A stretch of DNA of 34,757 bases from a virus (lineage: Duplodnaviria; Heunggongvirae; Uroviricota; Caudoviricetes), in the IMG/VR virus record IMGVR_UViG_2778261151_000006, positions 1 to 34,757 of that record, one strand, 5' to 3'. A program made the translations under genes and the position numbers. This document shows positions 1 through 34,757 of the stretch, piece after piece; positions within the stretch are counted from its first letter, which is position 1; every line of letters begins with the position of its first letter. The notes beneath the pieces are model-generated. The model saw only the letters and a program-made list of their open reading frames with translations. It was not told the DNA's origin and searched no databases.

Positions 1-76
<76 letters not shown>

Positions 77-130
77 ATTTAAAAGACATCGGCCTCAAGC
101 GGATGTCTGGCTGAAAGGCCTGAAGAATTT

Positions 131-204
131 GGCGCGTTAACAAAGCGGTTATGTAGCGGATTGCAAATCCGTCTAGTCCGGTTCGACTCCGGAACGCGCC
201 TCCA
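131..204 (+). tRNA. cysT: tRNA-Cys (anticodon GCA)
   Basis: 74-nt sequence ending CCA, anticodon loop att-GCA-aat; matches enterobacterial tRNA-Cys as recalled. Confidence 0.95.
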
Positions 205-216
205 CTTTCTTCCCGA

Positions 217-303
217 GCCCGGATGGTGGAATCGGTAGACACAAGGGATTTAAAATCCCTCGGCGTTCGCGCTGTGCGGGTTCAAGTCCCGCTCCGGGTA
301 CCA
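217..303 (+). tRNA. leuZ: tRNA-Leu (anticodon TAA), long variable arm
   Basis: 87-nt sequence ending CCA, anticodon loop tt-TAA-aa; matches enterobacterial tRNA-Leu(UAA) as recalled. Confidence 0.95.
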
Positions 304-346
304 TGGGAAAGATAAGAATAAAATCAAAGCAATAAGCAGTGTAATG

Positions 347-373
347 AAACCACCTTCGGGTGGTTTTTTTTTT
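347..373 (+). terminator. Rho-independent terminator of the tRNA operon
   Basis: Hairpin ccacc-ttcg-ggtgg followed by a run of 10 T. Confidence 0.8.
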
Positions 374-483
374 ATTTGTGTCTGGGATAATGGCGGTAAA
401 GTGGCGATGGTATGGCGGTATGTAGTTACAAGGGGAGAGTAACTTTTGGTTTGTGGCAAAAGGTCCCCTCATCTGTGAGGGCA

Positions 484-520
484 CCAAAAAGAAAACCCGC
501 AGTTTTTACGCTGCGGGTTT
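484..520 (-). terminator. Terminator-like hairpin downstream of the 541-1547 operon (copy 1 of a near-identical 37-bp element)
   Basis: Minus strand reads aaacccgcag-cgtaaaaa-ctgcgggtttt-cttttt; about 34/37 identical to the element at 1721-1757. Confidence 0.6.
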
Positions 521-540
521 CTGGGAGAAAATCAGGCAAT

Positions 541-921
541 TTATGAGTTCTGGAATTCTTCTGCCCGTCTTTCCAGCTCAGCCATGAAAGAAGTTTTGGC
601 TTTTTCGTGAGCATCTGGGGCCATGATGCTGATGATTTGTATATTGTCATAATCCATCCAGTGCCTTGTATAAACCAGATAGATATTTGAAGTTCTGTCT
701 ATTTGGGCTTTGCTTTTCTTCCATGGTGGTTCTGACGGTAGTCTTATGTGTAATTTATATACAAACGAACCACATAATCTTGCGTTATCTTCCCACTGCC
801 CTTCATTGCCGAATCTGTCAGGGAGAACACCGGTATTTAACCAGTTTTCCAGAGCCTTTCCGTAAACTTTTGCAATGTCCTGGTATTCAACATCTTTATG
901 AATGCTTACTTTGCTTGCCAT
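541..921 (-). CDS. Hypothetical protein (126 aa), translationally coupled to the upstream gene
   Basis: ORF with ATGA stop/start overlap at 921 and GGAG 8 nt upstream of the ATG; no family recognised by eye. Confidence 0.55.
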   Translation of the reverse strand: MASKVSIHKDVEYQDIAKVYGKALENWLNTGVLPDRFGNEGQWEDNARLCGSFVYKLHIRLPSEPPWKKSKAQIDRTSNIYLVYTRHWMDYDNIQIISIMAPDAHEKAKTSFMAELERRAEEFQNS

Positions 922-1547
922 CAGGAAAACTCCGGTGCCGGGAGTCCCATGTTTTTATGCTCGGCAATAATCATTGCTTTCACATTTCCGTCAGACAGCG
1001 TATTGCCCAGGCTGGTCGTTTTGTCTGGTGCGGTGCTTCGTTTGATGGCGTTGATGGCATCACGAGCGATAAACTCCCCCTGCGCAATTGCCCGACCAAA
1101 ACGAACCAGTTTATTGCGATAGGCGATTCTTTGCTCCAGGCTATCCGGATACATTTTTGCCAGGTTATCCGGATCCATTACAATTTTGACAGCCTCTTTA
1201 ACACGGGTGTGCTGCTTAAGTGACTCTTCGCATATTTTTATGATTTTTGCGGTTTTGTCAGTAAACAGAGCTCCCTTGCCTCTGTTCTGTCGTTCTTCAA
1301 TGACTGCATTGAACGCGGCACGCATGTTGTCATTCAGCCCGTTGATATATTCAATAGCTTCTTCAAGAGGCAGAAACACCTGACCATCATGATGCTCAAA
1401 TGTAAGCATTGAAACCACTCTGGCGTGTGTCGCGGATTCAATAACTGTTGTTGGTAGTATCGTGCTTTTGGCTGGCACCGGAGCCAGTGATGCTGTCAGA
1501 GCTGTAGCAATAGCAGCAATGGCAGCAGACTTTGATTTTTGTTTCAT
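921..1547 (-). CDS. Hypothetical exported protein (208 aa) with N-terminal signal peptide
   Basis: Start chosen at ATG 1545-1547 (GGAG 6 nt upstream); N-terminus MKQKSKSAAIAAIATALTASLAPVPAKS is a typical Sec signal; longer ORF to 1559 is possible. Confidence 0.65.
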   Translation of the reverse strand: MKQKSKSAAIAAIATALTASLAPVPAKSTILPTTVIESATHARVVSMLTFEHHDGQVFLPLEEAIEYINGLNDNMRAAFNAVIEERQNRGKGALFTDKTAKIIKICEESLKQHTRVKEAVKIVMDPDNLAKMYPDSLEQRIAYRNKLVRFGRAIAQGEFIARDAINAIKRSTAPDKTTSLGNTLSDGNVKAMIIAEHKNMGLPAPEFS

Positions 1548-1720
1548 AATGCACTCCATAGGTTGATGTGTTCAGCATATCGCAAATAGCAGCTTGTATA
1601 AAGAAACGCCACATCAGCAGTGATCGTTTTACGCGCTTTTATTCTTGTTGCGATCCTTTTTTTCAGTTTTATTCGGGAGCTTAATTTTGTGCAGTCCGCG
1701 TCGCGTCTGGGTGAGGGTAG

Positions 1721-1757
1721 CAAAAAGAAAACCCGTAGTTTTTACACTGCGGGTTCG
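1721..1757 (-). terminator. Terminator-like hairpin, likely 3' end of the hok-like mRNA (copy 2 of the 37-bp element)
   Basis: Minus strand reads aacccgcagtgtaaaaactacgggttttcttttt; lies about 90 nt downstream of the hok-like stop. Confidence 0.6.
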
Positions 1758-1846
1758 TTTGTCCATGACTGCGAGAATAGGGTGCCTTGTCGGCCTTACC
1801 CTGGCAACCGATTGACGGGGAAGTTGCCTTCCCCGTCGCGGTTTTC

Positions 1847-1987
1847 TTACTGTCTACATTGTAAGAACGCCGCAAACTCCGCTCCCCAGAAACTCATCCG
1901 TATTTCACACAGCGAACCGTGCAACATCCAGATGATGAGGATTGCCGTCACGCAGAACGTGATGGCCGTAAGCGATTTTTGCGACAT
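1847..1987 (-). CDS. Hok/Gef-family type I toxin (46 aa, single transmembrane helix)
   Basis: Not in the supplied ORF track; translated by hand as MSQKSLTAITFCVTAILIIWMLHGSLCEIRMSFWGAEFAAFLQCRQ. Has the SLCEI and E-x-AAF motifs of Hok/Gef toxins; GGAG 9 nt upstream of ATG. Confidence 0.75.
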   Translation of the reverse strand: MSQKSLTAITFCVTAILIIWMLHGSLCEIRMSFWGAEFAAFLQCRQ

Positions 1988-2090
1988 AGCACTTGCTCCT
2001 TTTTCGGAGAGGCGCTAACCTTCTACTTGCTGAGGGTAGATGGTCAGGGCCTCGGGTTAACATTAAAGTTGACTCGGGGCCTTTCCACAT
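1905..2090 (-). CDS. Possible mok-like overlapping reading frame upstream of and overlapping the hok-like gene
   Basis: 61-aa ORF in a different frame, starts upstream of hok and overlaps its 5' part, as in hok/mok/sok loci; no sequence support beyond position. Confidence 0.3.
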   Translation of the reverse strand: MWKGPESTLMLTRGPDHLPSASRRLAPLRKRSKCYVAKIAYGHHVLRDGNPHHLDVARFAV

Positions 2091-2178
2091 CTGGCCTTCG
2101 GGTATTCCCTCCAGCCATCAGCCGAAAGGCACCCGCGCGTAATCTATCGCTTTTTTGTTACTCCGGCAATTCTGCCTG

Positions 2179-2439
2179 TTAATTCTGAGGTAAAGGCAAA
2201 CTCATCTGATTGTTTCCCCTGTGTGAAGCTGGCAGCTCATGCCACGGGATACCTTCTGATGAGTGAACGCCGGAGGCGTGTTTCGATGTGAATTTATGGA
2301 AAGCTTCCAGTGTTGAGAAGCATACGCCGCATTCCAGGTTGTTACACTGGTAATACTTTTGCCGCACGGTGTTTGAATCATTTTCCGGACGACTGGTGCG
2401 GATACGGGCAGATGCGCCACAAAGCGGACAACGGAACAT
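2179..2439 (-). CDS. ogr: Ogr/Delta-family zinc-finger late-gene transcription activator
   Basis: N-terminus MFRCPLCG...YYQCNNLECG gives a C2C2 zinc finger like P2 Ogr; GGGAGG SD 7 nt upstream; position next to gene D. Confidence 0.8.
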   Translation of the reverse strand: MFRCPLCGASARIRTSRPENDSNTVRQKYYQCNNLECGVCFSTLEAFHKFTSKHASGVHSSEGIPWHELPASHRGNNQMSLPLPQN

Positions 2440-2481
2440 AGCGACCTCCCTTAACGTGGTGCTGTCGCTATTCTAAGTTGC

Positions 2482-3591
2482 TCAGTCTGTTTCCGCTATC
2501 CATTCCGGGATTTTTGCCTCAAGCTCAAGCTGCGTGGTAAAGCCGCTGTTATCAATGGTGTGCCCGGCTTTCGCAATAATCCAGTCCTGATTATCAATCT
2601 CGCTTTTAAATCCTGTTACCGTGCCATGCATTTCGGGGTAGAGTTCTGCACGTCCACGTGCCAGCGTGATGGAGAATGATGCGGCTCCGCGTTGTAGCTG
2701 CTGCCACTTTGCCGCCGCTGCGCGTCTTGCTGCCTGCTCGTTCTGATAAGTCTTGCGTAACACAAACACATTGCCTTCCGCGCCTTCCATATAATCACCT
2801 TCACGGCTGCTGCTTTTCTCCTTTTTGGGTTTTGGCGGTTTGCGGCGTTTCACGCTGACTTTTTTCTTTTTCCCGTAATTAAGATCAAGCCAGTAAGCGC
2901 GTACCCCCGTATACGCCTCGCGGTCAGCAATGCGGAACTGATGGCGATCGCCGCTGCTGCGTGTGATGGCGAACGATGGCAACGGCTGGCCCTGTGCGTT
3001 CACGCCACCGCCGGGCATGATGAATAACAGATTACCGCTTTTTACCGTGGTGATTGCGCCCAGCATTTCCGCCATGCGCGTAAGGAAGGACATGTCGCTT
3101 TCTTCAGTCTGGTCGGCGTGGTCGATTTCGATATCCATCAGCATTTCGCTGATTTGCGGTTTCAGACCGTACCGGTGAGCGATGGCGGATACCACGCGCT
3201 CAACGGTCACATCATGCCAGGACACCTCACGTTTAACGTTAAATTCATCCCGAAAATCTGCGCTTCTGGCTGAAACAGTCAGCCTGTCCGGCGGTCCTTC
3301 GTGAGCGATTTCATCAACAATATAAGTGCCTTTTTCTGTCAGTGGTTCTCCTTTCCAGCCAATGAGAACCGTCAGGCGCGCGCCCCGTGGTGGTAGCTGC
3401 AACTGACCATCTGCATCATCCAGCGTGATGGTGAGCTGGTCCGCTTCAAATCCCCGGTTGTCGGTCAGTGACAGGCTCATCAGTCGCTCTGTCACGTCGG
3501 GCAGTGTTTCACCTTCCGCGAGAATATCAAAATCCGGCATTTTCACGGGGTCCGGGCCCTGACTGAGCAATTGCATGGTGGTATCGGTCAT
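2482..3591 (-). CDS. P2 gpD-like tail protein (late control gene D family)
   Basis: 369 aa from ATG 3589-3591 with strong GGGAGGGA SD; contains LTDNRGFEADQLTITLDD region typical of the gpD family; ORF track extends it to 3723 but no SD there. Confidence 0.85.
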   Translation of the reverse strand: MTDTTMQLLSQGPDPVKMPDFDILAEGETLPDVTERLMSLSLTDNRGFEADQLTITLDDADGQLQLPPRGARLTVLIGWKGEPLTEKGTYIVDEIAHEGPPDRLTVSARSADFRDEFNVKREVSWHDVTVERVVSAIAHRYGLKPQISEMLMDIEIDHADQTEESDMSFLTRMAEMLGAITTVKSGNLLFIMPGGGVNAQGQPLPSFAITRSSGDRHQFRIADREAYTGVRAYWLDLNYGKKKKVSVKRRKPPKPKKEKSSSREGDYMEGAEGNVFVLRKTYQNEQAARRAAAAKWQQLQRGAASFSITLARGRAELYPEMHGTVTGFKSEIDNQDWIIAKAGHTIDNSGFTTQLELEAKIPEWIAETD

Positions 3592-3748
3592 TTGCTCCCT
3601 CCCTGTGCGGCATGGTCGCATGTGCGTGCGGAGGGGGTTACTGCTTTTTGTTGTCGCCGGGTCGGGAGAACGGCGGAGGGGTGAGATTACGCGCGTGGTG
3701 GGTGATGATTGTTGCCGAATCATTTAACGGATACAAGGGGCTGAAACT
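3592..3748. promoter_or_regulatory. Divergent intergenic region between D and FI; presumed late promoters
   Basis: 157-bp gap between two divergently oriented starts, each with its own SD; no promoter motif verified. Confidence 0.35.
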
Positions 3749-4933
3749 ATGAGTGAAACTCGTTTTCATGGTGCCCGTGTTACGGAAAGTACCGACCTGG
3801 TAACAGCGATTAACGATGTTGATTCCAGCGTTATCGGTATCGTGGCAACGGCGGATGATGCGGACGCGGAGCTGTTCCCGCTGAACAAGCCCACACTGCT
3901 GACCCGCGTCAATGACGTGCTGGGAAAATGTGGGACAACGGGGACGCTTTATCGTGCACTTAAGGCCATCGCAGACCAGGTGAGCACAAAGGTGATCGTT
4001 GTTCGCGTGGCTGAACACAAAGACGAGGGCGGAAAGACGCAGGATCAACTGGTTATCGGTGGTTCTGAATCTGACGGCAGCTATACGGGGATGTATGCGC
4101 TGCTTGTTGCAGAGCAGGATGAAAGCATCGGATACCGTCCGCGTATTCTGGCCGCGCCGGAGCTGGACACGGAGGCGGTAACAAAATCCCTGTGCGTGAT
4201 TGCGGGTAAACTGCGCGCGTTTGTGTATGCCTCATGTCATGGCTGTAACACGATGGCTGAGGCGATTACCTACCGCCAGAAATTCAACGAACGTGAGGTG
4301 ATGCTCTTATGGCCGGACTTCATCGCCTACAACCCCAAAAGTGGCAAAAACGAAACGTTCCCCGCGCCTGCCTATGCGTGCGGCCTTCGTGCGTACATTG
4401 ACCATGAGCAGGGCTGGCACAAATCGCTGTCCAACGTTCCTGTTAAAAATGTGCTGGGAATGTCCAGGCATGTGTTCTGGTCGTTGCAGGCCGAAGACAG
4501 TGATGCCAACAGCCTCAACAACAAAGAAATCACGACCATTATTCGTCGCAACGGGTTCCGCTTCTGGGGCAACCGCACACCGGAAACGAACGCCTACATC
4601 TTTGAGGTGTATACCCGAACCGCACAGGTGCTGGCTGATTCAATTGCGGAAGCGCAGTTTGAAACCATCGACAGTCCACTGACGCCTGCGAACGTGAAAG
4701 ATGTTATCAGTGCCATCAGGGCAAAACTGGATTCACTGGTTACTGCCGGGAAACTGATTGGGGCGTCGTGCTGGTATGACGTGGTGGATAACGGCACCAC
4801 GAATTTACGTCAGGGGCGCGTGCGTATTCGCTACAAATATACGCCTGTTCCCCCGCTGGAAGACATGGAGCTTTACCAGTCGTTTACTGATGAATTCTTT
4901 GGTCCCGCATTTGCGGTGCTGGGAGGTGCCTGA
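3749..4933 (+). CDS. Tail sheath protein (P2 gpFI-like)
   Basis: 394 aa; motifs DADAE-FPLNKP, IADQ, LRAF-Y, YRQ-F, WPDF, EQGWHK-LSNV, RR-GFRFWGNRT, YTPVPPLE match P2 FI as recalled. Confidence 0.95.
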   Translation: MSETRFHGARVTESTDLVTAINDVDSSVIGIVATADDADAELFPLNKPTLLTRVNDVLGKCGTTGTLYRALKAIADQVSTKVIVVRVAEHKDEGGKTQDQLVIGGSESDGSYTGMYALLVAEQDESIGYRPRILAAPELDTEAVTKSLCVIAGKLRAFVYASCHGCNTMAEAITYRQKFNEREVMLLWPDFIAYNPKSGKNETFPAPAYACGLRAYIDHEQGWHKSLSNVPVKNVLGMSRHVFWSLQAEDSDANSLNNKEITTIIRRNGFRFWGNRTPETNAYIFEVYTRTAQVLADSIAEAQFETIDSPLTPANVKDVISAIRAKLDSLVTAGKLIGASCWYDVVDNGTTNLRQGRVRIRYKYTPVPPLEDMELYQSFTDEFFGPAFAVLGGA

Positions 4934-5445
4934 TGGCTGTACCAAAACATCTTCGCTTTTTTACGCTGTTTGTGGATGGTGAAAACGAAGTGGGTAAGGT
5001 GACGTCCGTCACTCTGCCTAAGCTGACGCGCAAAACCGACAGCTACCGGGGTGGTGGCATGATGGGAGCGGTAAGTATTGATCTCGGCCTGGACGACTCC
5101 GCGCTTGATGCGAGCTTTGTCATGGGGGGCGCAGTTCGTGAGCTGTTCCTTAAGTATGGCGGCACGATTGACGGCACGCTGCTGCGTTTTGCGGGTGAAT
5201 ACTACACCGATGCGGAAAGCGACCTGTATGAAGTCGAAATGCGCGGACGTGTGACGGAAATTGATATGGGGGAAGCCAAACAGGGCGAAGCCACATCACA
5301 CACTTACGCCATTAAAAACACCTACTACAAGCTGAGCGTTAACGATCGCCCGTTGTGGGAGATTGACCTGCTGAACTTCATTTACCGGAAGGACGGCAAG
5401 GACATTGTGCCCGATCGCATCCGTTCCGCGCTCGGGCTTGGCTGA
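4933..5445 (+). CDS. Tail tube protein (P2 gpFII-like)
   Basis: 170 aa; start overlaps FI stop (TGATG); position and size fit the tail tube gene. Confidence 0.9.
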   Translation: MAVPKHLRFFTLFVDGENEVGKVTSVTLPKLTRKTDSYRGGGMMGAVSIDLGLDDSALDASFVMGGAVRELFLKYGGTIDGTLLRFAGEYYTDAESDLYEVEMRGRVTEIDMGEAKQGEATSHTYAIKNTYYKLSVNDRPLWEIDLLNFIYRKDGKDIVPDRIRSALGLG

Positions 5446-5500
5446 TAAGTAATATGCAGGCGGCGCAGTGCGTCGCCTCTGACTGAAAAGGAGACAACTG

Positions 5501-5875
5501 ATGAAAGGCATCGATACTGAAACCCGGAATAACACCGTGGCGGATGATGTGACGGCAGGTGAGGATATGGCTGTCGAACGTGGTGTAAAACTTTCCCGGC
5601 CAATTGAGCGTGGTGGCGAAAAAATCACGTATGTGGAGATCACCGGGGCTATTGAGCAGGCTGGATCCCTGCGTGGTCTGTCGCTGTCTGATGTGTTGAA
5701 TCTGAAAGCGGATACCATGTTCACGCTGTTGCCTCGCGTGACCTCGCCACGACTGGATGAAGTGATGATTAAAAAAATGTCGTCACGCGATTTTATTCAG
5801 TTGTGCGCTGTGGCTGTAAATTTTATGAGCGAGCCAGACTCTGGCGCGAAGAGCGTGCAGGAGACGGCAGCGTAA
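5501..5875 (+). CDS. Tail assembly chaperone (P2 gpE-like)
   Basis: 124 aa, AAGGAG SD; lies between tail tube and tape measure genes. Confidence 0.8.
   Translation: MKGIDTETRNNTVADDVTAGEDMAVERGVKLSRPIERGGEKITYVEITGAIEQAGSLRGLSLSDVLNLKADTMFTLLPRVTSPRLDEVMIKKMSSRDFIQLCAVAVNFMSEPDSGAKSVQETAA
5771..5777 (+). other. Candidate -1 programmed frameshift slippery run (A7) for E+E' synthesis
   Basis: In-frame AAA AAA; the -1 frame has a stop at 5770-5772 and is open from 5773 to 6039, so a shift must occur within this run. Confidence 0.55.
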
Positions 5876-6039
5876 TCACCCTGGTGTGCTTTGAGCACAT
5901 CGAAGATCTGGTGGCGGATATTGCTGCCATTTTTAACTGGTCGCCCGCCGAAATCTTCATGATGACGCCCGGCGAAGTGGTTAGCTGGCGTGAGCGGGCG
6001 GCACTTCGCAGCGGGAATGCAGATAATGAAGACTCTTGA
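5776..6039 (+). CDS. E' extension of the tail assembly chaperone (made only as an E+E' frameshift fusion)
   Basis: -1 frame open from the A7 run to stop at 6037-6039, overlapping the tape measure start; analogous to P2 E/E' and lambda G/GT. Confidence 0.6.
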   Translation, partial: NVVTRFYSVVRCGCKFYERARLWREERAGDGSVITLVCFEHIEDLVADIAAIFNWSPAEIFMMTPGEVVSWRERAALRSGNADNEDS

Positions 6040-8833
6040 TATCCGGGTCGCTTTCAGCGCTGTTGACAGGCTGACCCGGCCTGCCGAAAACGCCCGCCGC
6101 CTGATGGGGCGGTTTGGTGACTCCATCCAGCGAACGCAGGGGGCGATCAAAAATCTCGAGCGTCAGGCGCGTTCATTTGAGCGCGCCCGTGACGCTGTCA
6201 GTACAGCGGATGCGGGCATCGTGAAAGCACGACGCCAGCTTAACGCCCTTAATCAGTTACAACGCACGGGTACAGTGCTCAGCGAAAAACAACAAAAGCT
6301 GATGCAGCAGTTAAGCACCCGGCTTGAACGCCTGAATGAATCGCGCGCACGGGAAATTCAGAAAATGCGGGAGCTTGGCGGAGAGCTGAAACGCCACGGC
6401 ATTTCCCTGACAGGCAGCGATAACACCATCCAGCAGGCCATCAGACGCACCGAACAGTACAACAACCAGCTTGAACGCGAACGGCAGGCGCTTGCGCGTG
6501 TAACGCGGGCGCGTGAGCGGTATTCGCGCTCGCAGGAAACTGCGGGGAAACTGAAAACAGGTGGTGCGCTGGCAACAGGTGCGGCAGCGGCGGGCGGCTA
6601 TGCTGCCGGGCGTTTTTTACAGCCCGCGATCGGGTTCGGGAAAGAGATGTCCCGCGTTCAGGCACTGACGCGAATCGACCAGAACAGCCCGCAGTTTAAG
6701 GCGCTGCGTGAGCAGGCGTTAAAACTTGGCTCTGAAACGCAGTTCACCGCTGGAGATGCCGCCAGTGGACAGGCATTTCTTGCAATGGCTGGCTTCACAC
6801 CACAGGCCATTCAGGCTGCGCTTCCCGGCGTGCTGAGCATGGCAACGGCTGGCGGTATGGATCTCGGCGAGACGGCGGATATTGGCTCAAATATCCTGAC
6901 GCAGTTCGGCCTTTCTGCTGACCAGATGGACCGGGTCGGTGACACGCTCACCGCAGCGTTTACCCGTACCAACACTGACCTTCGCGCACTGGGCGAAACC
7001 ATGAAATATGCAGGTCCGGTGGCGGGTAAGCTGGGAATATCGCTGGAGCAGGCCGCAGCGATGGCGGGCGTGCTGGCGAATATGGGTATCAGGGGAAGTG
7101 ATGCCGGGACGGCAATGCGTGCCAGCCTGGCTCGTCTGGCATCACCGCCAAAGGCGGCAGCAGAGGCGCTGAAAGAGCTGGGCGTGTCTGTCTCGGATGC
7201 CGGGGGCAAAATGCGCCCGATGGAAGATCTGCTGACTGACCTTTATAAAGCCACCCGCAAATACGGAGAAGTTGATCGGGTATCGTTCTTTAAGGACATT
7301 GCCGGAGAAGAGGCTTTCACATCATTTATGGCCCTCGTTGATGCGGCAGGTGACGGATCCTTACCTAAACTGAGAAAAGAACTTGAAGGCGCACGCGGTG
7401 AGGCTGAACGCACGGCAAAGGTTATGGCCAACAACCTTGACGGCGATCTGAAATCACTCGGCAGTGCATGGGAAGGGTTGCGCATCCGCATTGCAGATCT
7501 GATTGACGGTCCGCTGCGTTCTGTCACGCAGTGGCTCACGCGGGTGGTATCAAAGGTGACGGCGCTGGCGCAGGCCCATCCGGCACTGACGCGCCAGCTA
7601 CTGATTGCAGGTGGGGCGTTGCTGGCGATGACTGCAACGGTCGGCTCGTTGTCGCTGGCTATTGGTGTGCTTGCTGGCCCGCTGGCAAAACTGCGTCTTG
7701 GCTTTTCCCTCCTGACCGGATCAATGAATGCTGTCAGGCTCCTGCCAGCACTATGGGGAATGGTGACGGGTTCCGTTTCGTTACTGGGGGGCGCTATCGG
7801 GGCGCTGATCAGTCCGGTTGGTCTTATCGTGGCTGCGCTTGCCGGAGCTGCCGTTCTTATCTGGAAATACTGGGATCCCATCAGGGCATTTTTTGCCGGG
7901 GTGTTCAGCGGGATTATGGAAAGGCTGACCCCGTTGCGCGAAACCTTTGAACGGTTTGGTCCTGTTTTTGACGCAATCGGAAGCGGGATCAGCCAGGTGT
8001 TTAACTGGTTTAAATCGCTGCTGTCACCGATGGAGTCCAGCAAGGAAACGCTGGATAAATGTACCAGTGCTGGCGAGATATTCGGTAACGTTCTTGGCGG
8101 TGCGTTACAGCTTGTTCTGACACCTGCAAAAATGCTACTGGATACGCTGGCGTGGATACTTGAAAAACTTGGCGTCCTTCCGGATGAAGCGGAAAAGGCG
8201 CGCAAGAAAATCGAAGACGCACAGCGTGCGGCCATTCTTCAGAACAAGGTTGCCTTGCTTCAGGGGGACCTTGCGAAAATCAATCCGCCGAAGCCTGTGG
8301 AAAATGGCAATGGCACCGGAGGTGATAAACCCAAAGACAACAAACCGCTCACAGACAGCAATACCGGGACGCTACGCAGACTCAGCAAAATTGCTGATAA
8401 CACAGGTAAGCTGGTTGATGAGACGAAAAAACGCATTGGCCCTGGCGATATTGTCTTTAAGAACCTGCCCCGCGCACTTGCTGTTCGTGGGGAGTGGCAG
8501 GAGCGGAAGATTGCGCAGGTCAGTAAGCCTGCCCCCGCAATTAATATCACACCCGTAGTCCCGGCTCCGCTGCCTCCGGCGCTGGTCCCTGTTGTTGCGG
8601 CCAGCTCCCGCCCGGTGGCGGAGGCCATACGATCGCCAGTGGCATCAGTTCCTGCAGCTTCCCGTAATCGGGAGCCTGCTGTCTCCAGATTTGGCGGTGA
8701 AATTCATGTTCATCTGCATAACGTTGTTACGCAGAATCCCCGCGAACTGGCGAAACTGGTCGGTGAAATGGTCAGGGCAGAGATGGAACGGCGCGCCCGT
8801 GCCGGACGTGGCAGTTTTTACGATAAAGATTGA
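6026..8833 (+). CDS. Tail tape measure protein (P2 gpT-like)
   Basis: Long ORF with coiled-coil N-terminus and hydrophobic glycine-rich central segments; start uncertain (5990, 6017 or 6026). Confidence 0.9.
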   Translation: MKTLDIRVAFSAVDRLTRPAENARRLMGRFGDSIQRTQGAIKNLERQARSFERARDAVSTADAGIVKARRQLNALNQLQRTGTVLSEKQQKLMQQLSTRLERLNESRAREIQKMRELGGELKRHGISLTGSDNTIQQAIRRTEQYNNQLERERQALARVTRARERYSRSQETAGKLKTGGALATGAAAAGGYAAGRFLQPAIGFGKEMSRVQALTRIDQNSPQFKALREQALKLGSETQFTAGDAASGQAFLAMAGFTPQAIQAALPGVLSMATAGGMDLGETADIGSNILTQFGLSADQMDRVGDTLTAAFTRTNTDLRALGETMKYAGPVAGKLGISLEQAAAMAGVLANMGIRGSDAGTAMRASLARLASPPKAAAEALKELGVSVSDAGGKMRPMEDLLTDLYKATRKYGEVDRVSFFKDIAGEEAFTSFMALVDAAGDGSLPKLRKELEGARGEAERTAKVMANNLDGDLKSLGSAWEGLRIRIADLIDGPLRSVTQWLTRVVSKVTALAQAHPALTRQLLIAGGALLAMTATVGSLSLAIGVLAGPLAKLRLGFSLLTGSMNAVRLLPALWGMVTGSVSLLGGAIGALISPVGLIVAALAGAAVLIWKYWDPIRAFFAGVFSGIMERLTPLRETFERFGPVFDAIGSGISQVFNWFKSLLSPMESSKETLDKCTSAGEIFGNVLGGALQLVLTPAKMLLDTLAWILEKLGVLPDEAEKARKKIEDAQRAAILQNKVALLQGDLAKINPPKPVENGNGTGGDKPKDNKPLTDSNTGTLRRLSKIADNTGKLVDETKKRIGPGDIVFKNLPRALAVRGEWQERKIAQVSKPAPAINITPVVPAPLPPALVPVVAASSRPVAEAIRSPVASVPAASRNREPAVSRFGGEIHVHLHNVVTQNPRELAKLVGEMVRAEMERRARAGRGSFYDKD

Positions 8834-8845
8834 GGAGTCATGGTC

Positions 8846-9334
8846 ATGATGATGATCTACGGCATGTTTGTTTTTGAGCTGCGCACACTGCCGCATCAGC
8901 AGTTACAGCAAAACAAAAGCTGGCGGCATGTGAAAAATGAACGCGTTAACCGTTCAGCAAGCTGGCAGTATATAGGTGCAGGTGATGATCGCATTGTGCT
9001 TTCCGGCGTGCTTTATCCTGAAATTACAGGTGGCGAAGTGTCGCTTTCGTTGCTGACCACGCAGGCATATACAGGACGCCCCTGGCCTCTGATTGATGGT
9101 GTCGGGCAGATTTACGGCATGTATGTGCTGACTGAAACGAATACGACCCGTTCCGAGTTTGATCGCTACGGTAAGGCGAAAAAGATAGAATTTTCACTGA
9201 CCCTTGAACGCTGTGATGAGGATTTGCGGGAGCGCCTGCAATCCTCATCATTCAGCGATATGCTGTCCGGCTTCAAAGATAAGGTGACATCATCTCTTAA
9301 CAGCGCGGCCAGTTCAGTTAAAGGGCTGTTCTGA
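8846..9334 (+). CDS. Tail protein (P2 gpU-like)
   Basis: About 160 aa immediately after the tape measure gene; GAGGA SD at 8832-8836; start 8840 or 8846. Confidence 0.8.
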   Translation: MMMIYGMFVFELRTLPHQQLQQNKSWRHVKNERVNRSASWQYIGAGDDRIVLSGVLYPEITGGEVSLSLLTTQAYTGRPWPLIDGVGQIYGMYVLTETNTTRSEFDRYGKAKKIEFSLTLERCDEDLRERLQSSSFSDMLSGFKDKVTSSLNSAASSVKGLF

Positions 9335-9340
9335 TTTAAC

Positions 9341-9377
9341 ACAAAAACCGCTAATGGTCAGATTAGCGGTTATTTTG
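9341..9377. terminator. Bidirectional rho-independent terminator between convergent U and invertase genes
   Basis: Perfect hairpin aaccgctaat-ggtcag-attagcggtt flanked by A-run on one side and T-run on the other; overlaps the invertase stop codon. Confidence 0.75.
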
Positions 9378-9957
9378 TTTCCTGACTCTTCTCTATTGTT
9401 CCGATTGATTCTCCTGCGGGGTGGTAACGATAAATCGTCGATATACCAATGCCGTAAATTATTGCCAGTTGTTTTCTGTCGTGCCCGTTTTTGATCAGCC
9501 TTGCTATTTGCTCATGCTGTTCTTTTGTCAGCTTCGGTCGACGTCCGCCTGTGCGCCCCCGTGCGCGTGCTGCCGCCAGTCCGGCCAGTGTACGTTCAAC
9601 AATTAATTCACGTTCCATTTCAGCCAGGGCACCCATCACGTGGAAGAAAAAACGCCCCATTGGAGAAGATGTATCTATGCTGTCGGTCAGACTGCGAAAA
9701 TTAATTCCTCGCTCCCGTAGTTCCCCGACGAGAGAAATCAGATGTTTCATGCTTCGCCCGAGGCGATCCAGTTTCCAGACAACCAGCGTGTCACCTTTTT
9801 GAAGGCGCTTTAAAGCGCGTTTTAATCCCGGTCGGTCTGTCTTTGTCCCGCTTAATTTATCTTCAAATATTTGTTCACATCCTGCACAAACAAGAGCGTT
9901 TCGTTGCAGGTCTGTATTCTGGTCATTTGTTGATACCCTTACATAGCCAATCAGCAC
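9370..9957 (-). CDS. Serine DNA invertase (Gin/Hin/Cin/Pin family)
   Basis: N-terminus LIGYVRVSTNDQ with catalytic Ser motif and C-terminal HTH (IARLIKNGH...GIGISTIYRY); likely GTG start at 9955-9957 with GGGAG SD. Confidence 0.9.
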   Translation of the reverse strand: MLIGYVRVSTNDQNTDLQRNALVCAGCEQIFEDKLSGTKTDRPGLKRALKRLQKGDTLVVWKLDRLGRSMKHLISLVGELRERGINFRSLTDSIDTSSPMGRFFFHVMGALAEMERELIVERTLAGLAAARARGRTGGRRPKLTKEQHEQIARLIKNGHDRKQLAIIYGIGISTIYRYHPAGESIGTIEKSQETK

Positions 9958-10011
9958 GCTGAATCTCCCGTCCAAAAGCGCAAATCATGCCATGCAGGCC
10001 GGAAACGGCCA

Positions 10012-10037
10012 TTATCTAAAACCTCGGTTTACAGGAA
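10012..10037. repeat. Invertase crossover site (gix/hix-like), left boundary of invertible segment
   Basis: ttatctaaaacctcggtttacaggaa; its reverse complement matches the site at 13087-13112 over 17 contiguous bases (ttcctgtaaaccgaggt). Confidence 0.8.
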
Positions 10038-10982
10038 ACGGTAAATCAGGCTTCTGGCGCATTACAGAAAAACCAGAACGGCGCAGATATTCCGGGGAAA
10101 GATACCTTCACCAAAAATATTGGTGCCTGCCGCGCATATAGCTCATGGCTGAATATTGGTGGCGATAGTCAGGTCTGGACAACCGCGCAATTTATTTCGT
10201 GGCTGGAGAGTCAGGGAGCATTTAACCATCCTTACTGGATGTGCAAAGGCTCATGGGCTTATGCAAATAATAAGGTCATTACAGATACAGGTTGCGGAAA
10301 TATTTGTCTTGCAGGTGCTGTGGTGGAAGTTATTGGCACTCGCGGCGCAATGACCATACGCGTTACCACGCCGAGCACGTCCAGCGGTGGCGGAATTACT
10401 AACGCTCAATTCACTTATATTAATCATGGTGATGCTTACGCTCCTGGCTGGCGACGAGACTACAACACGAAAAATCAACAACCTGCATTTGCTTTAGGGC
10501 AAACAGGAAGCACTGTCGGAAATGATAAAGCTGTTGGCTGGAACTGGAATAGCGGGGTCTATAACGCAAACATTGGTGGCGCATCGACATTAATCCTCCA
10601 CTTCAATATGAATACGGGGAGCTGCCCTGCTGTACAGTTCCGCGTGAATTACAGGAACGGCGGTATTTTTTATCGTTCAGCGCGTGATGGTTATGGCTTT
10701 GAAGCTGACTGGTCAGAGTTTTACACCACAATCCGCAAACCCTCTGCGGGAGATGTTGGTGCATATACGCAGGCAGAATGTAACTCAAGGTTTATTACAG
10801 GTATTCGCCTTGGTGGTCTGTTATCTGTTCAGACATGGAATGGTCCCGGATGGTATGACAGGTCAGGTTATGTCGTTACGGGTTCAGTTAACGGAAACCG
10901 TGATGAATTAATTGATACAACTCAGGCAAGGCCAATTCAGTATTGCATTAATGGGACGTGGTATAACGCGGGGAGTATTTAA
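10020..10982 (+). CDS. Alternative tail-fibre C-terminal cassette (silent in this orientation; no own start)
   Basis: Frame open from the crossover site; begins LGLQETVN, the same residues encoded across the site in H; ends CINGTWYNAGSI, similar to the H C-terminus. Confidence 0.8.
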   Translation, partial: NLGLQETVNQASGALQKNQNGADIPGKDTFTKNIGACRAYSSWLNIGGDSQVWTTAQFISWLESQGAFNHPYWMCKGSWAYANNKVITDTGCGNICLAGAVVEVIGTRGAMTIRVTTPSTSSGGGITNAQFTYINHGDAYAPGWRRDYNTKNQQPAFALGQTGSTVGNDKAVGWNWNSGVYNANIGGASTLILHFNMNTGSCPAVQFRVNYRNGGIFYRSARDGYGFEADWSEFYTTIRKPSAGDVGAYTQAECNSRFITGIRLGGLLSVQTWNGPGWYDRSGYVVTGSVNGNRDELIDTTQARPIQYCINGTWYNAGSI

Positions 10983-10984
10983 CG

Positions 10985-11518
10985 ATGATGCACTTAAAAA
11001 ACATTTCTGCTGGTAATCCTGAAACAAAAGAGCAATACCAGCTAACAAAGCAATTTAACATCAAATGGCTTTATACAGAGGATGGGAAAAACTGGTATGA
11101 GGAGCAAAAGAACTTTCAGCCTGATACGTTGAAAATGGTCTATGACCACAACGGCGTTATTATTTGTATTGAAAAGGATGTTTCAGCAATTAATCCGGAA
11201 GGCGCAAGCGTCGTTGAGGTTCCTGATATTACAGCAAATCGCCGGGCTGATATTTCAGGTAAATGGATGTTCAAAGATGGCGTAGTGATAAAGCGAACTT
11301 ATACCGGGGAAGAGCAGAGGCAACAGGCGGAAAATGAAAAGCAAAGCCTGCTACAGCTCGTCAGGGATAAAACCCAGCTGTGGGACTCACAGCTACAGCT
11401 GGGCATCATTTCCGCCGGGAATAAGCAGAAATTAACCGAGTGGATGCTCTACGCGCAGAAGGTCGAATCCACAGACACCTCCAGTCTGCCAGTAACGTTT
11501 CCCGCACAACCAGAATGA
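10985..11518 (+). CDS. Alternative tail fibre assembly chaperone (gpG'/U'-like)
   Basis: 177 aa, N-terminus MMHLKNISAGNPET is a paralogue of the 11547-12074 product. Confidence 0.85.
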   Translation: MMHLKNISAGNPETKEQYQLTKQFNIKWLYTEDGKNWYEEQKNFQPDTLKMVYDHNGVIICIEKDVSAINPEGASVVEVPDITANRRADISGKWMFKDGVVIKRTYTGEEQRQQAENEKQSLLQLVRDKTQLWDSQLQLGIISAGNKQKLTEWMLYAQKVESTDTSSLPVTFPAQPE

Positions 11519-11546
11519 GAGAAGGCCCGCTATCGGGCCTTAATTT

Positions 11547-12074
11547 TTACTCTGGTTTTTGTGGCCATTCTGGCTTTGCCGTATCCACACGGCTGACCAG
11601 AACACTGTAGCGTTCCCATGCTTCCAGTCGTGCGCGTTCCTCATCTGTTGCCATATTCAGCCTGACAGAGCGCTCCAGCGGCTGAATAACGCTTTCTGCT
11701 TCGGAAAGTAACGCGGCCTTTTGTGATTCGGCCTGTTGTTGTTGCTCGTCTGCCGTATAAATCCGTTTAACTACAGCTCCATCCTTAAACATCCACTTTC
11801 CTGAATCATCAGCGCGGCGGTTGGCTGTAATATCAGGAACCTCAGCGACGCTAAAACCTTCAGGGTTAAGCGTGGAGGCATCTTTAGTGATGGCGACAAT
11901 AATATTATTTGCATCGTAAACAATCTTTATTGTGTCTGGCTGAAAGTTCTTCACTTCCTCATACCAGTTTTTTTCGTCCTCAGAGTAAAGCCAGATGACT
12001 CCGTGCTTCTTTGTTAACTCATACTGCTCCAGTGTTTTAGCATTACCCGCTTTTATGTTCTTTAAGTGCATCAT
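11547..12074 (-). CDS. Tail fibre assembly chaperone (P2 gpG-like), expressed orientation
   Basis: 175 aa immediately downstream of H; N-terminus [14 protein letters not shown]. Confidence 0.85.
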
Positions 12075-12075
12075 A

Positions 12076-14244
12076 TTAAACGCTCGCTACATTATACCAT
12101 GTGCCATTTATATACTTTTGAACGGGTCTGTAATAAACGCCAGCTATATTATCGGCAGAGTTTTTGCCTGTATCCTGAACATTAATACCAGACAATACAT
12201 GACCTGAAGGGCACTGGAAATTCCATGTTTGCCAGTTATTCACACCATAATATTGCTGTGAGCCAAGCCGGACATCTTTCACATATCTGGAGTCAAAATT
12301 GCCATAATTGCCGGGAATAACTTGCGCACCACAAAGCCAGTTACCGTTATTATCCATGTACGCCTGACCATCGGTGCCATTGGCTGTCCTTGAGTTATTA
12401 ATCATGTAGATGCCAAATTGCTTATTCCCCAGCCCACCAATTACGAATTTACGGTCGGTATGGTCCTGGCGAAGCAATGCCTGCGCACCATCGTTGGATA
12501 CCGCATTACGGCCCAGAATAACATTCTGGTCACGCATATGAATCCACATGCCGGTACTACTGTTAATTGCAAAACGGTTTGCAAATATATCTCCTGTAAC
12601 AACCAGACCATGCCCCATGCTTATCCGGCCAGTTCTGAGATTAAGCGTAAAGGGGCGTAATGGCCCTATATTACCATTTTCTCCCTCATTCTCTCGTGTA
12701 GGGATGATATGCAGGCATTCTTCAGAACGGCGAAAAATGGCACCAAAAGATGAATTAAATATCCTCAGTGCATTGACTGTCGATATTTTCACTTCACTGC
12801 TGAAAAGGGCTTTAACAAGAACAGACAAAGCATTCCATTTAAGATTCATCAGGTCTTTAGGCCGGGTGCCAATGATGCGGTGTCTCCATTTGAAATACTC
12901 ATTGCCGTTGTCGCCTGTTTCAAACCACATGTATGAATCAGTATCGCTGTCGGCATCATTTTTAAAACCAATCTTTGCCCAGTCAGTATTCCGAATCCAG
13001 GCAAGGATTGAGTCGTTTTCAAAAGTAAGCCCACCGGACAAGATATCGCCTGTCTTTTGGACGGCGTTACCAGCCTTGTTTACCGTTTCCTGTAAACCGA
13101 GGTATTCGATAACGGCGGCAACGGTCGATTTCGCAAGAATATCCCGCCCTACTTTTGTCAGAGTTGCCAGGCTGGCGACATCATTCCCCGTAAAATACGG
13201 AAACCTGTCTGCCGCAGTAGCAAGCCCGGCCAGCGCCGTCAGGGTGGCATCTTTCGGTTGCTTACCCGCAAGCGCGTTAGTCATGGTGGTCGCAAAATTC
13301 GGGTCGTTGCCCAGCGCCGCCGCCAGCTCGTTCAGCGTGTTCAGTGCGTCAGGTGAAGAGTCTACAAGTGCGGCAATCGCGGCCATAACGAAAGCCGTGC
13401 TTGCGATTTGGGTATTATTCGTTCCCTGTTGTGCAGTTGGTGTTGTTGGCGTTCCGGTCAGTGCCGGGCTGTTTAATGGGGCTTTCTTGTTCGTTTCATC
13501 CATTACCGCCTTAACCGCTTTTGGTGTCGCTGCCAGCGTTTCAGACGTGCTGTTGGTTGCACTGCTGAGCTGGACTATCCCTTTTCGTGCCGTCGTGGCG
13601 TCCTGAGCGGTATATTTTCCGTTAGCCAGGTCATACGCGGCCTTAACCGCTTTCGGCGTTGCGGCCAGCGTTTCAGACGTGCTGTTGGTGGCGTTGCTGA
13701 GCTGGACAAGGCCTTTTGCGGTCAGCGAGGCGTCCGGGTGACGTCGTGACTGTTCATGCTCTTTCAGTTTGTCATCCACGTAATTCACTGTGGCCATCAC
13801 CATGGTGTTATCCACGGTAAGCGCCACAGTGGCAGTGCTGGATACGGTCAGAATGGTGCGAAATGTTTGTGCACGTCCGGATCCTTCGGCAACGGTTGGC
13901 TTGTAACTTTCGGCAGTATTGCCTACCGCGATCAAATCGCCGTGCTCATCAAACACACCAATTTCCCGGATCCAGAATCCGCCCGTTTCAGGAGGAATAA
14001 CCAGCTCCGCAATAATGTGGTTCTGATGTGTTGCGTCCAGGGTGACGCGATTAACGGTATGTCGCCACACCTCATGCACAAGACGGGTCTGCTTACTGTC
14101 TGGCGTGGGTAAAGTACCGCCGCCGTCACCCACGGCCATATGTGTCAGGCGGACAGGCTTGCCATCTGACGCGGCTGCCTGAGCTAATTTTTTGGCACCA
14201 GTATCAGTGATAATGGTTTTAAATTTTCGTGTTGTGGTACTCAT
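12076..14244 (-). CDS. Tail fibre protein (P2 gpH-like); constant N-terminal part plus invertible C-terminal part
   Basis: 722 aa; contains the duplicated motif [21 protein letters not shown] and C-terminus [12 protein letters not shown]; crossover site inside the coding sequence. Confidence 0.9.
13087..13112. repeat. Invertase crossover site (gix/hix-like) inside the tail fibre gene
   Basis: ttcctgtaaaccgaggtattcgataa, inverted relative to the site at 10012-10037. Confidence 0.8.
13509..13706. repeat. Tandem about 66-bp duplication (period 132 bp) within the tail fibre gene
   Basis: Two near-identical copies ccttaaccgctttyggygt...gctgagctgga at 13509-13574 and 13641-13706. Confidence 0.6.
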
Positions 14245-14246
14245 GC

Positions 14247-14777
14247 TTAATCGTCCGGATAAATGGTAATGACTTCACCGTCGTAAGTTGCTGCCGCCGC
14301 GAAAATATCTCCCGGGATCTCCTGAATGATATTCAGCCCTGTCATGTGGCGGCTGACCGGGCGGGCATCAGCAATCAACCGCTCCATTTCCAGATACATT
14401 TCCTCCGTCACGCCACTGTCCAGCGTGCCAACATCAATCTTGAATGTTCCGGGTTCGCCGTTGAACTCCCACCACTCAGACACGCGAATGAGGTATCCCA
14501 GCGGCTCAATGGCCCGTCGCAGGGCGCTGATGGTTCCTTTGTGTCGGTGTATCAGCCATGCATCACGAATCACCTGTCGCTTTGTCTCTTCCGGCCAGTT
14601 GCGATCCCAGCGGTCAACGGAAAACGCCCAGGCGAGATAAGGCAGCAGATGCACCGGGCAGGTGTCCGGCGACCACAGCGTGTTGAGGTCTGCCGGAATG
14701 TCTGTAATGCGTGTTCCGACGGCTTCGGCACAACGCATGAAATTGCTGGCTGATGGTGGTAACAGTGAATTACTCAT
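14247..14777 (-). CDS. Baseplate assembly protein (P2 gpI-like)
   Basis: 176 aa from ATG 14775-14777; position between J and H. Confidence 0.8.
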   Translation of the reverse strand: MSNSLLPPSASNFMRCAEAVGTRITDIPADLNTLWSPDTCPVHLLPYLAWAFSVDRWDRNWPEETKRQVIRDAWLIHRHKGTISALRRAIEPLGYLIRVSEWWEFNGEPGTFKIDVGTLDSGVTEEMYLEMERLIADARPVSRHMTGLNIIQEIPGDIFAAAATYDGEVITIYPDD

Positions 14778-15666
14778 TACGCCCACCTTCGCTGATGGTG
14801 AATGACTCACAGCGCGCCGCCTGTATGTCGCTGATGGCCATATTCTGTGTGGGTTCGATTATCTCCACGCGTTGCACACCGTGCACATGCAGTGCGGCAG
14901 CAATGGCGGACAACGCCACGTCCTGACCGATAAGCCCCTGCTCAGCCAGCCACTTCCTGAACGACGATTCAGCCGCAGCCAGAATAGGTTCGGATTCCGG
15001 ACCGGGGTAAAAGTACAGTTTTGCATTCAGCCGCCATGTCACGATTCTGGCACTCTGTACGGTCAGGCGGTCGGCCACCGGGCGGGTATCCTCTGCATTC
15101 AGAACGGCGCGAACGGTATTAAGCAACGCCTCCGTTGCTGTGCCGTCGCCCTCAGTGGACAGGATGGAAACCGTCACATTTGCCGGAGACGGACTGATGG
15201 CCCGCGCATCGCGCACCAGACCGCTGGCGCTGCGGGCAAAATACTCGTATGCGCCTGACGGGCCTGCAACACTCAGGCCGTCATACGCCCGCTGCGCCCG
15301 CAGTCTCAGCGAGGTGTCGTTCTCCATCACCACGTCGGTGGTATCCGTTGCCGGAGTGATAACCAGGCGCTTTGTGTTCATATTGCCCGCGAGGTTGTCC
15401 AGGTCTGTTCCGGCGCTGTGGCTCAACATGCAGGCGCGTGCGGCCTCATTGACCCGCTGGCGTAACAGCATTTCACGAAACGACATGGTTTGAGCGATAA
15501 CGTTCAGGGGTTCCGATTCCAGTTCCAGTGCGGCGGAGACGACTTCACGCTGTTCGGCGGGATAAGCTGCAATCATCATGGCCTTTGTGTCAGCCAGAAT
15601 TGCCTCAAAGTCAGGCTCCGCGATGATGGCGGGTTCCGGTAACTGGGAAAGGTCAACGGCAGGCAT
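14770..15666 (-). CDS. Baseplate assembly protein (P2 gpJ-like)
   Basis: 298 aa; size and position match gpJ. Confidence 0.85.
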   Translation of the reverse strand: MPAVDLSQLPEPAIIAEPDFEAILADTKAMMIAAYPAEQREVVSAALELESEPLNVIAQTMSFREMLLRQRVNEAARACMLSHSAGTDLDNLAGNMNTKRLVITPATDTTDVVMENDTSLRLRAQRAYDGLSVAGPSGAYEYFARSASGLVRDARAISPSPANVTVSILSTEGDGTATEALLNTVRAVLNAEDTRPVADRLTVQSARIVTWRLNAKLYFYPGPESEPILAAAESSFRKWLAEQGLIGQDVALSAIAAALHVHGVQRVEIIEPTQNMAISDIQAARCESFTISEGGRNE

Positions 15667-15669
15667 GAT

Positions 15670-16020
15670 TTACTCCCTCAGCGTGATGGTTAATTCAACA
15701 TTCTGCATGGTCTGCATGACAGTGCCCGACAGCGTCACCCCGGCGTGGCCTCCTGCCTTCCAGACAACGTCGATGGCGTTCAGGGCAATGCGTGGTTCCC
15801 ATCGTGTCAGTGCAATCACGGTAGCACTCATGCATTGCAGACGCGTGGTGTTATTCATGGGTTCGTCAATCAAATCAGGCACAAGGCTGCCATATTCCCG
15901 TCGCATAACCCGGCTTGCCAGCGGGGTGGTCAGGATGTCCCTGACTGACTGTTTCAGGTGCGCCATATCGTTCAGGTTTCCCGTCCCGTCCGGGTTCATT
16001 CCTGTGTAGCGGGTTGTCAC
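15670..16020 (-). CDS. Baseplate assembly protein (P2 gpW-like)
   Basis: 116 aa; position between V and J. Confidence 0.8.
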   Translation of the reverse strand: MTTRYTGMNPDGTGNLNDMAHLKQSVRDILTTPLASRVMRREYGSLVPDLIDEPMNNTTRLQCMSATVIALTRWEPRIALNAIDVVWKAGGHAGVTLSGTVMQTMQNVELTITLRE

Positions 16021-16598
16021 TGCGGGCCTCCTGTCGAATCGCTGCCACCTTTAACGCCACCGTGCTTATGCGTATGCACTGTGATGCCGTTTGAGGTGAA
16101 ATCGCCGCCGCTGTGCGTGATATTGCCGCTCATCGTTCCCCCTTTTGTGACGTCAAGCGTCGCTGTTCTCAGAAGGTCTGTGCATTCCACGACAGGCGTG
16201 TTCAGTGTCACGCTGATGGATGCCTGCAAAGTGGCCGTTTTCATGCCGCTTGCGCTCAGTGCGCCTGCGTCCGCGTCGTAGCGGAACACCGCGCCGTCCG
16301 GCGCGCTGACCACGATTTCTTTCAGGCTTTTGCCGGGTGCCGGAATGGCATCACTCCACAGGCTGCCGATTATCATGGCGGTTTCCGGGTTGCCGCCGAT
16401 GCAGGCAATTGCCACCTGTTCGCCTGGTGATGGCGGAAACCACACGTTGAAGTCTCCCGCGCGCGTGGTGTTCCAGCGCAGCCAGCCTGTTTCCAGTTCG
16501 CCGCTGCGAACGCGCACGCACCAGGATTCCTCATCAACTTCAGAGATGATCCCGGTGCGGATGATATTGCTCAGCAGTCGCATGAGTTCTGCGCTCAT
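16017..16598 (-). CDS. Baseplate spike protein (P2 gpV-like)
   Basis: 193 aa; overlapping start/stop with neighbours; position. Confidence 0.8.
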   Translation of the reverse strand: MSAELMRLLSNIIRTGIISEVDEESWCVRVRSGELETGWLRWNTTRAGDFNVWFPPSPGEQVAIACIGGNPETAMIIGSLWSDAIPAPGKSLKEIVVSAPDGAVFRYDADAGALSASGMKTATLQASISVTLNTPVVECTDLLRTATLDVTKGGTMSGNITHSGGDFTSNGITVHTHKHGGVKGGSDSTGGPQ

Positions 16599-17230
16599 CG
16601 TACAGCCTCCGCAATCCGGCCCAGCACCGTGTTATAAATCAGGCGCTCATCTGCCTGGCTGATACCCAGCAGCTCACGTACCGGGTAATCGGTGAAAATG
16701 CCCGGCGCAACCTGATCGCGCTCACCGAACTGATGAACGCGTGCAATACGTGCGGCCACGCCGCTGTAACCCACCGTCACACCGGAAGCATCTGCACGGG
16801 CTTTCAGGTAGCGGGCGGTGCGCAGTTTTACGAACATGGAGACGCGCCTGGTGCTGTCCTGGTTGATGCGCCGGGTGCGTATTTCCAGAAAACGGTCGAT
16901 GTCATCCCGGTAAAACGTGCGGATATTGTTTTTATCCTCATCCCACCCGGTGATGGTTCGCCCGTATTTCCCCGTGTCGTGATGCCAGTTTTTCAGCGTG
17001 CGTGCTTCGTTATTCCAGATAAAGCGAATGCGCTCCTGTATCCGGGTTACGCGGCGTCTGCGTGGTGTCCATGCGGTCCCGTCCGGCGCTTTCTGTGACC
17101 GGATACGCGCCTGCTGGGCGCGGCGTAAATCCTGTGCCAGCTTTCTGGCGATGTTATTAATGGCCTGCTGATTCAGGCTGTCGCGGATAGCCTCAAAGGT
17201 TTCATCCACGCGGGTGAATGCCTTATCCAT
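16595..17230 (-). CDS. Tail completion / virion morphogenesis protein (P2 gpS-like)
   Basis: 211 aa; position between R and V; family assignment by synteny only. Confidence 0.65.
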   Translation of the reverse strand: MDKAFTRVDETFEAIRDSLNQQAINNIARKLAQDLRRAQQARIRSQKAPDGTAWTPRRRRVTRIQERIRFIWNNEARTLKNWHHDTGKYGRTITGWDEDKNNIRTFYRDDIDRFLEIRTRRINQDSTRRVSMFVKLRTARYLKARADASGVTVGYSGVAARIARVHQFGERDQVAPGIFTDYPVRELLGISQADERLIYNTVLGRIAEAVR

Positions 17231-17690
17231 CGCTTTCCCCCCACGTCACATCCTGGAATACATGCGACCAGTCGCCTTCGGAAGAGGGCAGGCGGGGTTT
17301 TGGCTCCGGCAGGTGTTCTGCCTGCGGTGTGCCCTGACTGCTGCGCGTGATGCGAACGCGTTCCCGCAGGGGGAGCGTAAACAGGAGATCGGCGCTGTCA
17401 TCGTCATTGATAACGGCGGAAAATTTGATGTCCTGATTACGCTCCGGATTGAGCAACAACTGTGGCTGATTTTCGGATAACCACGCCAGCAGCGGCAGCG
17501 TGAGGTCGTCCAGCTCTCCGGCGTAATCCATGACAAACATCACTATCTGATAGCGGTAAACAAACGATGGGGTTTCTCCGGTCGTTTCAATGTTGCCGCT
17601 CTCCACGAAAATGGTGAATTTTTCCGGGTTGGCATGACACCACCGGCATGAACGGGTCATGGCTTCACGCAGGGAATCAGTTTTCAGCAT
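17223..17690 (-). CDS. Tail completion protein (P2 gpR-like)
   Basis: 155 aa; position after the lysis cassette. Confidence 0.7.
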   Translation of the reverse strand: MLKTDSLREAMTRSCRWCHANPEKFTIFVESGNIETTGETPSFVYRYQIVMFVMDYAGELDDLTLPLLAWLSENQPQLLLNPERNQDIKFSAVINDDDSADLLFTLPLRERVRITRSSQGTPQAEHLPEPKPRLPSSEGDWSHVFQDVTWGESDG

Positions 17691-17997
17691 GGTTGTTGTC
17701 CTCGTTGTTCAGTCGTTGCAGCCTGCGCTGTTCCAGTAATTCAATGGCCCGCTTATCGGCGTTACAGGTTTCCAGTGCGTCCATGAGGCTGTCGCTCCAT
17801 ATCCCGATGTTTCCCCATGATGGCGTCACCGGAAACGGCGGGGGAAGTACGGGGGCGGTCAGCCCTTCCGGGATGAAACGGAACGACGGCGGCGGCGCGG
17901 ACGCGTTCTGCGTGCTGGTGCAACCGCTCAGTAAAGCGAGCGTCAGGAACAGCGCGGGCACATGCATCTGTCGTGATATCGTTGCGTAGCTGTTCAC
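17677..17997 (-). CDS. Outer-membrane spanin lipoprotein (Rz1/LysC-like o-spanin)
   Basis: Lipobox LTLALLSGC followed by proline-rich sequence; overlaps the 3' end of the i-spanin gene in another frame; start GTG 17997 or ATG 17967. Confidence 0.65.
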   Translation of the reverse strand: MNSYATISRQMHVPALFLTLALLSGCTSTQNASAPPPSFRFIPEGLTAPVLPPPFPVTPSWGNIGIWSDSLMDALETCNADKRAIELLEQRRLQRLNNEDNNHAEN

Positions 17998-18235
17998 GTC
18001 GGATTTCCCCTTCCTGTTGTCGGTTCTGGCGCGCTGTCATGACGTCACGCAGTACACCGGATGCGGTGCTGATGATGGTGCCGGCCTCTTTCAGGGTCCG
18101 GCTGTAATCGTCCAGTTGCGCCTGTGTATAACGGTTGTGTCCGTCTTCCTGCCCCAGTCTGAATGTCTGCCAGAGTGTTATGGTCAGCAGCGTGAGGACG
18201 GTCAGTGCCATCATCAGGATGTAACGCACTTTCAT
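17762..18235 (-). CDS. Inner-membrane spanin (Rz/LysB-like i-spanin)
   Basis: N-terminal transmembrane helix then charged, coiled-coil-like region; directly downstream of the endolysin gene. Confidence 0.65.
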   Translation of the reverse strand: MKVRYILMMALTVLTLLTITLWQTFRLGQEDGHNRYTQAQLDDYSRTLKEAGTIISTASGVLRDVMTARQNRQQEGEIRREQLRNDITTDACARAVPDARFTERLHQHAERVRAAAVVPFHPGRADRPRTSPAVSGDAIMGKHRDMERQPHGRTGNL

Positions 18236-18780
18236 GACTGGCCTCCGGTGTCACGTAAGCACCATGCACGAAAATCAGTACGACGGTTAACCAGTCCCTG
18301 TGAGCGTTCGCCGCCGCTGTTCACGAAGTCAGTCAGTCTGTTGCACATGTCAGGCCAGTTGTGCGCCTGTGCATGTTTCCAGATAGTGGTGCGGTGGTAG
18401 TTACGGTTCTTATCCCTGAACCACATAAGATTTCTGCATCCAAGATTAAAGGCGGCATCTGTCATTGCCTCAAACGCGGACTGTGGCATGGCGTTGCCGC
18501 TGAAGTTCTGATTTATGCAGTTTTCTGCATGTTGCATATCATTAACCCAGCGCCCGGCGACTTCCGTTTCGGTGTACAGACGATTTTCCACATGCCCGGT
18601 CGAGCCGCACCCCACGGTCATTACCCCGGCAATATCCCGGTAAGGCGTTGCGCGACAGTCCTCCCATGTGGCAATGCGGATTTGCGCTTCCGGGCTGGTC
18701 CGGAGTTTGTGAGGGGCAATGGAGAACCCCAGCGCCACAATGGCGGCTACGGCGTAACGTTTAACGGGCAGCTTTATCAT
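18232..18780 (-). CDS. SAR endolysin (phage lysozyme with N-terminal signal-anchor-release domain)
   Basis: Weakly hydrophobic N-terminal segment AVAAIVALGFSIA followed by E-x8-D-x5-T catalytic triad spacing (ATWEDCRATPYRDIAGVMTVGCG) typical of phage lysozymes. Confidence 0.8.
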   Translation of the reverse strand: MIKLPVKRYAVAAIVALGFSIAPHKLRTSPEAQIRIATWEDCRATPYRDIAGVMTVGCGSTGHVENRLYTETEVAGRWVNDMQHAENCINQNFSGNAMPQSAFEAMTDAAFNLGCRNLMWFRDKNRNYHRTTIWKHAQAHNWPDMCNRLTDFVNSGGERSQGLVNRRTDFRAWCLRDTGGQS

Positions 18781-19063
18781 GTGTATCGTTATCCCGCAGA
18801 ATGTTCAGAGCCTGACGCTCACTGTCGTGAAGTGGCCGTGCGTCTGACTGCGCCAGGATACTGGCGATGAGTTCATTGCGACGCTGCATGGCGGTTTCCA
18901 TCAGGCGGCGATGTCGCCAGGCATGTAATGCAGACAGAGAACCGAGTAACAACCCGGCAAGGGCGATTTTTTCACTGATGGTCATCACGCCTATTGTGGT
19001 GGCTGTGACTGATGCCCAGAAGGTGATCCAGTCACTCACCCGCTGAAAAAAACCTGTTACCAT
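18761..19063 (-). CDS. Holin, two transmembrane segments (pinholin-like)
   Basis: 100 aa from ATG 19061-19063; two hydrophobic helices then a charged C-terminus; immediately upstream of the SAR endolysin. Confidence 0.65.
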   Translation of the reverse strand: MVTGFFQRVSDWITFWASVTATTIGVMTISEKIALAGLLLGSLSALHAWRHRRLMETAMQRRNELIASILAQSDARPLHDSERQALNILRDNDTHDKAAR

Positions 19064-19254
19064 AGCTGTATCATCTCTCGTTGTTTTTTCTTCTCCGGCT
19101 CCGGCATTTCCACCTCCTGTCCGGCTTCCAGAAATACCTGTCGGCAGAGTCCGGGGTTGGCATCCAGCACCTTTTCGGTGACGCCCTGCGTCGTGCCGTA
19201 GTACCGGAAACAGAGCGAATCCACGGTGTCGCCTTCCAGTGCCTTCACTTTCAT
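19057..19254 (-). CDS. Tail protein X (P2 gpX-like)
   Basis: 65 aa starting MKVKALEGDTV; start overlaps the L stop (ATGA). Confidence 0.75.
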   Translation of the reverse strand: MKVKALEGDTVDSLCFRYYGTTQGVTEKVLDANPGLCRQVFLEAGQEVEMPEPEKKKQREMIQLW

Positions 19255-19757
19255 CAGCACAGCTCCGCAAAGATTCGCGGGCGGCACAGAATGTCAGAGA
19301 TGGCCCAGCTCACATCGCGCCACAAATCCGATGTCTGTATATCCAGTGCGTCCGCCCGGCGGTCGCCCTTGTCCGTTGTGTCCGCATCGCGGTAACGCTC
19401 CAGAATCAGGGCGCGTGTGGCGGTATAAACAGCATTGCGCCAGTGCCAGAGATTGACGCTTTCTCCGTTAATTACGGGTGCCGGAACATCGGCCAGCGTC
19501 TGATGGCCAGCCGCCTGCTGTTCCTGCTGCCATGCTTCCAGCTCGCGGGTAACGTGTGCCACGGCCCCGGTGGCGGTATGCAGCAGGCGGGAGGTGGTCA
19601 CGCGGCCCGGCAGTCGTACCGCCAGACGCAGCTCGCGCAGCACAATATCCGGCCAGAATGCACCCGCTGAAATACGGGTATCGCCATCTTCGGTGTCGGT
19701 GATGTCGTCCTCTGCGGGTCCGGGTTCAGTTCTGGCAACCATACTCATGGGGTTCAC
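19254..19757 (-). CDS. Head completion/stabilisation protein (P2 gpL-like)
   Basis: 167 aa; position between terminase small subunit and X. Confidence 0.8.
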   Translation of the reverse strand: MNPMSMVARTEPGPAEDDITDTEDGDTRISAGAFWPDIVLRELRLAVRLPGRVTTSRLLHTATGAVAHVTRELEAWQQEQQAAGHQTLADVPAPVINGESVNLWHWRNAVYTATRALILERYRDADTTDKGDRRADALDIQTSDLWRDVSWAISDILCRPRIFAELC

Positions 19758-19849
19758 TCCTGAAAAAATCGGGCGGTGGGTGCGCGGTGTAAACGGTCAC
19801 GGAGCCAAACCGGAACACCGCGCACGCCGCCCGCTGACGGGGTCAGTCG

Positions 19850-20650
19850 TTAACCGCGCTTCGCCTTCTGCGTCGCGGTGGTTTTTCGTGTAGCAGGCTT
19901 CCGCGTTGTCTTTTTACTTTCGCTGCTTTCGTCCTGCGCCTGCTGTGCGCTGGCGTCTTCTGGTGCGGCTGCGGAATCGGCTTTTTTCAGGGCGCGGGAA
20001 AGGGTTGCAATCTCGCGTTTCACACCTGCGTTCTGGTTCAGATGCATCGCTTCGCGCAGCAGCTTCAGTGATGAGGCCATGCTGTCCGCATCGCTCAGGC
20101 CACGGCGGGCAAAGGCGCACGCCTTGCATAATTTGGCGCGCACTTCGTCCGGCATATCCTGGTTGGCGACAATTTCCCAAAGTGTGTCCAGTGGTTCGAT
20201 AAAGACGGACAAATCCGCGTCGGCATCCGTCCCGGCCTGCGTCAGTACCGGATTGCAGATTTCTTCGGTCAGCACTGTGGCAGCAGTACGGCCAAAGTTA
20301 TCCGGCATGATGAGGTTGTGACGGACCGCATACGCACCAATACGCAGCGCAAGCGGAAGATCGCCGCAGTCAATCGCCCACACCATCAGCGTGGCAATCA
20401 CTTCGTCCTGTTGCCCGCCGTCAGCCTCCAGCGTTCCCTCAATCCAGCCGGAAAAGTCCGGCAACAACGCTTTTTTGATGTCGGCTTTCGCGCTTCTGGC
20501 CTGTACGCCCTTAAGCCGGGCCTGTGCCAGACGCAGACGATACAGCACCTCTTCATGCGCGGTACGCGCGGTGTGGTCCACACCTTCATTCGCCCGGCCT
20601 GCGCGCTGTGCCATCACGTTCTGCCAGTGTTGTTGTGCAGGAGTAATCAT
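19850..20650 (-). CDS. Terminase small (endonuclease) subunit (P2 gpM-like)
   Basis: 266 aa with GGAGAG SD; position after the capsid gene. Confidence 0.85.
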   Translation of the reverse strand: MITPAQQHWQNVMAQRAGRANEGVDHTARTAHEEVLYRLRLAQARLKGVQARSAKADIKKALLPDFSGWIEGTLEADGGQQDEVIATLMVWAIDCGDLPLALRIGAYAVRHNLIMPDNFGRTAATVLTEEICNPVLTQAGTDADADLSVFIEPLDTLWEIVANQDMPDEVRAKLCKACAFARRGLSDADSMASSLKLLREAMHLNQNAGVKREIATLSRALKKADSAAAPEDASAQQAQDESSESKKTTRKPATRKTTATQKAKRG

Positions 20651-20695
20651 TTTTTCTCTCCGTTACAGGCGGGCATGATGCCCGCCGTGAGTTGA

Positions 20696-21748
20696 TTAGC
20701 TGTCGGCGAACTTCAGGCCAGTGACCATCGCGCACTTGCCATAGTCTTCAACGACATAAGCGTCATTGATGGACTGGTAGGTGGCGATGCGGTTGTATTC
20801 CGGTTCGTCTTTCATCAGACGACGCATTGAACCTTTCTGCCAGTAAATCGACAGGTTGTTGAATGAGGTGATCAGCATCGTTGCATCCGGGAAGAACGGT
20901 GCAAGGAACACACCCAGCCCGCCAATGGTGCGCGATGACAGGATGAGCTGCCCGGCAAGTAATTCCGCATTGGGATTCTGGCCGCTGATGCTGTTCAGCA
21001 CTGGCAGACGCAGCGAGTTAAACAGGTTGCGCCCCATAATCACCACGAGGTCGTCAGCTTCCTTGTGCCATTCATCCAGCAGAGATGAGCGCGCGTCCTG
21101 TACCAGTGCATCAGGGTTCGCGTATTTACCCGCGTGCGCCACGGTGTTGTCCATGTTGCGGGAAGTCAGCGTCACGTCATTCATTACGCGCTCGCTGGCA
21201 TTGGTTCTGATGTGCTCCAGCCACCCCACGTTAACGTCCTGAAGCAGCTTGTTGGTGCTGAAGTTGGACTCATCCGCGTGAGATGTGCCGTTGAAACCGA
21301 TCATGATGCGGTCAAGTGCCACCTGTCGGGCAATCTGTGCGCTGATGCGGGACTGAAAATCAGGATGTGCCGCCCAGGCATCAAGCTGCGGATATGAAAT
21401 AAACGTGTCGTAGTTCACCTGTTCGCACTGGTATTTGCGGTTTTTCAGATCAACCACGTTATTCGGGTTACGGCGTTTTGTGCCGTCATAACTGGTATTC
21501 GTGCGTGCAATTGGCCCGGTGGTGTCCAGGAGGATTTTTTCGCCTTTCTGGTCGGTCACGCCGATCACGTTAATTCTTTTTGTAAATTCGGTGCTTTCCT
21601 TTGAGGCGTTTTCAAAACGCTGCTGCACCGAGGGTTCCACGGTAAATCGCGATACCAGCGCAGAAACCGGGATATTGTTAAGCGACGCCTGCTGCGCCAT
21701 ATAGCAACCCAGCTTGTTGCGGGTAATATCTGACATCACCAGATTCAT
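20696..21748 (-). CDS. Major capsid protein (P2 gpN-like)
   Basis: 350 aa; motifs FTVEPS, GFNG, LQDV-VGWL, DYVVEDY match P2 N as recalled; GGAG SD before ATG 21748. Confidence 0.9.
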   Translation of the reverse strand: MNLVMSDITRNKLGCYMAQQASLNNIPVSALVSRFTVEPSVQQRFENASKESTEFTKRINVIGVTDQKGEKILLDTTGPIARTNTSYDGTKRRNPNNVVDLKNRKYQCEQVNYDTFISYPQLDAWAAHPDFQSRISAQIARQVALDRIMIGFNGTSHADESNFSTNKLLQDVNVGWLEHIRTNASERVMNDVTLTSRNMDNTVAHAGKYANPDALVQDARSSLLDEWHKEADDLVVIMGRNLFNSLRLPVLNSISGQNPNAELLAGQLILSSRTIGGLGVFLAPFFPDATMLITSFNNLSIYWQKGSMRRLMKDEPEYNRIATYQSINDAYVVEDYGKCAMVTGLKFADS

Positions 21749-21770
21749 AAAAATTTGCTCCTTTGTCTTA

Positions 21771-22607
21771 TCAGAAGTCAGCCAGCTGGTCGGAGGGTGC
21801 GCCCGTTGCGGTGAACCTGTTCTGCGGATCGCCGTCCTGCGTGCGCAGTTTTTCCTTCAGTGCTGTCAGCTCTGTGGTCAGTGACGTAATTTTCTGGCGG
21901 TCCTGCTGATGGCGGGTTTCCAGCACATTAAAACGGTCGATAATGTCAGCCTGTGACGTTGCGACGCCTTCCACCGCTTCCTGAATACGGGAAAAACTGG
22001 CGTCATCCGCTTTGCGGCCACGGCCAATAATCCCCATTACGCGGTTAAACCACTGGGTGCCTTCTTCCTGGCGTTGTTCTGCCATTTCGATGATTTCAGA
22101 CTCGATGGCTTCGGAAATGAGCGGTGCTTCACCCTGGACACTGTTGAACGTCATCACCGCCTGACGCTGCTGTGCCGTGAATTTCAGGCGCTCAGTGCCC
22201 AGGCTTGCCGGGGTGTCGGTCATCGCCAGCCCGACCAGATAGGCGCGCCCGTTAACGGAGAACTGCGGGTGCAGTTCGATACTGGAATAGATTTTCTTGC
22301 CGTCCGCGACAAGCTGCTTCATGCGCTCGGTCGGTTCGATTTCTGCATACAGCGCAGTACGTCCGGCCAGCGGACCTTCCGTAATGTCTTCCGTACTCAG
22401 TGCGGTGACATCGCCCATTGCGGAAAATTCGCTTGACGGGCATGGCGAGAGATAGTGCTCAACGTTCACGCGGGCAGCGTAAACATCCGGGTTGAAGTTC
22501 TCGGCAGCTTCACGCAGATGTACCGGACTGATTTCGCGTCCATCAACAGTTGATCCGGAGACAGCCACGCGAAACTTTTTGCGGGATGTCTTTTTTTCAT
22601 TAGCCAT
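21771..22607 (-). CDS. Capsid scaffold protein (P2 gpO-like)
   Basis: 278 aa from ATG 22605-22607 (GAGGGG SD); N-terminal KKFRVAVSG-TVDGR-IS pattern as in P2 O. Confidence 0.85.
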   Translation of the reverse strand: MANEKKTSRKKFRVAVSGSTVDGREISPVHLREAAENFNPDVYAARVNVEHYLSPCPSSEFSAMGDVTALSTEDITEGPLAGRTALYAEIEPTERMKQLVADGKKIYSSIELHPQFSVNGRAYLVGLAMTDTPASLGTERLKFTAQQRQAVMTFNSVQGEAPLISEAIESEIIEMAEQRQEEGTQWFNRVMGIIGRGRKADDASFSRIQEAVEGVATSQADIIDRFNVLETRHQQDRQKITSLTTELTALKEKLRTQDGDPQNRFTATGAPSDQLADF

Positions 22608-22761
22608 AGTTTTTGCCCCTCTGACTGGTTCTTCAGTCATGATGGCAAAGCGTAACAGGCTGATACAAAGGGCTTTTGTTGTAAGAAAACGGCCAGAACA
22701 GGGGGTTAAGGAGAACGGTTTCGCGCGCGGGTAATCTTCCTGTAATTACTCAGGGGGAGCA
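22608..22761. promoter_or_regulatory. Divergent late promoter region between O and P operons (presumed)
   Basis: 154-bp gap between divergent capsid and terminase operons; no motif verified. Confidence 0.35.
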
Positions 22762-24513
22762 ATGATTCAGGACGCTTTTGTGCGCCAGCGTGCGCGGCAA
22801 CTTTACTGGCAGGGTTATCCACCCGCAGAAATATCACGTCTGATGGGAATAAACCCGAACACGATTTATGCGTGGAAAAAACGCGACCAGTGGGATGAAA
22901 CGCCACCCGTGCAGCGTGTCACGCAGTCCATCGATGCGCGCCTCATCCAGCTTACTGAAAAACAGAATAAAACAGGCGGTGACTTTAAGGAAATAGACCT
23001 GCTGACCCGGCAGCTTAAAAAACTGCATGATGGCCAGCCGGATGCGACGGCCACAGGAAAGAAAGGCCGGGCGAAAAAACTCAAAAATCATTTCACGCCG
23101 GAGCAGATTGCCGCACTGCGGGAAAAAATCATCAGCAGGCTGGAGTGGCATCAGCGGGGCTGGTTTGACTCCCTGACCCTTTGCAGTGAAGCCGGGATAC
23201 GTAACAGGATGATCCTGAAATCCCGACAGATTGGGGCGACCTGGTATTTTGCACGGGAAGCACTGCTGATGGCGCTGCGTGACGATGTGGCACAACCTTA
23301 CCAGCGTAACCAGATTTTTTTGTCTGCGTCGCGTCGTCAGGCGTTCCAGTTTAAAAGCATTATTCAGAAGGCCGCGGCTGAAGTTGATGTGGAGCTGAAA
23401 GGGGGCGATAAAATCATCCTCTCCAACGGCGCAGAACTGCATTTTCTCGGTACTTCTGCTGCGACGGCACAGTCCTACACAGGCAATTTTTATTTTGATG
23501 AATTTTTCTGGGTCAGTCGCTTTGCTGAACTGCGCAAGGTGGCTGGCGCTATGGCAACCCTCAGCGGGCTGCGACGCACCTACTTCTCCACGCCATCCAC
23601 CGAAACGCACGAGGCATACGTCTACTGGAACGGCGACCGCTGGAACGAGAAAAAGGCCGCGCATAAACGCCAGCGTTTTTCTGTGGACTGGAAAACGCTG
23701 CATAACGGGCTTATCTGCCCCGACCGGACGTGGCGGCAAATTGTCACGCTGGAAGATGTGGTTAATCACGGCTGGAAACACACCGATATTGATGAAATTC
23801 GTGATGAAAACACCGAAGACGAGTTCCGCAATCTCTATATGTGTGAGTTTGTCCGCGAAGGGGAATCGGCATTTAACCTGAATATCCTGATTGGCTGCGG
23901 TGTTGATGGATACGACGACTGGAAAGACTGGAAACCTTTTGCTCCCCGCCCGATGGGGAATCGTCCGGTATGGATTGGGTATGACGCAAACGGCAGCAGT
24001 GGAAACGGCGACAGCGGCGCTGTGTCCGTGGTGGTTCCTCCGGCTGTTCCTGGTGGCCGTTTTCGAACGGTGGAGACGCGACGCGTTCAGGGGCTGGAGT
24101 TTGAAGAACAGGCCAGAGTCATTGAAGAGTTCACGTGTCGCTACAACGTGGAACACATCGGCATTGATGCGACTGGCGGGCACGGGGATGCCGTTTATCA
24201 GATAGTGAAACGGTTTTTCCCTGCTGCTATTCCGTACACCTTCACGCTGTCATCAAAACGGTCGCTGGTACTGAAAATGCTGCAAATAATGCGTGCCGGG
24301 CGGTGGGAATACGATCGCGCCGAACGCGAGCTGGTCGCGGCCTTTAACGCCGTGCGTAAGGTGAAAACACCGGGCGGCTTTATCACTTACGAAACGGACC
24401 GCGCGAGGGGGATCAGCCACGGCGACCTTGCGTGGGCAACCATGCTTGCTGTCATTAATGAACCGATTGGCGGCGAAGGAGAAAACGAGCGTTTCACGGT
24501 TATGGAGTTCTGA
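22762..24513 (+). CDS. Terminase large (ATPase) subunit (P2 gpP-like)
   Basis: 583 aa, N-terminal RQLYWQGY region, central ATPase and C-terminal nuclease-like part; GGGGGA SD. Confidence 0.9.
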   Translation: MIQDAFVRQRARQLYWQGYPPAEISRLMGINPNTIYAWKKRDQWDETPPVQRVTQSIDARLIQLTEKQNKTGGDFKEIDLLTRQLKKLHDGQPDATATGKKGRAKKLKNHFTPEQIAALREKIISRLEWHQRGWFDSLTLCSEAGIRNRMILKSRQIGATWYFAREALLMALRDDVAQPYQRNQIFLSASRRQAFQFKSIIQKAAAEVDVELKGGDKIILSNGAELHFLGTSAATAQSYTGNFYFDEFFWVSRFAELRKVAGAMATLSGLRRTYFSTPSTETHEAYVYWNGDRWNEKKAAHKRQRFSVDWKTLHNGLICPDRTWRQIVTLEDVVNHGWKHTDIDEIRDENTEDEFRNLYMCEFVREGESAFNLNILIGCGVDGYDDWKDWKPFAPRPMGNRPVWIGYDANGSSGNGDSGAVSVVVPPAVPGGRFRTVETRRVQGLEFEEQARVIEEFTCRYNVEHIGIDATGGHGDAVYQIVKRFFPAAIPYTFTLSSKRSLVLKMLQIMRAGRWEYDRAERELVAAFNAVRKVKTPGGFITYETDRARGISHGDLAWATMLAVINEPIGGEGENERFTVMEF

Positions 24514-25559
24514 TGAGCAGAAAAAATAAAAAAGTGCGCATGAGTTCACGCATTGATCTCGCTGATGCGCTCAGGAAAGAATCATCGCTCAGTGCATTCA
24601 CATTTGATGGTCCTTATCGCCTGACCGGGCATGACCTGCTGGACAATATGTACTGTGCTGATAACGGGCGGTGGTATGAAACCCCGGTGGACTGGTACGG
24701 TCTGGCAAGAGCTGCCCGGCAAACGTCCTGGCATCAGTCTGCGCTTTACTTTAAGCGCAATGTATTGCTCGGCTGCTATATTCCGCACCCGCTGCTTTCC
24801 CGGCAGGATTTCTCGGCGCTGGCGCTGGACTGGTTTGTGTTCGGTAACGCATTCCTTGAGCTTCGGAGCAATATGCTCGGCGAACCGCTTAAATTACGGC
24901 ACGCCCTGGCGAAATACATGCGACGCGGAAGCGATCTTGAATCATGGTGGTATGTGCAGGATGGCAAGGATGCGTTTCAGTTTCGTCCTGGCAAAGTGTG
25001 CCACCTGATGAATCCGGATATTAACCAGGAAATCTACGGCATGCCGGAATATCTTGGCGCATTACTCTCGGCCAGCCTTTCTCATTCGGCGGACATGTTC
25101 AGAAAACTGTACTACGACAACGGATCCCACGCCGGGTGCATCATCTACATCGGTGCAGCGCAGGTAAACCGCGAAAGCATGGACTCCCTGAAAGAAACGC
25201 TACAGGGGGCACGTGGTGGTGGTGCGTTTAAAAACGTGCTCATTCATGCGCCCAACGGGGGCAAAGAGGGGGTGCAAATTTTGCCGTTCCAGCAGATCAC
25301 CGCAAAGGATGAGTTCATGAATGTTAAGGCGGCATCCCGTGATGATGTGCTGGCTGCGCACCGCGTTCCGCCGCAACTGATGGGGGCGATGCCGGGCGAA
25401 AAAAGTGCGTTTGGTGATGTGGAGAAGGCCGCGCGGGTTTACGCAATTAACGAGCTGATGCCCGTCATGGAGGCCATGAAGCACATCAATGACTGGCTTG
25501 GCGAAGAGGTGATCCGCTTTAACCCTTACGCACTGTTAGACACCCAGCCCACATCCTGA
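24513..25559 (+). CDS. Portal protein (P2 gpQ-like)
   Basis: 348 aa; start overlaps terminase stop (TGATG); size and position. Confidence 0.9.
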   Translation: MSRKNKKVRMSSRIDLADALRKESSLSAFTFDGPYRLTGHDLLDNMYCADNGRWYETPVDWYGLARAARQTSWHQSALYFKRNVLLGCYIPHPLLSRQDFSALALDWFVFGNAFLELRSNMLGEPLKLRHALAKYMRRGSDLESWWYVQDGKDAFQFRPGKVCHLMNPDINQEIYGMPEYLGALLSASLSHSADMFRKLYYDNGSHAGCIIYIGAAQVNRESMDSLKETLQGARGGGAFKNVLIHAPNGGKEGVQILPFQQITAKDEFMNVKAASRDDVLAAHRVPPQLMGAMPGEKSAFGDVEKAARVYAINELMPVMEAMKHINDWLGEEVIRFNPYALLDTQPTS

Positions 25560-26034
25560 CGCGCTTCGCTTGTCTGCTGCTTCGCCGGGGCATAAAAAAT
25601 TTATGCCCCGACTCTCCAGCTCCTGTATCAGTCAGATAATTTCACGACGCTTTCCTGCTGATTGCCATCATCGACAGTCAGACTCTTACGCAATCCCACC
25701 TCGTTGACTGCATATTCTCGCCGTCTCAGTGCGATTTTGACGGCCTTACCTTTCACCCCATCAAATCAAAAGCCCTCACGTCTTTTTCACGCTCAGCGTG
25801 AGAAATACAGCCATTCTGTTGTATCTCTGCGACATCGTTCAGGGAATGCTATTTACCCCCTGAAACGCGGGCTGTTCCCCCGTCACCTGCGCGCAGAAAA
25901 AACGCGTTTTTTTGTGCATGCACGGATCCTTGACGGATCCAGCCGCCACGCGGGCCGGAAGGGCAAAAAGTCGTTCAAAAAAATTGTGCAAATTTGTGCA
26001 CTATTGTGCATTTATAAAATCAACTAAAAAACAC
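25560..26034. other. Non-coding cos-proximal region (predicted packaging site region)
   Basis: 475 bp without credible ORF between portal gene and accessory genes; contains the palindromes ggggcataaaaaatttatgcccc, a6cgcgt6 and ggatccttgacggatcc; exact cos ends not identified. Confidence 0.4.
25984..26010. repeat. Three TTGTGCA direct repeats phased at 10-bp intervals
   Basis: ttgtgca at 25984, 25994 and 26004; helical phasing suggests a protein-binding array. Confidence 0.5.
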
Positions 26035-26050
26035 CTAGTGTGACTTACCT

Positions 26051-26236
26051 CTACCACTCGATCGGCACGTAGTCATTAAGTTCCGGAGACCAATTGCACT
26101 TTTCACATCTGTGTTTTCCATTCTGGCAGATACATAAACGATAACGGCCACAATGCGGGCACCCATTTTCACCATTATCATAATCACCGAGCGACCATTC
26201 CTGCATAAGCAGCTCTTCTTCATCATCATTTAGCAT
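26051..26236 (-). CDS. Hypothetical small zinc-ribbon protein (61 aa)
   Basis: CPHCGRYRLCICQNGKHRCEKC cysteine pattern; acidic N-terminus; last gene of the cos-proximal accessory operon. Confidence 0.5.
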   Translation of the reverse strand: MLNDDEEELLMQEWSLGDYDNGENGCPHCGRYRLCICQNGKHRCEKCNWSPELNDYVPIEW

Positions 26237-26250
26237 TAATCCCCCTTGAG

Positions 26251-26490
26251 CTATTTACTCTTCTCGGCCCTCAAAATCATACGAGAACCATCATCCAGCT
26301 CCCAATTAATTTCACCGCCTTCTGCCATGACTAGATGCCAAACGAGTTGAGCGGCCTCGTTGGTTACATCGCGACCGCGATCATTTCCTACGCGGCGTTT
26401 TGTTCCGTCTCCTAAGTCACGCATTTTTGCCAATACGATGGTTTTTGATAGCGGTGAAAAACCAAGCTGTAGTCGTGCTGAATTACTCAC
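26251..26490 (-). CDS. Hypothetical protein (79 aa)
   Basis: ORF whose start overlaps the upstream stop by 4 nt (ATGA); no family recognised. Confidence 0.5.
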   Translation of the reverse strand: MSNSARLQLGFSPLSKTIVLAKMRDLGDGTKRRVGNDRGRDVTNEAAQLVWHLVMAEGGEINWELDDGSRMILRAEKSK

Positions 26491-27011
26491 TGGCTGCCCC
26501 CTTTGTACTGTGTTAACTCTTCCTGCTCCTGCATCATGCGATTGACCTGAACGCGTGTGCGTCGAACGGCAAAATTAAATTGAAACATGAGCCGGAACAT
26601 TTCTGATGCTTCCGTGTGAGCATCACGGATAGGTGACAGGCGGTACAGTTCTGCCTCCGTAGCTTGTTGAATCAATGACAGATCAAATTGAAGTGCGGGT
26701 CTGGTACATTTTGCACATCTGGCAGCAAGCTCCGGTATTAGTCTCTTAACGAAGGTGTTTTGCACCGCTTTGTTGATTTGTGTCTGCATCCAAATCGCAA
26801 ATTTCAGCGAACGCATAAGTTTGATAGCCTCGGGCAGCGGCAGATAGATCATGCTGGTAGATTTGGGTGGTTGGTGAACCATCTTCACGGATACGCGATT
26901 TCGCAGCGTTCGGAAAATCGTGTTCCCAACAACAGCTTCTACGGATACAGGACAGGGAGCCAGACCAGCCCGCAGTGCTTCTTTCATTAGCATGTATTCG
27001 TATTTTTTCAT
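26487..27011 (-). CDS. Hypothetical protein (174 aa)
   Basis: ORF with GAGGAAAA SD; no family recognised. Confidence 0.55.
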   Translation of the reverse strand: MKKYEYMLMKEALRAGLAPCPVSVEAVVGNTIFRTLRNRVSVKMVHQPPKSTSMIYLPLPEAIKLMRSLKFAIWMQTQINKAVQNTFVKRLIPELAARCAKCTRPALQFDLSLIQQATEAELYRLSPIRDAHTEASEMFRLMFQFNFAVRRTRVQVNRMMQEQEELTQYKGGSQ

Positions 27012-27071
27012 CGTGTTTTCCTCGTGCGGGGCGACAGTGCACCCCGATAAAATTAAAAGCCGTCAAATTCG

Positions 27072-27383
27072 TCATTCAGGAAATAATGCCCGGATATTCC
27101 CTGCTATCTGACTGGTTATCTGTGCGGTTGGTACTGGCTGTGGCACGGGGCGTTCTGTCCTGGTTTGTGTCACCGATAACGCCTCATCGTCAGCCCATGC
27201 AGCCAGTCGGTAAGCCTCTGCTGGATTCATTTTCAGAAGTGCCAGCCCGGCCAGAAAAGCCACGCGTTGGCCGCTTTTGCGGGCTTCTGGTGTAAGGCTG
27301 CCCAGCAAGGCGCATGCTTCGCTTTCGTTCTTGACGGCCGCAGGCTTCAGATAGAAACTTATCCGTCTGGTTGGTGTCGTCAT
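27072..27383 (-). CDS. parR: ParR-like centromere-binding protein (type II partition)
   Basis: 103 aa from ATG 27381-27383, 4 nt after parM stop with AAGGAG SD; segments RRISFYLKP, AFLAGLAL, IRALFPE resemble plasmid R1 ParR as recalled. Confidence 0.65.
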   Translation of the reverse strand: MTTPTRRISFYLKPAAVKNESEACALLGSLTPEARKSGQRVAFLAGLALLKMNPAEAYRLAAWADDEALSVTQTRTERPVPQPVPTAQITSQIAGNIRALFPE

Positions 27384-27387
27384 TGGT

Positions 27388-28347
27388 TTACTCCTTGTCC
27401 ATTGCGTACAGCCCATTAACCAGAGCAAACTGTGGCACCCCGTCCGCGATGAAAGTCGCATTAACTCCGCAGGCTTCGCGGATAGCGGGTGCCACAATCT
27501 CCGCCCCTCCACCGACAACCATCACCCGCCCGTAACCCGAAAAACCCGCCAGCGCGCGGATCACGCGTTGTTTCAGTGTTTCTTCCTTTTCACGAATAAC
27601 CGCCATCAGGCTGGCGTAATGCGCGTCATTGTGGATGTGCTGGCGCAGCCAGGCTTCATCATGGCGATGTTCGATAATGGTATTGGCGATGTGGTGACTG
27701 GTGCGCATACCGTTAGTGGCCATCACCGACAGTACGGCATCGGCCATCAGAGAAACGCCTACGTGTGGATCGCAAAACACCTGGCTGATACCTGCCAGTT
27801 GCCCCTGAACCTTTGCCACATCCAGCGTGGTTCCGCCCAAATCCACAATCAGCAGGGATTCAAACGGACTCATGTCAGCCAGTGCCTTAAAGCCAGCCGG
27901 AATGGATTCAGGCATAACCCGCACGTTACGGATAGTGAATGCTTCGCCGTTCTGGTACTCCACCGGGCGCATAACGTTCGCTTTTTTGCGGTTGATGTTG
28001 GCCATGTCCGGCTGTGCGTTTGTGTCGAAATACTCGCTCAGTGGCAGGGTGACAACCACATCCACCTCCTGTGGCGTGATGCCTGATTTGACCAGCGCGT
28101 GATGAATGGCAATGACATTTACATCGCTGTATTGGTATTGCGTGTCGGTTGTCTGGACAAAGCGATCGCTGACCGGATCAAAACCATAGCGCACGCCATC
28201 AAGCATGTAGTTCGCGGGCTGCATGCCACCGAACGGCGCAGACCATTCCGACTTGAAGCTGTTCGGGCTGATGGCGTTGCGGCGTTCGCCGTTCTCAGTC
28301 CATGCCAGCTTGATGTTGGTGGAGCCGTCGTCGATACAAATTTTCAT
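27388..28347 (-). CDS. parM: ParM/StbA-like actin-family segregation ATPase
   Basis: 319 aa; N-terminus MKICIDDGSTNIKLAW and motifs YSDVNV-AIHHAL, VDLGGTTLDV, GVSL, VVGGGAE match R1 ParM as recalled. Confidence 0.85.
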   Translation of the reverse strand: MKICIDDGSTNIKLAWTENGERRNAISPNSFKSEWSAPFGGMQPANYMLDGVRYGFDPVSDRFVQTTDTQYQYSDVNVIAIHHALVKSGITPQEVDVVVTLPLSEYFDTNAQPDMANINRKKANVMRPVEYQNGEAFTIRNVRVMPESIPAGFKALADMSPFESLLIVDLGGTTLDVAKVQGQLAGISQVFCDPHVGVSLMADAVLSVMATNGMRTSHHIANTIIEHRHDEAWLRQHIHNDAHYASLMAVIREKEETLKQRVIRALAGFSGYGRVMVVGGGAEIVAPAIREACGVNATFIADGVPQFALVNGLYAMDKE

Positions 28348-28378
28348 GTCGCTTTTCCTTATGTTGATTAATTAATCG

Positions 28379-28490
28379 ATTACGGGATTCTGAAATCCCG
28401 TTTTTGCCTGTTTTGTGCGCGCTTCATATATCGCTGCGCGTTTTTTGCTCATTTACGGGATTCGTGAGTCCCGTTTCTGTCTGTTTTTTG
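28379..28490. repeat. Two about 39-bp direct repeats, each with a hairpin-forming palindrome, upstream of parM and overlapping the 3' end of A
   Basis: attacgggattctgaaatcccgtttttgcctgttttgtg (28379-28417) and atttacgggattcgtgagtcccgtttctgtctgttttttg (28451-28490). Confidence 0.5.
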
Positions 28491-31264
28491 TTTCCACTGG
28501 TCAGGCCACCCCGCAGCAGGTCTGCTTTGCGGCGGGCGCGTTCAGTGGTTTCACTGATTCTCTGTGCGTGCTCTGCGTCGCGGATGGCGCGCAGCATGTC
28601 AGAAAGCACGGTAACGGGTGTTTTCATGGTGTTCTGGTCCTGCTGAAGTATGGATGCCAGGCGTGCGGCTGCTTCGGGGTCTGATGTCCCCAGCTGTTCC
28701 AGATAGCTGGCGACAGGGTTATGACGGATCTCCGTGCTGCTTACGCCGTGATTACGGCTCAGGCGTTGCCAGAGTTGCGTGATTCGGCTGTCCGGGCGGG
28801 TATCCGGTTTGCGTACAATTTCAAATCCCTGCGGTGCAATGATGCTGCCGTCAACGTACAGACTGCCGCCCCGTAACAAGTGCTGCATCTGTTGTTCACC
28901 GATATGCAGGCCGAGAGATTCAGCAGACTCCCGCCATTCTTTAGCGAGTAATTCGTGGTTATCAGGCAAAGGCCGCGGCTGTTTGCGGCTCTGCGTCCAG
29001 TTCTGCATTTCATCACTGCTGTTTTTTGCCTGTTTGTCACGAAGCGAACGCATCAGCGCCCGGCGTTCGTGCCGTTTCAGTGAGCGCATCCATTCGTTCA
29101 CTTCAACGCCGTCAGGGAGCTGCGGCCACGGTGCTGGCCGTTCTTCCGGCTGTTCTGTCCCGTTGTTGTTCGTTTCCTGTACACGGGGACAGTTATTGCC
29201 ACGAGTCCAAGGGGCGGCAGGGCCGCCCTGAAGGTCAAAACCATTTTCGCGGGCGCTGTCTTCCGCTTCCGGTTTGCGTCTTACCAGCTTCCAGTTATCC
29301 GGATGCGTGCACACACGGGAGGATTCCCCGATGAGTGGTGACCAGATCCCGTAAATCTGTACGCTCTGTTCGCCGTAATCGTTCAGCTCATCTGCGAGGT
29401 CGTAGGCGGTGCGAATCAGGTAGTCCTTGCGTGGAACAAGTACGCCGCCCTGTTTCTCTATGTAGGTGGCAAAACATCCGGCATCAGCGGCAGCGAGTAC
29501 CGCATCCATTGCGTCATCCTTCAGCCGTTGCGGGCCTTCCGGGTTGCGTGCCATCTGGCTGGCAAGGCGGCGGAGTTCACGCCATACCTGACGGGAGGGG
29601 ATGCCAAAGAACTGGAACTGGCGGACCCGGTGAAGGCGCGCCCAGCCGATGGCGCGTTCCACACTCTCGGCCATTGATTTTCCGGTTTCGTGGTCAACGC
29701 GTGGCTTGCCCGTTTTCGGGTCGATGCCATCCACGGCGCGGCTGTCCAGGTTCTTTCCGATGTAGGTGGCGATGTAGCTGGTTGGCGTGCCTTTTGAGCC
29801 GTCGACGTACTCCGCCTTAAAACGCGGAGTTATGTCATCGCCCAGCTCGTGGCGGTCTTCCTGAATGGCAATATCGCGGGTGATGGCCACGATGCTGTCG
29901 ATTTCTTCCGGATGAGCAAAGACCATCATGTGCCAGTGCACGGTGCCGTCATGGTGAGGCTCCACCGTGCGGATGCCATACCAGCGCAGGCCGTCGCGGT
30001 TCAGTTTTTTGCGGACCGCCGCAAAAAACGTGTTAACCAGGTAATCGCTGGAGTCGCGCATGGTGGCCCCGTTCCATTTGGGGTTCGGATGACCGTTCTC
30101 CGTTGTTGCGTGGTATTTTGACGGGCAGGTGACAGTCAGAAACACCGCTCTGTCGCCACGGGCTTCGGCCAGAAGTTCCAGTCCCTTCATGGTGGCCATC
30201 ATTTCTGCCTTACGGTGAACCGGGTTACTTACTCCCGCGTAATACACTGTCTCGAGATCAATCGTGAACCCGTCTTCATTTTCCAGCATGAAACTTTTCA
30301 GGAAATCGCGTGTTTTCTCGCGTTGTGCGCGAAACTCGCTTAACGCGTCCTGGCTCAGATAGGGTGATGTTTTTCTGGAAACCAGACAGGCGGCGCGGAG
30401 TTGTTCTTCCCGCCACTCGCAACGTAACAGCCACAGTTTGCGTTTCCACCATTCCGCACAGGTCAGGCGAAGGATTGCGCCCGGCAGCAGCTCCGTATTC
30501 GGTGCGTTCTTCCGGTCTTTGTCCGTTCTCAGTGCTTCGTAATGCGGCGGCATGGCGTGCAGGTGTAACGCCATGCGGGCCAGCATCTGATACGCCTTCA
30601 GCGTTACATCCATGGTCAGTTCGCCATCAGTCGCGCCAAAGCCATCGCAGAGTTTTTCGAAGGTGCTGCTGAACATCGCCGCCGTCATGGTGGCCAGCGT
30701 CTGTATCTGGTGTTTGTTGAGCTGCGGCAGGTAAAGCAAATCGTCCAGGCGTTCGCGTCCGGCAAGGGAGCGATAACCCGGTGTCAGCCAGCGGTGATCG
30801 GTGCGGTCCAGACGTTCGAATATTTTGCGCAGGGTTCCGCGCGCGTAGCGTTCAGCCTGCCAGCTCTTTTTGCCTTTCTGGCGATCGGCTTCCTGTTTTT
30901 TGCGCAGGAAAGAGAGGTGGCGGCTCAGAGGCTCACGCAGATAAACGGGAAGCACCTTCAGTGTGGCAAAAGCACGGGCCACCGGGTCTTGTTCTGTTGC
31001 CTGACGCTTGCTGATGATGCTTTGTGCCAGCTTTTCACGCTGTCCGGCTTCCTCAAGGGATGCCATGAGTTTTTTACCCACGGTGGATTGTGCGAAAAAG
31101 GCTTCCTCCTTCGCTTCCTGTTCTTCCAGAGCCTTTTTGTCTGCCTCAAGGTAGTAACGGATGGCGCGTTGCAGGTCGGTTTCAGTTTCCTGCCTGTGCT
31201 CCGTAAATCTGGCCGGATCAATGGCTGGCCGTGGTTCATTCCAGCTCCATGCAAACTCACTCAT
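28424..31264 (-). CDS. Replication initiation protein (P2 gpA-like rolling-circle endonuclease)
   Basis: 946 aa from ATG 31262-31264 (ATGA overlap with upstream gene); HUH-like motif HHDGTVHWHMMVF and tyrosine motif YIATYIGK. Confidence 0.85.
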   Translation of the reverse strand: MSEFAWSWNEPRPAIDPARFTEHRQETETDLQRAIRYYLEADKKALEEQEAKEEAFFAQSTVGKKLMASLEEAGQREKLAQSIISKRQATEQDPVARAFATLKVLPVYLREPLSRHLSFLRKKQEADRQKGKKSWQAERYARGTLRKIFERLDRTDHRWLTPGYRSLAGRERLDDLLYLPQLNKHQIQTLATMTAAMFSSTFEKLCDGFGATDGELTMDVTLKAYQMLARMALHLHAMPPHYEALRTDKDRKNAPNTELLPGAILRLTCAEWWKRKLWLLRCEWREEQLRAACLVSRKTSPYLSQDALSEFRAQREKTRDFLKSFMLENEDGFTIDLETVYYAGVSNPVHRKAEMMATMKGLELLAEARGDRAVFLTVTCPSKYHATTENGHPNPKWNGATMRDSSDYLVNTFFAAVRKKLNRDGLRWYGIRTVEPHHDGTVHWHMMVFAHPEEIDSIVAITRDIAIQEDRHELGDDITPRFKAEYVDGSKGTPTSYIATYIGKNLDSRAVDGIDPKTGKPRVDHETGKSMAESVERAIGWARLHRVRQFQFFGIPSRQVWRELRRLASQMARNPEGPQRLKDDAMDAVLAAADAGCFATYIEKQGGVLVPRKDYLIRTAYDLADELNDYGEQSVQIYGIWSPLIGESSRVCTHPDNWKLVRRKPEAEDSARENGFDLQGGPAAPWTRGNNCPRVQETNNNGTEQPEERPAPWPQLPDGVEVNEWMRSLKRHERRALMRSLRDKQAKNSSDEMQNWTQSRKQPRPLPDNHELLAKEWRESAESLGLHIGEQQMQHLLRGGSLYVDGSIIAPQGFEIVRKPDTRPDSRITQLWQRLSRNHGVSSTEIRHNPVASYLEQLGTSDPEAAARLASILQQDQNTMKTPVTVLSDMLRAIRDAEHAQRISETTERARRKADLLRGGLTSGNKKQTETGLTNPVNEQKTRSDI

Positions 31265-31650
31265 GGCTGGTATCCCGTCACGCGCTGCCACTCCTGCGAG
31301 AAGAGGGCAGAAAGGCGGTTAAATTCAGCGGTGTATTCACTCAGCGAGGCACACCCGCCAGCAGTGCGATGCGCCAGCATTGCCGCAAATACGGAGGCCG
31401 GGGAGTCGTAATACGCCAGCAGTGATTCTCCGTGTGGTGTCAGGCAGTGCAACGCCAGCCCGTGTGGTGTGAAGTCCACGCGGTAGCAGTCGTCTACTGT
31501 GAAATAAAGGGTGTCTGCATTCTCCGGTTTTGTGGTGCGTGCTCTGTTGTCACGACCACGGATGTAGAGATCAAATAATCCCTGAAGAACGGGAGCCAGA
31601 CGGGTGTCCTGTGTGCGCACCCATCTTGTGAAGTCATGAGCGTCAATCAT
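31261..31650 (-). CDS. Hypothetical early protein (129 aa)
   Basis: ORF translationally coupled to A. Confidence 0.55.
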   Translation of the reverse strand: MIDAHDFTRWVRTQDTRLAPVLQGLFDLYIRGRDNRARTTKPENADTLYFTVDDCYRVDFTPHGLALHCLTPHGESLLAYYDSPASVFAAMLAHRTAGGCASLSEYTAEFNRLSALFSQEWQRVTGYQP

Positions 31651-31722
31651 GCTGCAATTCTCTTTACTACAGATGTGCGAAGGCCTCCCGCCGCAAGGTG
31701 CAGGAAAGGCCCGGAACAGGAA

Positions 31723-31953
31723 TTAATGGAGTTTGTTTTGCTGCTGGAAGAGTTGTTGCAGCTCGCGCAGATCATCCGCCAGATAGCTGAAAACAGAGGC
31801 GGAATAGATGTTCGATAGCGCGTGGCTGCGCTCATGCAGCATATTGATGTGCATGATTTGCGCGACGCGTGATGCGCGGAAAAGTCTACGGTTGATTTCA
31901 GTCTGGATGTGACGACGCGCAGCGTATGCGCGCTGTTGTTTGCGGTTTGCCAT
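31723..31953 (-). CDS. Hypothetical small basic protein (76 aa)
   Basis: ORF preferred over an overlapping 205-aa low-complexity ORF; weak evidence. Confidence 0.4.
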   Translation of the reverse strand: MANRKQQRAYAARRHIQTEINRRLFRASRVAQIMHINMLHERSHALSNIYSASVFSYLADDLRELQQLFQQQNKLH

Positions 31954-32130
31954 GGTGTGGCCTCTTTGCTCGGTGATAGAAATAGCTCACCATCCAGAGT
32001 TGAGAATCTCGGGGTGGCGAGACGTACAGGGTTCTCAACACCGGAGAGCAAAGAATCCGGCCCGACCGAAGTCGGCCCCGTACGCCCCGCCATAATTCTG
32101 ACGCGAAAAAGACGTGGCAATACAGTACGC

Positions 32131-32153
32131 ACAAAAAAACCGCTGGCGCGGTT
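32131..32153 (-). terminator. Rho-independent terminator within the early-region gap
   Basis: Hairpin aaccgc-tggc-gcggtt followed on the minus strand by 7 T. Confidence 0.5.
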
Positions 32154-32275
32154 ATGCGCTTTGCTCTGTATCGGGTTGAGAATCCCGGCACCCGTTTTAT
32201 GAGGTGCAGCGGAAATGTAACCTGACCGATTGCGGCATGGCAAGCGGTTTTTTTGTGTGTGCATGTTCTGGTTTC

Positions 32276-32575
32276 TTACTGGTTCAGAAAAAAATCAAAA
32301 ACGTTATCGATGCGTTGCAGCAGCTCTTGCTGCATTGCTTCCGGCGTTTCCGGTTCGCCAGGTGCCCCCAGCGTTGCGCAGAAATCAGCGATTTCATGAT
32401 GGAGCGCCAGGCGAATGGCTGGAGACATGGTTCTGGCGTGCTCCAGCTCATCCAGCAGTGCCAGCACGGCAGACGGCGAGAGCATTGCGCGAAACGCCAG
32501 TAATTTTTGATGCGTTGCCATTCGTTGCAGGTCAATCGCCAGTTCGCGTAATTCCCGATGGTTGATGGCGCTCAT
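32276..32575 (-). CDS. Hypothetical early protein (99 aa)
   Basis: ORF; start overlaps upstream stop. Confidence 0.55.
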   Translation of the reverse strand: MSAINHRELRELAIDLQRMATHQKLLAFRAMLSPSAVLALLDELEHARTMSPAIRLALHHEIADFCATLGAPGEPETPEAMQQELLQRIDNVFDFFLNQ

Positions 32576-32817
32576 GCTCTGGCTTCCTTCAGTAGCTGGT
32601 TAAACATGTTGGTAAGTGGATTGCCGCACCCGAACGGCATCGGGTTTATCTGGTAAGAAAAGCGACCGCCTGTTTTGCGCTCTTTTCTTATGACTGAACC
32701 GCTGCGCCAGAGTCGGCGTAACTCCGCATTAATGGCTGTGGTTGGGGTATTCAGTGCTGCGGCGATTTCTCCACCGCTACACCCCGGATTGGCGGCGATA
32801 TAGTCCAGAATGGTCAT
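32572..32817 (-). CDS. Small DNA-binding protein, winged-helix-like (81 aa)
   Basis: MTILDYIAANPGCSGGEIAAALNTPTTAINAELRRLW resembles a helix-turn-helix recognition region. Confidence 0.5.
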   Translation of the reverse strand: MTILDYIAANPGCSGGEIAAALNTPTTAINAELRRLWRSGSVIRKERKTGGRFSYQINPMPFGCGNPLTNMFNQLLKEARA

Positions 32818-33017
32818 CTGCGTGACTCCTGTACCTGTCGGATAAGGTTCACCCGCACCACATTCGTGGCGCAGAAGTAAGTGCCGTCAGTGAGATAGAT
32901 GTGATGTGCATCCTTTTCTGAACGGTGTTTGTCGATTGTGGTAATCAGGCGTTCGTCGACTTCGTATTCACGTCCTCTGGAGGTAAAACGAACGACAGGA
33001 AAATGCTTAATTGCCAT
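32814..33017 (-). CDS. Hypothetical early protein (67 aa)
   Basis: ORF; overlapping stop/start with the downstream gene. Confidence 0.5.
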   Translation of the reverse strand: MAIKHFPVVRFTSRGREYEVDERLITTIDKHRSEKDAHHIYLTDGTYFCATNVVRVNLIRQVQESRR

Positions 33018-33103
33018 TACGCCTCCTTGGCGTGTGCGAATACCTCCGCGAATGCGGATTGTTTTTACATTTTCTTATTTAACCTGTGGTTTTATTTGCT
33101 CTG

Positions 33104-33217
33104 TTATTCGCCAGTGAAAAAGCGTTCAATCTTTTTTACTGAATGAATAATTCGCATAATCCCAATGGCGCAGGCCACCGAAATAATCAGAACAAGCCAT
33201 GAGATAAATATACTCAT
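33104..33217 (-). CDS. Small hydrophobic peptide (37 aa), single predicted transmembrane helix
   Basis: Not in the ORF track; MSIFISWLVLIISVACAIGIMRIIHSVKKIERFFTGE; ATG overlaps the upstream stop (ATGA). Confidence 0.4.
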   Translation of the reverse strand: MSIFISWLVLIISVACAIGIMRIIHSVKKIERFFTGE

Positions 33218-33456
33218 GCAATATTCCCCAGCTTATACGGTTCAATATGTTCCCCGCATTCTGCGGCACAGATCAGCTCGGAAAGTTCGTTAAGTGCATC
33301 CAGATCATCAGCGTAAAAAGCCACGTCATACAGACTCCGGATTGCCCTGGTCAATGAGTCACGGGCTGCACGTTCAGCATGAGCGCCTGATGCACTTAAG
33401 CGAAAATAAAATCGTTCAAGTGCTTTGTTAATGAGAGTTTTATATTCTTTGTCCAT
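33214..33456 (-). CDS. Hypothetical early protein (80 aa)
   Basis: ORF in the early operon. Confidence 0.55.
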   Translation of the reverse strand: MDKEYKTLINKALERFYFRLSASGAHAERAARDSLTRAIRSLYDVAFYADDLDALNELSELICAAECGEHIEPYKLGNIA

Positions 33457-33476
33457 TGCATTTCCTCGGAAAACAA

Positions 33477-33731
33477 TTAAACAAAATCTCTTAATGGTTT
33501 ACCTGATTCAATGCGCTCAATTGCATCGTTAATGGCCATGTATGCGGCGTGATCACCTGCATAGCGTGCGCATTCCTGTAGTGACTTTAATCCTCTGATA
33601 ATATCGCTTTTTGCTTCCGATAAAGGTTTTATCGTATTTAATGCATCGCGGGCATTATTATCTATGAGCCGGTGTATGATAAGAGAGTAGGCCGAGGCTA
33701 TCTCTACCATGTTTTTTGTCGTTGTTGCCAT
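33477..33731 (-). CDS. Hypothetical early protein (84 aa)
   Basis: ORF in the early operon. Confidence 0.55.
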   Translation of the reverse strand: MATTTKNMVEIASAYSLIIHRLIDNNARDALNTIKPLSEAKSDIIRGLKSLQECARYAGDHAAYMAINDAIERIESGKPLRDFV

Positions 33732-33734
33732 TGG

Positions 33735-34085
33735 TTAATTCCCCCGTGGATGCTGAAAACTACGACCTGCAATTAAGCGGTCAACCGTGCGTAGTGCTTC
33801 GTACAATGTGAAATCCTGTCCGAACTGATTGTCGCCGTTGCTCAGTACAAAAATGCGGTTTCCGGTAAACGGATTGTGTGGGCATCTGTGAACCACGATT
33901 CCAGCTTTCTCAATCAGCCAGGCATGCTCGCCGATTTGTTTTACAGCGTGCCCATCTGGTGTTGCGTGCGTCTCGTTCAGGTTATAGCGACTGTTACTAC
34001 GTGATGCACTGGTAGCGACGTGGTGTACATGGCGTTCTACGCCATTACGAAATTTGGAGTATGGATTATTAGTGTTTTTTTTCAT
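33735..34085 (-). CDS. Hypothetical early protein (116 aa)
   Basis: First ORF of the early operon after the IS element. Confidence 0.55.
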   Translation of the reverse strand: MKKNTNNPYSKFRNGVERHVHHVATSASRSNSRYNLNETHATPDGHAVKQIGEHAWLIEKAGIVVHRCPHNPFTGNRIFVLSNGDNQFGQDFTLYEALRTVDRLIAGRSFQHPRGN

Positions 34086-34194
34086 GATGATGCTCTGTTC
34101 ATTGTTTTAGCTGTTAGCCAAAGCGTCTTTTAACATCGCCACAAGGTTTACTTCAGGCTTTTCCATTTTGGCACGTTTGGGGCGGATAATAATT

Positions 34195-34757
34195 GTAAGC
34201 GGCTCGCCAGAACCGTATTGATATTTACTGAGAAGTCAGATCAACTTTCCAGGGCAACAGATCGCGTACCCGGTTTGCCGGCCAGTCCTGGATATGCTCA
34301 ATAACGTAACGCAGCCATTTTTCTGGCTCTACATTGTTCAGACGGCATGTGCCGATCAGCGAGTACAACACCGCCGCATGTTCGCCACCGCTGTCGGAAC
34401 CCGCGAAGAGCCAGTTTTTCCGGCCTACGGCCACTCCCCGTAAGGCGTTCTCTGCGATGTTGTTGTCGATTTCCACCCAGCCATTACTGCAGTACACGTT
34501 CAGGGCCTCCCACTGTTTCAGCAGGTATGTGAACGCTTTTGCCGTATCCGAGTGACGCGACAGTGTTTTCATCTGTTGCTGTATCCAGTCATACAGTGAC
34601 TGCATCAGTGGAGCCGCTCTGGCTTTTCTTGCTGCCAGACGCTGTTCTGCTGAACATCCCCGGACTTCTGCCTCGATGACATACAGTTCACCGATACGCT
34701 GCAGGGCTTCCGTGGTGATGTCGGTTGGCACTCTTGCATGCACATCGTGGATTTTTC
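34195..34757 (-). mobile_element. IS66-family insertion sequence, 3' portion (continues beyond window end)
   Basis: Terminal GTAAGCG at 34195-34201 about 30 bp past the transposase stop; IS66-family inverted repeats start with GTAA as recalled; exact boundary unverified. Confidence 0.65.
34225..34757 (-). CDS. IS66-family transposase (TnpC), C-terminal fragment truncated by the window edge
   Basis: C-terminal sequence [38 protein letters not shown] typical of IS66 TnpC as recalled. Confidence 0.8.

Follow-up and report, generated by a model that had tools for sequence, protein, structure and literature searches.

Organization of the locus

The stretch of DNA analysed here (the window) is 34,757 nucleotides long and carries part of a host tRNA locus and a prophage. 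The features at issue are the following.

346 to 370, plus strand: leuZ terminator and end of host DNA (terminator scan; end of K-12 homology)
464 to 481, strand not assigned: small hairpin "sh", CCCTCA-tctg-TGAGGG, which folds in both orientations
466 to 1709, minus strand: transferable unit made up of the small hairpin, R1, toxin, partner and 5' leader (cross-genome alignment)
475 to 519, minus strand: repeat copy R1, intrinsic terminator of the two-gene operon (repeat comparison, terminator scan, folding)
541 to 921, minus strand: predicted YafO-family (RelE/BECR-fold) toxin gene, 126 aa (Pfam PF13957)
921 to 1547, minus strand: partner gene, putative antitoxin, 208 aa (ORF from ATG, with GGAG 7 nt before it)
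1574 to 1602, minus strand: weak candidate sigma-70 promoter, TTTATA, 17-nt spacer, TATGCT (own scan, 8/12 matches)
1711 to 1755, minus strand: repeat copy R2, hok mRNA terminator with a stem weakened by a C.A mismatch (repeat comparison, folding)
1721 to 2134, minus strand: hok/sok-type type I toxin-antitoxin locus (Pfam HOK_GEF, Rfam sok)
1847 to 1987, minus strand: hok ORF (Pfam HOK_GEF, PF01848)
1974 to 2134, minus strand: sok/5' region (Rfam RF01794)
2179 to 2439, minus strand: ogr/Delta-type late transcription activator (Pfam Ogr_Delta, E = 5e-14; annotated relatives agree)
2482 to 3591, minus strand: gpD-like tail (late control D) gene (ORF list; Pfam Phage_GPD)

The prophage is P88-like (Xuanwuvirus, with a P2-type tail) and is integrated just after the leuZ terminator. 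Homology to K-12 and to thousands of E. coli genomes ends at about position 370 and the prophage (attR side) starts at about 371; positions 371-437 are common only to UTAK-23, another leuZ-integrated P88-like prophage. An initial sequence-only reading of this DNA had described two coupled ORFs between near-identical hairpins and had proposed a comparison with the leuZ-downstream region of prophage-free relatives. Both ORFs are as described, and the comparison showed the module to be absent there: in K-12, yecA follows straight after the leuZ terminator.

On its other side, the module is bordered by a hok/sok-type locus. The Hok/Gef match (PF01848) reaches 30 bits, above the cut-off of 22 (E = 4e-7), and the sok model (RF01794) scores 53.6 bits (E = 1.4e-10), slightly below its gathering score of 59. 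An Rfam scan of positions 300-2600 returned sok only, with the hairpins described below matching no family. Relatives annotate the hok region as Hok/Gef or MokW-like. The hok RNA is strongly structured (z = -7.7) and contains an exact 9-nt 5'/3' complement that may correspond to tac and fbi (GGGUGCCUU at 2134-2126 and AAGGCACCC at 1788-1780); this pairing is unused in the minimum free energy fold of the hok mRNA, which did not reproduce the 5'-3' fold-back. The open frame of gpD extends to 3723, relatives start at the 369-aa position, and Pfam Phage_GPD matches the 369-aa product in loci of identical arrangement. R2 is the resident terminator of this hok/sok locus, which is located 3' of ogr and gpD.

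A YafO-family toxin and its upstream partner

The 126-aa protein is predicted to be a YafO-family endoribonuclease toxin. It matches Pfam PF13957 with 96.5 bits, above the cut-off of 25 (E = 1.1e-27), over positions 2-101 of the 101 in the profile, and it has the RelE-like alpha/beta (BECR) fold. The same protein scores 42.7 bits against the K-12 YafO equivalog (NCBIfam PRK09885), for which the cut-off is 153, and is thus not an orthologue of K-12 YafO; by its sequence, it falls in a distinct YafO subfamily of 125-128 aa. Residues H58, R76, H87, H105, K56 and E44 are invariant in the toxin, and its PHROGs match is to a family of unknown function only.

The homology and structure searches that the sequence-only reading had called for gave a family for the downstream gene, and for its partner neither a known family nor a known fold. 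In the partner, a signal-like N-terminus (residues 1-27) is followed by a disordered linker, then a helical bundle and finally a C-terminal helix (186-199). It belongs to no Pfam (even at E <= 1), NCBIfam, PADLOC or PHROG family, and a PDB profile search gave no match. Foldseek against the PDB returned only generic helical-bundle matches (CorA, MukF, talin) at E >= 0.3, a likeness that was judged meaningless. Pfam, NCBIfam and PDB sequence and fold searches detected no known antitoxin domain (Phd/YefM, RHH, HTH, AbrB, Panacea) in it, and Pfam found no DNA-binding N-domain in four distant proteins that share only its C-terminal third (P0055, P0060, P0062 and P0063). The family is small: clustering at 90% identity leaves 38 clusters, and a set of 1.84 billion proteins includes 32 of its representatives; several of its members are mislabelled "SufA" in databases. 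A literature search found no description of the partner family or of the hairpin.

Several features suggest that the pair is a toxin-antitoxin system. First, it has the layout of type II systems, as the genes are small and co-directional, the partner lies upstream, the two overlap in TGATG and their pairing is conserved. Second, a YafO gene immediately follows the partner gene in 6 of 6 distant contexts examined, and this synteny is also seen in three E. coli phage contexts. The distant sites include a Serratia P2-like prophage (after ogr), the Vibrio chromosome and the P2 gpA-portal hotspot, as well as chromosomal positions flanked by aldose-epimerase and GAPDH (gapA-like) genes or next to thiI. 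Third, conservation is higher in the toxin than in the partner (76% versus about 50% in the Vibrio/Morganella pair), which is usual for toxin-antitoxin pairs. Collectively, these observations indicate that the 208-aa partner is probably the antitoxin of the YafO-family toxin. From the layout and the conserved pairing, we infer that it neutralises the toxin, probably via its C-terminal helix; an indirect hint is that truncated partner homologues that lack the C-terminal ~25 residues have no adjoining YafO gene. At 208 aa, it is large for an antitoxin, which speaks against this role.

If so, loss or shut-off of a labile partner would free the RNase and block translation, and such release may help to retain the prophage, act as abortive-infection defence or do both. 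Neither protein has a model in PADLOC, whose library thus lends no support to a role in defence. As to the control of the operon, no operator-like inverted repeats were found upstream of the module. The candidate promoter lies within 466-1647, the part of the module that is conserved in all contexts; a stricter promoter scan returned nothing at 1574-1602.

The sequence-only reading had seen in the upstream gene a candidate for an exported lysogenic-conversion factor. In this alternative, the 208-aa protein would be secreted or periplasmic, the 126-aa gene would be an accessory and the pair would not be a toxin-antitoxin system. The N-terminus of close homologues is indeed Sec-like: a basic n-region is followed by an Ala/Ile/Leu h-region (Kyte-Doolittle about 2.0 over 15 residues) and by a conserved VPA-(K/Q)S site, VPA-K in the partner itself, that fits the -3/-1 rule (the hyphen marks the would-be cleavage point). 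The absence of Cys means that the protein is not a lipoprotein, and that of RR that it is not a Tat substrate. Distant homologues keep LAPVPAxS, yet some of them have acidic residues in the would-be n/h regions. Moreover, conservation in the partner peaks at SLAPVPAKST (0.95), which is atypical of a cleaved signal, and in the AlphaFold model residues 21-25 are paired with the invariant strand formed by 56-60. The location in a prophage cargo slot and the failure to detect an antitoxin-type domain speak for the conversion-factor view; no virulence or surface-modification domain was found in the protein, which speaks against it. An exported partner could not neutralise the RNase, because the latter is cytoplasmic, and this counts against the antitoxin reading. 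On the other hand, the downstream gene is unambiguously a YafO/RelE-fold RNase toxin by family and fold, it is coupled to the upstream gene in TGATG, and the constant pairing extends to non-phage chromosomal sites. Export of this kind is quite unlikely, and the reading as an exported virulence factor is without support; the earlier proposal gives way to a YafO-family toxin, with the "exported" protein as its conserved, coupled upstream partner.

The repeat copies and their hairpins

The repeat that brackets the module is 45 nt long, rather than the 37 first reported, and its two copies, R1 and R2, are identical at 41 of 45 positions with a spacing of 1236. The presence of near-identical flanking hairpins was thus borne out, as was the repeat itself, while its register had been given one base off: 484-520 and 1721-1757 agree at 17/37 positions, and the pair in register, 484-520 and 1720-1756, at 33/37. 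As to recurrence, which had been raised as a check, the element has only these two copies in the window and no third; at least two matches were obtained in 0 of 100 shuffles.

Each copy specifies a minus-strand stem-loop followed by the U-tract UUUUCUUUUU. R1 and R2 differ at four positions: C/T at 482, C/G at 484, C/T at 500 and, within the loop, G/A at 510. Position 500 lies in the stem, where the first reading had placed mismatches, and its change creates a C.A mismatch in the minus-strand RNA of R2.

R1 begins 20 nt past the toxin stop codon. Its stem (AACCCGCAG/CTGCGGGTT) has 11 bp, including 6 G-C pairs, and encloses an 8-nt loop; with the U-tract on the transcribed strand, this is the structure of a Rho-independent terminator, and termination at R1 is predicted from it. 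R1 was flagged by the terminator scan and, together with the adjacent small hairpin, folds at -33.5 kcal/mol (z = -5.1). The fold of R2 is weaker (-14 kcal/mol, z = -1.0), and R2 was not flagged by the scan, although it has the same tail.

The right arm of the small hairpin is the start of the 45-nt repeat, and R2 retains this right arm only. The small hairpin is kept in other prophages with compensatory changes (CTACCCT/AGGGTAG and TTACCCTC/GAGGGTAA). Direct reading of the sequence also finds TCTG both at 472-475 and at 1706-1709.

Distribution of the cassette and the hairpin

Among 5,426 complete E. coli genomes, 23 have the cassette; in each of them it belongs to the cargo region of a prophage, and R1 comes after it without exception. 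Prophages adjacent to raiA match positions 466-1709 at 97.4-97.7% identity, and those at serS match 467-1647 at 98.8-98.9%; homology to the raiA context ends at 1709, one base short of R2. Four other module-bearing loci were fetched, two at serS (L001 and L004) and two at raiA (L002 and L003). All four have a single hairpin copy, at the 3' end of the module. This element is identical to the 35-nt hairpin core of R1 (485-519) in L001, L003 and L004 and differs from it by one mismatch in L002. Outside E. coli, the Serratia and Vibrio copies of the cassette have unrelated terminators. The module DNA had no match in the phage collection, and its sole match among plasmids was a Pantoea copy with 69% identity.

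The hairpin has a distribution of its own. It lies directly 3' of hok in every sampled P88-like prophage without the module, which agrees with the earlier suggestion of two hok-type terminators, and the hairpin core of R1 is identical to the hok terminator of phage P88. The sister phages P88 and Chuche and the PV0838 serS prophage have hok-ogr-gpD with one hairpin and no module. Besides the free phage genomes P88 and Chuche, where it is next to hok, the hairpin is found in prophages at serS, ihfA, flk, ytfP and raiA; genomes that carry it do so in a median of one place each. Identity between the ST69 and raiA prophages is 98.4% as far as the right edge of R and breaks off exactly there, one prophage continuing with hok and the other with the cassette.

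Homology to the hok loci of P88, UTAK-23 and ST69 begins at R2. R2 has two private substitutions, which are present in 10 of 10 assemblies of the same arrangement. The exact module/R2 junction had no match in GTDB species representatives. In L019 (CP065611), a locus of identical arrangement, uvrC is 99.7% identical to that of E. coli, which places the host in the E. coli/Shigella complex.

Origin of the bracket

The reading that we favour, at a probability of roughly 0.7, is that the cassette at 466-1709 is a moron carrying the YafO pair, that the two hairpins are homologous terminators of different provenance, and that the bracket arose from an out-of-register crossover. The unit is an insertion relative to P88, Chuche, PV0838 and ST69 and ends in its own terminator, R1, with the weak candidate as its only promoter; its absence from K-12 and from the sister phages upholds the moron option of the sequence-only reading. 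In the proposed course of events, the cassette of E. coli phages would earlier have acquired a hok-type terminator, and R1 and the small hairpin would have travelled with it. A donor phage with the order small hairpin-R-cassette would then have met a resident phage with small hairpin-R-hok, and a single out-of-register crossover would have given the arrangement R1-cassette-R2-hok, the order of events being our reconstruction. The 5' end of the cassette may have been joined within the loop of the resident small hairpin at the TCTG microhomology.

Another explanation treats the 45-nt element as a specific recombination site (attC-like or Campbell-type), so that a circular, one-copy cassette would have integrated at the resident hok terminator. 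In its favour, the direct repeats border the insert precisely, R and the module would make a circle of 1,236 bp, and at least three independent mosaics break exactly at the right edge of R. Homologies of some 40-50 nt can serve phage single-strand annealing recombinases, which also suits this explanation. It would sit poorly, however, with the single 3' copy in 4 of 4 other loci, in both the serS and the raiA arrangements, and with a 5' boundary that varies by context (1647 versus 1709). Direct reading of 475-525 and 1711-1760 shows the hairpin to be without the attC core sites RYYYAAC/GTTRRRY, each copy shows the divergence of its neighbouring DNA rather than a hybrid of the two, and the numbers of copies per window (two) and of places per element-carrying genome (a median of one) are low. 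Such site-specific integration is improbable. The sequence-only option of a small integrated cassette with duplicated ends, taken as a target-site duplication or an att pair, is not borne out either, as the module elsewhere has the 3' copy only, the two copies match different lineages and the 5' junction looks illegitimate.

Palindromes are fragile sites, and the exact flanking of the insert by the repeat could also reflect duplication in situ, in which 45 nt were copied when foreign DNA was inserted (at a staggered break in the palindrome or by replication slippage) and then diverged. However, 4 of the 45 positions (about 9%) are not the same in the two copies, whereas the cassette between them is 98-99% identical between genomes. 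The hairpin core of R1 is moreover the cassette-linked copy in unrelated contexts that have no R2, and the flank of R2 (TAGC) resembles another small-hairpin lineage. This course of events is very improbable.

Finally, a tRNA gene is next to the segment, and att duplications typically leave direct repeats on either side of DNA at a prophage end; the 1.2-kb segment could on these grounds be the remnant of a second prophage or satellite, with the repeats as att sites of tandem elements. The host/phage junction is nevertheless at about 370, away from the repeat, and the hairpin is also found beside hok in P88 and Chuche, which are genomes of free phages. Its presence in prophages at five other integration sites marks it as phage DNA and not attB, and the repeat as an attB-derived att duplication was accordingly rejected. 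A tandem-element origin is extremely improbable.

The out-of-register crossover between homologous terminators thus remains the preferred account of the bracket. More generally, the hok terminator is a recurrent mosaic breakpoint beside a variable cargo slot in P88-like phages.

Comparison with known systems

A known system close to the pair is yafN-yafO in the dinB operon of K-12, which likewise has a PF13957 toxin of the BECR/RelE fold and has the antitoxin gene before the toxin gene, with overlap, as here (PMC11980606). Compared to yafN-yafO, the present pair has a partner that is not YafN/Phd-YefM-like, is twice as long and has a signal-like start; furthermore, the cassette belongs to no SOS operon but is carried as prophage cargo. 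[quoted passage not shown] Unlike in ToxM, the hydrophobic N-terminus, a candidate signal or membrane segment, is here on the putative antitoxin.

The region 1721-2134 resembles the hok/sok loci of plasmid R1, of chromosomes and of Stx/P88-like phages (MokW-like) in having a Hok ORF, a sok-like 5' region, the complementarity and a terminal hairpin. Homology to the hok of Stx phages (about 84%) ends at 1780 and excludes the hairpin. Unlike in these loci, the repeat copy R1 ends a protein toxin-antitoxin operon, though it is a terminator of the same type.

As in the morons and hotspots of P2-like phages (Rousset et al. 2022, PMC9122126; bioRxiv 10.64898/2026.02.27.708500), an accessory unit with its own terminator lies between genes that are adjacent in sister phages. 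The cassette is swapped between phages as P2-like cargo is, and one distant homologous pair occupies the P2 gpA-portal hotspot itself. Compared to the two described P2 hotspots, the slot here is a different one, bounded in P88-like phages by the hok terminator and attR.

Integron attC cassettes are likewise short and promoter-poor and end in an imperfect palindrome. Toxin-antitoxin pairs are common integron cassette cargo. The present cassette differs from them in having no attC core sites and elsewhere only one hairpin per cassette, and in that its hairpin is a hok-native terminator with a U-tract.

Implications

As a whole, the locus is a moron of an ordinary kind, whose probable antitoxin belongs to a mildly novel family. 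It offers a worked example of cargo shuffling in temperate phages with a conserved terminator hairpin as the joint, at which hok, the YafO pair, nucleases and methyltransferases, modules unrelated to one another, are exchanged. It also illustrates that direct repeats around a moron can come from an out-of-register crossover, with neither transposition nor integration, and it brings to light a small unannotated protein family that is likely the antitoxin of a distinct YafO subfamily in prophage cargo slots.

A bolder interpretation, which we regard as unlikely, holds that the partner represents a new antitoxin family whose N-terminus (LAPVPA-xS), strictly conserved and resembling a signal peptide, directs it to Sec or the inner membrane and, separately, that the hok terminator hairpin is a dedicated short-homology crossover site. 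The second part, if true, would let P88-like phages swap cargo cassettes at this hairpin. The first would make the neutralisation of a cytoplasmic YafO-type RNase depend on the state of the envelope or of secretion; abortive infection could then be triggered, for instance, when a phage blocks the membrane or Sec. If the N-terminus of the partner does target the membrane, this would be a new wiring of type II toxin-antitoxin systems; otherwise, the pair would be an ordinary addiction or defence moron.

Setting of the Module at the Prophage End

Homology of the window to E. coli K-12, and to some 5,400 further complete genomes of this species, ends at about position 370, and in K-12 the next gene after the leuZ terminator is yecA. 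The sequence-only reading had suggested that the cassette beyond this point might be a moron, and both observations uphold that view. DNA from about position 371 onward belongs to the right end of a P88-like prophage (genus Xuanwuvirus, P2-type tail). The window has the following features.

1-303: glyW-cysT-leuZ (tRNA-Gly, tRNA-Cys, tRNA-Leu(UAA)), at the window start
346-367: leuZ terminator, from the terminator scan
464-481: small hairpin
475-519: R1, the left copy of a 45-nt repeat
541-921, minus strand: toxin gene, 126 aa
921-1547, minus strand: partner gene, 208 aa
1711-1755: R2, the right copy of the repeat
1721-2134, minus strand: hok/sok-type locus of the P88-like prophage
1847-1987, minus strand: hok ORF, 46 aa, with a Pfam HOK_GEF match
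2179-2439, minus strand: ogr of the P88-like prophage
2482-3591, minus strand: gpD of the P88-like prophage
3749 onward: divergent sheath gene

Positions 371-437 are common only to one other leuZ-integrated P88-like prophage, in strain UTAK-23. Between this UTAK-23-type leuZ att arm and the start of cassette homology lie 28 nt (438-465) that match none of the loci fetched from relatives. Among assemblies with the identical leuZ arrangement, CP050862 has gpD interrupted by an IS with an rve-family transposase (2292-3448 of locus L025), so that this prophage copy is defective. The uvrC gene of another (CP065611, locus L019) is 99.7% identical to E. coli, which places that host within the E. coli/Shigella complex. 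A 722-aa tail-fibre-like ORF of the window (12076-14244, minus strand) contains a 96-nt imperfect direct repeat (13508-13603 and 13640-13735; 82% identity, 132 nt apart).

A Predicted YafO-Family Toxin and Its Partner

The 126-aa product is predicted from its sequence to be a YafO-family toxin. It matches Pfam PF13957 with 96.5 bits (E = 1.1e-27), and its AlphaFold model, built from 29 homologues, has a pLDDT of 90.5. Orthology to K-12 YafO was considered and ruled out, as the NCBIfam equivalog gave 42.7 bits, below its cut-off of 153. Of the two proteins, the partner is consistently the less conserved.

The partner gene begins at an ATG that follows GGAG, and it overlaps with the toxin gene at TGATG. 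In YafO systems, the antitoxin gene precedes the toxin gene (PMC11980606), and the present pair has this type II toxin-antitoxin layout, in which the partner presumably neutralizes the toxin. Unlike the antitoxin of a YafN-YafO pair, this putative antitoxin is not homologous to YafN. A YafO gene was immediately downstream of the partner in all contexts inspected, down to about 25-30% identity. These comprised three different prophage backgrounds in E. coli, a Serratia P2-like prophage (right after ogr), the classical P2 gpA-portal hotspot, and chromosomal locations between rne and sbcB of Vibrio parahaemolyticus and at two other sites.

The partner family, with 38 clusters at 90% identity and 32 representatives in a set of 1.84 billion proteins, is very small and is confined to Enterobacterales and Vibrio, as is the toxin subfamily. 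The partner had no match in Pfam, NCBIfam, or PADLOC, no informative PHROG match, and no meaningful PDB match. In its AlphaFold model (pLDDT 73.6), an N-terminal helix is followed by a disordered linker and a helical bundle, and the C-terminal helix stands apart. Many members (921-1547 on the minus strand and homologues P0003-P0031) are named "iron-sulfur cluster assembly scaffold protein SufA" in NCBI and UniRef; this looks like a propagated misannotation, since no Pfam or NCBIfam model supports it. Other P88-like phages have shortened homologues of 141-150 aa, without the first ~38 and last ~25 residues, in the interval from gpD to ogr, where no YafO gene accompanies them; one example is at 4001-4453 of L014, a P88-like prophage next to ihfA/pheT. 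The corresponding gpD-ogr interval in the window is only 42 bp. Within the partner gene, a 20-nt near-repeat (1136-1155 and 1160-1179; 90% identity) encodes a duplicated peptide motif, ...DPDNLAKMYPDSLE....

The N-terminus of the partner is the sole genuinely unusual feature of the locus. In close homologues, it combines a basic n-region with an Ala/Ile/Leu-rich stretch and a VPA|(K/Q)S site. Three points argue against a simple cleaved signal peptide. First, conservation within the partner peaks at SLAPVPAKST, with a mean column identity of 0.95 versus 0.56-0.76 elsewhere. Second, even very distant homologues retain LAPVPAxS, and in some of them acidic residues occupy positions at which a signal peptide would have to be charged or hydrophobic. 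Third, residues 21-25 are paired with the invariant strand 56-60 in the AlphaFold model. If exported, the partner could not neutralize a cytoplasmic RNase. Given the pairing with a YafO toxin and these three points, the idea of an exported conversion factor is wrong or unsupported.

The Repeat, Its Hairpins, and the hok/sok Neighbor

The two copies of the repeat are identical at 41 of 45 nt and are spaced 1,236 nt apart. No third copy is present within the window, and none of the shuffled sequences reached two or more matches. The near-identical 37-bp hairpins of the sequence-only reading are thus a real two-copy repeat, of 45 nt, with the coordinates of one copy corrected by one base. Either copy contains the palindrome AACCCGCAG-N8-CTGCGGGTT, followed by UUUUCUUUUU on the minus strand. 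R1 forms a clean 11-bp stem and was flagged by the terminator scan; with the adjacent small hairpin, it folds as RNA at -33.5 kcal/mol (z = -5.1). Compared to R1, the fold of R2 is much weaker (-14 kcal/mol, z = -1.0): a C-to-T change at 500/1736 places a C.A mismatch in the minus-strand stem, and the loop is also altered. The small hairpin shows compensatory stem changes among prophages (CCCTCA/TGAGGG, CTACCCT/AGGGTAG, and TTACCCTC/GAGGGTAA) and may be a back-up or bidirectional terminator. R1, a predicted terminator, would together with the small hairpin also shield the operon from the tRNA operon. The cassette has only a weak promoter candidate (1602-1574), and transcription from hok may continue through the weakened R2 into the cassette.

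R2 is the predicted 3' terminator of a hok-type mRNA, as one of the earlier suggestions had it. In phages P88 and Chuche, hok is followed immediately on its 3' side by this hairpin, as it is in all sampled module-free P88-like prophages (at serS, ihfA, flk, ytfP, leuZ, and a sixth site in strain ST69). With its left flank, the hairpin is present in 648 of 5,426 complete E. coli genomes, at a median of one place per positive genome. Positions 1974-2134 (minus strand) match Rfam sok just below the gathering score (53.6 bits, E = 1.4e-10), and the predicted hok-type RNA, about 414 nt long, has strong secondary structure (z = -7.7). Its initial nine bases (GGGUGCCUU) are the exact complement of 1788-1780, shortly before the hairpin, as expected of the hok fold-back element, although the MFE fold lacks that pairing. 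The R2 flank (1707-1720) resembles an internal stem in the hok leader (2026-2039) over 14 nt, CTGGGTGAGGGTAG versus CTTGCTGAGGGTAG, perhaps by chance.

Distribution of the Module

Module DNA is rare, being found in 23 of 5,426 complete E. coli genomes and as one distant copy in plasmids, with no match in any phage record. In the serS arrangement, the module takes the place of hok in a P88-like prophage, and homology covers 467-1647 and resumes from 2145 in ogr. In the raiA arrangement, the module occupies the cargo end of another P2-family prophage, where its neighbor is an OLD-like nuclease, and homology extends over 466-1709. All four serS and raiA loci fetched carry a single hairpin, at the 3' end of the module, and modules outside E. 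coli have unrelated terminators; the hairpin is therefore a hok terminator gained within the E. coli phage pool. Between cassette and ogr, the serS prophages of FDN-11 and UMNK88 (L001, 4173-4451; L004, 5119-5397) have a 279-bp annotated pseudogene fragment, probably a recombination scar where the cassette replaced hok.

In relatives (L028, L036-L039, L008), the cargo slot that separates the hok terminator from attR is occupied by an OLD-like nuclease, by com with a methyltransferase, by DUF4875, or by DUF4177 with a YidD-like gene. P88-like prophages have a second variable slot, between ogr and gpD, in which DUF2971 or PIN-domain genes are found. The window equivalents are 371-475 and 2440-2481.

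Origin of the Bracketing Hairpins

By sequence, the history of each repeat copy follows that of its neighboring DNA. The hairpin core of R1 (485-519) is identical to the hairpin of P88 and to the cassette-following copy in three of the four loci, with one mismatch in L002 (raiA). R2 has two substitutions absent from the other 14 copies examined and fixed in 10 of 10 assemblies with the exact same arrangement, and its flank (TGAGGGTAGC) is similar to the type of small hairpin found in the ST69/raiA lineage. A target-site duplication behind the two repeats fits less well, as it is contradicted by the single-copy contexts and the 9% divergence of R1 and R2. The same observations, with the host junction at about 370, fail to bear out the earlier idea of duplicated cassette ends. 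That junction, which is not at the repeat, also excludes an att pair. An attC-type site is disfavored, as there are no core sites and elsewhere each cassette has one copy.

The simplest history is an out-of-register crossover. Homology to the 5' side of the cassette stops at 1709, one base before R2, which keeps the right arm of the small hairpin but not the left; TCTG at 472-475 and 1706-1709 provides microhomology on both sides of the 5' junction. The ST69 prophage has the order methyltransferase remnant, OLD-like nuclease, small hairpin, repeat, hok, ogr, and gpD. It matches the raiA context with 98.4% identity precisely as far as the right boundary of the repeat, past which hok follows in ST69 and the cassette in the raiA context; the hairpin is therefore a recurrent mosaic breakpoint. 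A donor phage with small hairpin-repeat-cassette and a resident phage with small hairpin-repeat-hok would have undergone one microhomology-mediated, out-of-register crossover, which would yield R1-cassette-(half small hairpin)-R2-hok.

Likely Role

The prophage end is predicted to carry a pair of neighboring addiction-type modules, one of type I (hok/sok) and one of type II (the YafO pair); PADLOC has no model for the YafO pair. Depletion of the partner would lead to RNase activity of the toxin and, in turn, to translation arrest. From family knowledge and context, the favored role would be prophage retention, abortive-infection defense against competing phages, or both. This kind of element is already well known; what is new is that a distinct YafO subfamily has an unannotated family of partners, which databases mislabel SufA and which have an odd conserved N-terminus.

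Follow-up and report, generated by a model that had tools for sequence, protein, structure and literature searches.

The window, by which we mean the whole 34,757-nucleotide stretch of caudoviral DNA that was analysed, carries at 1847..1987 on the minus strand a hok gene coding for a peptide of 46 amino acids (MSQKSLTAITFCVTAILIIWMLHGSLCEIRMSFWGAEFAAFLQCRQ) with an N-terminal transmembrane helix at approximately residues 5-23. The gene comes after gpD and ogr, the latter positioned at 2179-2439 and recognized by the Pfam family Ogr_Delta. The segment of the window from 2179 to 27000 is 95.7% identical, over 91% of the length of that segment, to Escherichia phage P88 (Xuanwuvirus, Peduoviridae), in which hok is gp52 (NC_026014). 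The gene, its Shine-Dalgarno sequence, an overlapping mok-like frame and a terminator all fall within 1721-2178, the interval to which an initial sequence-only reading had assigned the unit.

That reading described the gene as unannotated, which is correct for the ORF track supplied to it but not elsewhere, as hundreds of E. coli genomes in RefSeq, along with P88, carry an annotation for it beside ogr. At a query coverage of at least 80%, there are 926 complete E. coli genomes in which the ogr-hok locus bears the annotation "Hok/Gef family protein", and a shorter query raises the number to 1638. Under this name, NCBI nr and UniRef also contain the identical 46-aa protein, on 251 contigs, and it occurs in genomes with the identical gpD-ogr-hok-208aa-YafO-tRNA-pgsA-uvrC neighbourhood. 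Two relatives with identical loci (L003 and L005) have E. coli/Shigella-type pgsA-uvrC surroundings and share with the window a 1.2-kb YafO-like cassette between hok and the tRNA genes. More distant copies of the 46-aa clade are found in Stx phages, in a lambdoid tail-fibre region, on IncI1 plasmids and in O157 islands. A scan of IMG/VR for relatives yielded 80 loci, all at 98% protein identity, which are informative for variation in the UTRs rather than for deep diversity. The hok locus is real but already known and annotated, and hence ordinary. Short type I toxin genes escape length-filtered ORF tracks, and a reader given the sequence only can catch them.

The Hok peptide

The hallmarks of the Hok/Gef family can be read directly from the peptide, with SLCEI at residues 25-29 and E-F-A-A-F at residues 37-41. 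A family match was obtained with the Pfam profile PF01848 (HOK_GEF), which scored 30 bits (E 4e-7; gathering cut-off 22) and was matched over profile positions 5-42 of 42 (38/42), and PHROG 251 ("MokW-like host killing") matched the peptide with an E value of 4e-22. The NCBIfam HokA and Hok models gave weaker matches, which fell under their strict equivalog cut-offs. More than 80% of 1264 Hok peptides retain a set of C, T, L-C-E and E residues (10.1101/2025.08.07.668861), and all of these positions are represented in the 46-aa peptide, as C12, T14, L26, C27, E28 and E37. Hydropathy peaks at 2.55 over residues 8-22, within the hydrophobic helix formed by residues 5-23. Taken together, the Pfam score above cut-off, the PHROG match, the hallmark residues and the hydropathy profile bear out the original description of a single-helix protein of the Hok/Gef type.

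The hok frame is the one under purifying selection, since variation is concentrated at the third codon position: among 20 distinct variants of the CDS within the close clade, variable sites at codon positions 1, 2 and 3 number 1, 2 and 15, respectively. Identity to HokC of E. coli K-12 is just 30% over 33 residues, which places the 46-aa peptide in a distinct clade of the Hok family. The clade is represented in the literature by "cluster 72" of Escalera-Maurer et al. (bioRxiv), whose member 72_1621 has the same 46 residues as the window peptide except for the single difference R45K; cluster 72, P88 gp52 and the RefSeq Hok entries occupy the same place after ogr in P88-like prophages. According to that preprint (10.1101/2025.08.07.668861), 45 Hok homologues were assayed, three of which were non-toxic, and 72_1621 was among those assayed but outside those three. 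On this sequence evidence, the 46-aa ORF is a genuine and intact Hok-type membrane toxin gene with a predicted antisense-RNA control region. Its Hok/Gef identity and RNA architecture are computational assignments, and we infer its toxicity from plasmid R1 and from the tested, near-identical peptide.

Phage annotation pipelines call the window clade "MokW-like host killing", which invites comparison with hokW-sokW of the Stx2 prophage Sp5/933W. Both loci are prophage-borne, and for hokW-sokW the activities of toxin and antitoxin have been proven (PMC8621323). Identity of the two was ruled out, as HokW starts with MKQQKAM according to the hokW primers (PMC8621323); it resembles HokC and has 51 aa, whereas the window clade has 46. 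In Stx phages the 46-aa clade is represented in addition by a copy of its own (L014).

The hok mRNA and its folding switch

The predicted hok promoter is positioned at 2141..2169 on the minus strand, with a -35 hexamer TTGCCG (2164-2169), a 17-nt spacer and a -10 hexamer TAGATT (2141-2146). It matches the consensus at 8 of 12 positions, which is under the threshold of a simple promoter scan, and the -10 hexamer and its spacing to the GGGTGCC start are kept in the relatives. The 5' end of the transcript was placed by the Rfam model RF01794, which is matched over its full length (positions 1-157) by 1974-2134 of the minus strand with 53.6 bits and an E value of 3e-10, a score below the gathering score of 59. 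The K-12 locus scores 118 bits with this model, compared with 54 bits for the window and 42-48 bits for other members of the 46-aa clade. As a control, the model was located in K-12 (L009), where it matches 502-654 on the hokC strand while the annotated sokC lies at 553-611 on the opposite strand. Despite its name, RF01794 therefore models the hok leader, from the 5' end of the mRNA to the hok start, and position 1 of the model puts the hok +1 at window 2134. More generally, hits to this "sok antitoxin" family sit on the hok-leader strand, and strand calls need to be inverted when Sok is being annotated from them.

The full-length hok mRNA is thus predicted to extend over 1722..2134 on the minus strand (413 nt), and it folds with an energy of -175.7 kcal/mol (z -7.6 relative to shuffled sequences). 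The Shine-Dalgarno sequence AAGGAG (1996..2001, minus strand), which the sequence-only reading had called good, is positioned 8 nt 5' of the ATG and is either invariant or GGAGG in all relatives. The downstream terminator of that reading is visible in the mRNA fold as an intrinsic terminator at 1722..1755 on the minus strand, with a stem at 1730-1755 followed by a U-run to 1722. The stem contains one C.A mismatch, caused by a T at plus-strand position 1736; in nearly all relatives the stem is a perfect CCCGCAG/CTGCGGG. Neither the promoter nor the minus-strand hok terminator was recovered by the simple promoter and terminator scan; in the case of the terminator, the single mismatch in the stem accounts for the omission. 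The scan returned a single terminator-like match, at plus-strand positions 1813-1838. It represents the reverse complement of a stem-loop in the hok 3' UTR, followed by TTTTCTT, and it could halt plus-strand transcription entering hok from the cargo side.

The elements of a hok-type folding switch are found at both ends of this mRNA. The tac element comprises the first 15 nt (mRNA nt 1-15, GGGUGCCUUUCGGCU; window 2120..2134, minus strand) and has two possible partners, fbi and ucb. The fbi element, GGCCGA-C-AAGGCACCC, is positioned in the 3' UTR at mRNA nt 340-355 (1780..1795, minus strand) and is complementary to tac, the two forming a closing helix of 15 bp in which 9 bp are separated from a further 6 bp by a one-base bulge. 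A perfect 9-nt complement of the first nine mRNA bases arose in the 124-nt 3' UTR in 17 of 20,000 shuffles. The ucb element (mRNA nt 47-59; 2076..2088, minus strand) pairs with tac in the open, translatable fold, as seen both in the minimum free energy structure and in pair counts across relatives. Immediately upstream of fbi, a stem-loop at mRNA nt 292-329 (1806..1843, minus strand) is likely to protect the end that 3' processing leaves on the mRNA. Closed and open folds of the molecule are isoenergetic, at -175.3 and -175.7 kcal/mol respectively; since forcing the 15-bp tac/fbi helix costs 0.4 kcal/mol, both states of the known hok switch would be available to the molecule.

Conservation of these helices was assessed in an alignment of 38 relatives, 36 of them distinct, that are 74-100% identical. 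Among the 36 distinct sequences, tac is paired with fbi in 95.5% of cells and with ucb in 99%. When the structure is tested as a whole, pairing is 87.7% in register and falls to 30-53% once the partners are slid against each other, though these in-register percentages are inflated, as the window sequence itself served to define the helices and most of the relatives are close. Variation in tac/fbi is mostly one-sided (G-C to G-U), so that true covariation there is limited; strong covariation is confined to the 3' stem-loop, where compensatory double changes occur in 5 of the 10 pairs of the upper helix. The P88-like relatives, whose leader and 3' UTR are 89-93% identical to those of the window, show minor sequence differences only, and relatives that diverge by 10-25% in sequence retain all of the RNA elements. 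The presence and conservation of a hok-type mRNA architecture are therefore supported. The leader folding that the initial reading had proposed as a check recovers the tac/ucb stem and the predicted target hairpin of Sok, both of which are kept in the relatives.

Several of these elements have counterparts in characterized systems. K-12 hokC/mokC/sokC (gef) shares the end-to-end match to the leader model in the same orientation, a tac that begins GGGUGC, and a Sok placed at the homologous stretch of the leader. Plasmid R1 hok/mok/sok (parB), the experimental paradigm, has a membrane toxin, a stable mRNA closed by tac/fbi, a tac/ucb stem, 3' processing and a cis-antisense Sok composed of a tail and a hairpin (PMC9841398), all of which are predicted here. 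The leader in the window is about 26 nt shorter than that of R1, with the hok AUG at nt 148 as opposed to nt 174 or so.

The same elements bear on the view that the window copy is an inactive relic, as are most chromosomal hok loci of E. coli K-12 according to work cited in the preprint (10.1101/2025.08.07.668861). The mismatch in the terminator stem and the weak promoter hexamers of the window copy would fit such decay. However, the ORF is intact, its frame is under purifying selection and the RNA elements are retained across relatives; the locus is also carried by P88, an isolated and viable phage, and the R45K variant 72_1621 falls outside the three non-toxic sequences of the tested set. 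We consider a relic very improbable.

The Sok antisense RNA and the mok-like frame

The initial reading expected a Sok-like RNA on the plus strand, which both homology to sokC and an asymmetry in folding support, but it placed the RNA at about 2040-2160; the best position is approximately 2029-2090, where Sok would overlap the hok leader only. The annotated K-12 sokC ncRNA maps through the alignment to window 2031-2090 on the plus strand. The predicted Sok promoter is found at 1993..2021 on the plus strand, with a -35 hexamer TTGCTC (1993-1998), a 17-nt spacer and a -10 hexamer TAACCT (2016-2021), from whose positions transcription is predicted to start near 2029. Its hexamers are conserved but weak, matching the consensus at only 6 of 12 positions, and were missed by the scan; AGGTTA, the complement of the -10 hexamer, is invariant in 38 of 38 aligned relatives, with its spacing kept.

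The predicted Sok at 2029..2090 on the plus strand is approximately 60 nt long (a 62-nt span) and would consist of a single-stranded 5' tail of 12 nt (2029-2040) and a 16-bp hairpin (2046-2083), followed by UUUCC. The plus strand of 2029-2090 folds with -29.3 kcal/mol (z -4.4), as against -16.0 kcal/mol (z -2.1) for the opposite strand. The asymmetry is explained by G.U pairs on the one strand becoming C.A mismatches on the other, and it is seen in 23 of 23 distinct variants, with mean energies of -26.7 and -17.3 kcal/mol. This argues that the Sok hairpin has been selected on the plus strand. The region can thus encode an RNA of tail and hairpin that is complementary to the hok leader, and Sok is predicted to occupy about 2029-2090 of the plus strand. 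Its target in the mRNA would be a hairpin at nt 82-126 (2009..2053, minus strand), the 3' arm of which contains the complement of the Sok -10 hexamer. The lower 11 pairs of this hairpin are retained in nearly all sequences, and CUCA in its loop may be read as a YUNR motif.

The overlapping mok-like frame of the initial reading exists in the window, from ATG 2090 to 1905 on the minus strand, but it is not conserved among relatives and does not start where K-12 mokC does. It comprises 61 codons (1905..2090), is preceded by GAAGG and overlaps hok, and its ATG is positioned 103 nt upstream of hok, at the extreme 3' end of the stretch complementary to Sok. In R1, mok starts at nt 116-118, 58 nt before hok, while in K-12 mokC is an in-frame upstream extension that starts at the equivalent of window 2039. 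At this latter position the window has no ATG, GTG or TTG, and the in-frame AUC found there meets a stop after 8 codons, which rules out a mok start of the R1 or K-12 type at the homologous leader position. An ORF that spans the hok ribosome-binding site is absent from 14 of the 36 distinct relatives, including the P88, Stx-phage, IncI1-plasmid and O157 copies. Across the 36, the frame that begins at the conserved upstream ATG is 1, 8, 10, 15, 17, 19, 21, 24, 28, 61 or 78 codons long; the start of the mok-like frame alternates between two ATGs among relatives, and in some it is the ATG at nt 17. Given the varying frame lengths and the 14 relatives that have no spanning ORF, mok function is not a conserved property of the 46-aa clade.

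This matters for how Sok might act. Hok synthesis in R1 depends on mok being translated as far as the hok ribosome-binding site (PMC9841398), and as the mok frame is not conserved here, the mode of Sok repression cannot simply be transferred from R1. One candidate, in which Sok binding would release the CCUCUCC-containing 3' arm of the target hairpin and let it sequester the ribosome-binding site of hok, was rejected because accessibility is unchanged: by partition-function folding, the probability that this site is unpaired is approximately 0.31-0.37 in full-length, truncated and Sok-blocked mRNA. Cleavage and decay of the Sok-mRNA duplex is the simplest reading of repression at this locus. 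It is possible, though we hold the idea with considerable reserve, that the phage-borne 46-aa clade works without mok altogether, the tac/fbi/ucb switch and Sok having been kept while control is exerted by duplex-triggered decay or by refolding of the leader, and that read-through from ogr could add a tie to the late lytic programme. If this is true, the clade would depart from the hok/mok/sok mechanism of the textbooks in being mok-independent. The lack of conservation, in a widespread prophage clade, of a frame that is essential in R1 is a mildly novel thread of the analysis and the first point that specialists might follow up.

With a probability of about 0.85, the locus is an intact type I toxin-antitoxin cassette of the hok/sok kind and belongs to the 46-aa Hok clade ("cluster 72" of the preprint). 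It would be accessory cargo of a P88-like, P2-family prophage, situated at the right end between ogr and the attachment-site side. Sequence and comparison with relatives suggest that the promoter directly 3' of ogr would produce the 413-nt hok mRNA, in which pairing of tac with fbi would give a closed, inert and stable molecule; alternatively, the 5' end would pair with ucb, exposing the leader hairpin as an antisense target. By analogy with R1, slow 3' trimming to the stem-loop at 1806-1843 would remove fbi and generate the open mRNA. The short and unstable Sok (about 2029-2090, plus strand), made constitutively, would then pair with the open leader and stop Hok synthesis, as in R1; since the mok frame is not conserved in the clade, it probably acts mainly through duplex cleavage and decay. 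Once synthesis of Sok ceased, the stable pool of mRNA would be translated, again following the R1 paradigm, and the trigger could be loss of the DNA, a general shut-off of transcription, or lytic growth, in which transcripts reading through from ogr would out-titrate Sok. Like the R1 toxin, the 46-aa peptide would insert into the inner membrane and collapse the membrane potential.

The survey of 32,532 hok loci in the preprint (10.1101/2025.08.07.668861) expressly excludes Mok, Sok and the mRNA ends from its analysis. The present coordinates provide a map of RNA elements for a Hok clade whose RNAs lack experimental description.

Candidate roles and neighbouring features

Of the roles that such a cassette could have, selfish retention of the prophage, or of the prophage end, is ranked first, and we favour it tentatively. 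Help with the timing of lysis comes next, then exclusion of other phages, and then the view that the locus has no current role, which we regard as unlikely.

Help with the phage's own lytic cycle would follow the pattern of hokW-sokW in Sp5. Late transcription reading through from the tail genes, gpD and ogr into hok would out-titrate Sok, and the Hok then produced would weaken the membrane and advance lysis. The arrangement of the genes lends itself to this, as the hok -35 hexamer begins 10 nt past the ogr stop and the scan found no minus-strand terminator between the two, so that transcripts of the ogr strand should enter hok; such read-through is itself a prediction from sequence. P2-family prophages are generally not SOS-inducible, which counts against a contribution to lysis. 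In Sp5, hokW-sokW is a proven type I system that raises phage release after induction: Sp5 released half as much phage once the pair was deleted, and HokW was seen upon induction (PMC8621323). This is the only experimental result cited for a prophage hok/sok, and it points to lysis help after induction (PMC8621323), though it comes from another Hok clade, HokW being a different, HokC-like peptide of 51 aa from a lambdoid phage. Lysis help is accordingly given a minor share, somewhat above that of exclusion. A second point that specialists might follow up is that the locus comes immediately after ogr, the late activator gene, and that no terminator separates the two. Across 2134-2181, transcripts of ogr and of the late operon probably continue into the hok leader, and ogr may share the terminator of hok.

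Phage exclusion, or abortive infection, was the role suggested by the sequence-only reading. A lytic phage that shuts down host transcription would cause Sok to decay, and Hok would kill or depolarize the cell before the invader could finish its cycle. As summarized in PMC8621323, R1 hok/sok on a high-copy plasmid reduced the plating efficiency of T4 by 42% and its plaque size by approximately 85%; the effect was weak, however, and was seen at high copy number. According to the preprint (10.1101/2025.08.07.668861), hok genes are four-fold enriched in prophages but are not enriched near defence systems. The accessory position at the prophage end, adjoining a second toxin cassette (YafO-like), would suit a role in exclusion, but no PADLOC model matches the 46-aa peptide and no feature of the sequence sets exclusion apart from the other roles. 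A literature search on hok in P2-like defence hotspots found nothing relevant. We regard exclusion as rather doubtful, and retention of the prophage or its end remains the favoured reading.

The adjoining cassette is flanked by a 45-nt direct repeat. Its two copies, at 475-519 and 1711-1755, are 91% identical and correspond to the hok terminator and the GGTGCCCTCAC motif that follows it, and they enclose the 1.2-kb segment carrying a 212-aa ORF and the YafO-like toxin. Relatives that have no cassette pass straight from the GGTGCCCTCAC motif into host DNA. The cassette looks as if it had been inserted into, or recombined at, the terminal terminator of the prophage. Its YafO-family toxin is encoded at 541-921 on the minus strand (Pfam, 96 bits), and the 212-aa ORF (921-1559, minus strand) is positioned upstream of it with an ATGA overlap. 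The ORF has no match in Pfam, NCBIfam, PADLOC or PHROGs and may be an uncharacterised antitoxin partner of the YafO-like toxin.

In L019, L021, L025 and about 45 other IMG/VR loci, the predicted viral contigs stop exactly 3 nt past the match to the hok CDS, which indicates that automated prophage boundaries remove the hok 3' UTR together with fbi and the terminator. E. coli SCU-106 (L011) has two tandem copies of the 46-aa hok at 1628-2240, each with its own leader and 3' UTR, in the interval between ogr and serS of a P2-like prophage. At the early, or immunity, end of the prophage in the window, two further small RNAs adjoin each other on the minus strand, a C4 antisense RNA at 32010-32097 (Rfam, 78.5 bits) and an isrK-like RNA at 32133-32207 (Rfam, 62.8 bits), both above their gathering scores.

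Follow-up and report, generated by a model that had tools for sequence, protein, structure and literature searches.

A putative two-state tail-fibre switch of the Mu G-segment type in a P88-like Escherichia coli prophage

Among the described systems close to the locus studied here are the G segment of phage Mu with its invertase Gin (found also in D108 and SfMu), the C segment of P1 and P7 with Cin, and the P segment of e14 with Pin. All of them share one layout, in which the constant part of the fibre gene lies outside the segment, convergent Sv-U and Sv'-U' pairs lie inside it, and the invertase gene stands just beyond the far site. Fels-2 of Salmonella, a P2-like prophage with the Hin-family invertase Fin, presumably carries a comparable invertible tail-fibre locus. 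In the P2-like prophages of EPEC E2348/69, which have Hin-family invertases, sequencing and PCR revealed that tail-fibre segments flip continuously in culture (Goldberg et al. 2014, PMC4272514), and one of these loci, with its three inverted repeats, takes four states (PMC4272514). In Escherichia phage P88 (KP063541 / NC_026014; Peduoviridae, Xuanwuvirus), host range is determined by residues 716-746 of the tail fibre H, which lie inside the invertible part (PMC5285337); that paper does not mention an invertase or inversion, and the P88 GenBank record annotates a DNA invertase. A Mu-type switch in a P2-like prophage is already known, from P88, the genus Xuanwuvirus and the EPEC P2-like prophages.

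A locus with this layout was recognized in a stretch of 34,757 nucleotides (IMG/VR record IMGVR_UViG_2778261151_000006), hereafter the window, and its features are collected in Table 1. We read the region, with a probability of roughly 0.93, as a two-state tail-fibre host-range switch operated by site-specific recombination in a P88-like (Xuanwuvirus, P2-family) E. coli prophage.

Table 1. Features of the tail-fibre cassette and its immediate surroundings (coordinates refer to the window).
Feature	Position	Strand	Evidence or remarks
Tail gene U	8840-9334	+	
Terminator-like hairpin between tail gene U and the invertase gene	9346-9371	both	10-pair stem, then T runs on both strands
Serine DNA invertase, Gin/Cin/Pin/Hin family, 195 aa	9370-9957	-	Pfam Resolvase 1.5e-50, HTH_7 1.8e-13
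Presumed Fis-dependent recombinational enhancer (sis) region, first 210 nt of the invertase gene	9748-9957	-	207/210 nt identical to the Mu gin 5' end
gixL, left crossover site	10012-10037	+	TTATCTAAAACCTCGGTTTACAGGAA; 1 mismatch to Mu gix
Silent alternative fibre C-terminus (Sv'-type), 314 codons, own start absent	10038-10982	+	Pfam gp37_C; PHROG tail-fibre families
Assembly chaperone paired with the silent end (U'-type), 177 aa	10985-11518	+	Pfam Caudo_TAP 5.5e-35
Terminator-like hairpin at the segment centre, between the convergent chaperone genes	11522-11541	+	8 pairs, 6 of them G-C, then a T run
Assembly chaperone paired with the presently expressed end (U/G-type), 175 aa	11547-12074	-	Pfam Caudo_TAP 8.2e-37
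Variable C-terminal part of H, present orientation (Sv-type), 336 aa	12076-13086	-	Part of the 722-aa ORF 12076-14244; PHROG tail-fibre families
gixR, right crossover site inside H	13087-13112	-	TTATCGAATACCTCGGTTTACAGGAA; codons 378-386, encoding IEYLGLQE
Constant N-terminal part of the P2-type tail-fibre gene H, outside the segment	13113-14244	-	Pfam Phage_tail_fib N-terminal 1.3e-55, Phage_fiber_2 repeats

The P2-type tail module in which an earlier note on this DNA had placed a Mu-like cassette was recovered by Pfam (Phage_tail_fib, Tail_P2_I, Phage_P2_GpU and Phage_GPD). The window carries P2-type tail, baseplate and replication genes, including Phage_GPA, and is 93.5% identical to P88 DNA over positions 9300-14300, which places it among the P2-like phages (Peduoviridae; Xuanwuvirus). 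Both the gene order (tail protein U, DNA invertase, tail-fibre fragment, two chaperones, H, I, J, W, V) and the two gix sites are identical to those of P88, whereas the prophage-end cargo genes differ and the H protein has 722 aa in the window and 764 aa in P88, which has one extra 132-bp fibre repeat. This P88-like prophage type is found in about 200 of 5426 complete E. coli genomes, the best overall prophage match being ~96% and the closest match to the window's own junction 96.6%. No integrase was found within the window, and an IS66 fragment lies at its right end.

The relation to P2 itself is more distant for the fibre (about 63% amino acid identity to P2 H) than for the 175-aa chaperone, which is 87% identical to P2 G. 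At the same codons as gixR (VIEYLGLQE), P2 H carries the gix-like sequence TTATCGAATATCTCGGTTTACAGGAA, one mismatch away from the window site; this site is solitary, the invertase and the alternative end are absent, and fun(Z) occupies that position. The FI-U-D genes of P2 are co-directional with H, unlike those of the window, where FI-U forms an inverted block with respect to H and D stands apart from it. The invertase was considered as the agent of this larger FI-U rearrangement and rejected, gix remnants being absent at ~3650-3800 and ~9300-9400, with best matches of 11-12 mismatches.

The invertase ORF extends over 9370-9975, and the actual start is a GTG at 9957 with GGGAGA upstream. The product is a small serine recombinase of full length, whose catalytic domain, containing Ser9, is N-terminal and is followed by a C-terminal helix-turn-helix. 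Across residues 1-182 it matched the PDB entries 3uj3 and 4m6f of Gin (E about 1e-100), and it keeps S9, Y5, R7, D64, R65, R68 and M114. It shares 157 of 195 residues with Mu Gin and 192 of 195 with the P88 invertase; its catalytic domain is almost identical to that of Gin, and its C-terminal DNA-binding third diverges. Ser9 is the nucleophile, and residue 114 is the Fis-dependence position, at which methionine is the Fis-dependent wild-type residue (PMC3575834). By its Pfam families, PDB matches and catalytic residues, the serine invertase that the earlier note had named with the cassette belongs to the Gin family, and the exact 195-aa protein was present in 2066 blocks of a public assembly collection. 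The Mu enhancer reportedly lies within the 5' part of gin. A Fis consensus matched this part of the window's invertase gene twice, 39 bp apart and identically in Mu, a spacing unlike that of the enhancer, so that these matches carry no weight as evidence for it. A simple scan for a sigma-70 promoter of the invertase gene gave none that was convincing.

Gin-family invertases cross-complement one another, and the enzyme might act mainly in trans, on the e14 P segment, on Mu-like prophages or in multimer resolution, the adjacent cassette being incidental. Related fibre sequences are indeed widespread: among the 5426 complete E. coli genomes, 1442-1582 matched the tail-fibre junction queries at least in part. 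Such a role is scarcely credible as the main one, since the gene stands right next to two sites of its own, in the arrangement canonical for Gin and the G segment, and action in trans would supplement local flipping rather than replace it.

A degenerate gix pattern (3 mismatches allowed) detected exactly two sites in the window, against a chance expectation of 0.00 (100 shuffles); these are the two inverted 26-bp sites claimed by the earlier note, and the segment that they bound, announced as 3.1 kb, measures 3101 bp. The sites agree at 24 of 26 positions, their two differences falling in the outer halves, and they have one and two mismatches, respectively, to Mu gix. Their inverted orientation and their common, asymmetric central TC dinucleotide are those of the Gin/Hin/Cin/Pin (Din) family. 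A third gix site, as in the multi-state shufflon of EPEC, was sought across the window and none was found, the next-best match to Mu gix having nine mismatches; with only two sites and two states, the locus differs in layout from the EPEC E2348/69 locus that has three repeats. P88 and 11 of the 13 related E. coli loci have the same gixL sequence; the other two (L008 and L011) lack a left site and have an IS3-family element at its expected position.

The constant part of H, which lies on the same strand as genes I, J, W and V and downstream of them, carries the start codon and the connection to the late operon. Within the segment, two opposed fibre C-termini are each followed by their own assembly chaperone gene. 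The right site falls in the 722-aa ORF and the left one directly precedes the start-less frame, as had been proposed. When the segment was inverted in silico, the silent end was fused in frame to the constant part, so that the fibre end was exchanged and an uninterrupted H of 700 aa resulted; this form is annotated as such in E. coli O103:H2 12009. The extent originally given to the cassette (9370-13112) holds for the elements named in it, all of which lie where they had been placed, and falls short of the functional unit, which reaches 14244 with the constant part of H. We also observed that annotation pipelines list the silent end as a protein in its own right ('tail fiber protein' or 'hypothetical protein'), and report different H proteins for what is one two-state gene.

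The likeness to Mu proved closer than the shared G-segment architecture that the earlier note had put forward. The window is 87% identical to Mu DNA over 9569-13119, that is, from inside the invertase gene to gixR, homology stopping 7 nt past that site at 13119, and 94.3% identical to the cassette of Shigella phage SfMu, with similarity over 10012-13116. At the protein level, the silent end is 98% identical to the variable part of Mu S', the 177-aa chaperone 95% identical to U' and the 175-aa chaperone 90% identical to U, whereas the expressed Sv is only 67% identical to the variable part of Mu S and is closer to SfMu. The constant fibre part and the whole tail module are of P2 type, not of Mu type. 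Judged by these alignments, the cassette is a true homologue of the Mu G segment.

Both orientations of the cassette were found in nature. Among the complete E. coli genomes, the window-type junction occurred in 170 and the flipped junction in 126, and a synthetic flipped junction was matched with 100% identity along 1026 nt in two O145 strains and in E. coli O103:H2 12009. The orientation of the cassette was compared across ten loci whose invertase is exactly this 195-aa protein; six (L006-L009, L012 and L013) have it reversed with respect to the window, and four (L010, L011, L014 and L015) have it as in the window. The L008 cassette is broken by IS elements. The cassettes of L009 and of L010/L015 have opposite orientations and are 99.7% identical. 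The earlier note had named as counting against it that only one orientation is ever observed and the invertase is inactive; these loci, in which an identical invertase protein accompanies either arrangement, speak against that. Comparative sequence data of this kind indicate that cassettes of this type do invert in nature; orientation differences between strains reveal past inversion and are silent on its rate or regulation.

These comparisons also bear on whether the locus is a frozen relic of a Mu-like or P1-like ancestor that has lost inversion and makes only the 722-aa fibre, as in P2. Locked derivatives exist in the family, as the lone site of P2 H attests, the IS3-family insertions at the gixL position of two relatives point the same way, and the window shows a single orientation. 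We nevertheless consider this very improbable, as neither gix site is damaged and the same two sequences occur in relatives of either orientation, the invertase retains its full length and all its catalytic residues, and the frames of the silent end and its chaperone are uninterrupted, with the high identity to Mu S' and U' given above.

Orientation differences could also arise by RecA-dependent homologous recombination between inverted repeats, which are present in the segment with lengths of 62 to 168 nt. The gix sites are themselves embedded in a 62-nt inverted repeat (79% complementary), and the two chaperone genes form a second candidate pair, 73-77% similar to each other. In a sister prophage with identical gix sites, the 17,026-bp loci of O103:H2 12009 and O145 RM9872 differ only by a flip between the gix sites and one SNP. 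The outer half-sites stay put in this pair, and flipping them as well adds four mismatches, which locates the breakpoints within the gix sites. Perfect identity around the sites extends over only ~25 nt, which together with the modest similarity of the chaperone repeats makes for poor RecA substrates, and a crossover at the chaperone genes would leave the fibre ends unswapped. Homologous recombination is accordingly a most unlikely source of the differences, and site-specific recombination by the invertase is the reading that we retain.

On that reading, minus-strand transcription of the late operon V-W-J-I-H would enter the constant 5' part of H (14244-13113) and, past gixR, proceed into the variable 3' end and the chaperone gene that happen to face it, ending probably at the central hairpin. 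The present orientation would yield the 722-aa fibre with an Sv-type tip and the 175-aa chaperone. The Gin-type invertase, encoded just outside the segment, would bind both inverted sites, assisted by host Fis on an enhancer within the 5' part of the invertase gene, cut at the central TC through Ser9, rotate the subunits and religate. Positions 10038-13086 would thereby be flipped, and H would read into Sv' to give the 700-aa fibre and the U'-type chaperone of 177 aa. The dependence on Fis and the enhancer, like the transcription pattern, is a prediction, and the window's own copy is likewise expected to be active in flipping. The two orientations probably confer different host ranges, because the silent end is so nearly identical to that of Mu S' and because P88 host range is set by residues within the invertible part of H; a lysogenic culture would then release two sorts of particle, each with its own receptor specificity.

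The exchange of modules between tail-fibre genes was already a topic in the 1990s, and the notion of a portable joint is old in outline. The gix site in H may be such a joint, through which receptor-binding cassettes are swapped among Mu-like, P1-like and P2-like phages by intermolecular invertase recombination, beside homologous recombination. We offer this as a tentative and rather doubtful suggestion, which fits the ending of the Mu and SfMu similarity within a few bases of gix, the solitary site kept by P2 at the same codons, and the perfect match of the flipped junction in prophages whose flanks are only 94-96% identical.

The practical consequences of these findings are modest and they open no new question. 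The mechanism is a textbook one, in which DNA inversion lets a phage hedge its bets on host range, and the E. coli prophage family that carries it is very common. Host-range studies of P88-like phages, such as PMC5285337, should reckon with a hidden second fibre tip.

Two 26-bp crossover sites in inverted orientation, gixL and gixR, bound the tail-fibre cassette and span 3101 bp, as the earlier note had correctly located and described them (the features are collected in the table). The sites were alike at 24 of 26 positions, with the central TC common to both, and together made up the core of an inverted repeat 62 nt long and 79% complementary. A degenerate pattern allowing up to three mismatches recovered just these two sites in the window and none in 100 shuffles, and after them the next-best match to Mu gix across the whole window had nine mismatches. 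Mu's own two sites, both TTATCCAAAACCTCGGTTTACAGGAA, lie at the annotated boundaries of its G segment.

Features of the cassette and of its prophage surroundings in the window
Feature	Positions	Strand	Remarks
tRNA-Gly (GCC), tRNA-Cys (GCA), tRNA-Leu (UAA) genes	1-303		left edge of window
YafO-family toxin gene	541-921	-	Pfam 1.1e-27
212-aa ORF	921-1559	-	one-base overlap with toxin gene; without family match
Hairpin readable on both strands	9346-9371	both	between invertase and tail gene U
Serine recombinase (invertase) gene	9370-9957	-	left of segment; Pfam Resolvase and HTH_7
Left site (gixL)	10012-10037	+	TTATCTAAAACCTCGGTTTACAGGAA
Silent end	10038-10982	+	directly after gixL; open frame, 314 codons, without own start
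Second Caudo_TAP chaperone	10985-11518	+	3' of silent end
G+C-rich hairpin with T run	11522-11541	+	between the two convergent chaperone genes
Caudo_TAP chaperone of expressed end	11547-12074	-	Pfam Caudo_TAP
Tail-fibre H ORF, 722 aa	12076-14244	-	N-terminus: P2-type tail-collar fibre domain and Phage_fiber_2 repeats
Expressed variable end of H	12076-13086	-	followed by its chaperone
Right site (gixR)	13087-13112	-	TTATCGAATACCTCGGTTTACAGGAA; codons 378-386 (IEYLGLQE) of H
Partition-protein gene	27072-27518	-	phrog_2515
ParM-like actin-type segregation ATPase gene	27388-28347	-	
IS66-family transposase, C-terminal part	34225-34743		right edge of window

On its strand, gene H comes after the P2-type genes I, J, W and V, and the annotation bore out the proposal that one site lies inside H and the other ahead of a silent C-terminus, each fibre end being paired with its own chaperone. 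Reversal of 10038-13086 in silico gave an uninterrupted, in-frame H of 700 aa, in agreement with the proposed swap of the fibre end. The constant part of H contains a 132-bp tandem repeat (13508-13735; 82% identity between copies over 96 nt) that encodes the Phage_fiber_2 repeats, and its copy number appears to vary among relatives, in which H lengths of 678, 700, 721/722, 744 and 764 aa were seen.

Between the cassette and the Mu G segment there is true homology, beyond mere analogy. The Mu DNA was 87% identical to the window and colinear with the G(+) arrangement from position 9569, inside the invertase gene, to 13119, where the similarity stopped, seven bases beyond the right site; in Shigella phage SfMu a similarity of 94.3% ran from site to site (10012 to 13116). 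At the protein level the silent end and its chaperone were 98% and 95% identical to Mu S' and U', and the expressed end and its chaperone 67% and 90% identical to S and U. Together with the P2-type H N-terminus and the I, J, W and V genes, the identity to Mu upholds the earlier description of a Mu G-segment architecture within a P2-type tail module.

The mechanical ORF of the invertase covers 9370-9975, and its real start is the GTG at 9957, with GGGAGA ahead of it, yielding a protein of 195 aa with the N-terminus (M)LIGYVRVSTNDQ, in agreement with the limits of the annotated P88 gene. In its first 210 nt the gene shared 207 positions with Mu gin, and its last third was divergent; the Fis-dependent enhancer of Mu presumably falls within this matching stretch. 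The protein matched the Gin structures 3uj3 and 4m6f (E about 1e-100) and was identical to Mu Gin at 157/195 residues, the catalytic domain being almost identical. Residues S9, Y5, R7, D64, R65, R68 and M114 were all kept; in Gin, S9 serves as the nucleophile and the change M114V removes the need for Fis (PMC3575834).

Since a single sequence cannot show flipping, public genomes were used to address inversion, with a synthetic flipped junction (1026 nt) in which the site was joined on one side by 500 nt of the silent end and on the other by 500 nt of constant H. This junction was matched at 100% over all 1026 nt in E. coli O103:H2 12009 and in two O145 strains. The best match to the window's own junction in complete E. 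coli genomes was 96.6%; full-length matches in those genomes were of the window type in 170 and flipped in 126. The O103:H2 12009 prophage is a sister of the window's: its flanks are 94-96% identical, both of its sites are the same, and its invertase is identical up to residue 167. Near-isogenic strains carry this prophage's own flipped junction, matched at 100%, at unchanged chromosomal coordinates. O145 strain RM9467-C1 was in one state and RM9872 and RM9873-C1 in the opposite one, and the outbreak pair 95JB1 and 95NR1 also differed in cassette state.

The exact 195-aa invertase appears in 2066 blocks of the public assembly collection. Of ten loci encoding it (L006-L015), nine had a cassette that aligned with the window's along its whole length at 94-95%, the alignment being broken by IS elements in L008. 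Six loci (L006-L009, L012 and L013) carried the cassette in the orientation opposite to the window's, and four (L010, L011, L014 and L015) in the window's own, the cassettes of L009 and L010/L015 being 99.7% identical in opposite orientations. With both orientations present among loci sharing one invertase, and among sister prophages, the single fixed orientation that the earlier note had named as counting against its reading is not what these genomes contain. Compared with window positions 10008-13612, the O103:H2 locus matched the flipped junction perfectly over 1026 nt, with the neighbouring prophage DNA only 94-96% identical, and the half-cassette adjoining gixR (12296-13072) had no megablast match in that locus; the cassettes are mosaics with exchanged halves.

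Orientation differences of this kind could also arise by RecA-mediated inversion, an explanation at odds both with the breakpoints and with the mere ~25 nt of perfect identity around the sites. O103:H2 12009 and O145 RM9872 have loci of 17,026 bp that become identical save for one SNP once the stretch between the sites is reversed; four extra mismatches appeared when the outer half-sites joined the reversal, so the exchange took place within the sites. That the cassette is a frozen relic that no longer inverts is unlikely, with sites, enzyme and silent genes all intact, although locked derivatives do occur in the family. Phage P2 carries in H a solitary gix-like site, TTATCGAATATCTCGGTTTACAGGAA (L016 858-883), at codons homologous to the window's gixR, with one mismatch and an identical protein context of 15 residues, and has neither an invertase nor a second fibre end; it thus resembles a switch with one side only, locked in place. 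Two relatives with the identical invertase in E. coli chromosomes, L008 (CP032523) and L011 (UGZB01000001), had the right gix site only, with an IS3-family transposase gene adjoining the invertase where the left site was expected, and in L008 a second IS copy within the cassette; both copies are probably locked.

The window represents a prophage of an E. coli-type chromosome, apparently integrated just downstream of the tRNA-Leu gene, the tRNA genes being followed by P2-type D, FI-U, H-V, capsid, terminase and replication genes; relatives covering at least 80% of the first 25 kb were present in 200 of 5426 complete E. coli genomes. In P2 the order is H, G / fun(Z) / FI FII E T U D, on one strand except for fun(Z). 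Relative to P2, the FI-to-U block (3749-9334) is inverted with respect to H, and D (2482-3723, minus strand) is detached from U; gix remnants were sought at the borders of this block and not found. In place of fun(Z) the window has the invertase together with the silent half of the cassette, and P88 has U and the tape-measure gene placed relative to H as in the window. Positions 466-1769, absent from many related prophages, whose matches begin at 466, 1708 or 1769, are variable cargo that includes the YafO-family toxin gene and the 212-aa ORF. The ParM-like and partition genes sit where P2 has its old/tin hotspot, with replication gene A on one side and the portal gene on the other; plasmid-type partition genes are unusual cargo in a P2-like prophage that is integrated. 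The window as a whole yielded no integrase gene, so the end of the prophage may have been interrupted or may fall outside the window.

Gene order and sites are shared by phage P88 (Xuanwuvirus, Peduoviridae), whose GenBank-annotated invertase is identical at 192/195 residues, yet inversion is never mentioned in the P88 paper (PMC5285337). Goldberg et al. (2014) found by sequencing and PCR that the tail-fibre segments of two P2-like prophages of EPEC E2348/69, one with two states and one with four, flip continuously in culture (PMC4272514), and a 2024 preprint described a DNA invertase, with neighbouring genes inverted, as frequent in the Z/fun hotspot of P2-like phages (10.1101/2024.10.15.618418). 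This makes the element an ordinary example of a known, common kind, the earlier observation being confirmed and its interpretation supported for a system already described.

The best-supported reading is that a tail operon of P2 type has taken over the Mu mechanism. Transcription of the late genes would come in through constant H and read whichever end and chaperone faces it, and the invertase, presumably active in this copy and dependent on Fis, would together with Fis exchange strands at the central TC of both sites and reverse the segment. Control of host range by the fibre tip has been demonstrated in this phage group for P88, where residues 716-746 of H, inside the invertible part, are the determinant (PMC5285337). 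A lysogen of the window's prophage may accordingly yield particles with two receptor specificities.

Follow-up and report, generated by a model that had tools for sequence, protein, structure and literature searches.

The three small minus-strand genes at positions 26051–27011 of a 34,757-nt stretch of viral DNA (the window) are best explained as three independent single-gene early accessory modules that travel separately, and not as one anti-phage system; we put the probability of this reading at roughly 0.55. The genes encode a 174-aa protein (ORF174), a 79-aa protein of the DUF7446 family and a 61-aa acidic, putative zinc-ribbon protein (Zn61). Among 5,426 complete E. coli genomes, ORF174 was detected in 29, DUF7446 in 235 and Zn61 in one. 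None of these genomes carried all three genes together, no E. coli locus covered as much as 80% of the three-gene query, and each gene has different neighbours in other loci. The sequence-only reading had singled out the trio as the best candidate in the window for an undescribed system. With distributions this independent, differing neighbours and no co-occurrence of the trio, one system whose parts function together is not borne out.

Gene order and gene anatomy

The window is a P88-like prophage (Xuanwuvirus, P2-like), in which gpA, parM, parR, ORF174, DUF7446 and Zn61 follow one another on one strand, followed by cos (Table 1). The trio thus lies between A and cos, as the sequence-only reading had placed it; that reading had missed the ParM and ParR genes between A and the trio. 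For ParR, relatives annotate a 103-aa form. The slot between the replication gene A and the portal gene Q, near cos, had been taken for a known cargo hotspot of P2-like phages, and the gpA–gpQ hotspot is indeed catalogued as such by Rousset et al. 2022 (PMC9122126). One 34.5-kb P88-like element (H2) has been deposited as a plasmid.

Table 1 Coordinates of the features in and around the gpA–gpQ slot of the window.
Feature	Position	Strand	Evidence	Remark
gpA replication endonuclease	28424..31291	(-)	Phage_GPA, 1.2e-130	left border of hotspot
ParM actin-like segregation ATPase	27388..28347	(-)	StbA_N, 2.7e-82; ParM C-terminal domain, 1.3e-68	
ParR (Plasmid_stab_B)	27072..27383	(-)	Pfam, 1.9e-22	immediately upstream of ORF174 module
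ORF174-module leader	27012..27071	(-)		hairpin 27027-27046 without U-tract; ribosome-binding site GAGGAAAA
ORF174, mostly helical orphan protein	26487..27011	(-)	ORF call	174 aa
Gene-boundary linker AAAGGrGGCArCCAGTGAG	26486..26504	(-)		same motif joins unrelated gene pairs
79-aa DUF7446 (PF24233) / PHROG 1578 protein	26251..26490	(-)	Pfam and PHROG match	79 aa
Zn61 putative zinc-ribbon protein, PHROG 24897	26051..26236	(-)	phrog_24897, 2.6e-46	61 aa
Three TTGTGCA/TGCACAA repeats	25984..26011			include weak hairpin and T-run, 26001-25986, minus strand
Candidate cos cohesive-end core	25869..25887		GGTGACGGGGGAACAGCCC	19 nt; GGTGACGGGGGAACAGCCC reads on minus strand
Portal gpQ	24513..25559	(+)	ORF; portal annotation in P88 and relatives	right border of hotspot

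The candidate cos core lies about 165 bp from the three-gene block. It matches P2 cosR at 13 of 19 positions, and a 21-mer is invariant between the window and a different P2-like lineage. The hairpin of the TTGTGCA/TGCACAA repeats was scored as terminator-like, and the repeat region is kept in loci L011, L014 and L003; folding of the hairpin after Zn61 was no better than that of shuffled sequence. The repeats are a possible transcript end or a possible protein-binding site in the cos flank.

The three ORFs and the tight spacing of their stop and start codons, both reported by the sequence-only reading, were confirmed. ORF174 starts with ATG and overlaps the GTG start of the 79-aa gene through a shared GTGA (26487–26490), and a 14-nt spacer, CTCAAGGGGGATTA, with a GGGGGA Shine-Dalgarno, separates the stop of the 79-aa gene from the ATG of the 61-aa gene. 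Pairwise dN/dS lies at 0.18–0.33 in ORF174 and at 0.08–0.31 in the 79-aa gene; in the 61-aa gene it is 0.10. Because of these low ratios and the invariant residues of Zn61 described below, all three ORFs are real genes under purifying selection and not chance ORFs.

The three proteins and where they occur

Searches of Pfam, PHROGs, NCBIfam and PADLOC gave a functional assignment for none of the three proteins, yielding at most DUF7446, two function-less PHROGs and one zinc-ribbon match below threshold. Sequence searches of the PDB, by single sequence and by profile, returned nothing significant, no Rfam RNA family lies within or beside the genes, and no paper turned up in literature searches by family name (DUF7446), protein accession or PHROG identifier. 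The initial statement that the proteins belong to no recognisable family therefore stands for ORF174, which has no match in Pfam, PHROG, NCBIfam, PADLOC or the PDB, and falls for the 79-aa protein (Pfam DUF7446/PHROG 1578) and the 61-aa protein (PHROG 24897). None of the three is a core phage function. Two further identities were rejected. Against a type II toxin–antitoxin module, none of the proteins matches a toxin or antitoxin model in Pfam, NCBIfam or PADLOC, and the three genes show no conserved pairing. Homology to the lambda exo-xis ORFs (orf60a, orf61, orf63, orf73, ea22 and ea8.5) found no BLASTP match at E ≤ 1, the targets being all ORFs of lambda 27500–33500, the int-to-cIII interval that holds them.

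ORF174 is a basic protein (pI 10.0, net charge about +12), helical by prediction and probably nucleic-acid binding. Its relatives fall into just 8 clusters within a set of 5.8e9 proteins, and a deep profile search returned 3 representatives among 1.84e9 proteins, leaving no usable distant relatives; the AF2 model is of low confidence (pLDDT 49.8) and its fold search was uninformative. The gene was seen only in the gpA–gpQ slot of P2-like phages, and all of its 31 places in E. coli are chromosomal. It occurs both with and without ParMR. A ParMR accessory defined by strict co-occurrence failed as a candidate: ORF174 is present in 13 of the 74 ParMR-bearing loci, and its counterpart ORF173 in L019 stands without ParMR. 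The leader upstream of ORF174 travels with this gene and not with parR, as judged from the limits of homology. Its hairpin, which comes after parR, folds at −14.4 kcal/mol with z = 0.12, no better than shuffled sequence, and is thus no convincing terminator.

Across 23 loci, the gene downstream of ORF174 is Ead/Ea22-like in 18, DUF7446 followed by Zn61 in 3, and another in 2. Given this coupling in most loci, ORF174 may usually act together with an Ead/Ea22-like partner, which the window lacks. As an improbable further reading, ORF174 and this usual partner could constitute a new two-gene function.

The 79-aa protein matches DUF7446 above the gathering threshold (61.0 bits, cut-off 24.1; E = 9.7e-17; match to positions 2–67 of the 70-position profile) and can be aligned with the whole family, for which we found neither a known function nor a solved structure, nor any paper in the literature searched. 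It is predicted to be a small α/β domain; its AF2 model has low confidence (pLDDT 57.3), with an uninformative fold search. DUF7446 is common among enterobacterial prophages and phage-plasmids, mostly in elements lacking ParMR. In two phage-plasmids it follows an Ead/Ea22-like gene within small-gene arrays, and the virulent N4-like phage EcP1 carries it in the early/middle region. Other phage types, too, carry homologues of the 79-aa and the 61-aa gene within arrays of small genes.

Zn61 is strongly acidic (pI 4.4, net charge about −8). In 22 sequences with identity down to 61%, residues C29, C35, C44, C47, W14, Y19 and W49 are invariant; the knuckles C26/C29 and C44/C47 are conserved, as are C35 and C37. 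Its zinc-ribbon matches are sub-threshold only (Zn_ribbon_IS1595, 17.1 bits against a cut-off of 25.4), and it weakly resembles RpoM-2 (E = 0.021) and the L37ae and TFIIB zinc ribbons (E = 0.2–0.4). A TraR/DksA-like identity was rejected, with hhalign probabilities of 0.3% against P2 Orf82 and 0.15% against lambda Orf73. Homologues with 60–75% identity occur in prophages of Erwinia, Pseudomonas, Lysobacteraceae, Rhodanobacter and a betaproteobacterium. Such identity over these hosts fits a conserved host target, of which Zn61 would probably be a protein-binding inhibitor or modulator. It is improbable that at least one of the three genes is a new single-protein effector. Zn61 is the best candidate for such a role, since it is conserved from Enterobacterales to Xanthomonadales and in a betaproteobacterium and, in divergent P2-like phages, repeatedly comes last in the gene string, next to cos. 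As such an effector, it could newly inhibit either some conserved host machine or a defence system.

Orientation, mosaic junctions and competing explanations

The trio is co-oriented with gpA–parMR, and neither a promoter nor a terminator within it is convincing. A promoter search before the trio and before Zn61 gave a single weak consensus match, which falls within DUF7446, and shuffled sequence gave more matches; in L011, a promoter proper to Zn61 was not found upstream of this gene. The trio is probably read from upstream promoters, presumably on one transcript, as the distal end of a co-oriented string that opens with gpA–parM–parR, and its genes are translationally coupled. A promoter proper to parMR, should there be one active in lysogens, could give lysogen expression of the trio.

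In keeping with the sequence-only reading, the content of the slot is variable, with at least 15 arrangements in 74 related loci bearing ParMR and the window's arrangement in 3 of them. Slot content is different in each of P88, Shae_phiSM, PhiR44_2, Chuche and further phages. The junction between ORF174 and DUF7446 bears on how such arrangements may arise. Its linker encodes the upstream protein tail, ending in KGG(S/N)Q and the stop codon, together with a Shine-Dalgarno and the downstream GTG start. The motif is found at unrelated gene pairs in L001, L003, L017, L087 and L088 and is common to the junctions ORF174–DUF7446, hyp75–DUF7446, ORF174–Ead and Ead–DUF7446. Since DUF7446 and Ead/Ea22-like starts have this ~20-nt boundary in common, either can stand behind ORF174. 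Judged from these junctions, the window's combination is explained by apparent recombination at the conserved gene-boundary sequence, whereby a DUF7446–Zn61 block would have taken the place of the Ead/Ea22-like gene usual after ORF174. The source would be a small accessory gene pool common to temperate enterobacterial phages and phage-plasmids, Ead/Ea22-like genes included. Each product would be a small binding or regulatory protein serving the phage, with likely roles in host takeover, the lysis–lysogeny decision or counter-defence, and not in a three-part protection of the lysogen.

A different reading, that one gene, several or the whole trio form a new prophage-expressed anti-phage defence or superinfection exclusion, would suit a hotspot that houses validated defence systems in other P2-like phages (PMC9122126), a slot of highly variable content, and a GC content of 0.42–0.50 in the three genes against 0.52–0.59 in their flanks. 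We nevertheless consider it unlikely, as the three genes do not recur as one unit, their very small products lack enzymatic and sensor domains, no promoter of their own was detected, and DUF7446 is also carried by a strictly virulent N4-like phage and by other phage types. The early-operon orientation, unlike that of old/tin, likewise speaks against defence, though both this argument and the one from a single virulent phage are circumstantial. Also on the side of a defence role, new defence genes often lack any match; against it, the search of PADLOC-DB with all three proteins gave 0 families at E ≤ 1. A narrower proposal concerns Zn61 alone, as a cos-linked P2-like function, either an accessory factor for packaging or for DNA ends or an acidic protein of the anti-restriction type encoded at the genome terminus. 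Besides the strong acidity of Zn61, its position favours this: 16 of 44 viral loci, and 3 of 11 from genomes, have it directly beside P2-type portal/cos, independently of the upstream cargo and also in distant P2-like phages (portal identity 42–50%) from Erwinia, a Pseudomonas MAG and Craterilacuibacter. Between lineages, homologous DNA begins ~30 nt ahead of the Zn61 ATG and continues through the cos flank. The remaining 28 of the 44 viral loci are, however, non-P2 contexts with heterogeneous neighbours (helicase/Cas4-like, terminase and capsid genes and NinX arrays), one homologue lying in a small-gene array beside NinX and NinG genes; neighbour clustering and Pfam found no conserved partner of Zn61 outside P2-like phages. 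DUF7446 is the neighbour in 3 of 44 loci, all window-like. The presence of Zn61 in only one of the 5,426 E. coli genomes, where P2-like prophages are common, indicates that it is not needed for packaging, and with no promoter of its own upstream in L011 we regard a cos-linked function as quite doubtful.

We hold it very unlikely that the trio are ParMR accessories, whether a maintenance or addiction (toxin–antitoxin-like) module or a cofactor of partition in an element living as a plasmid. The genes do lie directly downstream of parM–parR in the same orientation, their stop/start overlap is as in toxin–antitoxin pairs, basic ORF174 might bind DNA, and the H2 element was deposited as a plasmid. 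Yet ORF174 occurs without ParMR in L019 and is split from parR in L017 and L027 by other genes, with genes for a ClpX-type zinc finger and for SSB seen in between, its E. coli places are chromosomal throughout, most ParMR loci lack all three genes, Zn61, like DUF7446, is mostly found in elements without ParMR, and no protein matches a toxin or antitoxin family.

With separately travelling accessory genes as the preferred reading, the result is mainly a corrected reading of the locus. Not all content of the P2-like cos-proximal hotspot is defence cargo; the P88-like slot is partly a co-oriented array of tiny genes, at least some of which would be swapped singly at a ~20-nt boundary. For the mining of hotspots for defence systems, the adjacency of genes here is no proof of a system. 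Three uncharacterised families stand out: the basic orphan ORF174, DUF7446, and Zn61, an acidic putative zinc ribbon that is widely conserved and linked to cos.

Comparison with known systems

The defences validated in the hotspot comprise old/tin, retrons, a DUF4238 protein, DprA with a PRTase, and a three-gene system without known domains (PMC9122126). In roughly one in four E. coli P2-like phages the hotspot holds ParM/ParR (StbA + Plasmid_stab_B), and Table S5 of that paper lists StbA and Plasmid_stab_B with the hypothetical protein WP_000759755, an ORF174 homologue, and Ead_Ea22. In its available sections, the ParMR-associated arrangements are not among the systems tested, and the window's combination of ORF174, DUF7446 and Zn61 was not met. 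By PADLOC, the trio matches no validated system of the hotspot.

Within P2 itself, orf91 shares the orientation of the early operon and prolongs it; the validated defence genes old and tin run antisense and have a mapped promoter of their own. The trio resembles orf91 (DUF3850) in lying directly after the replication genes on the same strand, like an early-operon extension into the hotspot, with no sequence similarity to orf91. Unlike old/tin, it is not antisense, has no mapped or predicted promoter of its own and encodes neither an ATPase nor a nuclease. Zn61 is reminiscent of the TraR/DksA proteins (lambda Orf73, P2 Orf82) in its small size, acidic N-terminus and two CxxC pairs; unlike them, it has no zf-dskA_traR Pfam match, and both its cysteine spacing and its predicted strands agree with a zinc ribbon and not with the TraR helix-finger-helix.

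A further comparison is with the lambdoid exo-xis and P22 'ea' genes (Ea22, Orf60a, Orf61, Orf63, Orf73), which differ in that the host element here is P2-like. These genes are likewise small, tightly packed and non-essential, and shuffle between phages. In related loci, ORF174 and DUF7446 directly adjoin Ead/Ea22-like genes, whereas Zn61 does not. In lambda, the genes around Ead/Ea22 are early and non-essential and modulate the lysis–lysogeny decision (PMC8614690).

Setting of the three small genes in a P88-type prophage

The window belongs to the P2-like prophages and, among these, to the P88 type (genus Xuanwuvirus, family Peduoviridae). Three minus-strand ORFs, encoding proteins of 174, 79 and 61 aa (ORF174, DUF7446 and Zn61), lie exactly where the sequence-only reading had placed them, with overlapping or closely spaced stop and start codons: the ORF174 stop overlaps the DUF7446 start in a GTGA, and the Zn61 start is preceded by a 14-nt spacer holding a GGGGGA Shine-Dalgarno sequence. 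They prolong a co-oriented string running from gpA through parMR to cos; promoter and terminator searches gave no convincing candidate within it. The ParMR cassette upstream had been overlooked in that reading. In a megablast search with 25560-28400, P88, Citrobacter phage Shae_phiSM, PhiR44_2, Chuche and others matched at 94-97% identity in the flanks only, and further matches lie in records from Escherichia, Salmonella and Shigella that had been submitted as plasmids. A 34,461-bp E. coli record (NZ_CP148288.1), a P88-like element of phage-genome size, was likewise deposited as a plasmid, in keeping with the notion that some P88-like phages can persist as episomes by means of ParMR.

Features of the prophage and of the region around the three genes
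Feature	Position	Strand	Remark
tRNA genes Gly-GCC, Cys-GCA, Leu-TAA	1-303		start of window
YafO-toxin family ORF	541-921	minus	1.1e-27
212-aa ORF	921-1559	minus	no Pfam match
50-aa ORF	25839-25991		probably spurious
Candidate 19-nt cos core	25869-25887		downstream of the three genes
Weak hairpin with T-run, three TGCACAA repeats	about 25984-26011		downstream of the three genes
Zn61 (61 aa)	26051-26236	minus	ATG start
DUF7446 (79 aa)	26251-26490	minus	GTG start
ORF174 (174 aa)	26487-27011	minus	
ParR	27072-27383	minus	upstream of the three genes
ParM	27388-28347	minus	upstream of the three genes
38-nt direct repeats	28380-28417, 28453-28490		candidate parC
gpA replication endonuclease	28424-31291	minus	upstream of the three genes
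205-aa ORF	31647-32264		weak Ash-family match
C4 antisense RNA, isrK	32010-32207	minus	Rfam, 78.5 and 62.8 bits
DUF4761 gene	33735-34085		phage gene
IS66-family transposase, C-terminal fragment	34225-34743	minus	directly after DUF4761 gene
Portal and terminase genes		other strand	downstream, past candidate cos core

The TGCACAA repeats and an invariant 21-mer with a P2-cosR-like 19-mer, a region that the 50-aa ORF overlaps, are kept in a different P2-like lineage (L011, L014) and are probably packaging signals. Just upstream of the parM start, the two 38-nt repeats, 73 nt apart and one of them within the gpA 3' end, each hold a 20-bp palindrome (ACGGGATTC..AATCCCGT) and are candidate ParR-binding sites.

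The tRNA genes place the prophage in a chromosome beside a tRNA cluster, which is probably its attachment region. Between this cluster and the phage gpD gene, the YafO ORF and the 212-aa ORF, which lies upstream and overlaps it, may constitute a pair of toxin-antitoxin type at the edge of the prophage. The window showed neither an integrase nor a repressor gene, and the immunity/integrase end may therefore be interrupted or lie outside it. The C4/isrK element, within the region of the 205-aa ORF, is an RNA immunity element of the P1/P7/P4 type, here carried by a P2-like phage.

A variable slot and a recombinant arrangement

The region beside cos between gpA and the portal gene gpQ is a hotspot of P2-like phages, for which the available part of a published survey gives 1,650 arrangements in 18,150 E. 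coli loci and a putative partition system in about a quarter of them (Rousset et al. 2022, PMC9122126); ParMR-associated arrangements are absent among the tested systems described in that part. Among 74 IMG/VR loci with both ParR and portal genes, at least 15 arrangements were found, some being co-oriented small-gene strings (ClpX-type zinc finger, P88 gp20-like, Ead/Ea22-like, ORF174, others) and others opposite-strand cargo (memP, a 268-aa gene, DUF4760). The window's arrangement occurs in 3 of the 74 and ORF174 in 13, far from conservation in all related phages. This makes the slot a genuine hotspot, in agreement with the earlier description of this region as a site of cargo.

The proposal that the three genes form one undescribed system did not survive comparison across 5,426 complete E. 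coli genomes: ORF174 is present in 29 (all chromosomal), DUF7446 in 235, Zn61 in one, and all three together in none. Their distributions are separate, their neighbours differ between loci, and they are no single system. An Ead/Ea22-like gene comes next after ORF174 in 18 of 23 loci, starting at the ORF174 stop codon in all but one of these, and the order holds even at 72-78% ORF174 identity; DUF7446 and Zn61 follow in 3/23, and something else in 2/23. ORF174 also occurs without ParMR (L019) or separated from parR by SSB and ClpX-Zn genes (L017). Among 44 viral loci with Zn61, DUF7446 adjoins it in only the three window-like ones.

A sequence of about 20 nt, AAAGGAGGCAACCAGTGAG, spans the boundaries of otherwise unrelated gene pairs: ORF174 to DUF7446 in the window, a 75-aa gene to DUF7446 in L003, ORF174 to Ead in L001 and L017, and Ead to DUF7446 in L087 and L088. 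It encodes the upstream protein's C-terminal ..KGG(N/S)Q, a Shine-Dalgarno sequence and the downstream gene's GTG start. The window's homology breakpoints coincide exactly with it, matches to the ORF174-Ead type beginning at 26483 and those to L003 ending at 26511, and the Zn61 cassette, from about 30 nt before the ATG through the cos flank, is common to another P2-like lineage. The three-gene set is thus recombinant, and a DUF7446-Zn61 block took the place of the Ead/Ea22-like gene behind ORF174. GC content of 0.42-0.50 in the three genes, against 0.52-0.59 in the flanks, fits acquired cargo. dN/dS indicated purifying selection on all three ORFs: 0.18-0.33 for ORF174, a 46%-identical homologue included, 0.08-0.09 for DUF7446 when compared with its phage-plasmid copies, and 0.10 for Zn61.

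The three proteins

The statement that none of the proteins belongs to a recognisable family holds for ORF174, which had no match in Pfam, PHROGs, NCBIfam, PADLOC or PDB, but not for the others. Searches recovered just 8 clusters of ORF174 from 5.8 billion proteins and, with a profile, 3 of 1.84 billion representatives. Its composition is basic (pI 10.0, net charge about +12), and its predicted structure is mostly helical (low-confidence model, pLDDT 49.8).

The 79-aa protein falls clearly within Pfam DUF7446 and PHROG 1578, a family of more than 370 clusters, none with known function. Fold searches with its low-confidence model (pLDDT 57) returned nothing except a sequence homologue in phage EcP1. 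The gene follows an Ead/Ea22-like gene within long small-gene arrays in two phage-plasmids, and occurs in lambdoid and other phage genera and in a BASEL phage. In the virulent N4-like EcP1 it lies in the early/middle region, and its presence in a virulent phage points to a phage-side function.

Zn61 belongs to PHROG 24897 and is very acidic (pI 4.4), with C29, C35, C44 and C47 invariant, C26 and C37 nearly so, and conserved aromatic residues around them. Its likeness to classical zinc ribbons was below threshold only; kinship with TraR/DksA-type zinc fingers (lambda Orf73, P2 Orf82) was rejected by profile comparison (hhalign). The one Zn61-bearing genome among the 5,426 from E. coli, FDAARGOS_943 (NZ_CP065615.1, about 21558-21754; L003, 8025-8225), encodes an identical protein, unannotated in RefSeq, in the order ClpX-Zn, 75-aa gene, DUF7446, Zn61, without ORF174. 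Homologues with 60-75% identity occur in Erwinia, Pseudomonas, Lysobacteraceae, Rhodanobacter and Craterilacuibacter, and this sequence conservation across host orders suggests a conserved host target. Two P2-like prophages, L172 (Erwinia psidii) and L063, have cos-flank-like sequence on the upstream side of the Zn61 gene, which ends about 37 bp from the portal gene; there, Zn61 may therefore be on the other side of cos.

Likely function and comparison with known systems

The genes are uncharacterised cargo of a known hotspot. Earlier cataloguing (PMC9122126) covers the hotspot and also the ParMR/ORF174/Ead arrangement; the small additions here are this specific set, the finding that ORF174 is an orphan, the linker at the gene boundary and the link between Zn61 and cos. 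We favour, at a probability of roughly 0.55, three independent early accessory proteins acting by binding: ORF174 as a basic helical, probably nucleic-acid-binding protein, DUF7446 as a putative small alpha/beta domain, and Zn61 as a predicted acidic zinc ribbon. We infer their co-transcription, timing and biochemical roles.

A new defence function for all or part of the set is improbable: the slot hosts validated systems, according to PMC9122126, and new systems often lack any match, but positive evidence is absent, and the separate distributions, the orientation and the DUF7446 gene of a virulent phage count against it. Similarly unlikely is a new small effector in Zn61, or in ORF174 with its usual Ead partner. 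Rather less credible still is a cos-linked role for Zn61; its terminal position recurs in distant P2-like phages, beside the P2-type portal/cos region in 16 of 44 viral loci with other upstream genes (136-aa or 532-aa), but the other 28 lie outside P2-type contexts, among unrelated genes, and it is rare in E. coli. That the set is a partition or addiction accessory is very improbable, as co-occurrence with ParMR is lacking.

The early-accessory reading draws on known layouts. The three genes have the layout of P2 orf91, which is co-oriented and extends the early operon. In contrast, old and tin, exclusion genes of P2 that have been validated, run antisense from a mapped transcript start of their own. 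The arrays in which DUF7446 and ORF174 adjoin Ead/Ea22-like genes have their counterpart in the lambdoid Ead/Ea22 neighbourhood, whose members act early, are dispensable and modulate the choice between lysis and lysogeny (PMC8614690). It is therefore the orf91-like layout, the Ead/Ea22-type arrays and DUF7446 in a virulent phage that favour early accessory proteins.

Follow-up and report, generated by a model that had tools for sequence, protein, structure and literature searches.

We have analyzed a stretch of viral DNA of 34,757 nucleotides (the window) and found in it a parM and a parR gene next to the replication gene of an integrated P2-like prophage. The reading that we tentatively favor, although nearly evenly divided on it, is that they belong to a complete and functional type II (ParMRC-type) segregation cassette, a long-standing accessory of one P2-like branch that would act on transient free circles of the phage. 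Its most likely role would be moving free circular phage DNA in transient extrachromosomal phases, and not the maintenance of a stable phage-plasmid. The cassette itself is already known, from GenBank and PHROGs annotation and from the survey of Rousset et al. (2022, PMC9122126). What we add are the counts in E. coli, the selection that acts on the genes, the phage relatives across genera and a two-site candidate centromere. A partition cassette is found within an integrated prophage in about a quarter of the complete E. coli genomes and is strongly selected.

The cassette and the prophage that carries it

The host element of parMR is a P88-like (Xuanwuvirus) prophage of the P2 family, integrated in E. 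coli beside tRNA-Leu. Genes for tRNA-Gly, tRNA-Cys and tRNA-Leu are found at positions 1-303 of the window, indicating that this copy is integrated. Over the shared parts the window is 94-97% identical to phage records of the P88 group. It gave Ogr_Delta and Phage_GPA matches in Pfam; the gene set and order of the P88 group are of the P2 type, and an annotated twin has the complete P2-type order (ogr, D, tail, capsid, terminase/portal, cos-side cargo, gpA and early genes). Terminase and portal-like ORFs, named after the matching P88-like records, are located at 22762-25559 on the plus strand. On the minus strand are three small ORFs of variable cargo (26051-27011), between parR and cos/portal and outside the partition cassette, and gpA, the rolling-circle replication endonuclease (28424-31291; Phage_GPA, 1.2e-130), directly upstream of parM and the sole replication gene among the window ORFs that were scanned. 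A search with the cos sequence of P2 gave no match, and cos could not be located. In P2 the locus between gpA and gpQ houses old and tin (Rousset et al., 2022, PMC9122126), and the placement of the cassette in this slot of a P2-family prophage, made in the first-pass annotation, was correct, with gpA adjoining.

The next gene after gpA on this strand, at a distance of 76 bp, is parM (27388-28347, minus strand), which codes for an actin-like partition ATPase of 319 aa. Profile searches confirmed the earlier proposal of a ParM-like and a ParR-like gene, the two being genuine members of these families. ParM matched two Pfam domains over their full length, StbA_N (2.7e-82) and the C-terminal domain of ParM (1.3e-68), as well as PHROG 691 "partition protein" (3.4e-90) and the crystal structures of R1 ParM (8.5e-93). 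In the alignment with the latter, the nucleotide-binding motifs IDDGSTNIKL, DLGGTTLD and GGGAE were conserved, and so was MPESIPAG. The second gene, parR or stbB (27072-27383, minus strand), codes for a predicted ribbon-helix-helix centromere adaptor of 103 aa that matched Pfam PF10784 Plasmid_stab_B (7.7e-23) and PHROG 2515 (1.8e-54); the StbB/ParR of R100 belongs to the same Pfam family (2.6e-30). The ORF originally listed, 27072-27518, is over-extended from a TTG, and the real start of parR is the ATG at 27383. This ATG is 4 nt past the parM stop, an AAGGAG Shine-Dalgarno lies within the parM 3' end, and parR is translationally coupled to parM.

The parM/stbB of phage P88 and other Xuanwuvirus (GenBank NC_026014; PHROGs 691 and 2515) is essentially the same element. 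P88 is 97% identical to the window in DNA over the shared part, with a ParM 99.7% identical, and differs only in the cargo between parR and portal and in the ParR allele. The P88-type genes are annotated in the databases as "plasmid segregation protein ParM" and "partition protein", and no experiments or functional studies on them were found in the searchable literature. The system that Rousset et al. (2022, PMC9122126) described has the same locus and genes; there the hotspot content was listed without further analysis, whereas here the cassette is seen to adjoin gpA with the variable cargo outside, to be conserved across genera and to have a defined candidate centromere.

Compared with the ParMRC of plasmids R1 and R100, the window cassette has the same ParM fold and motifs (46.5% identity to R100 ParM), the same order of candidate parC, parM and parR, the tight coupling of parM and parR, a ParR in PF10784 and the conserved ParR tail K/R-N-x-x-x-L. 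However, its replicon is an integrating P2-like phage, and its ParR is shorter than that of R100 (103 versus 116 aa), without the mid-protein helix segment of other family members.

The nearest relatives of ParM (54-63% identity) come from P2-like prophages of four other genera, Plesiomonas, Hafnia, Serratia and Enterobacter. There too the gene fills the slot from gpA to the portal gene, and the order gpA, parM, parR, cargo, portal is common to all four. The ParMs of P2-like phages group together and separately from plasmid ParMs, the nearest of which is merely ~52% identical. Because the relatives in the same slot are closer than any plasmid ParM, a recent capture of a plasmid stability module, one of the two origins suggested in the first-pass annotation, is disfavored, and by sequence comparison the gene looks like a member of an old phage-specific ParM clade.

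For the population statistics, and only for these, we used the 80 loci of an IMG/VR ParM scan, all at least 99% identical. The pN/pS of parM was 0.054 (67 distinct sequences) and 83 of 84 copies were intact; parM is under strong purifying selection. In the same way, all the ParR ORFs retrieved were intact with their predicted functional ends conserved. These data speak against a cassette that was once captured from a plasmid and has since lost its function, persisting as a relic, either decaying or neutral. Some close relatives lack the cassette, and in one remnant (L088) parM has been deleted, as a relic would have it, but the position has been kept across genera at the protein identities given above, and we find a relic barely credible.

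ParR is strikingly diverse at the allelic level, with at least five alleles that are ~50% identical to that of the window. The diversity is confined to a hypervariable linker (residues 64-95), and the N-terminal strand TRRISFYLKP, the helix QRxAFLAGLAL and the C-terminal NIxxxFPE are invariant. In alignments, the last of these falls on the C-terminal KKNAMKLIN of R100 ParR and on the K/R-N-A-x-x-LFP of other family members. An AlphaFold2 model of the monomer, of low confidence (mean pLDDT 60), has helices at 20-29, 32-52 and 86-100 and disorder at 65-84, with the N-terminal segment unmodelled; it is compatible with a strand-helix-helix, the ribbon being something that a monomer cannot form. 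The pattern of invariant ends and varying linker fits a working adaptor. Within E. coli no covariation was seen between ParR alleles and the variants of the upstream palindromes described below, which fits the invariant ParR N-terminus.

This diversity might also be expected if parMR served something other than segregation, to the gain of the lysogen or of the phage in competition, either incompatibility or interference against incoming related phages, satellites or plasmids, or a ParR working chiefly in the regulation of transcription. The gpA-gpQ locus is a hotspot with anti-phage systems (Rousset et al., 2022, PMC9122126), and the presence or absence of the cassette among close relatives resembles that of hotspot cargo. 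Nevertheless, PADLOC gave zero matches for ParM, ParR and the cargo proteins, and the variable part of the hotspot always occupies the interval from parR to the portal gene and never falls within the cassette. In the window this is the stretch 26051-27011, which varies among otherwise near-identical prophages and where Pfam found DUF7446, a weak zinc-ribbon match and nothing else. Besides, titration of sites needs no intact and strongly selected ParM ATPase, and the diversity of ParR spares the predicted DNA-binding and ParM-binding ends. We consider such a role improbable; if the cassette were ordinary hotspot cargo, the finding would be one of annotation only.

Two palindromic sites upstream of parM

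The repeats upstream of parM, given in the first-pass annotation as 39-bp repeats that could be the centromere, are two 38-nt copies, 82% identical and 73 bp apart. They are the proximal repeat at 28380-28417 (candidate parC site 2) and the distal repeat at 28453-28490 (candidate parC site 1), neither of them assigned to a strand. Each contains a 20-bp palindrome, ACGGGAyT-N4-AATCCCGT. The proximal palindrome (28382-28401; ACGGGATT-CTGA-AATCCCGT) has its center ~45 nt before the start codon (ATG) of parM, and the distal one (28455-28474) is inside the last gpA codons. Palindromes of this type appear in the window just these two times, against 0.2 expected by chance. Just upstream of parM, at 28351-28376 on the minus strand, a ATTAATTAATCAA box followed by an AAGGA ribosome-binding site is another putative element, ATTAATCAA...TAAGG being common to P88, Hafnia and Plesiomonas.

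Both repeats belong to the cassette. Homology with two P88-like prophages that lack parMR (gpA 3' segment ~95% identical) ends at ~28520-28535, the outer cassette boundary, and this break indicates that the last ~35 codons of gpA (28424-28530, minus strand) are part of the parMR cassette and not of the gpA backbone. The repeats are missing from the sister prophages without parMR, and they mark the cassette edge. At one IMG/VR locus, a different gpA 3' end is joined directly upstream of the distal repeat. Equivalents of the proximal repeat are present in Hafnia and Plesiomonas. The motif YGGGWY-N6-AWCCC, derived from the same six sites on which it was counted, is confined to two sites upstream of parM in the 34.7 kb of the window, in 17.4 kb of Plesiomonas and in 11 kb of Hafnia, with a spacing of 72-74 bp and similar offsets from the parM ATG in the three genera. 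In Serratia and Enterobacter the ParR strand differs from this (NRKISFYLKP), and so does the paired element. The repeats therefore stand as good centromere candidates, being linked to the cassette, marking its boundary and keeping their palindromic core in position across three genera.

Since the sites are linked to the cassette and conserved across genera, they are likely a centromere, although of a non-canonical form. No iteron array was found upstream of parM, in contrast to the many short direct iterons flanking a promoter that make up a canonical parC. R1 and R100 have ~ten 11-bp direct iterons flanking the promoter, and the window has two palindromes of 17-20 bp, 73 bp apart, with intergenic upstream DNA of just 76 bp and the second site inside the coding end of gpA. 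The arrays of R100, D6 and the IncF plasmid pKTa005_5 span 150-400 bp with many short iterons and, by comparison with these, a mere pair of sites may be too few for true partition. Across the P88 population the arms of the palindromes were no more conserved than the spacer (0.03-0.05 versus 0.03), a comparison that is uninformative, and loop 2 alone was clearly more variable (0.23).

Other readings of these sites were considered. An RNA hairpin was rejected on the variants ACAGGATT, AAACCCGT and AATCCCAT, which disrupt the pairing with no compensation; the changes in the palindrome variant of O157 are G-U compatible on the sense strand. An intrinsic terminator was also rejected, the hairpin and T-run being on the plus strand, opposite to all local genes, and one copy being within gpA; we judged this feature a by-product of the A-rich flank of the sense strand. 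Sub-iterons of the R1-like "AAAACRG" kind, phased at 10-11 bp, gave counts that are not independent of the 38-nt duplication and are speculation only. In R1-type plasmids the parA promoter lies in the parC region. Our sigma-70 scan found no promoter upstream of parM, but the same scan was equally blind to the parC region of R100, so the result leads to no conclusion about a promoter of parMR.

Distribution and chromosomal residence

The cassette was present in 1307 of 5426 complete E. coli genomes (24%). Rousset et al. (2022, PMC9122126) found a putative partitioning system in about a fourth of the P2-like phages of E. coli, in the hotspot between gpA and gpQ; the two values are of similar size but the denominators differ, ours being a share of genomes and theirs a share of P2-like loci. 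About 290 of 1580 genomes matched the gpA 3' end without the adjoining stretch of parM; by this measure the cassette may be missing from ~18% of the genomes with this type of gpA, and is thus dispensable. Among the GTDB species representatives there were three matches, all at least 98% identical, in E. albertii, Salmonella and Vagococcus, the last one probably from a contaminated assembly.

The first-pass annotation had suggested that the element may also persist as an episome of low copy number, inherited by means of parMR, and plasmid maintenance had been speculated before for the P2-like partitioning system (PMC9122126). A full partition cassette under selection would be consistent with such a phage-plasmid. 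However, 1453 of the 1455 places of the cassette in the E. coli genomes were chromosomal and 2 were on plasmids, and the window copy is itself integrated. In PLSDB the cassette was found in 7 of 72,556 plasmids, mostly replicons of 0.2-1.4 Mb or a linear IS-ridden contig. One of the records is a circle of 34,461 bp with a complete P88-like genome, and a Plesiomonas relative fills a contig (32,167 bp) whose length is exactly that of a phage, as an episome would. Nevertheless, over the 12.5 kb that were compared the circle is 100% identical to a prophage integrated in the chromosome of a sibling strain. In both the circle and the contig the integrase gene is at the end of the record, as expected from excision or from an assembly break at att, and the two relatives examined end to end both encode an integrase. 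The plasmid records are thus weak evidence for a plasmid state. In P2, gpA is part of the repressor-controlled early operon, and so an episome replicating through gpA, the only replication function seen in the window, would not be a quiescent lysogen. Our analysis indicates that stable persistence as a phage-plasmid is quite unlikely, and the earlier interpretation of the locus is only partly supported.

A possible role on circular phage DNA

Under the reading that we favor, ParR dimers would recognize the two palindromes that immediately precede parM, and the conserved C-terminal helix of ParR would capture the ends of ATP-driven ParM filaments that, as they grow, would push apart the DNA molecules bearing the sites. 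As the phage itself resides in the chromosome, the most probable substrate is its genome in the free circular form. This form would be short-lived, arising once an infecting genome has gone through early replication by gpA and lasting until it integrates, and a second time when the prophage has excised. With the copies spread, both daughter cells would inherit one able to integrate or to keep replicating.

The actin-like machinery could instead organize lytic replication or packaging, with ParR-tethered ParM filaments positioning the circular monomers, for example at the membrane and off the nucleoid. In such a case the gain would be in replication or packaging efficiency and not in segregation to the daughter cells. 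The products of P2 replication are circular monomers, which would be plasmid-like substrates. The cassette follows gpA immediately and in the same orientation; no terminator-like site was found between gpA and parM on their strand, and the cassette might be transcribed together with gpA. There is also a precedent, which serves the favored reading as well, for such a system on circular phage DNA in the integrated prophage CGP3 of Corynebacterium glutamicum. There the adaptor AlpA, co-transcribed with the actin-like AlpC, binds repeats that precede its operon, and AlpA/AlpC/alpS act on the excised circular phage DNA (PMC4446434). Both proteins are induced early, and deletion of either halves the phage copy number (PMC4446434). 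AlpC belongs to a distant actin-like family and not to R1-type ParM, and its adaptor is unrelated, so that the likeness is of function and not of membership. On the other hand, the ParM of the window is an orthodox R1-type protein (about 47% identical to R100 ParM), of a kind known to push paired plasmids apart in a bipolar fashion. The sequence itself does not distinguish an organizing role from segregation, and about a fifth of the genomes of the same gpA type appear without the cassette. We regard this organizing role as rather unlikely.

A broader formulation, which we hold with some reserve, is that this P2-like branch has long kept its own ParMRC lineage with a minimal centromere of two palindromes, that either spreads the early circles before integration or organizes the excised ones. 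If true, it would be a segregation machine for a transient episome, giving more lysogens or more progeny per infection. Action on a short-lived circle would make parMR a new and easily testable determinant of the efficiency of lysogenization or replication in a classic phage family. The two sites would then be a naturally minimal ParR-binding centromere, useful for dissecting how ParR and parC capture ParM filaments.

Another phage-borne R1-type system is the StbA/StbB of D6, a phage-plasmid of the P1-like kind. Its ParM is 47.8% identical to that of the window and its ParR is also in PF10784, but D6 is a 91-kb element with a classical upstream array, ~260 bp in length, of short TCTCA iterons, and its ParM falls outside the cluster of P2-like phages. 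The GenBank note for D6 cites its similarity to the StbA of P88.

The partition genes and their prophage

A P2-family prophage of the P88 group (Xuanwuvirus) makes up the window. At its left end it adjoins three tRNA genes (tRNA-Gly, tRNA-Cys and tRNA-Leu, 1-303), after which come an ogr-like gene with the tail and capsid genes, and further on the terminase and portal-like ORFs (22762-25559, plus strand; names taken from matching P88-like records). Past the portal end there is a short stretch of variable cargo followed by parR, parM, gpA and the early genes, parR to the early genes lying on the minus strand. Between 25500 and 28700 the DNA was 94-97% identical to phage P88 and its relatives in the shared parts. 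The C-terminal part of an IS66-family transposase (34225-34743, minus strand) is found at the right edge, within the early-gene region. The prophage may be disrupted, since the Cox, repressor and integrase genes are absent from the window.

The ParM and ParR genes proposed by the first-pass annotation are correctly identified, and their annotation is solid. The two Pfam ParM domains were matched over their full length by the parM product (27388-28347, minus strand, 319 aa), at 2.7e-82 and 1.3e-68. Crystal structures of R1 ParM also matched it (8.5e-93), and the motifs that bind phosphate and adenosine aligned. The ATG of parR (27072-27383, minus strand) is at 27383, 4 bases past the parM stop, with an AAGGAG within parM, and its 103 aa product belongs to PF10784 (7.7e-23), the same family as StbB/ParR of R100 (2.6e-30).

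Neither the finding nor the main interpretation placed on it is new to the literature. GenBank and RefSeq label these genes "plasmid segregation protein ParM" and "plasmid partitioning/stability family protein" in P88, related phages and more than 1000 E. coli chromosomes, PHROGs lists families 691 and 2515 as "partition protein", and the GenBank record of the P1-like phage D6 cites "phage P88 StbA". The gpA-gpQ locus itself was surveyed by Rousset et al. 2022 (PMC9122126), who put the share of P2-like phages with a putative partitioning system at about a fourth. We found no functional study of the cassette in the literature searched. What is new here is comparative: the cassette resides in the chromosome and is under purifying selection, its ParMs form what looks like a phage-specific clade spanning several genera, and two palindromes make up a defined centromere candidate.

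A candidate centromere upstream of parM

The "39-bp repeats" that had been suggested as a possible centromere are two 38-nt copies (28380-28417 and 28453-28490), 73 bp apart, each containing a 20-bp palindrome of a kind found only at these two places within the window. In relatives lacking parMR the homology to the window ends at about 28520-28535 and both repeats are absent. Directly upstream of repeat 1, one IMG/VR locus has the 3' end of another gpA. The repeats are therefore part of the cassette, which also provides the last ~35 codons of gpA.

The upstream DNA is otherwise barely alignable between genera. Even so, YGGGWY-N6-AWCCC occurs twice in each of P88, Hafnia and Plesiomonas, the two copies being spaced by 72-74 bp and placed about -130 and -57 relative to the ATG of parM. 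This motif, derived from the same six sites, appeared nowhere else in the 34.7 kb of the window, 17.4 kb of Plesiomonas or 11 kb of Hafnia (chance 0.07-0.23). In Serratia and Enterobacter ParR has a different recognition strand, NRKISFYLKP, and the motif is replaced at similar positions by an inverted pair of GGGAAC...ATAGAAAAAT arms. Such co-variation between strand and site is of the kind expected for a ParR operator. Unlike R100, D6 and an IncFIC plasmid, in which 150-400 bp of many short iterons are found, the phage cassette has only two sites, so we consider the region a compact, non-canonical parC candidate. The centromere proposal thus holds good as a candidate, being cassette-linked and with its motif pair kept in three genera.

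Chromosomal residence and origin of the cassette

Among 5426 complete E. coli genomes, parMR DNA was present in 1307, at 1453 chromosomal and 2 plasmid places. In PLSDB only 7 of 72,556 plasmids carried it, five of them replicons of 0.2-1.4 Mb and one a linear, IS-ridden "unnamed plasmid" contig. The last one (NZ_CP148288.1), deposited as "plasmid", is a 34,461-bp circle corresponding to a complete P88-like genome, linearised beside the integrase gene, which lies at the record end. A 12.5-kb stretch of it was 100% identical to a chromosomally integrated prophage in the sibling isolate H223 (NZ_CP148378.1); the circle came from a cat isolate and H223 from a human in the same study series. Similarly, a P2-like element with parMR in Plesiomonas shigelloides (WEKF01000002.1) occupies a contig of 32,167 bp, just the size of the phage, and its integrase gene lies 142 nt from the contig end. 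The contig may represent an episome or an excised phage, or its end may be an assembly break at att. Record ends beside the integrase gene are expected of excision or of assembly breaks at att. Given the 1453 versus 2 places, the few PLSDB carriers and the integrated prophage that matches part of the circle, the element is not normally carried as a stable episome, although a circular form may exist transiently or occasionally. The low-copy episome envisaged by the first-pass annotation is not borne out as the usual condition, and stable maintenance as a phage-plasmid appears improbable.

The other proposal in that annotation was the capture of a plasmid stability module, and the data did not favour a recent capture. 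Phage and plasmid collections show a gap below the ParMs of the P88 lineage (at least 95% identical), the next being that of D6 (48%) and plasmid ParMs (at most about 53%). A large protein database provided ParMs 54-63% identical in Plesiomonas, Hafnia, Serratia and Enterobacter, and all those looked up were in P2-like prophages in the same slot, with the order gpA, 0-2 small ORFs, parM, parR, cargo and portal gene. A Pantoea ParM (52%) had a plasmid context. In a neighbour-joining tree (no bootstrap) the phage ParMs grouped together, apart from the R100-type and IncFIC-type plasmid clades and from D6. These same-slot relatives and the phage cluster give the cassette the appearance of a long-established lineage adapted to phages. 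A contig of 226 kb in a Gram-positive assembly ("Vagococcus sp. WN89Y", NZ_JBQPOM010000071.1) bears an E. coli-type ParM that is 98% identical, which is probably contamination of that assembly.

The cassette can still be lost, and P88-like prophages without it (gpA 3' segment ~95% identical) have defence-like cargo directly after gpA. One such sister prophage (L086; 2156-3277 and 1-2132) carries an AAA ATPase and an S8 peptidase there. In an Enterobacter relative (L097; 6411-7757) a KAP NTPase follows parR in the same slot.

Selection, possible roles and neighbouring cargo

We found parM intact in 83 of 84 copies, the single exception being a deletion remnant, and over 67 distinct sequences pS was 0.076 and pN 0.004 (ratio 0.054). 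ParR has at least five alleles, each ~50% identical to that of the window, with the variation restricted to residues 64-95, the linker. No variation was seen in the N-terminal strand and helices (MTTPTRRISFYLKP, QRxAFLAGLAL) or in NIxxxFPE, the eight residues that end the protein. This tail aligns with KKNAMKLIN, the C-terminus of ParR from R100, and elsewhere in the family with K/R-N-A-x-x-LFP; in R1 the ParR C-terminus is reportedly the ParM-binding peptide (Gayathri et al. 2012). In a low-confidence AlphaFold monomer, two helices are followed by a disordered linker and then by a helix at the C-terminus. Intactness, selection and conservation form the pattern expected of a working adaptor, and a neutral relic seems very hard to credit. 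The parM beside these deeply diverged ParR alleles hardly varies (at least 95%), and the upstream sites are almost the same; the linker divergence may stem from recombination, relaxed constraint or diversifying selection.

The cassette shares the strand of gpA and follows it at a distance of 76 bp, and no terminator-like site was found between them, so its expression probably goes along with that of the early replication operon, at a time when phage DNA is present as free circles. A simple sigma-70 scan gave no promoter upstream of parM. It likewise gave none in the parC region of R100 (25508-25653), where R1-type plasmids carry the parA promoter. Since the scan misses this known promoter region its negatives carry little weight, and parMR may have its own promoter.

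By the standard ParMRC mechanism, ParR would bind both palindromes, its C-terminal helix would cap ParM filaments and the growing filament would drive the site-bearing DNA molecules apart. Action on a transient circular genome is the most economical reading, and our tentative best guess is that early copies are segregated to both daughters before integration. A possible but less probable role on the same circle is in organising its replication or packaging, the part that AlpAC plays for prophage CGP3 of Corynebacterium glutamicum (PMC4446434). Below segregation and this AlpAC-like role we place a competitive or regulatory function, which we regard as unlikely, together with the phage-plasmid and relic readings.

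Three small cargo ORFs separate parR from cos (26051-27011, minus strand), of 174 aa (no family), 79 aa (DUF7446) and 61 aa (weak zinc-ribbon match), with 0 PADLOC matches among them. Positions ~26260-26505 shared 80-91% identity with parts of unrelated phages, lambdoid ones among them (Yersinia phage, Lambdavirus, Salmonella phage), which points to mosaic cargo common to several phage families. At the attachment-site end, between tRNA-Leu and ogr, a pair of genes (541-1559, minus strand) looks like toxin-antitoxin cargo. It consists of a YafO-family toxin gene (126 aa, Pfam 1.1e-27) and, overlapping it from upstream, an ORF of 212 aa that belongs to no known family. The same YafO gene was found in the gpA-portal slot of other P88-like prophages.

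Follow-up and report, generated by a model that had tools for sequence, protein, structure and literature searches.

What a pair of hairpin-containing repeats is doing between the replication gene and the segregation genes of a prophage is the question raised by the locus described here. ParMRC is the textbook example of an actin-like machine for DNA segregation, and its centromeres have been defined experimentally for a handful of plasmids only. In the 34,757-nucleotide stretch of viral DNA analyzed here (hereafter, the window), a first-pass annotation had drawn attention to paired 39-bp direct repeats, each containing a hairpin, at the junction between genes A and parM, and had suggested that they could be the parC centromere or operator, a replication-origin element or the end of a small antisense transcript. 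As set out below, we consider it probable that the two repeats are the parC centromere/operator of the prophage parMR system, with binding by ParR as the prediction.

The repeat pair and its genetic setting

The 34.7-kb sequence is, as judged by its closest matches, a P88-like (Xuanwuvirus, P2-family) E. coli prophage; at the A/parM/parR locus the best matches are Escherichia phage P88 and other Xuanwuvirus phages, with 95–98% identity. On the minus strand, gene A is followed by an R1-type parM and then by parR. Gene A (28424–31246, minus strand; stop codon at 28424–28426) codes for a P2-type replication endonuclease of 940 amino acids with a Phage_GPA domain, and its 3′ tail overlaps the distal repeat. 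The parM gene (27388–28347, minus strand) codes for an actin-like segregation ATPase of the R1/StbA type, 319 amino acids long, with StbA_N and ParM C-terminal domains (domain matches to PF06406, 2.7e-82, and PF21523, 1.3e-68) and a match to the structure of R1 ParM (PDB 1mwk; E 8.5e-93); its ATG, at 28347, has a Shine-Dalgarno sequence, AAGGA, at 28356–28360. The product of parR (27072–27383, minus strand) is a ribbon-helix-helix centromere-binding adaptor of 103 amino acids (PF10784, 7.7e-23), with TRRISFYL as its N-terminal strand and GNIRALFPE as its C-terminal tail. These assignments bear out the gene identities of the first-pass annotation. A ParR family profile made from eight ParRs matches the structure of ParR/StbB from pB171 (2JD3; E 5e-15), and both the N-terminal strand and a C-terminal N..LFP motif are kept in the ParR alignment. 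In the ribbon-helix-helix fold the N-terminal strand is the DNA-reading ribbon, and in R1 the C-terminal tail of ParR binds ParM. The variable sites of parM are distributed 4/3/23 over the three codon positions, a bias that indicates purifying selection. Both parM and parR are, as far as can be read from sequence, intact, of the R1/pB171 type and under purifying selection.

A repeat search returned two direct repeats of 38 nt, at 28380–28417 and 28453–28490, which start 73 bp apart and are identical at 31 of 38 positions (82%). When the surrounding 1.4 kb was shuffled 100 times, no pair of 38-mers had more than 27 matches, and the binomial expectation of such a pair, with all pairs considered, is about 8e-6. 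The repeat is thus real and non-random; relative to the first-pass description, the pair and its palindromes hold, the unit is 38 rather than 39 nt and the second palindrome is imperfect. The proximal unit, box P (28380–28417, minus strand), lies in the 76-bp region between A and parM (28348–28423). Its core, CGGG-N10-CCCG (28383–28400), is 35 nt from the parM ATG and is part of a palindrome with eight perfect pairs, ACGGGATT-ctga-AATCCCGT (28382–28401), preceded on the sense strand by an A-rich stretch, ACAAAACAGGCAAAAA. The distal unit, box D (28453–28490, minus strand; dyad core at 28456–28473), carries the palindrome ACGGGATT-cgtg-AGTCCCGT (28455–28474), also with eight pairs, one of which is G.T on the plus strand. 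Box D is located inside gene A (...KKQTETGLTNPVNEQKTRSDI, then the stop); given the position of the A stop codon, it encodes the last ~20 residues of the protein. The placement of one copy in the 3′ end of A and of the other upstream of parM is thus as first described. The spacer between the units (28418–28452, minus strand) holds the A stop codon and an AT-rich center, GATATAT, flanked by GCGCG and CGCGC, and varies among relatives. The 20-nt palindrome pattern, with up to three mismatches allowed, occurs in the window at these two sites only (0.2 expected by chance). A third box-like match, at 28675–28692, three times 73 bp from box D, was attributed to chance because it is not conserved in two related loci (L079 and L085). 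No other repeat array was found in or beside the parMR cassette, including downstream of parR.

The DNA that carries the boxes may also have an unusual shape. A 150-bp stretch with phased A-tracts, 28341–28490, is predicted to be curved: it has the strongest 10–11-bp AA/TT periodicity, used here as a proxy for curvature, in the 34.7 kb, and ranks first among the ~3460 intervals scored (power of 2.35, where the mean is 0.35 and the 99th percentile 1.12). The spacing of 73 bp corresponds to about seven helical turns, which would place both boxes on one face of the DNA. In IncL/M, IncF and R1-like plasmid loci (L086, L087 and L090), the region that precedes parM has a comparable periodicity (power of 2.2–3.3), and strong A-tract phasing is also seen in four other prophage loci. 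As for transcription, a standard scan of the window returned no σ70-like promoter between or beside the boxes, and a relaxed scan of seven lineages returned no conserved promoter at the boxes, with the proviso that consensus scans miss weak promoters. Nor was a minus-strand terminator found between A and parM, and parMR may be read through from A or the early operon. Since no σ70-like promoter was found at the boxes in any lineage, an operator role in the style of R1 is unsupported.

Conservation of the boxes and association with parMR

Among viral and genome collections we found 83 P88-like loci, in which the 220 bp preceding parM occur in 55 different versions, with ParM proteins that are 98–100% identical (the scan of genome contigs with ParM returned near-identical loci only). 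Both copies of the repeat are kept in all 83. The variation mainly affects the center of the palindrome (TTCACAAA, CTCACGAA, TTTCAGAA, TTTAAAAA) and the flanks, and the GGGA and TCCC arms are nearly invariant. The ParR proteins of the E. coli group fall into allelic classes that are only ~52% identical to one another, with an invariant N-terminal strand and an invariant C-terminal NI(R/Q)A(L/F)FP tail. Within this group the box variants do not sort by ParR class, which is consistent with an unchanged DNA specificity. The cassette is present in 1308 of 5426 complete E. coli genomes (about a quarter), and 1454 of its 1456 placements are chromosomal versus two on plasmids, one of these being an entire phage genome that was deposited in circular form (34.5 kb). 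When the DNA of the repeat region was compared with plasmids, the sole matches were to the same prophage filed as a plasmid, and no plasmid parC region was matched.

Two variant loci inform on the module to which the repeats belong. In the first (L040), the C-terminal part of A has diverged and an additional ORF, coding for a 155-residue Zn-ribbon protein, separates A from parM. Homology with the window begins again where box D starts, and the 155-residue ORF, unrelated to A, ends with the same ~20 codons and the same stop as A of the window. Because the homology begins at box D after a different upstream gene, the distal copy travels with parMR and not with A. In the second (L099, found in one E. 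coli chromosome), an ead/Ea22-like pseudogene takes the place of parMR; identity with the window spans box D and the A stop codon and stops 5 nt later, before box P. The flank is 100% identical, so the locus is read as a recent, secondary loss of parMR, and box D can persist without the system.

Protein searches located parMR in the same slot, between A and ogr/portal/terminase, in prophages of the P2-like type from Plesiomonas, Hafnia, Serratia and Enterobacter, with ParM proteins that are 54–63% identical to that of the window (62–63% for Plesiomonas and Hafnia). In the Plesiomonas (L091) and Hafnia (L092) loci the DNA upstream of parM cannot be aligned with the window, and each has exactly two YGGG-N10-CCCR boxes. 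In Plesiomonas the boxes start at 3869 and 3941, 72 bp apart, and the end of the last box is 42 nt from the parM ATG; in Hafnia they start at 3872 and 3945, 73 bp apart, with 38 nt to the ATG. The same arrangement is found in a locus whose ParR is 74% identical to that of the window (L101; starts at 725 and 798, spacing of 73 bp, 34 nt to the ATG), in L079 (2875 and 2948, 73 bp, 35 nt to the parM ATG) and in the window itself (28383 and 28456 on the plus strand, 73 bp, 35 nt). The box pattern has a background of 2.7 expected occurrences per window, and the chance of finding a pair upstream of parM is about 2e-6 per lineage, a figure that is indicative only, as the pattern was defined post hoc. 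In scans of viral contigs, the Hafnia and Plesiomonas ParMs returned no close relatives and a single locus, of the inverted-repeat type described below. The comparison indicates that the box core, the copy number, the spacing and the distance to parM are kept across lineages in which the flanks have diverged. The absence of the repeats from related parMR-carrying elements, which the first-pass annotation had named, along with a failure of ParR to bind them, as grounds for refutation, was looked for in this way, and the repeats are present.

The type of box also appears to follow the type of ParR. Wherever a two-box site is found (the window, L079, L101, L091 and L092), the adjoining ParR carries the strand TRR(I/V)SFYL. 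Three cassettes, from Serratia (L094), Enterobacter (L095) and an IMG/VR prophage (L104), code for ParRs with NRKISFYL; two-box sites are absent upstream, and a single long inverted repeat, GGGAAC...ATAGAAAAAT / ATTTTTCT...GTTCCC, with arms 26–28 bp apart, is found there, unlike the two compact boxes of the window. These cassettes are otherwise similar to that of the window in occupying the same slot after A and before portal/terminase, in their ParMs (53–58% identical), in strong A-tract phasing and in a common motif, GCAAAAA(C/T)GGGAAC. The plasmid relatives have ParMs that are at most 52% identical, ParR strands of the sequence NRKCSFYI or RRTIAFKL, and upstream iterons that are unrelated in sequence. 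Box type thus tracks the ParR strand type in the set compared, which comprises few independent lineages.

A candidate parC and its alternatives

The conserved architecture and its association with ParR type are what make parC the best supported of the roles first proposed for the repeats, together with the linkage of box D to the cassette in L040, the phased A-tracts that are also found in plasmid parC regions and the position of the repeats: the sole substantial repeat near parMR sits directly upstream of parM, as does parC in R1-type loci. In the mechanism that we favor, the repeats would be the two arms of parC in a type II (ParMRC) cassette placed directly downstream of gene A, a placement common to P88-like and other P2-family prophages. 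Each arm would carry an 18–20-bp dyad box, (Y)GGG-N10-CCC(R), with phased A-tracts ahead of it on the sense strand in the E. coli group, and the boxes would lie some seven helical turns apart on the same face of intrinsically curved DNA. Dimers of the ribbon-helix-helix protein ParR (N-terminal strand, TRRISFYL) would bind both half-sites of each box, and the loaded arms, on bent DNA, would form a compact U-shaped or looped ParR-parC complex. This complex would offer the C-terminal tails of ParR (NIRALFPE) to the growing ends of ParM filaments, which would in turn push the phage DNA copies apart; binding of ParR to the boxes may, in addition, modulate parMR transcription at the level of read-through or of initiation. 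We infer ParR binding, looping, the capture of ParM filaments and any operator role from the R1/pB171 paradigm.

R1 parC is described as strongly curved and lies directly upstream of parM; its two ParR-bound arms, each with five 11-bp iterons, are arranged around a 39-bp promoter core and form a U-shaped complex, and the operator and the centromere share a single set of sites (PMC2241845). The candidate resembles R1 parC in its location directly upstream of parM, its two separated repeat arms, its A-tract-phased DNA and its homologous partner proteins (1mwk; PF10784). Unlike R1 parC, with its 2 × 5 iterons and promoter core, it has a single 38-nt unit per arm, with a dyad GGG-N10-CCC core; measured between their starts, the arms are separated by 73 bp, no promoter was detected and the distal arm is inside the coding sequence of the upstream gene. 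The repeats also lack sequence similarity to the R1-like iterons of L090. Characterized ParRs are reported to recognize iterons in direct repeat, frequently arranged as arrays like the 2 × 5 × 11 bp of R1 (PMC2241845; PMC9426499). However, the structure of parC differs between plasmids, and the pB171 ParR is reported to bind only two 10-bp repeats upstream of parM (PMC9426499), so that iteron arrays are a feature of R1 parC and not a general one, and a centromere with few sites has a precedent in the two short repeats reported to suffice for pB171. The likeness to par1 of pB171 extends to the adaptor, since 2JD3 is the closest solved ParR and can be aligned at both the N-terminal ribbon-helix-helix region and the C-terminal ...LF tail. 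The pB171 sites are reported as 10-bp direct repeats, as opposed to two palindromic boxes seven helical turns apart, and its replicon is a plasmid, whereas that of the window is an integrating phage. A prophage system is also known from Corynebacterium: for AlpAC/alpS of CGP3, an actin-like filament, a DNA-binding adaptor and specific DNA sites are described (PMC4446434; PMC5539076). As presented there, AlpAC/alpS is likewise prophage-encoded and serves phage DNA rather than plasmid inheritance, with different protein families and different sites; the likeness is one of functional analogy only, as to the reason for which such a system might be carried by an integrating phage.

Several observations count against a parC. 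There are two units only, and their conserved core is dyad-symmetric, with no short direct iteron arrays (10–20 bp) in the style of R1. Box D is kept in L099, which has no parMR; the box variants are uncorrelated with the ParR allelic classes of the E. coli group, themselves ~52% identical; A-tract phasing is missing from L091 and L092; and the hairpin and T-tract of the E. coli group also resemble a terminator on the plus strand. In a first alternative, the boxes would bind another protein, such as a regulator of the phage or of the host, or would form a pure parMR operator, with the true centromere elsewhere or absent. Dyad symmetry is typical of repressor operators, direct repeats are what characterized ParRs are reported to bind (PMC9426499), and a prophage that is chromosomal at 1454 of 1456 places does not obviously need a working centromere. 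This alternative is unlikely in our estimate, because it leaves the cassette with no second repeat array in or beside it from which a centromere could be made, and because it does not account for boxes that go with parMR when the upstream gene changes (L040) and whose type tracks that of ParR. A pure operator, moreover, would have no detected promoter to control, and in R1 the operator sites are the centromere sites (PMC2241845).

The recombination junctions raise a second alternative, that the repeat is a scar of duplication or recombination at the edge of a module and has no function: short A-rich or palindromic sequences, located where morons are swapped into P2-like genomes, would have been duplicated on acquisition of parMR. 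The junctions do fall at the edges of the units: homology with L040 starts at box D, homology with L099 ends between the boxes, 5 nt past the stop codon of A, and the A-rich half of the unit recurs as a partial copy (29021–29036) where the A gene of L040 begins to diverge. A neutral scar, however, would not keep GGG-N10-CCC, two copies, a spacing of 72–73 bp and the distance to parM amid flanks that cannot be aligned, nor would neutral sequence be expected to track the ParR strand type, and we regard a scar as improbable.

The hairpins themselves suggest a third alternative, in which they are tandem rho-independent terminators on the plus strand, or the 3′ end of an antisense RNA, and stop transcription antisense to parM before it enters gene A. 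In the window, the T-rich tract that had been noted after each palindrome on the plus strand is indeed present, and both palindromes score as terminator-like in a consensus scan (stems of 8 bp, loops of 4 nt, T-rich tails); the folding energies are −12.6 and −10.2 kcal/mol (z of about −2.4), and the mismatch in the second copy is a G.U on the plus strand and an A.C on the minus strand. No plus-strand promoter is predicted between 26000 and 28380, however, and the closest genes on that strand (terminase and portal) end at 25559, separated from the repeats by 2.8 kb that include parR and parM; no Rfam match was found within 27900–28900. In the Plesiomonas and Hafnia loci the inner stem and the T-tract are gone, leaving a GGG/CCC stem of 3–4 bp with a 10-nt loop, and, on the strand that corresponds to the plus strand of the window, two of these four boxes fold no better than shuffled sequences. 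Over 32 distinct boxes, G4, G5, C16 and C17 are invariant, and the stem variation is not compensatory: 4 of 256 cells are changed on both sides of a pair, at most marginally above the shuffle control, and at two inner pair positions pairing is missing from seven of the 32 boxes each. Since neither hairpins nor T-tracts are conserved, terminators or an antisense RNA end are quite improbable, and the antisense transcript end of the first-pass annotation is not sustained. Half-sites conserved at a fixed spacing would rather be the signature of a protein-binding site in double-stranded DNA than of a hairpin in RNA or single-stranded DNA.

The two weakest alternatives can be dealt with briefly. A 26-codon ORF (28375–28452, minus strand; MSKKRAAIYEARTKQAKTGFQNPVID) reads box P in the frame in which A reads box D (…KQTETGLTNPV…) and stays open in ~80 of the 85 related loci (the divergent L101 among them), but a coding origin of the repeat is very improbable, as the variable sites of the ORF show no codon-position bias (11/14/13, against 4/3/23 in parM), its ATG lacks a preceding Shine-Dalgarno sequence and it has no equivalent in L091 or L092. 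That the repeats belong to the phage replication origin, as had also been suggested, has scarcely any likelihood: they do lie partly inside gene A, where P2-type origins are located, but the annotated P2 ori nick site (GCGCCTCGGAGTCCTGTCAATAACTGT) has its homologous sequence at 29189–29218, within A and ~700 bp upstream of the repeats, this being the only DNA in 27000–29500 that is conserved with other P2-like phages, and in P2 itself the end of A is free of such repeats.

Implications for P2-like prophages

The element most likely is of an ordinary kind, a type II centromere, as yet uncharacterized, with an unusually compact palindromic two-box layout and with one arm in the upstream coding sequence. 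No description of parC from P88-like, Sp13 or other P2-like prophages was found in the searchable literature, the coverage of which is incomplete. A more specific proposal is put forward only tentatively: that this is a minimal type II centromere, formed by two palindromic ParR boxes, one of which is located in the last codons of a replication initiator gene; that ParR may read dyad rather than direct-repeat sites; and that ParMRC may position or separate excised or replicating phage circles, or else keep an episomal carrier state.

If this proposal is true, a minimal centromere would serve not the maintenance of a plasmid but an integrating phage of the P2-like type, found in about one in four complete E. 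coli genomes. The two defined candidate boxes, of 18–20 bp each, would be a compact substrate for asking how few sites ParR and ParM need. If the boxes do not bind ParR, the finding shrinks to a conserved, unexplained repeat at a module junction. The more interesting question is the role of ParMRC in an integrating phage carried by a quarter of the sequenced E. coli strains, and mutants in the boxes would provide a handle on what a partition system does for such a phage.

Distribution of the cassette and allelic classes of ParR

The parMR cassette (window positions 27072-28500) was found in 1308 of the 5426 complete E. coli genomes, prophage Sp13 of O157 Sakai included; across these complete genomes, 1454 of its places are chromosomal, as against two on plasmids. 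One of the two plasmid records, L098 (NZ_CP148288.1), is a complete phage genome with an integrase and a Hok/Gef gene, filed as a 34.5-kb circular 'plasmid'. An E. coli-type cassette, with a 98% identical ParM, was also seen on a contig labelled Vagococcus sp. WN89Y, a Gram-positive genus (L084); its presence under this label most likely reflects assembly contamination.

Among the P88-like prophages (loci L003-L085), ParM is 98-100% identical. For ParR, at least two allelic classes were distinguished when the window protein (27072-27383) was compared with those of the same loci, with identity down to about 52%; the differences between classes sit in helix 1 and the linker, with no variation in the MTTPTRRISFYLKP of the N-terminus or the NI(R/Q)A(L/F)FP of the C-terminus.

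The junction between A and parM in rearranged relatives

Two relatives are rearranged at the end of A, where the window carries the two boxes of the putative parC, the proximal one at 28380-28417, between A and parM, and the distal one at 28453-28490, within the 3' end of A. In L040 (2457-2927, compared with window 28424-29040), the C-terminal part of A has diverged, and a separate ORF, coding for a 155-residue zinc-ribbon protein, runs into the distal box; its final 20 codons and its stop codon are the same as those of the window A. Both L040 boxes carry an identical G-to-A change (ACAGGAT), and the N-terminal strand of ParR is still the usual one. The second relative, L099, on the chromosome of E. 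coli CUVET19-1704 and corresponding to window 28419-28500, is a P88-like prophage with a frameshifted ead/Ea22-like gene in place of parMR; the junction lies 5 nt past the stop codon of A, the distal box is kept and the proximal box is gone.

A minus-strand ORF of 26 codons (28375-28452; MSKKRAAIYEARTKQAKTGFQNPVID) also overlaps both the proximal repeat and the end of A. Of 85 relatives, about 80 keep it open; a codon-position bias of substitutions was looked for among the relatives and none was seen.

Elements within gene A and other repeats

A homologue of the annotated nick site of the P2 origin lies inside gene A, on the minus strand at 29189-29218 (GCCCCTTGGACTCGTGGCAATAACTGT, versus GCGCCTCGGAGTCCTGTCAATAACTGT in P2), and is the sole DNA in 27000-29500 conserved with P2-like phages of Klebsiella, Salmonella and Yersinia. 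A third match to the box core, YGGG-N10-CCCR, was noted inside A at 28675-28692, 219 bp, or 3 x 73 bp, away from the distal box; this sequence match is probably due to chance, because it is not conserved in the relatives L079 and L085. The A-rich half of the repeat recurs in part at 29021-29036 (CAAACAGGCAAAAAAC, minus strand); this partial copy coincides in position with the start of the divergence of the L040 A gene from the window.

Elsewhere in the window, short tandem repeats follow the portal gene (AAAATTGTGC, three copies, 25965-26010) and lie immediately downstream of parR (TTTTCATCGTG, two copies, 27005-27026). The stretch ranking second in the window for 10-11-bp AA/TT periodicity (1141-1300, power of about 2.0) is inside an ORF (921-1559) that adjoins a YafO-family toxin gene (541-921) and for which a search for a Pfam match found none.

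Inverted repeats upstream of parM in Serratia and Enterobacter-type cassettes

The P2-like parMR cassettes of the Serratia and Enterobacter type (L094, L095 and L104) encode a ParR with the strand NRKISFYL. Upstream of parM they carry a long inverted repeat, GGGAAC..ATAGAAAAAT / ATTTTTCT..GTTCCC (L094:3870-3980, L095:3870-3975 and L104:1370-1475), with, in L094, an additional perfect 14-bp palindrome, GCCGTTTAAACGGC. The long inverted repeat is probably the parC proper to these cassettes.
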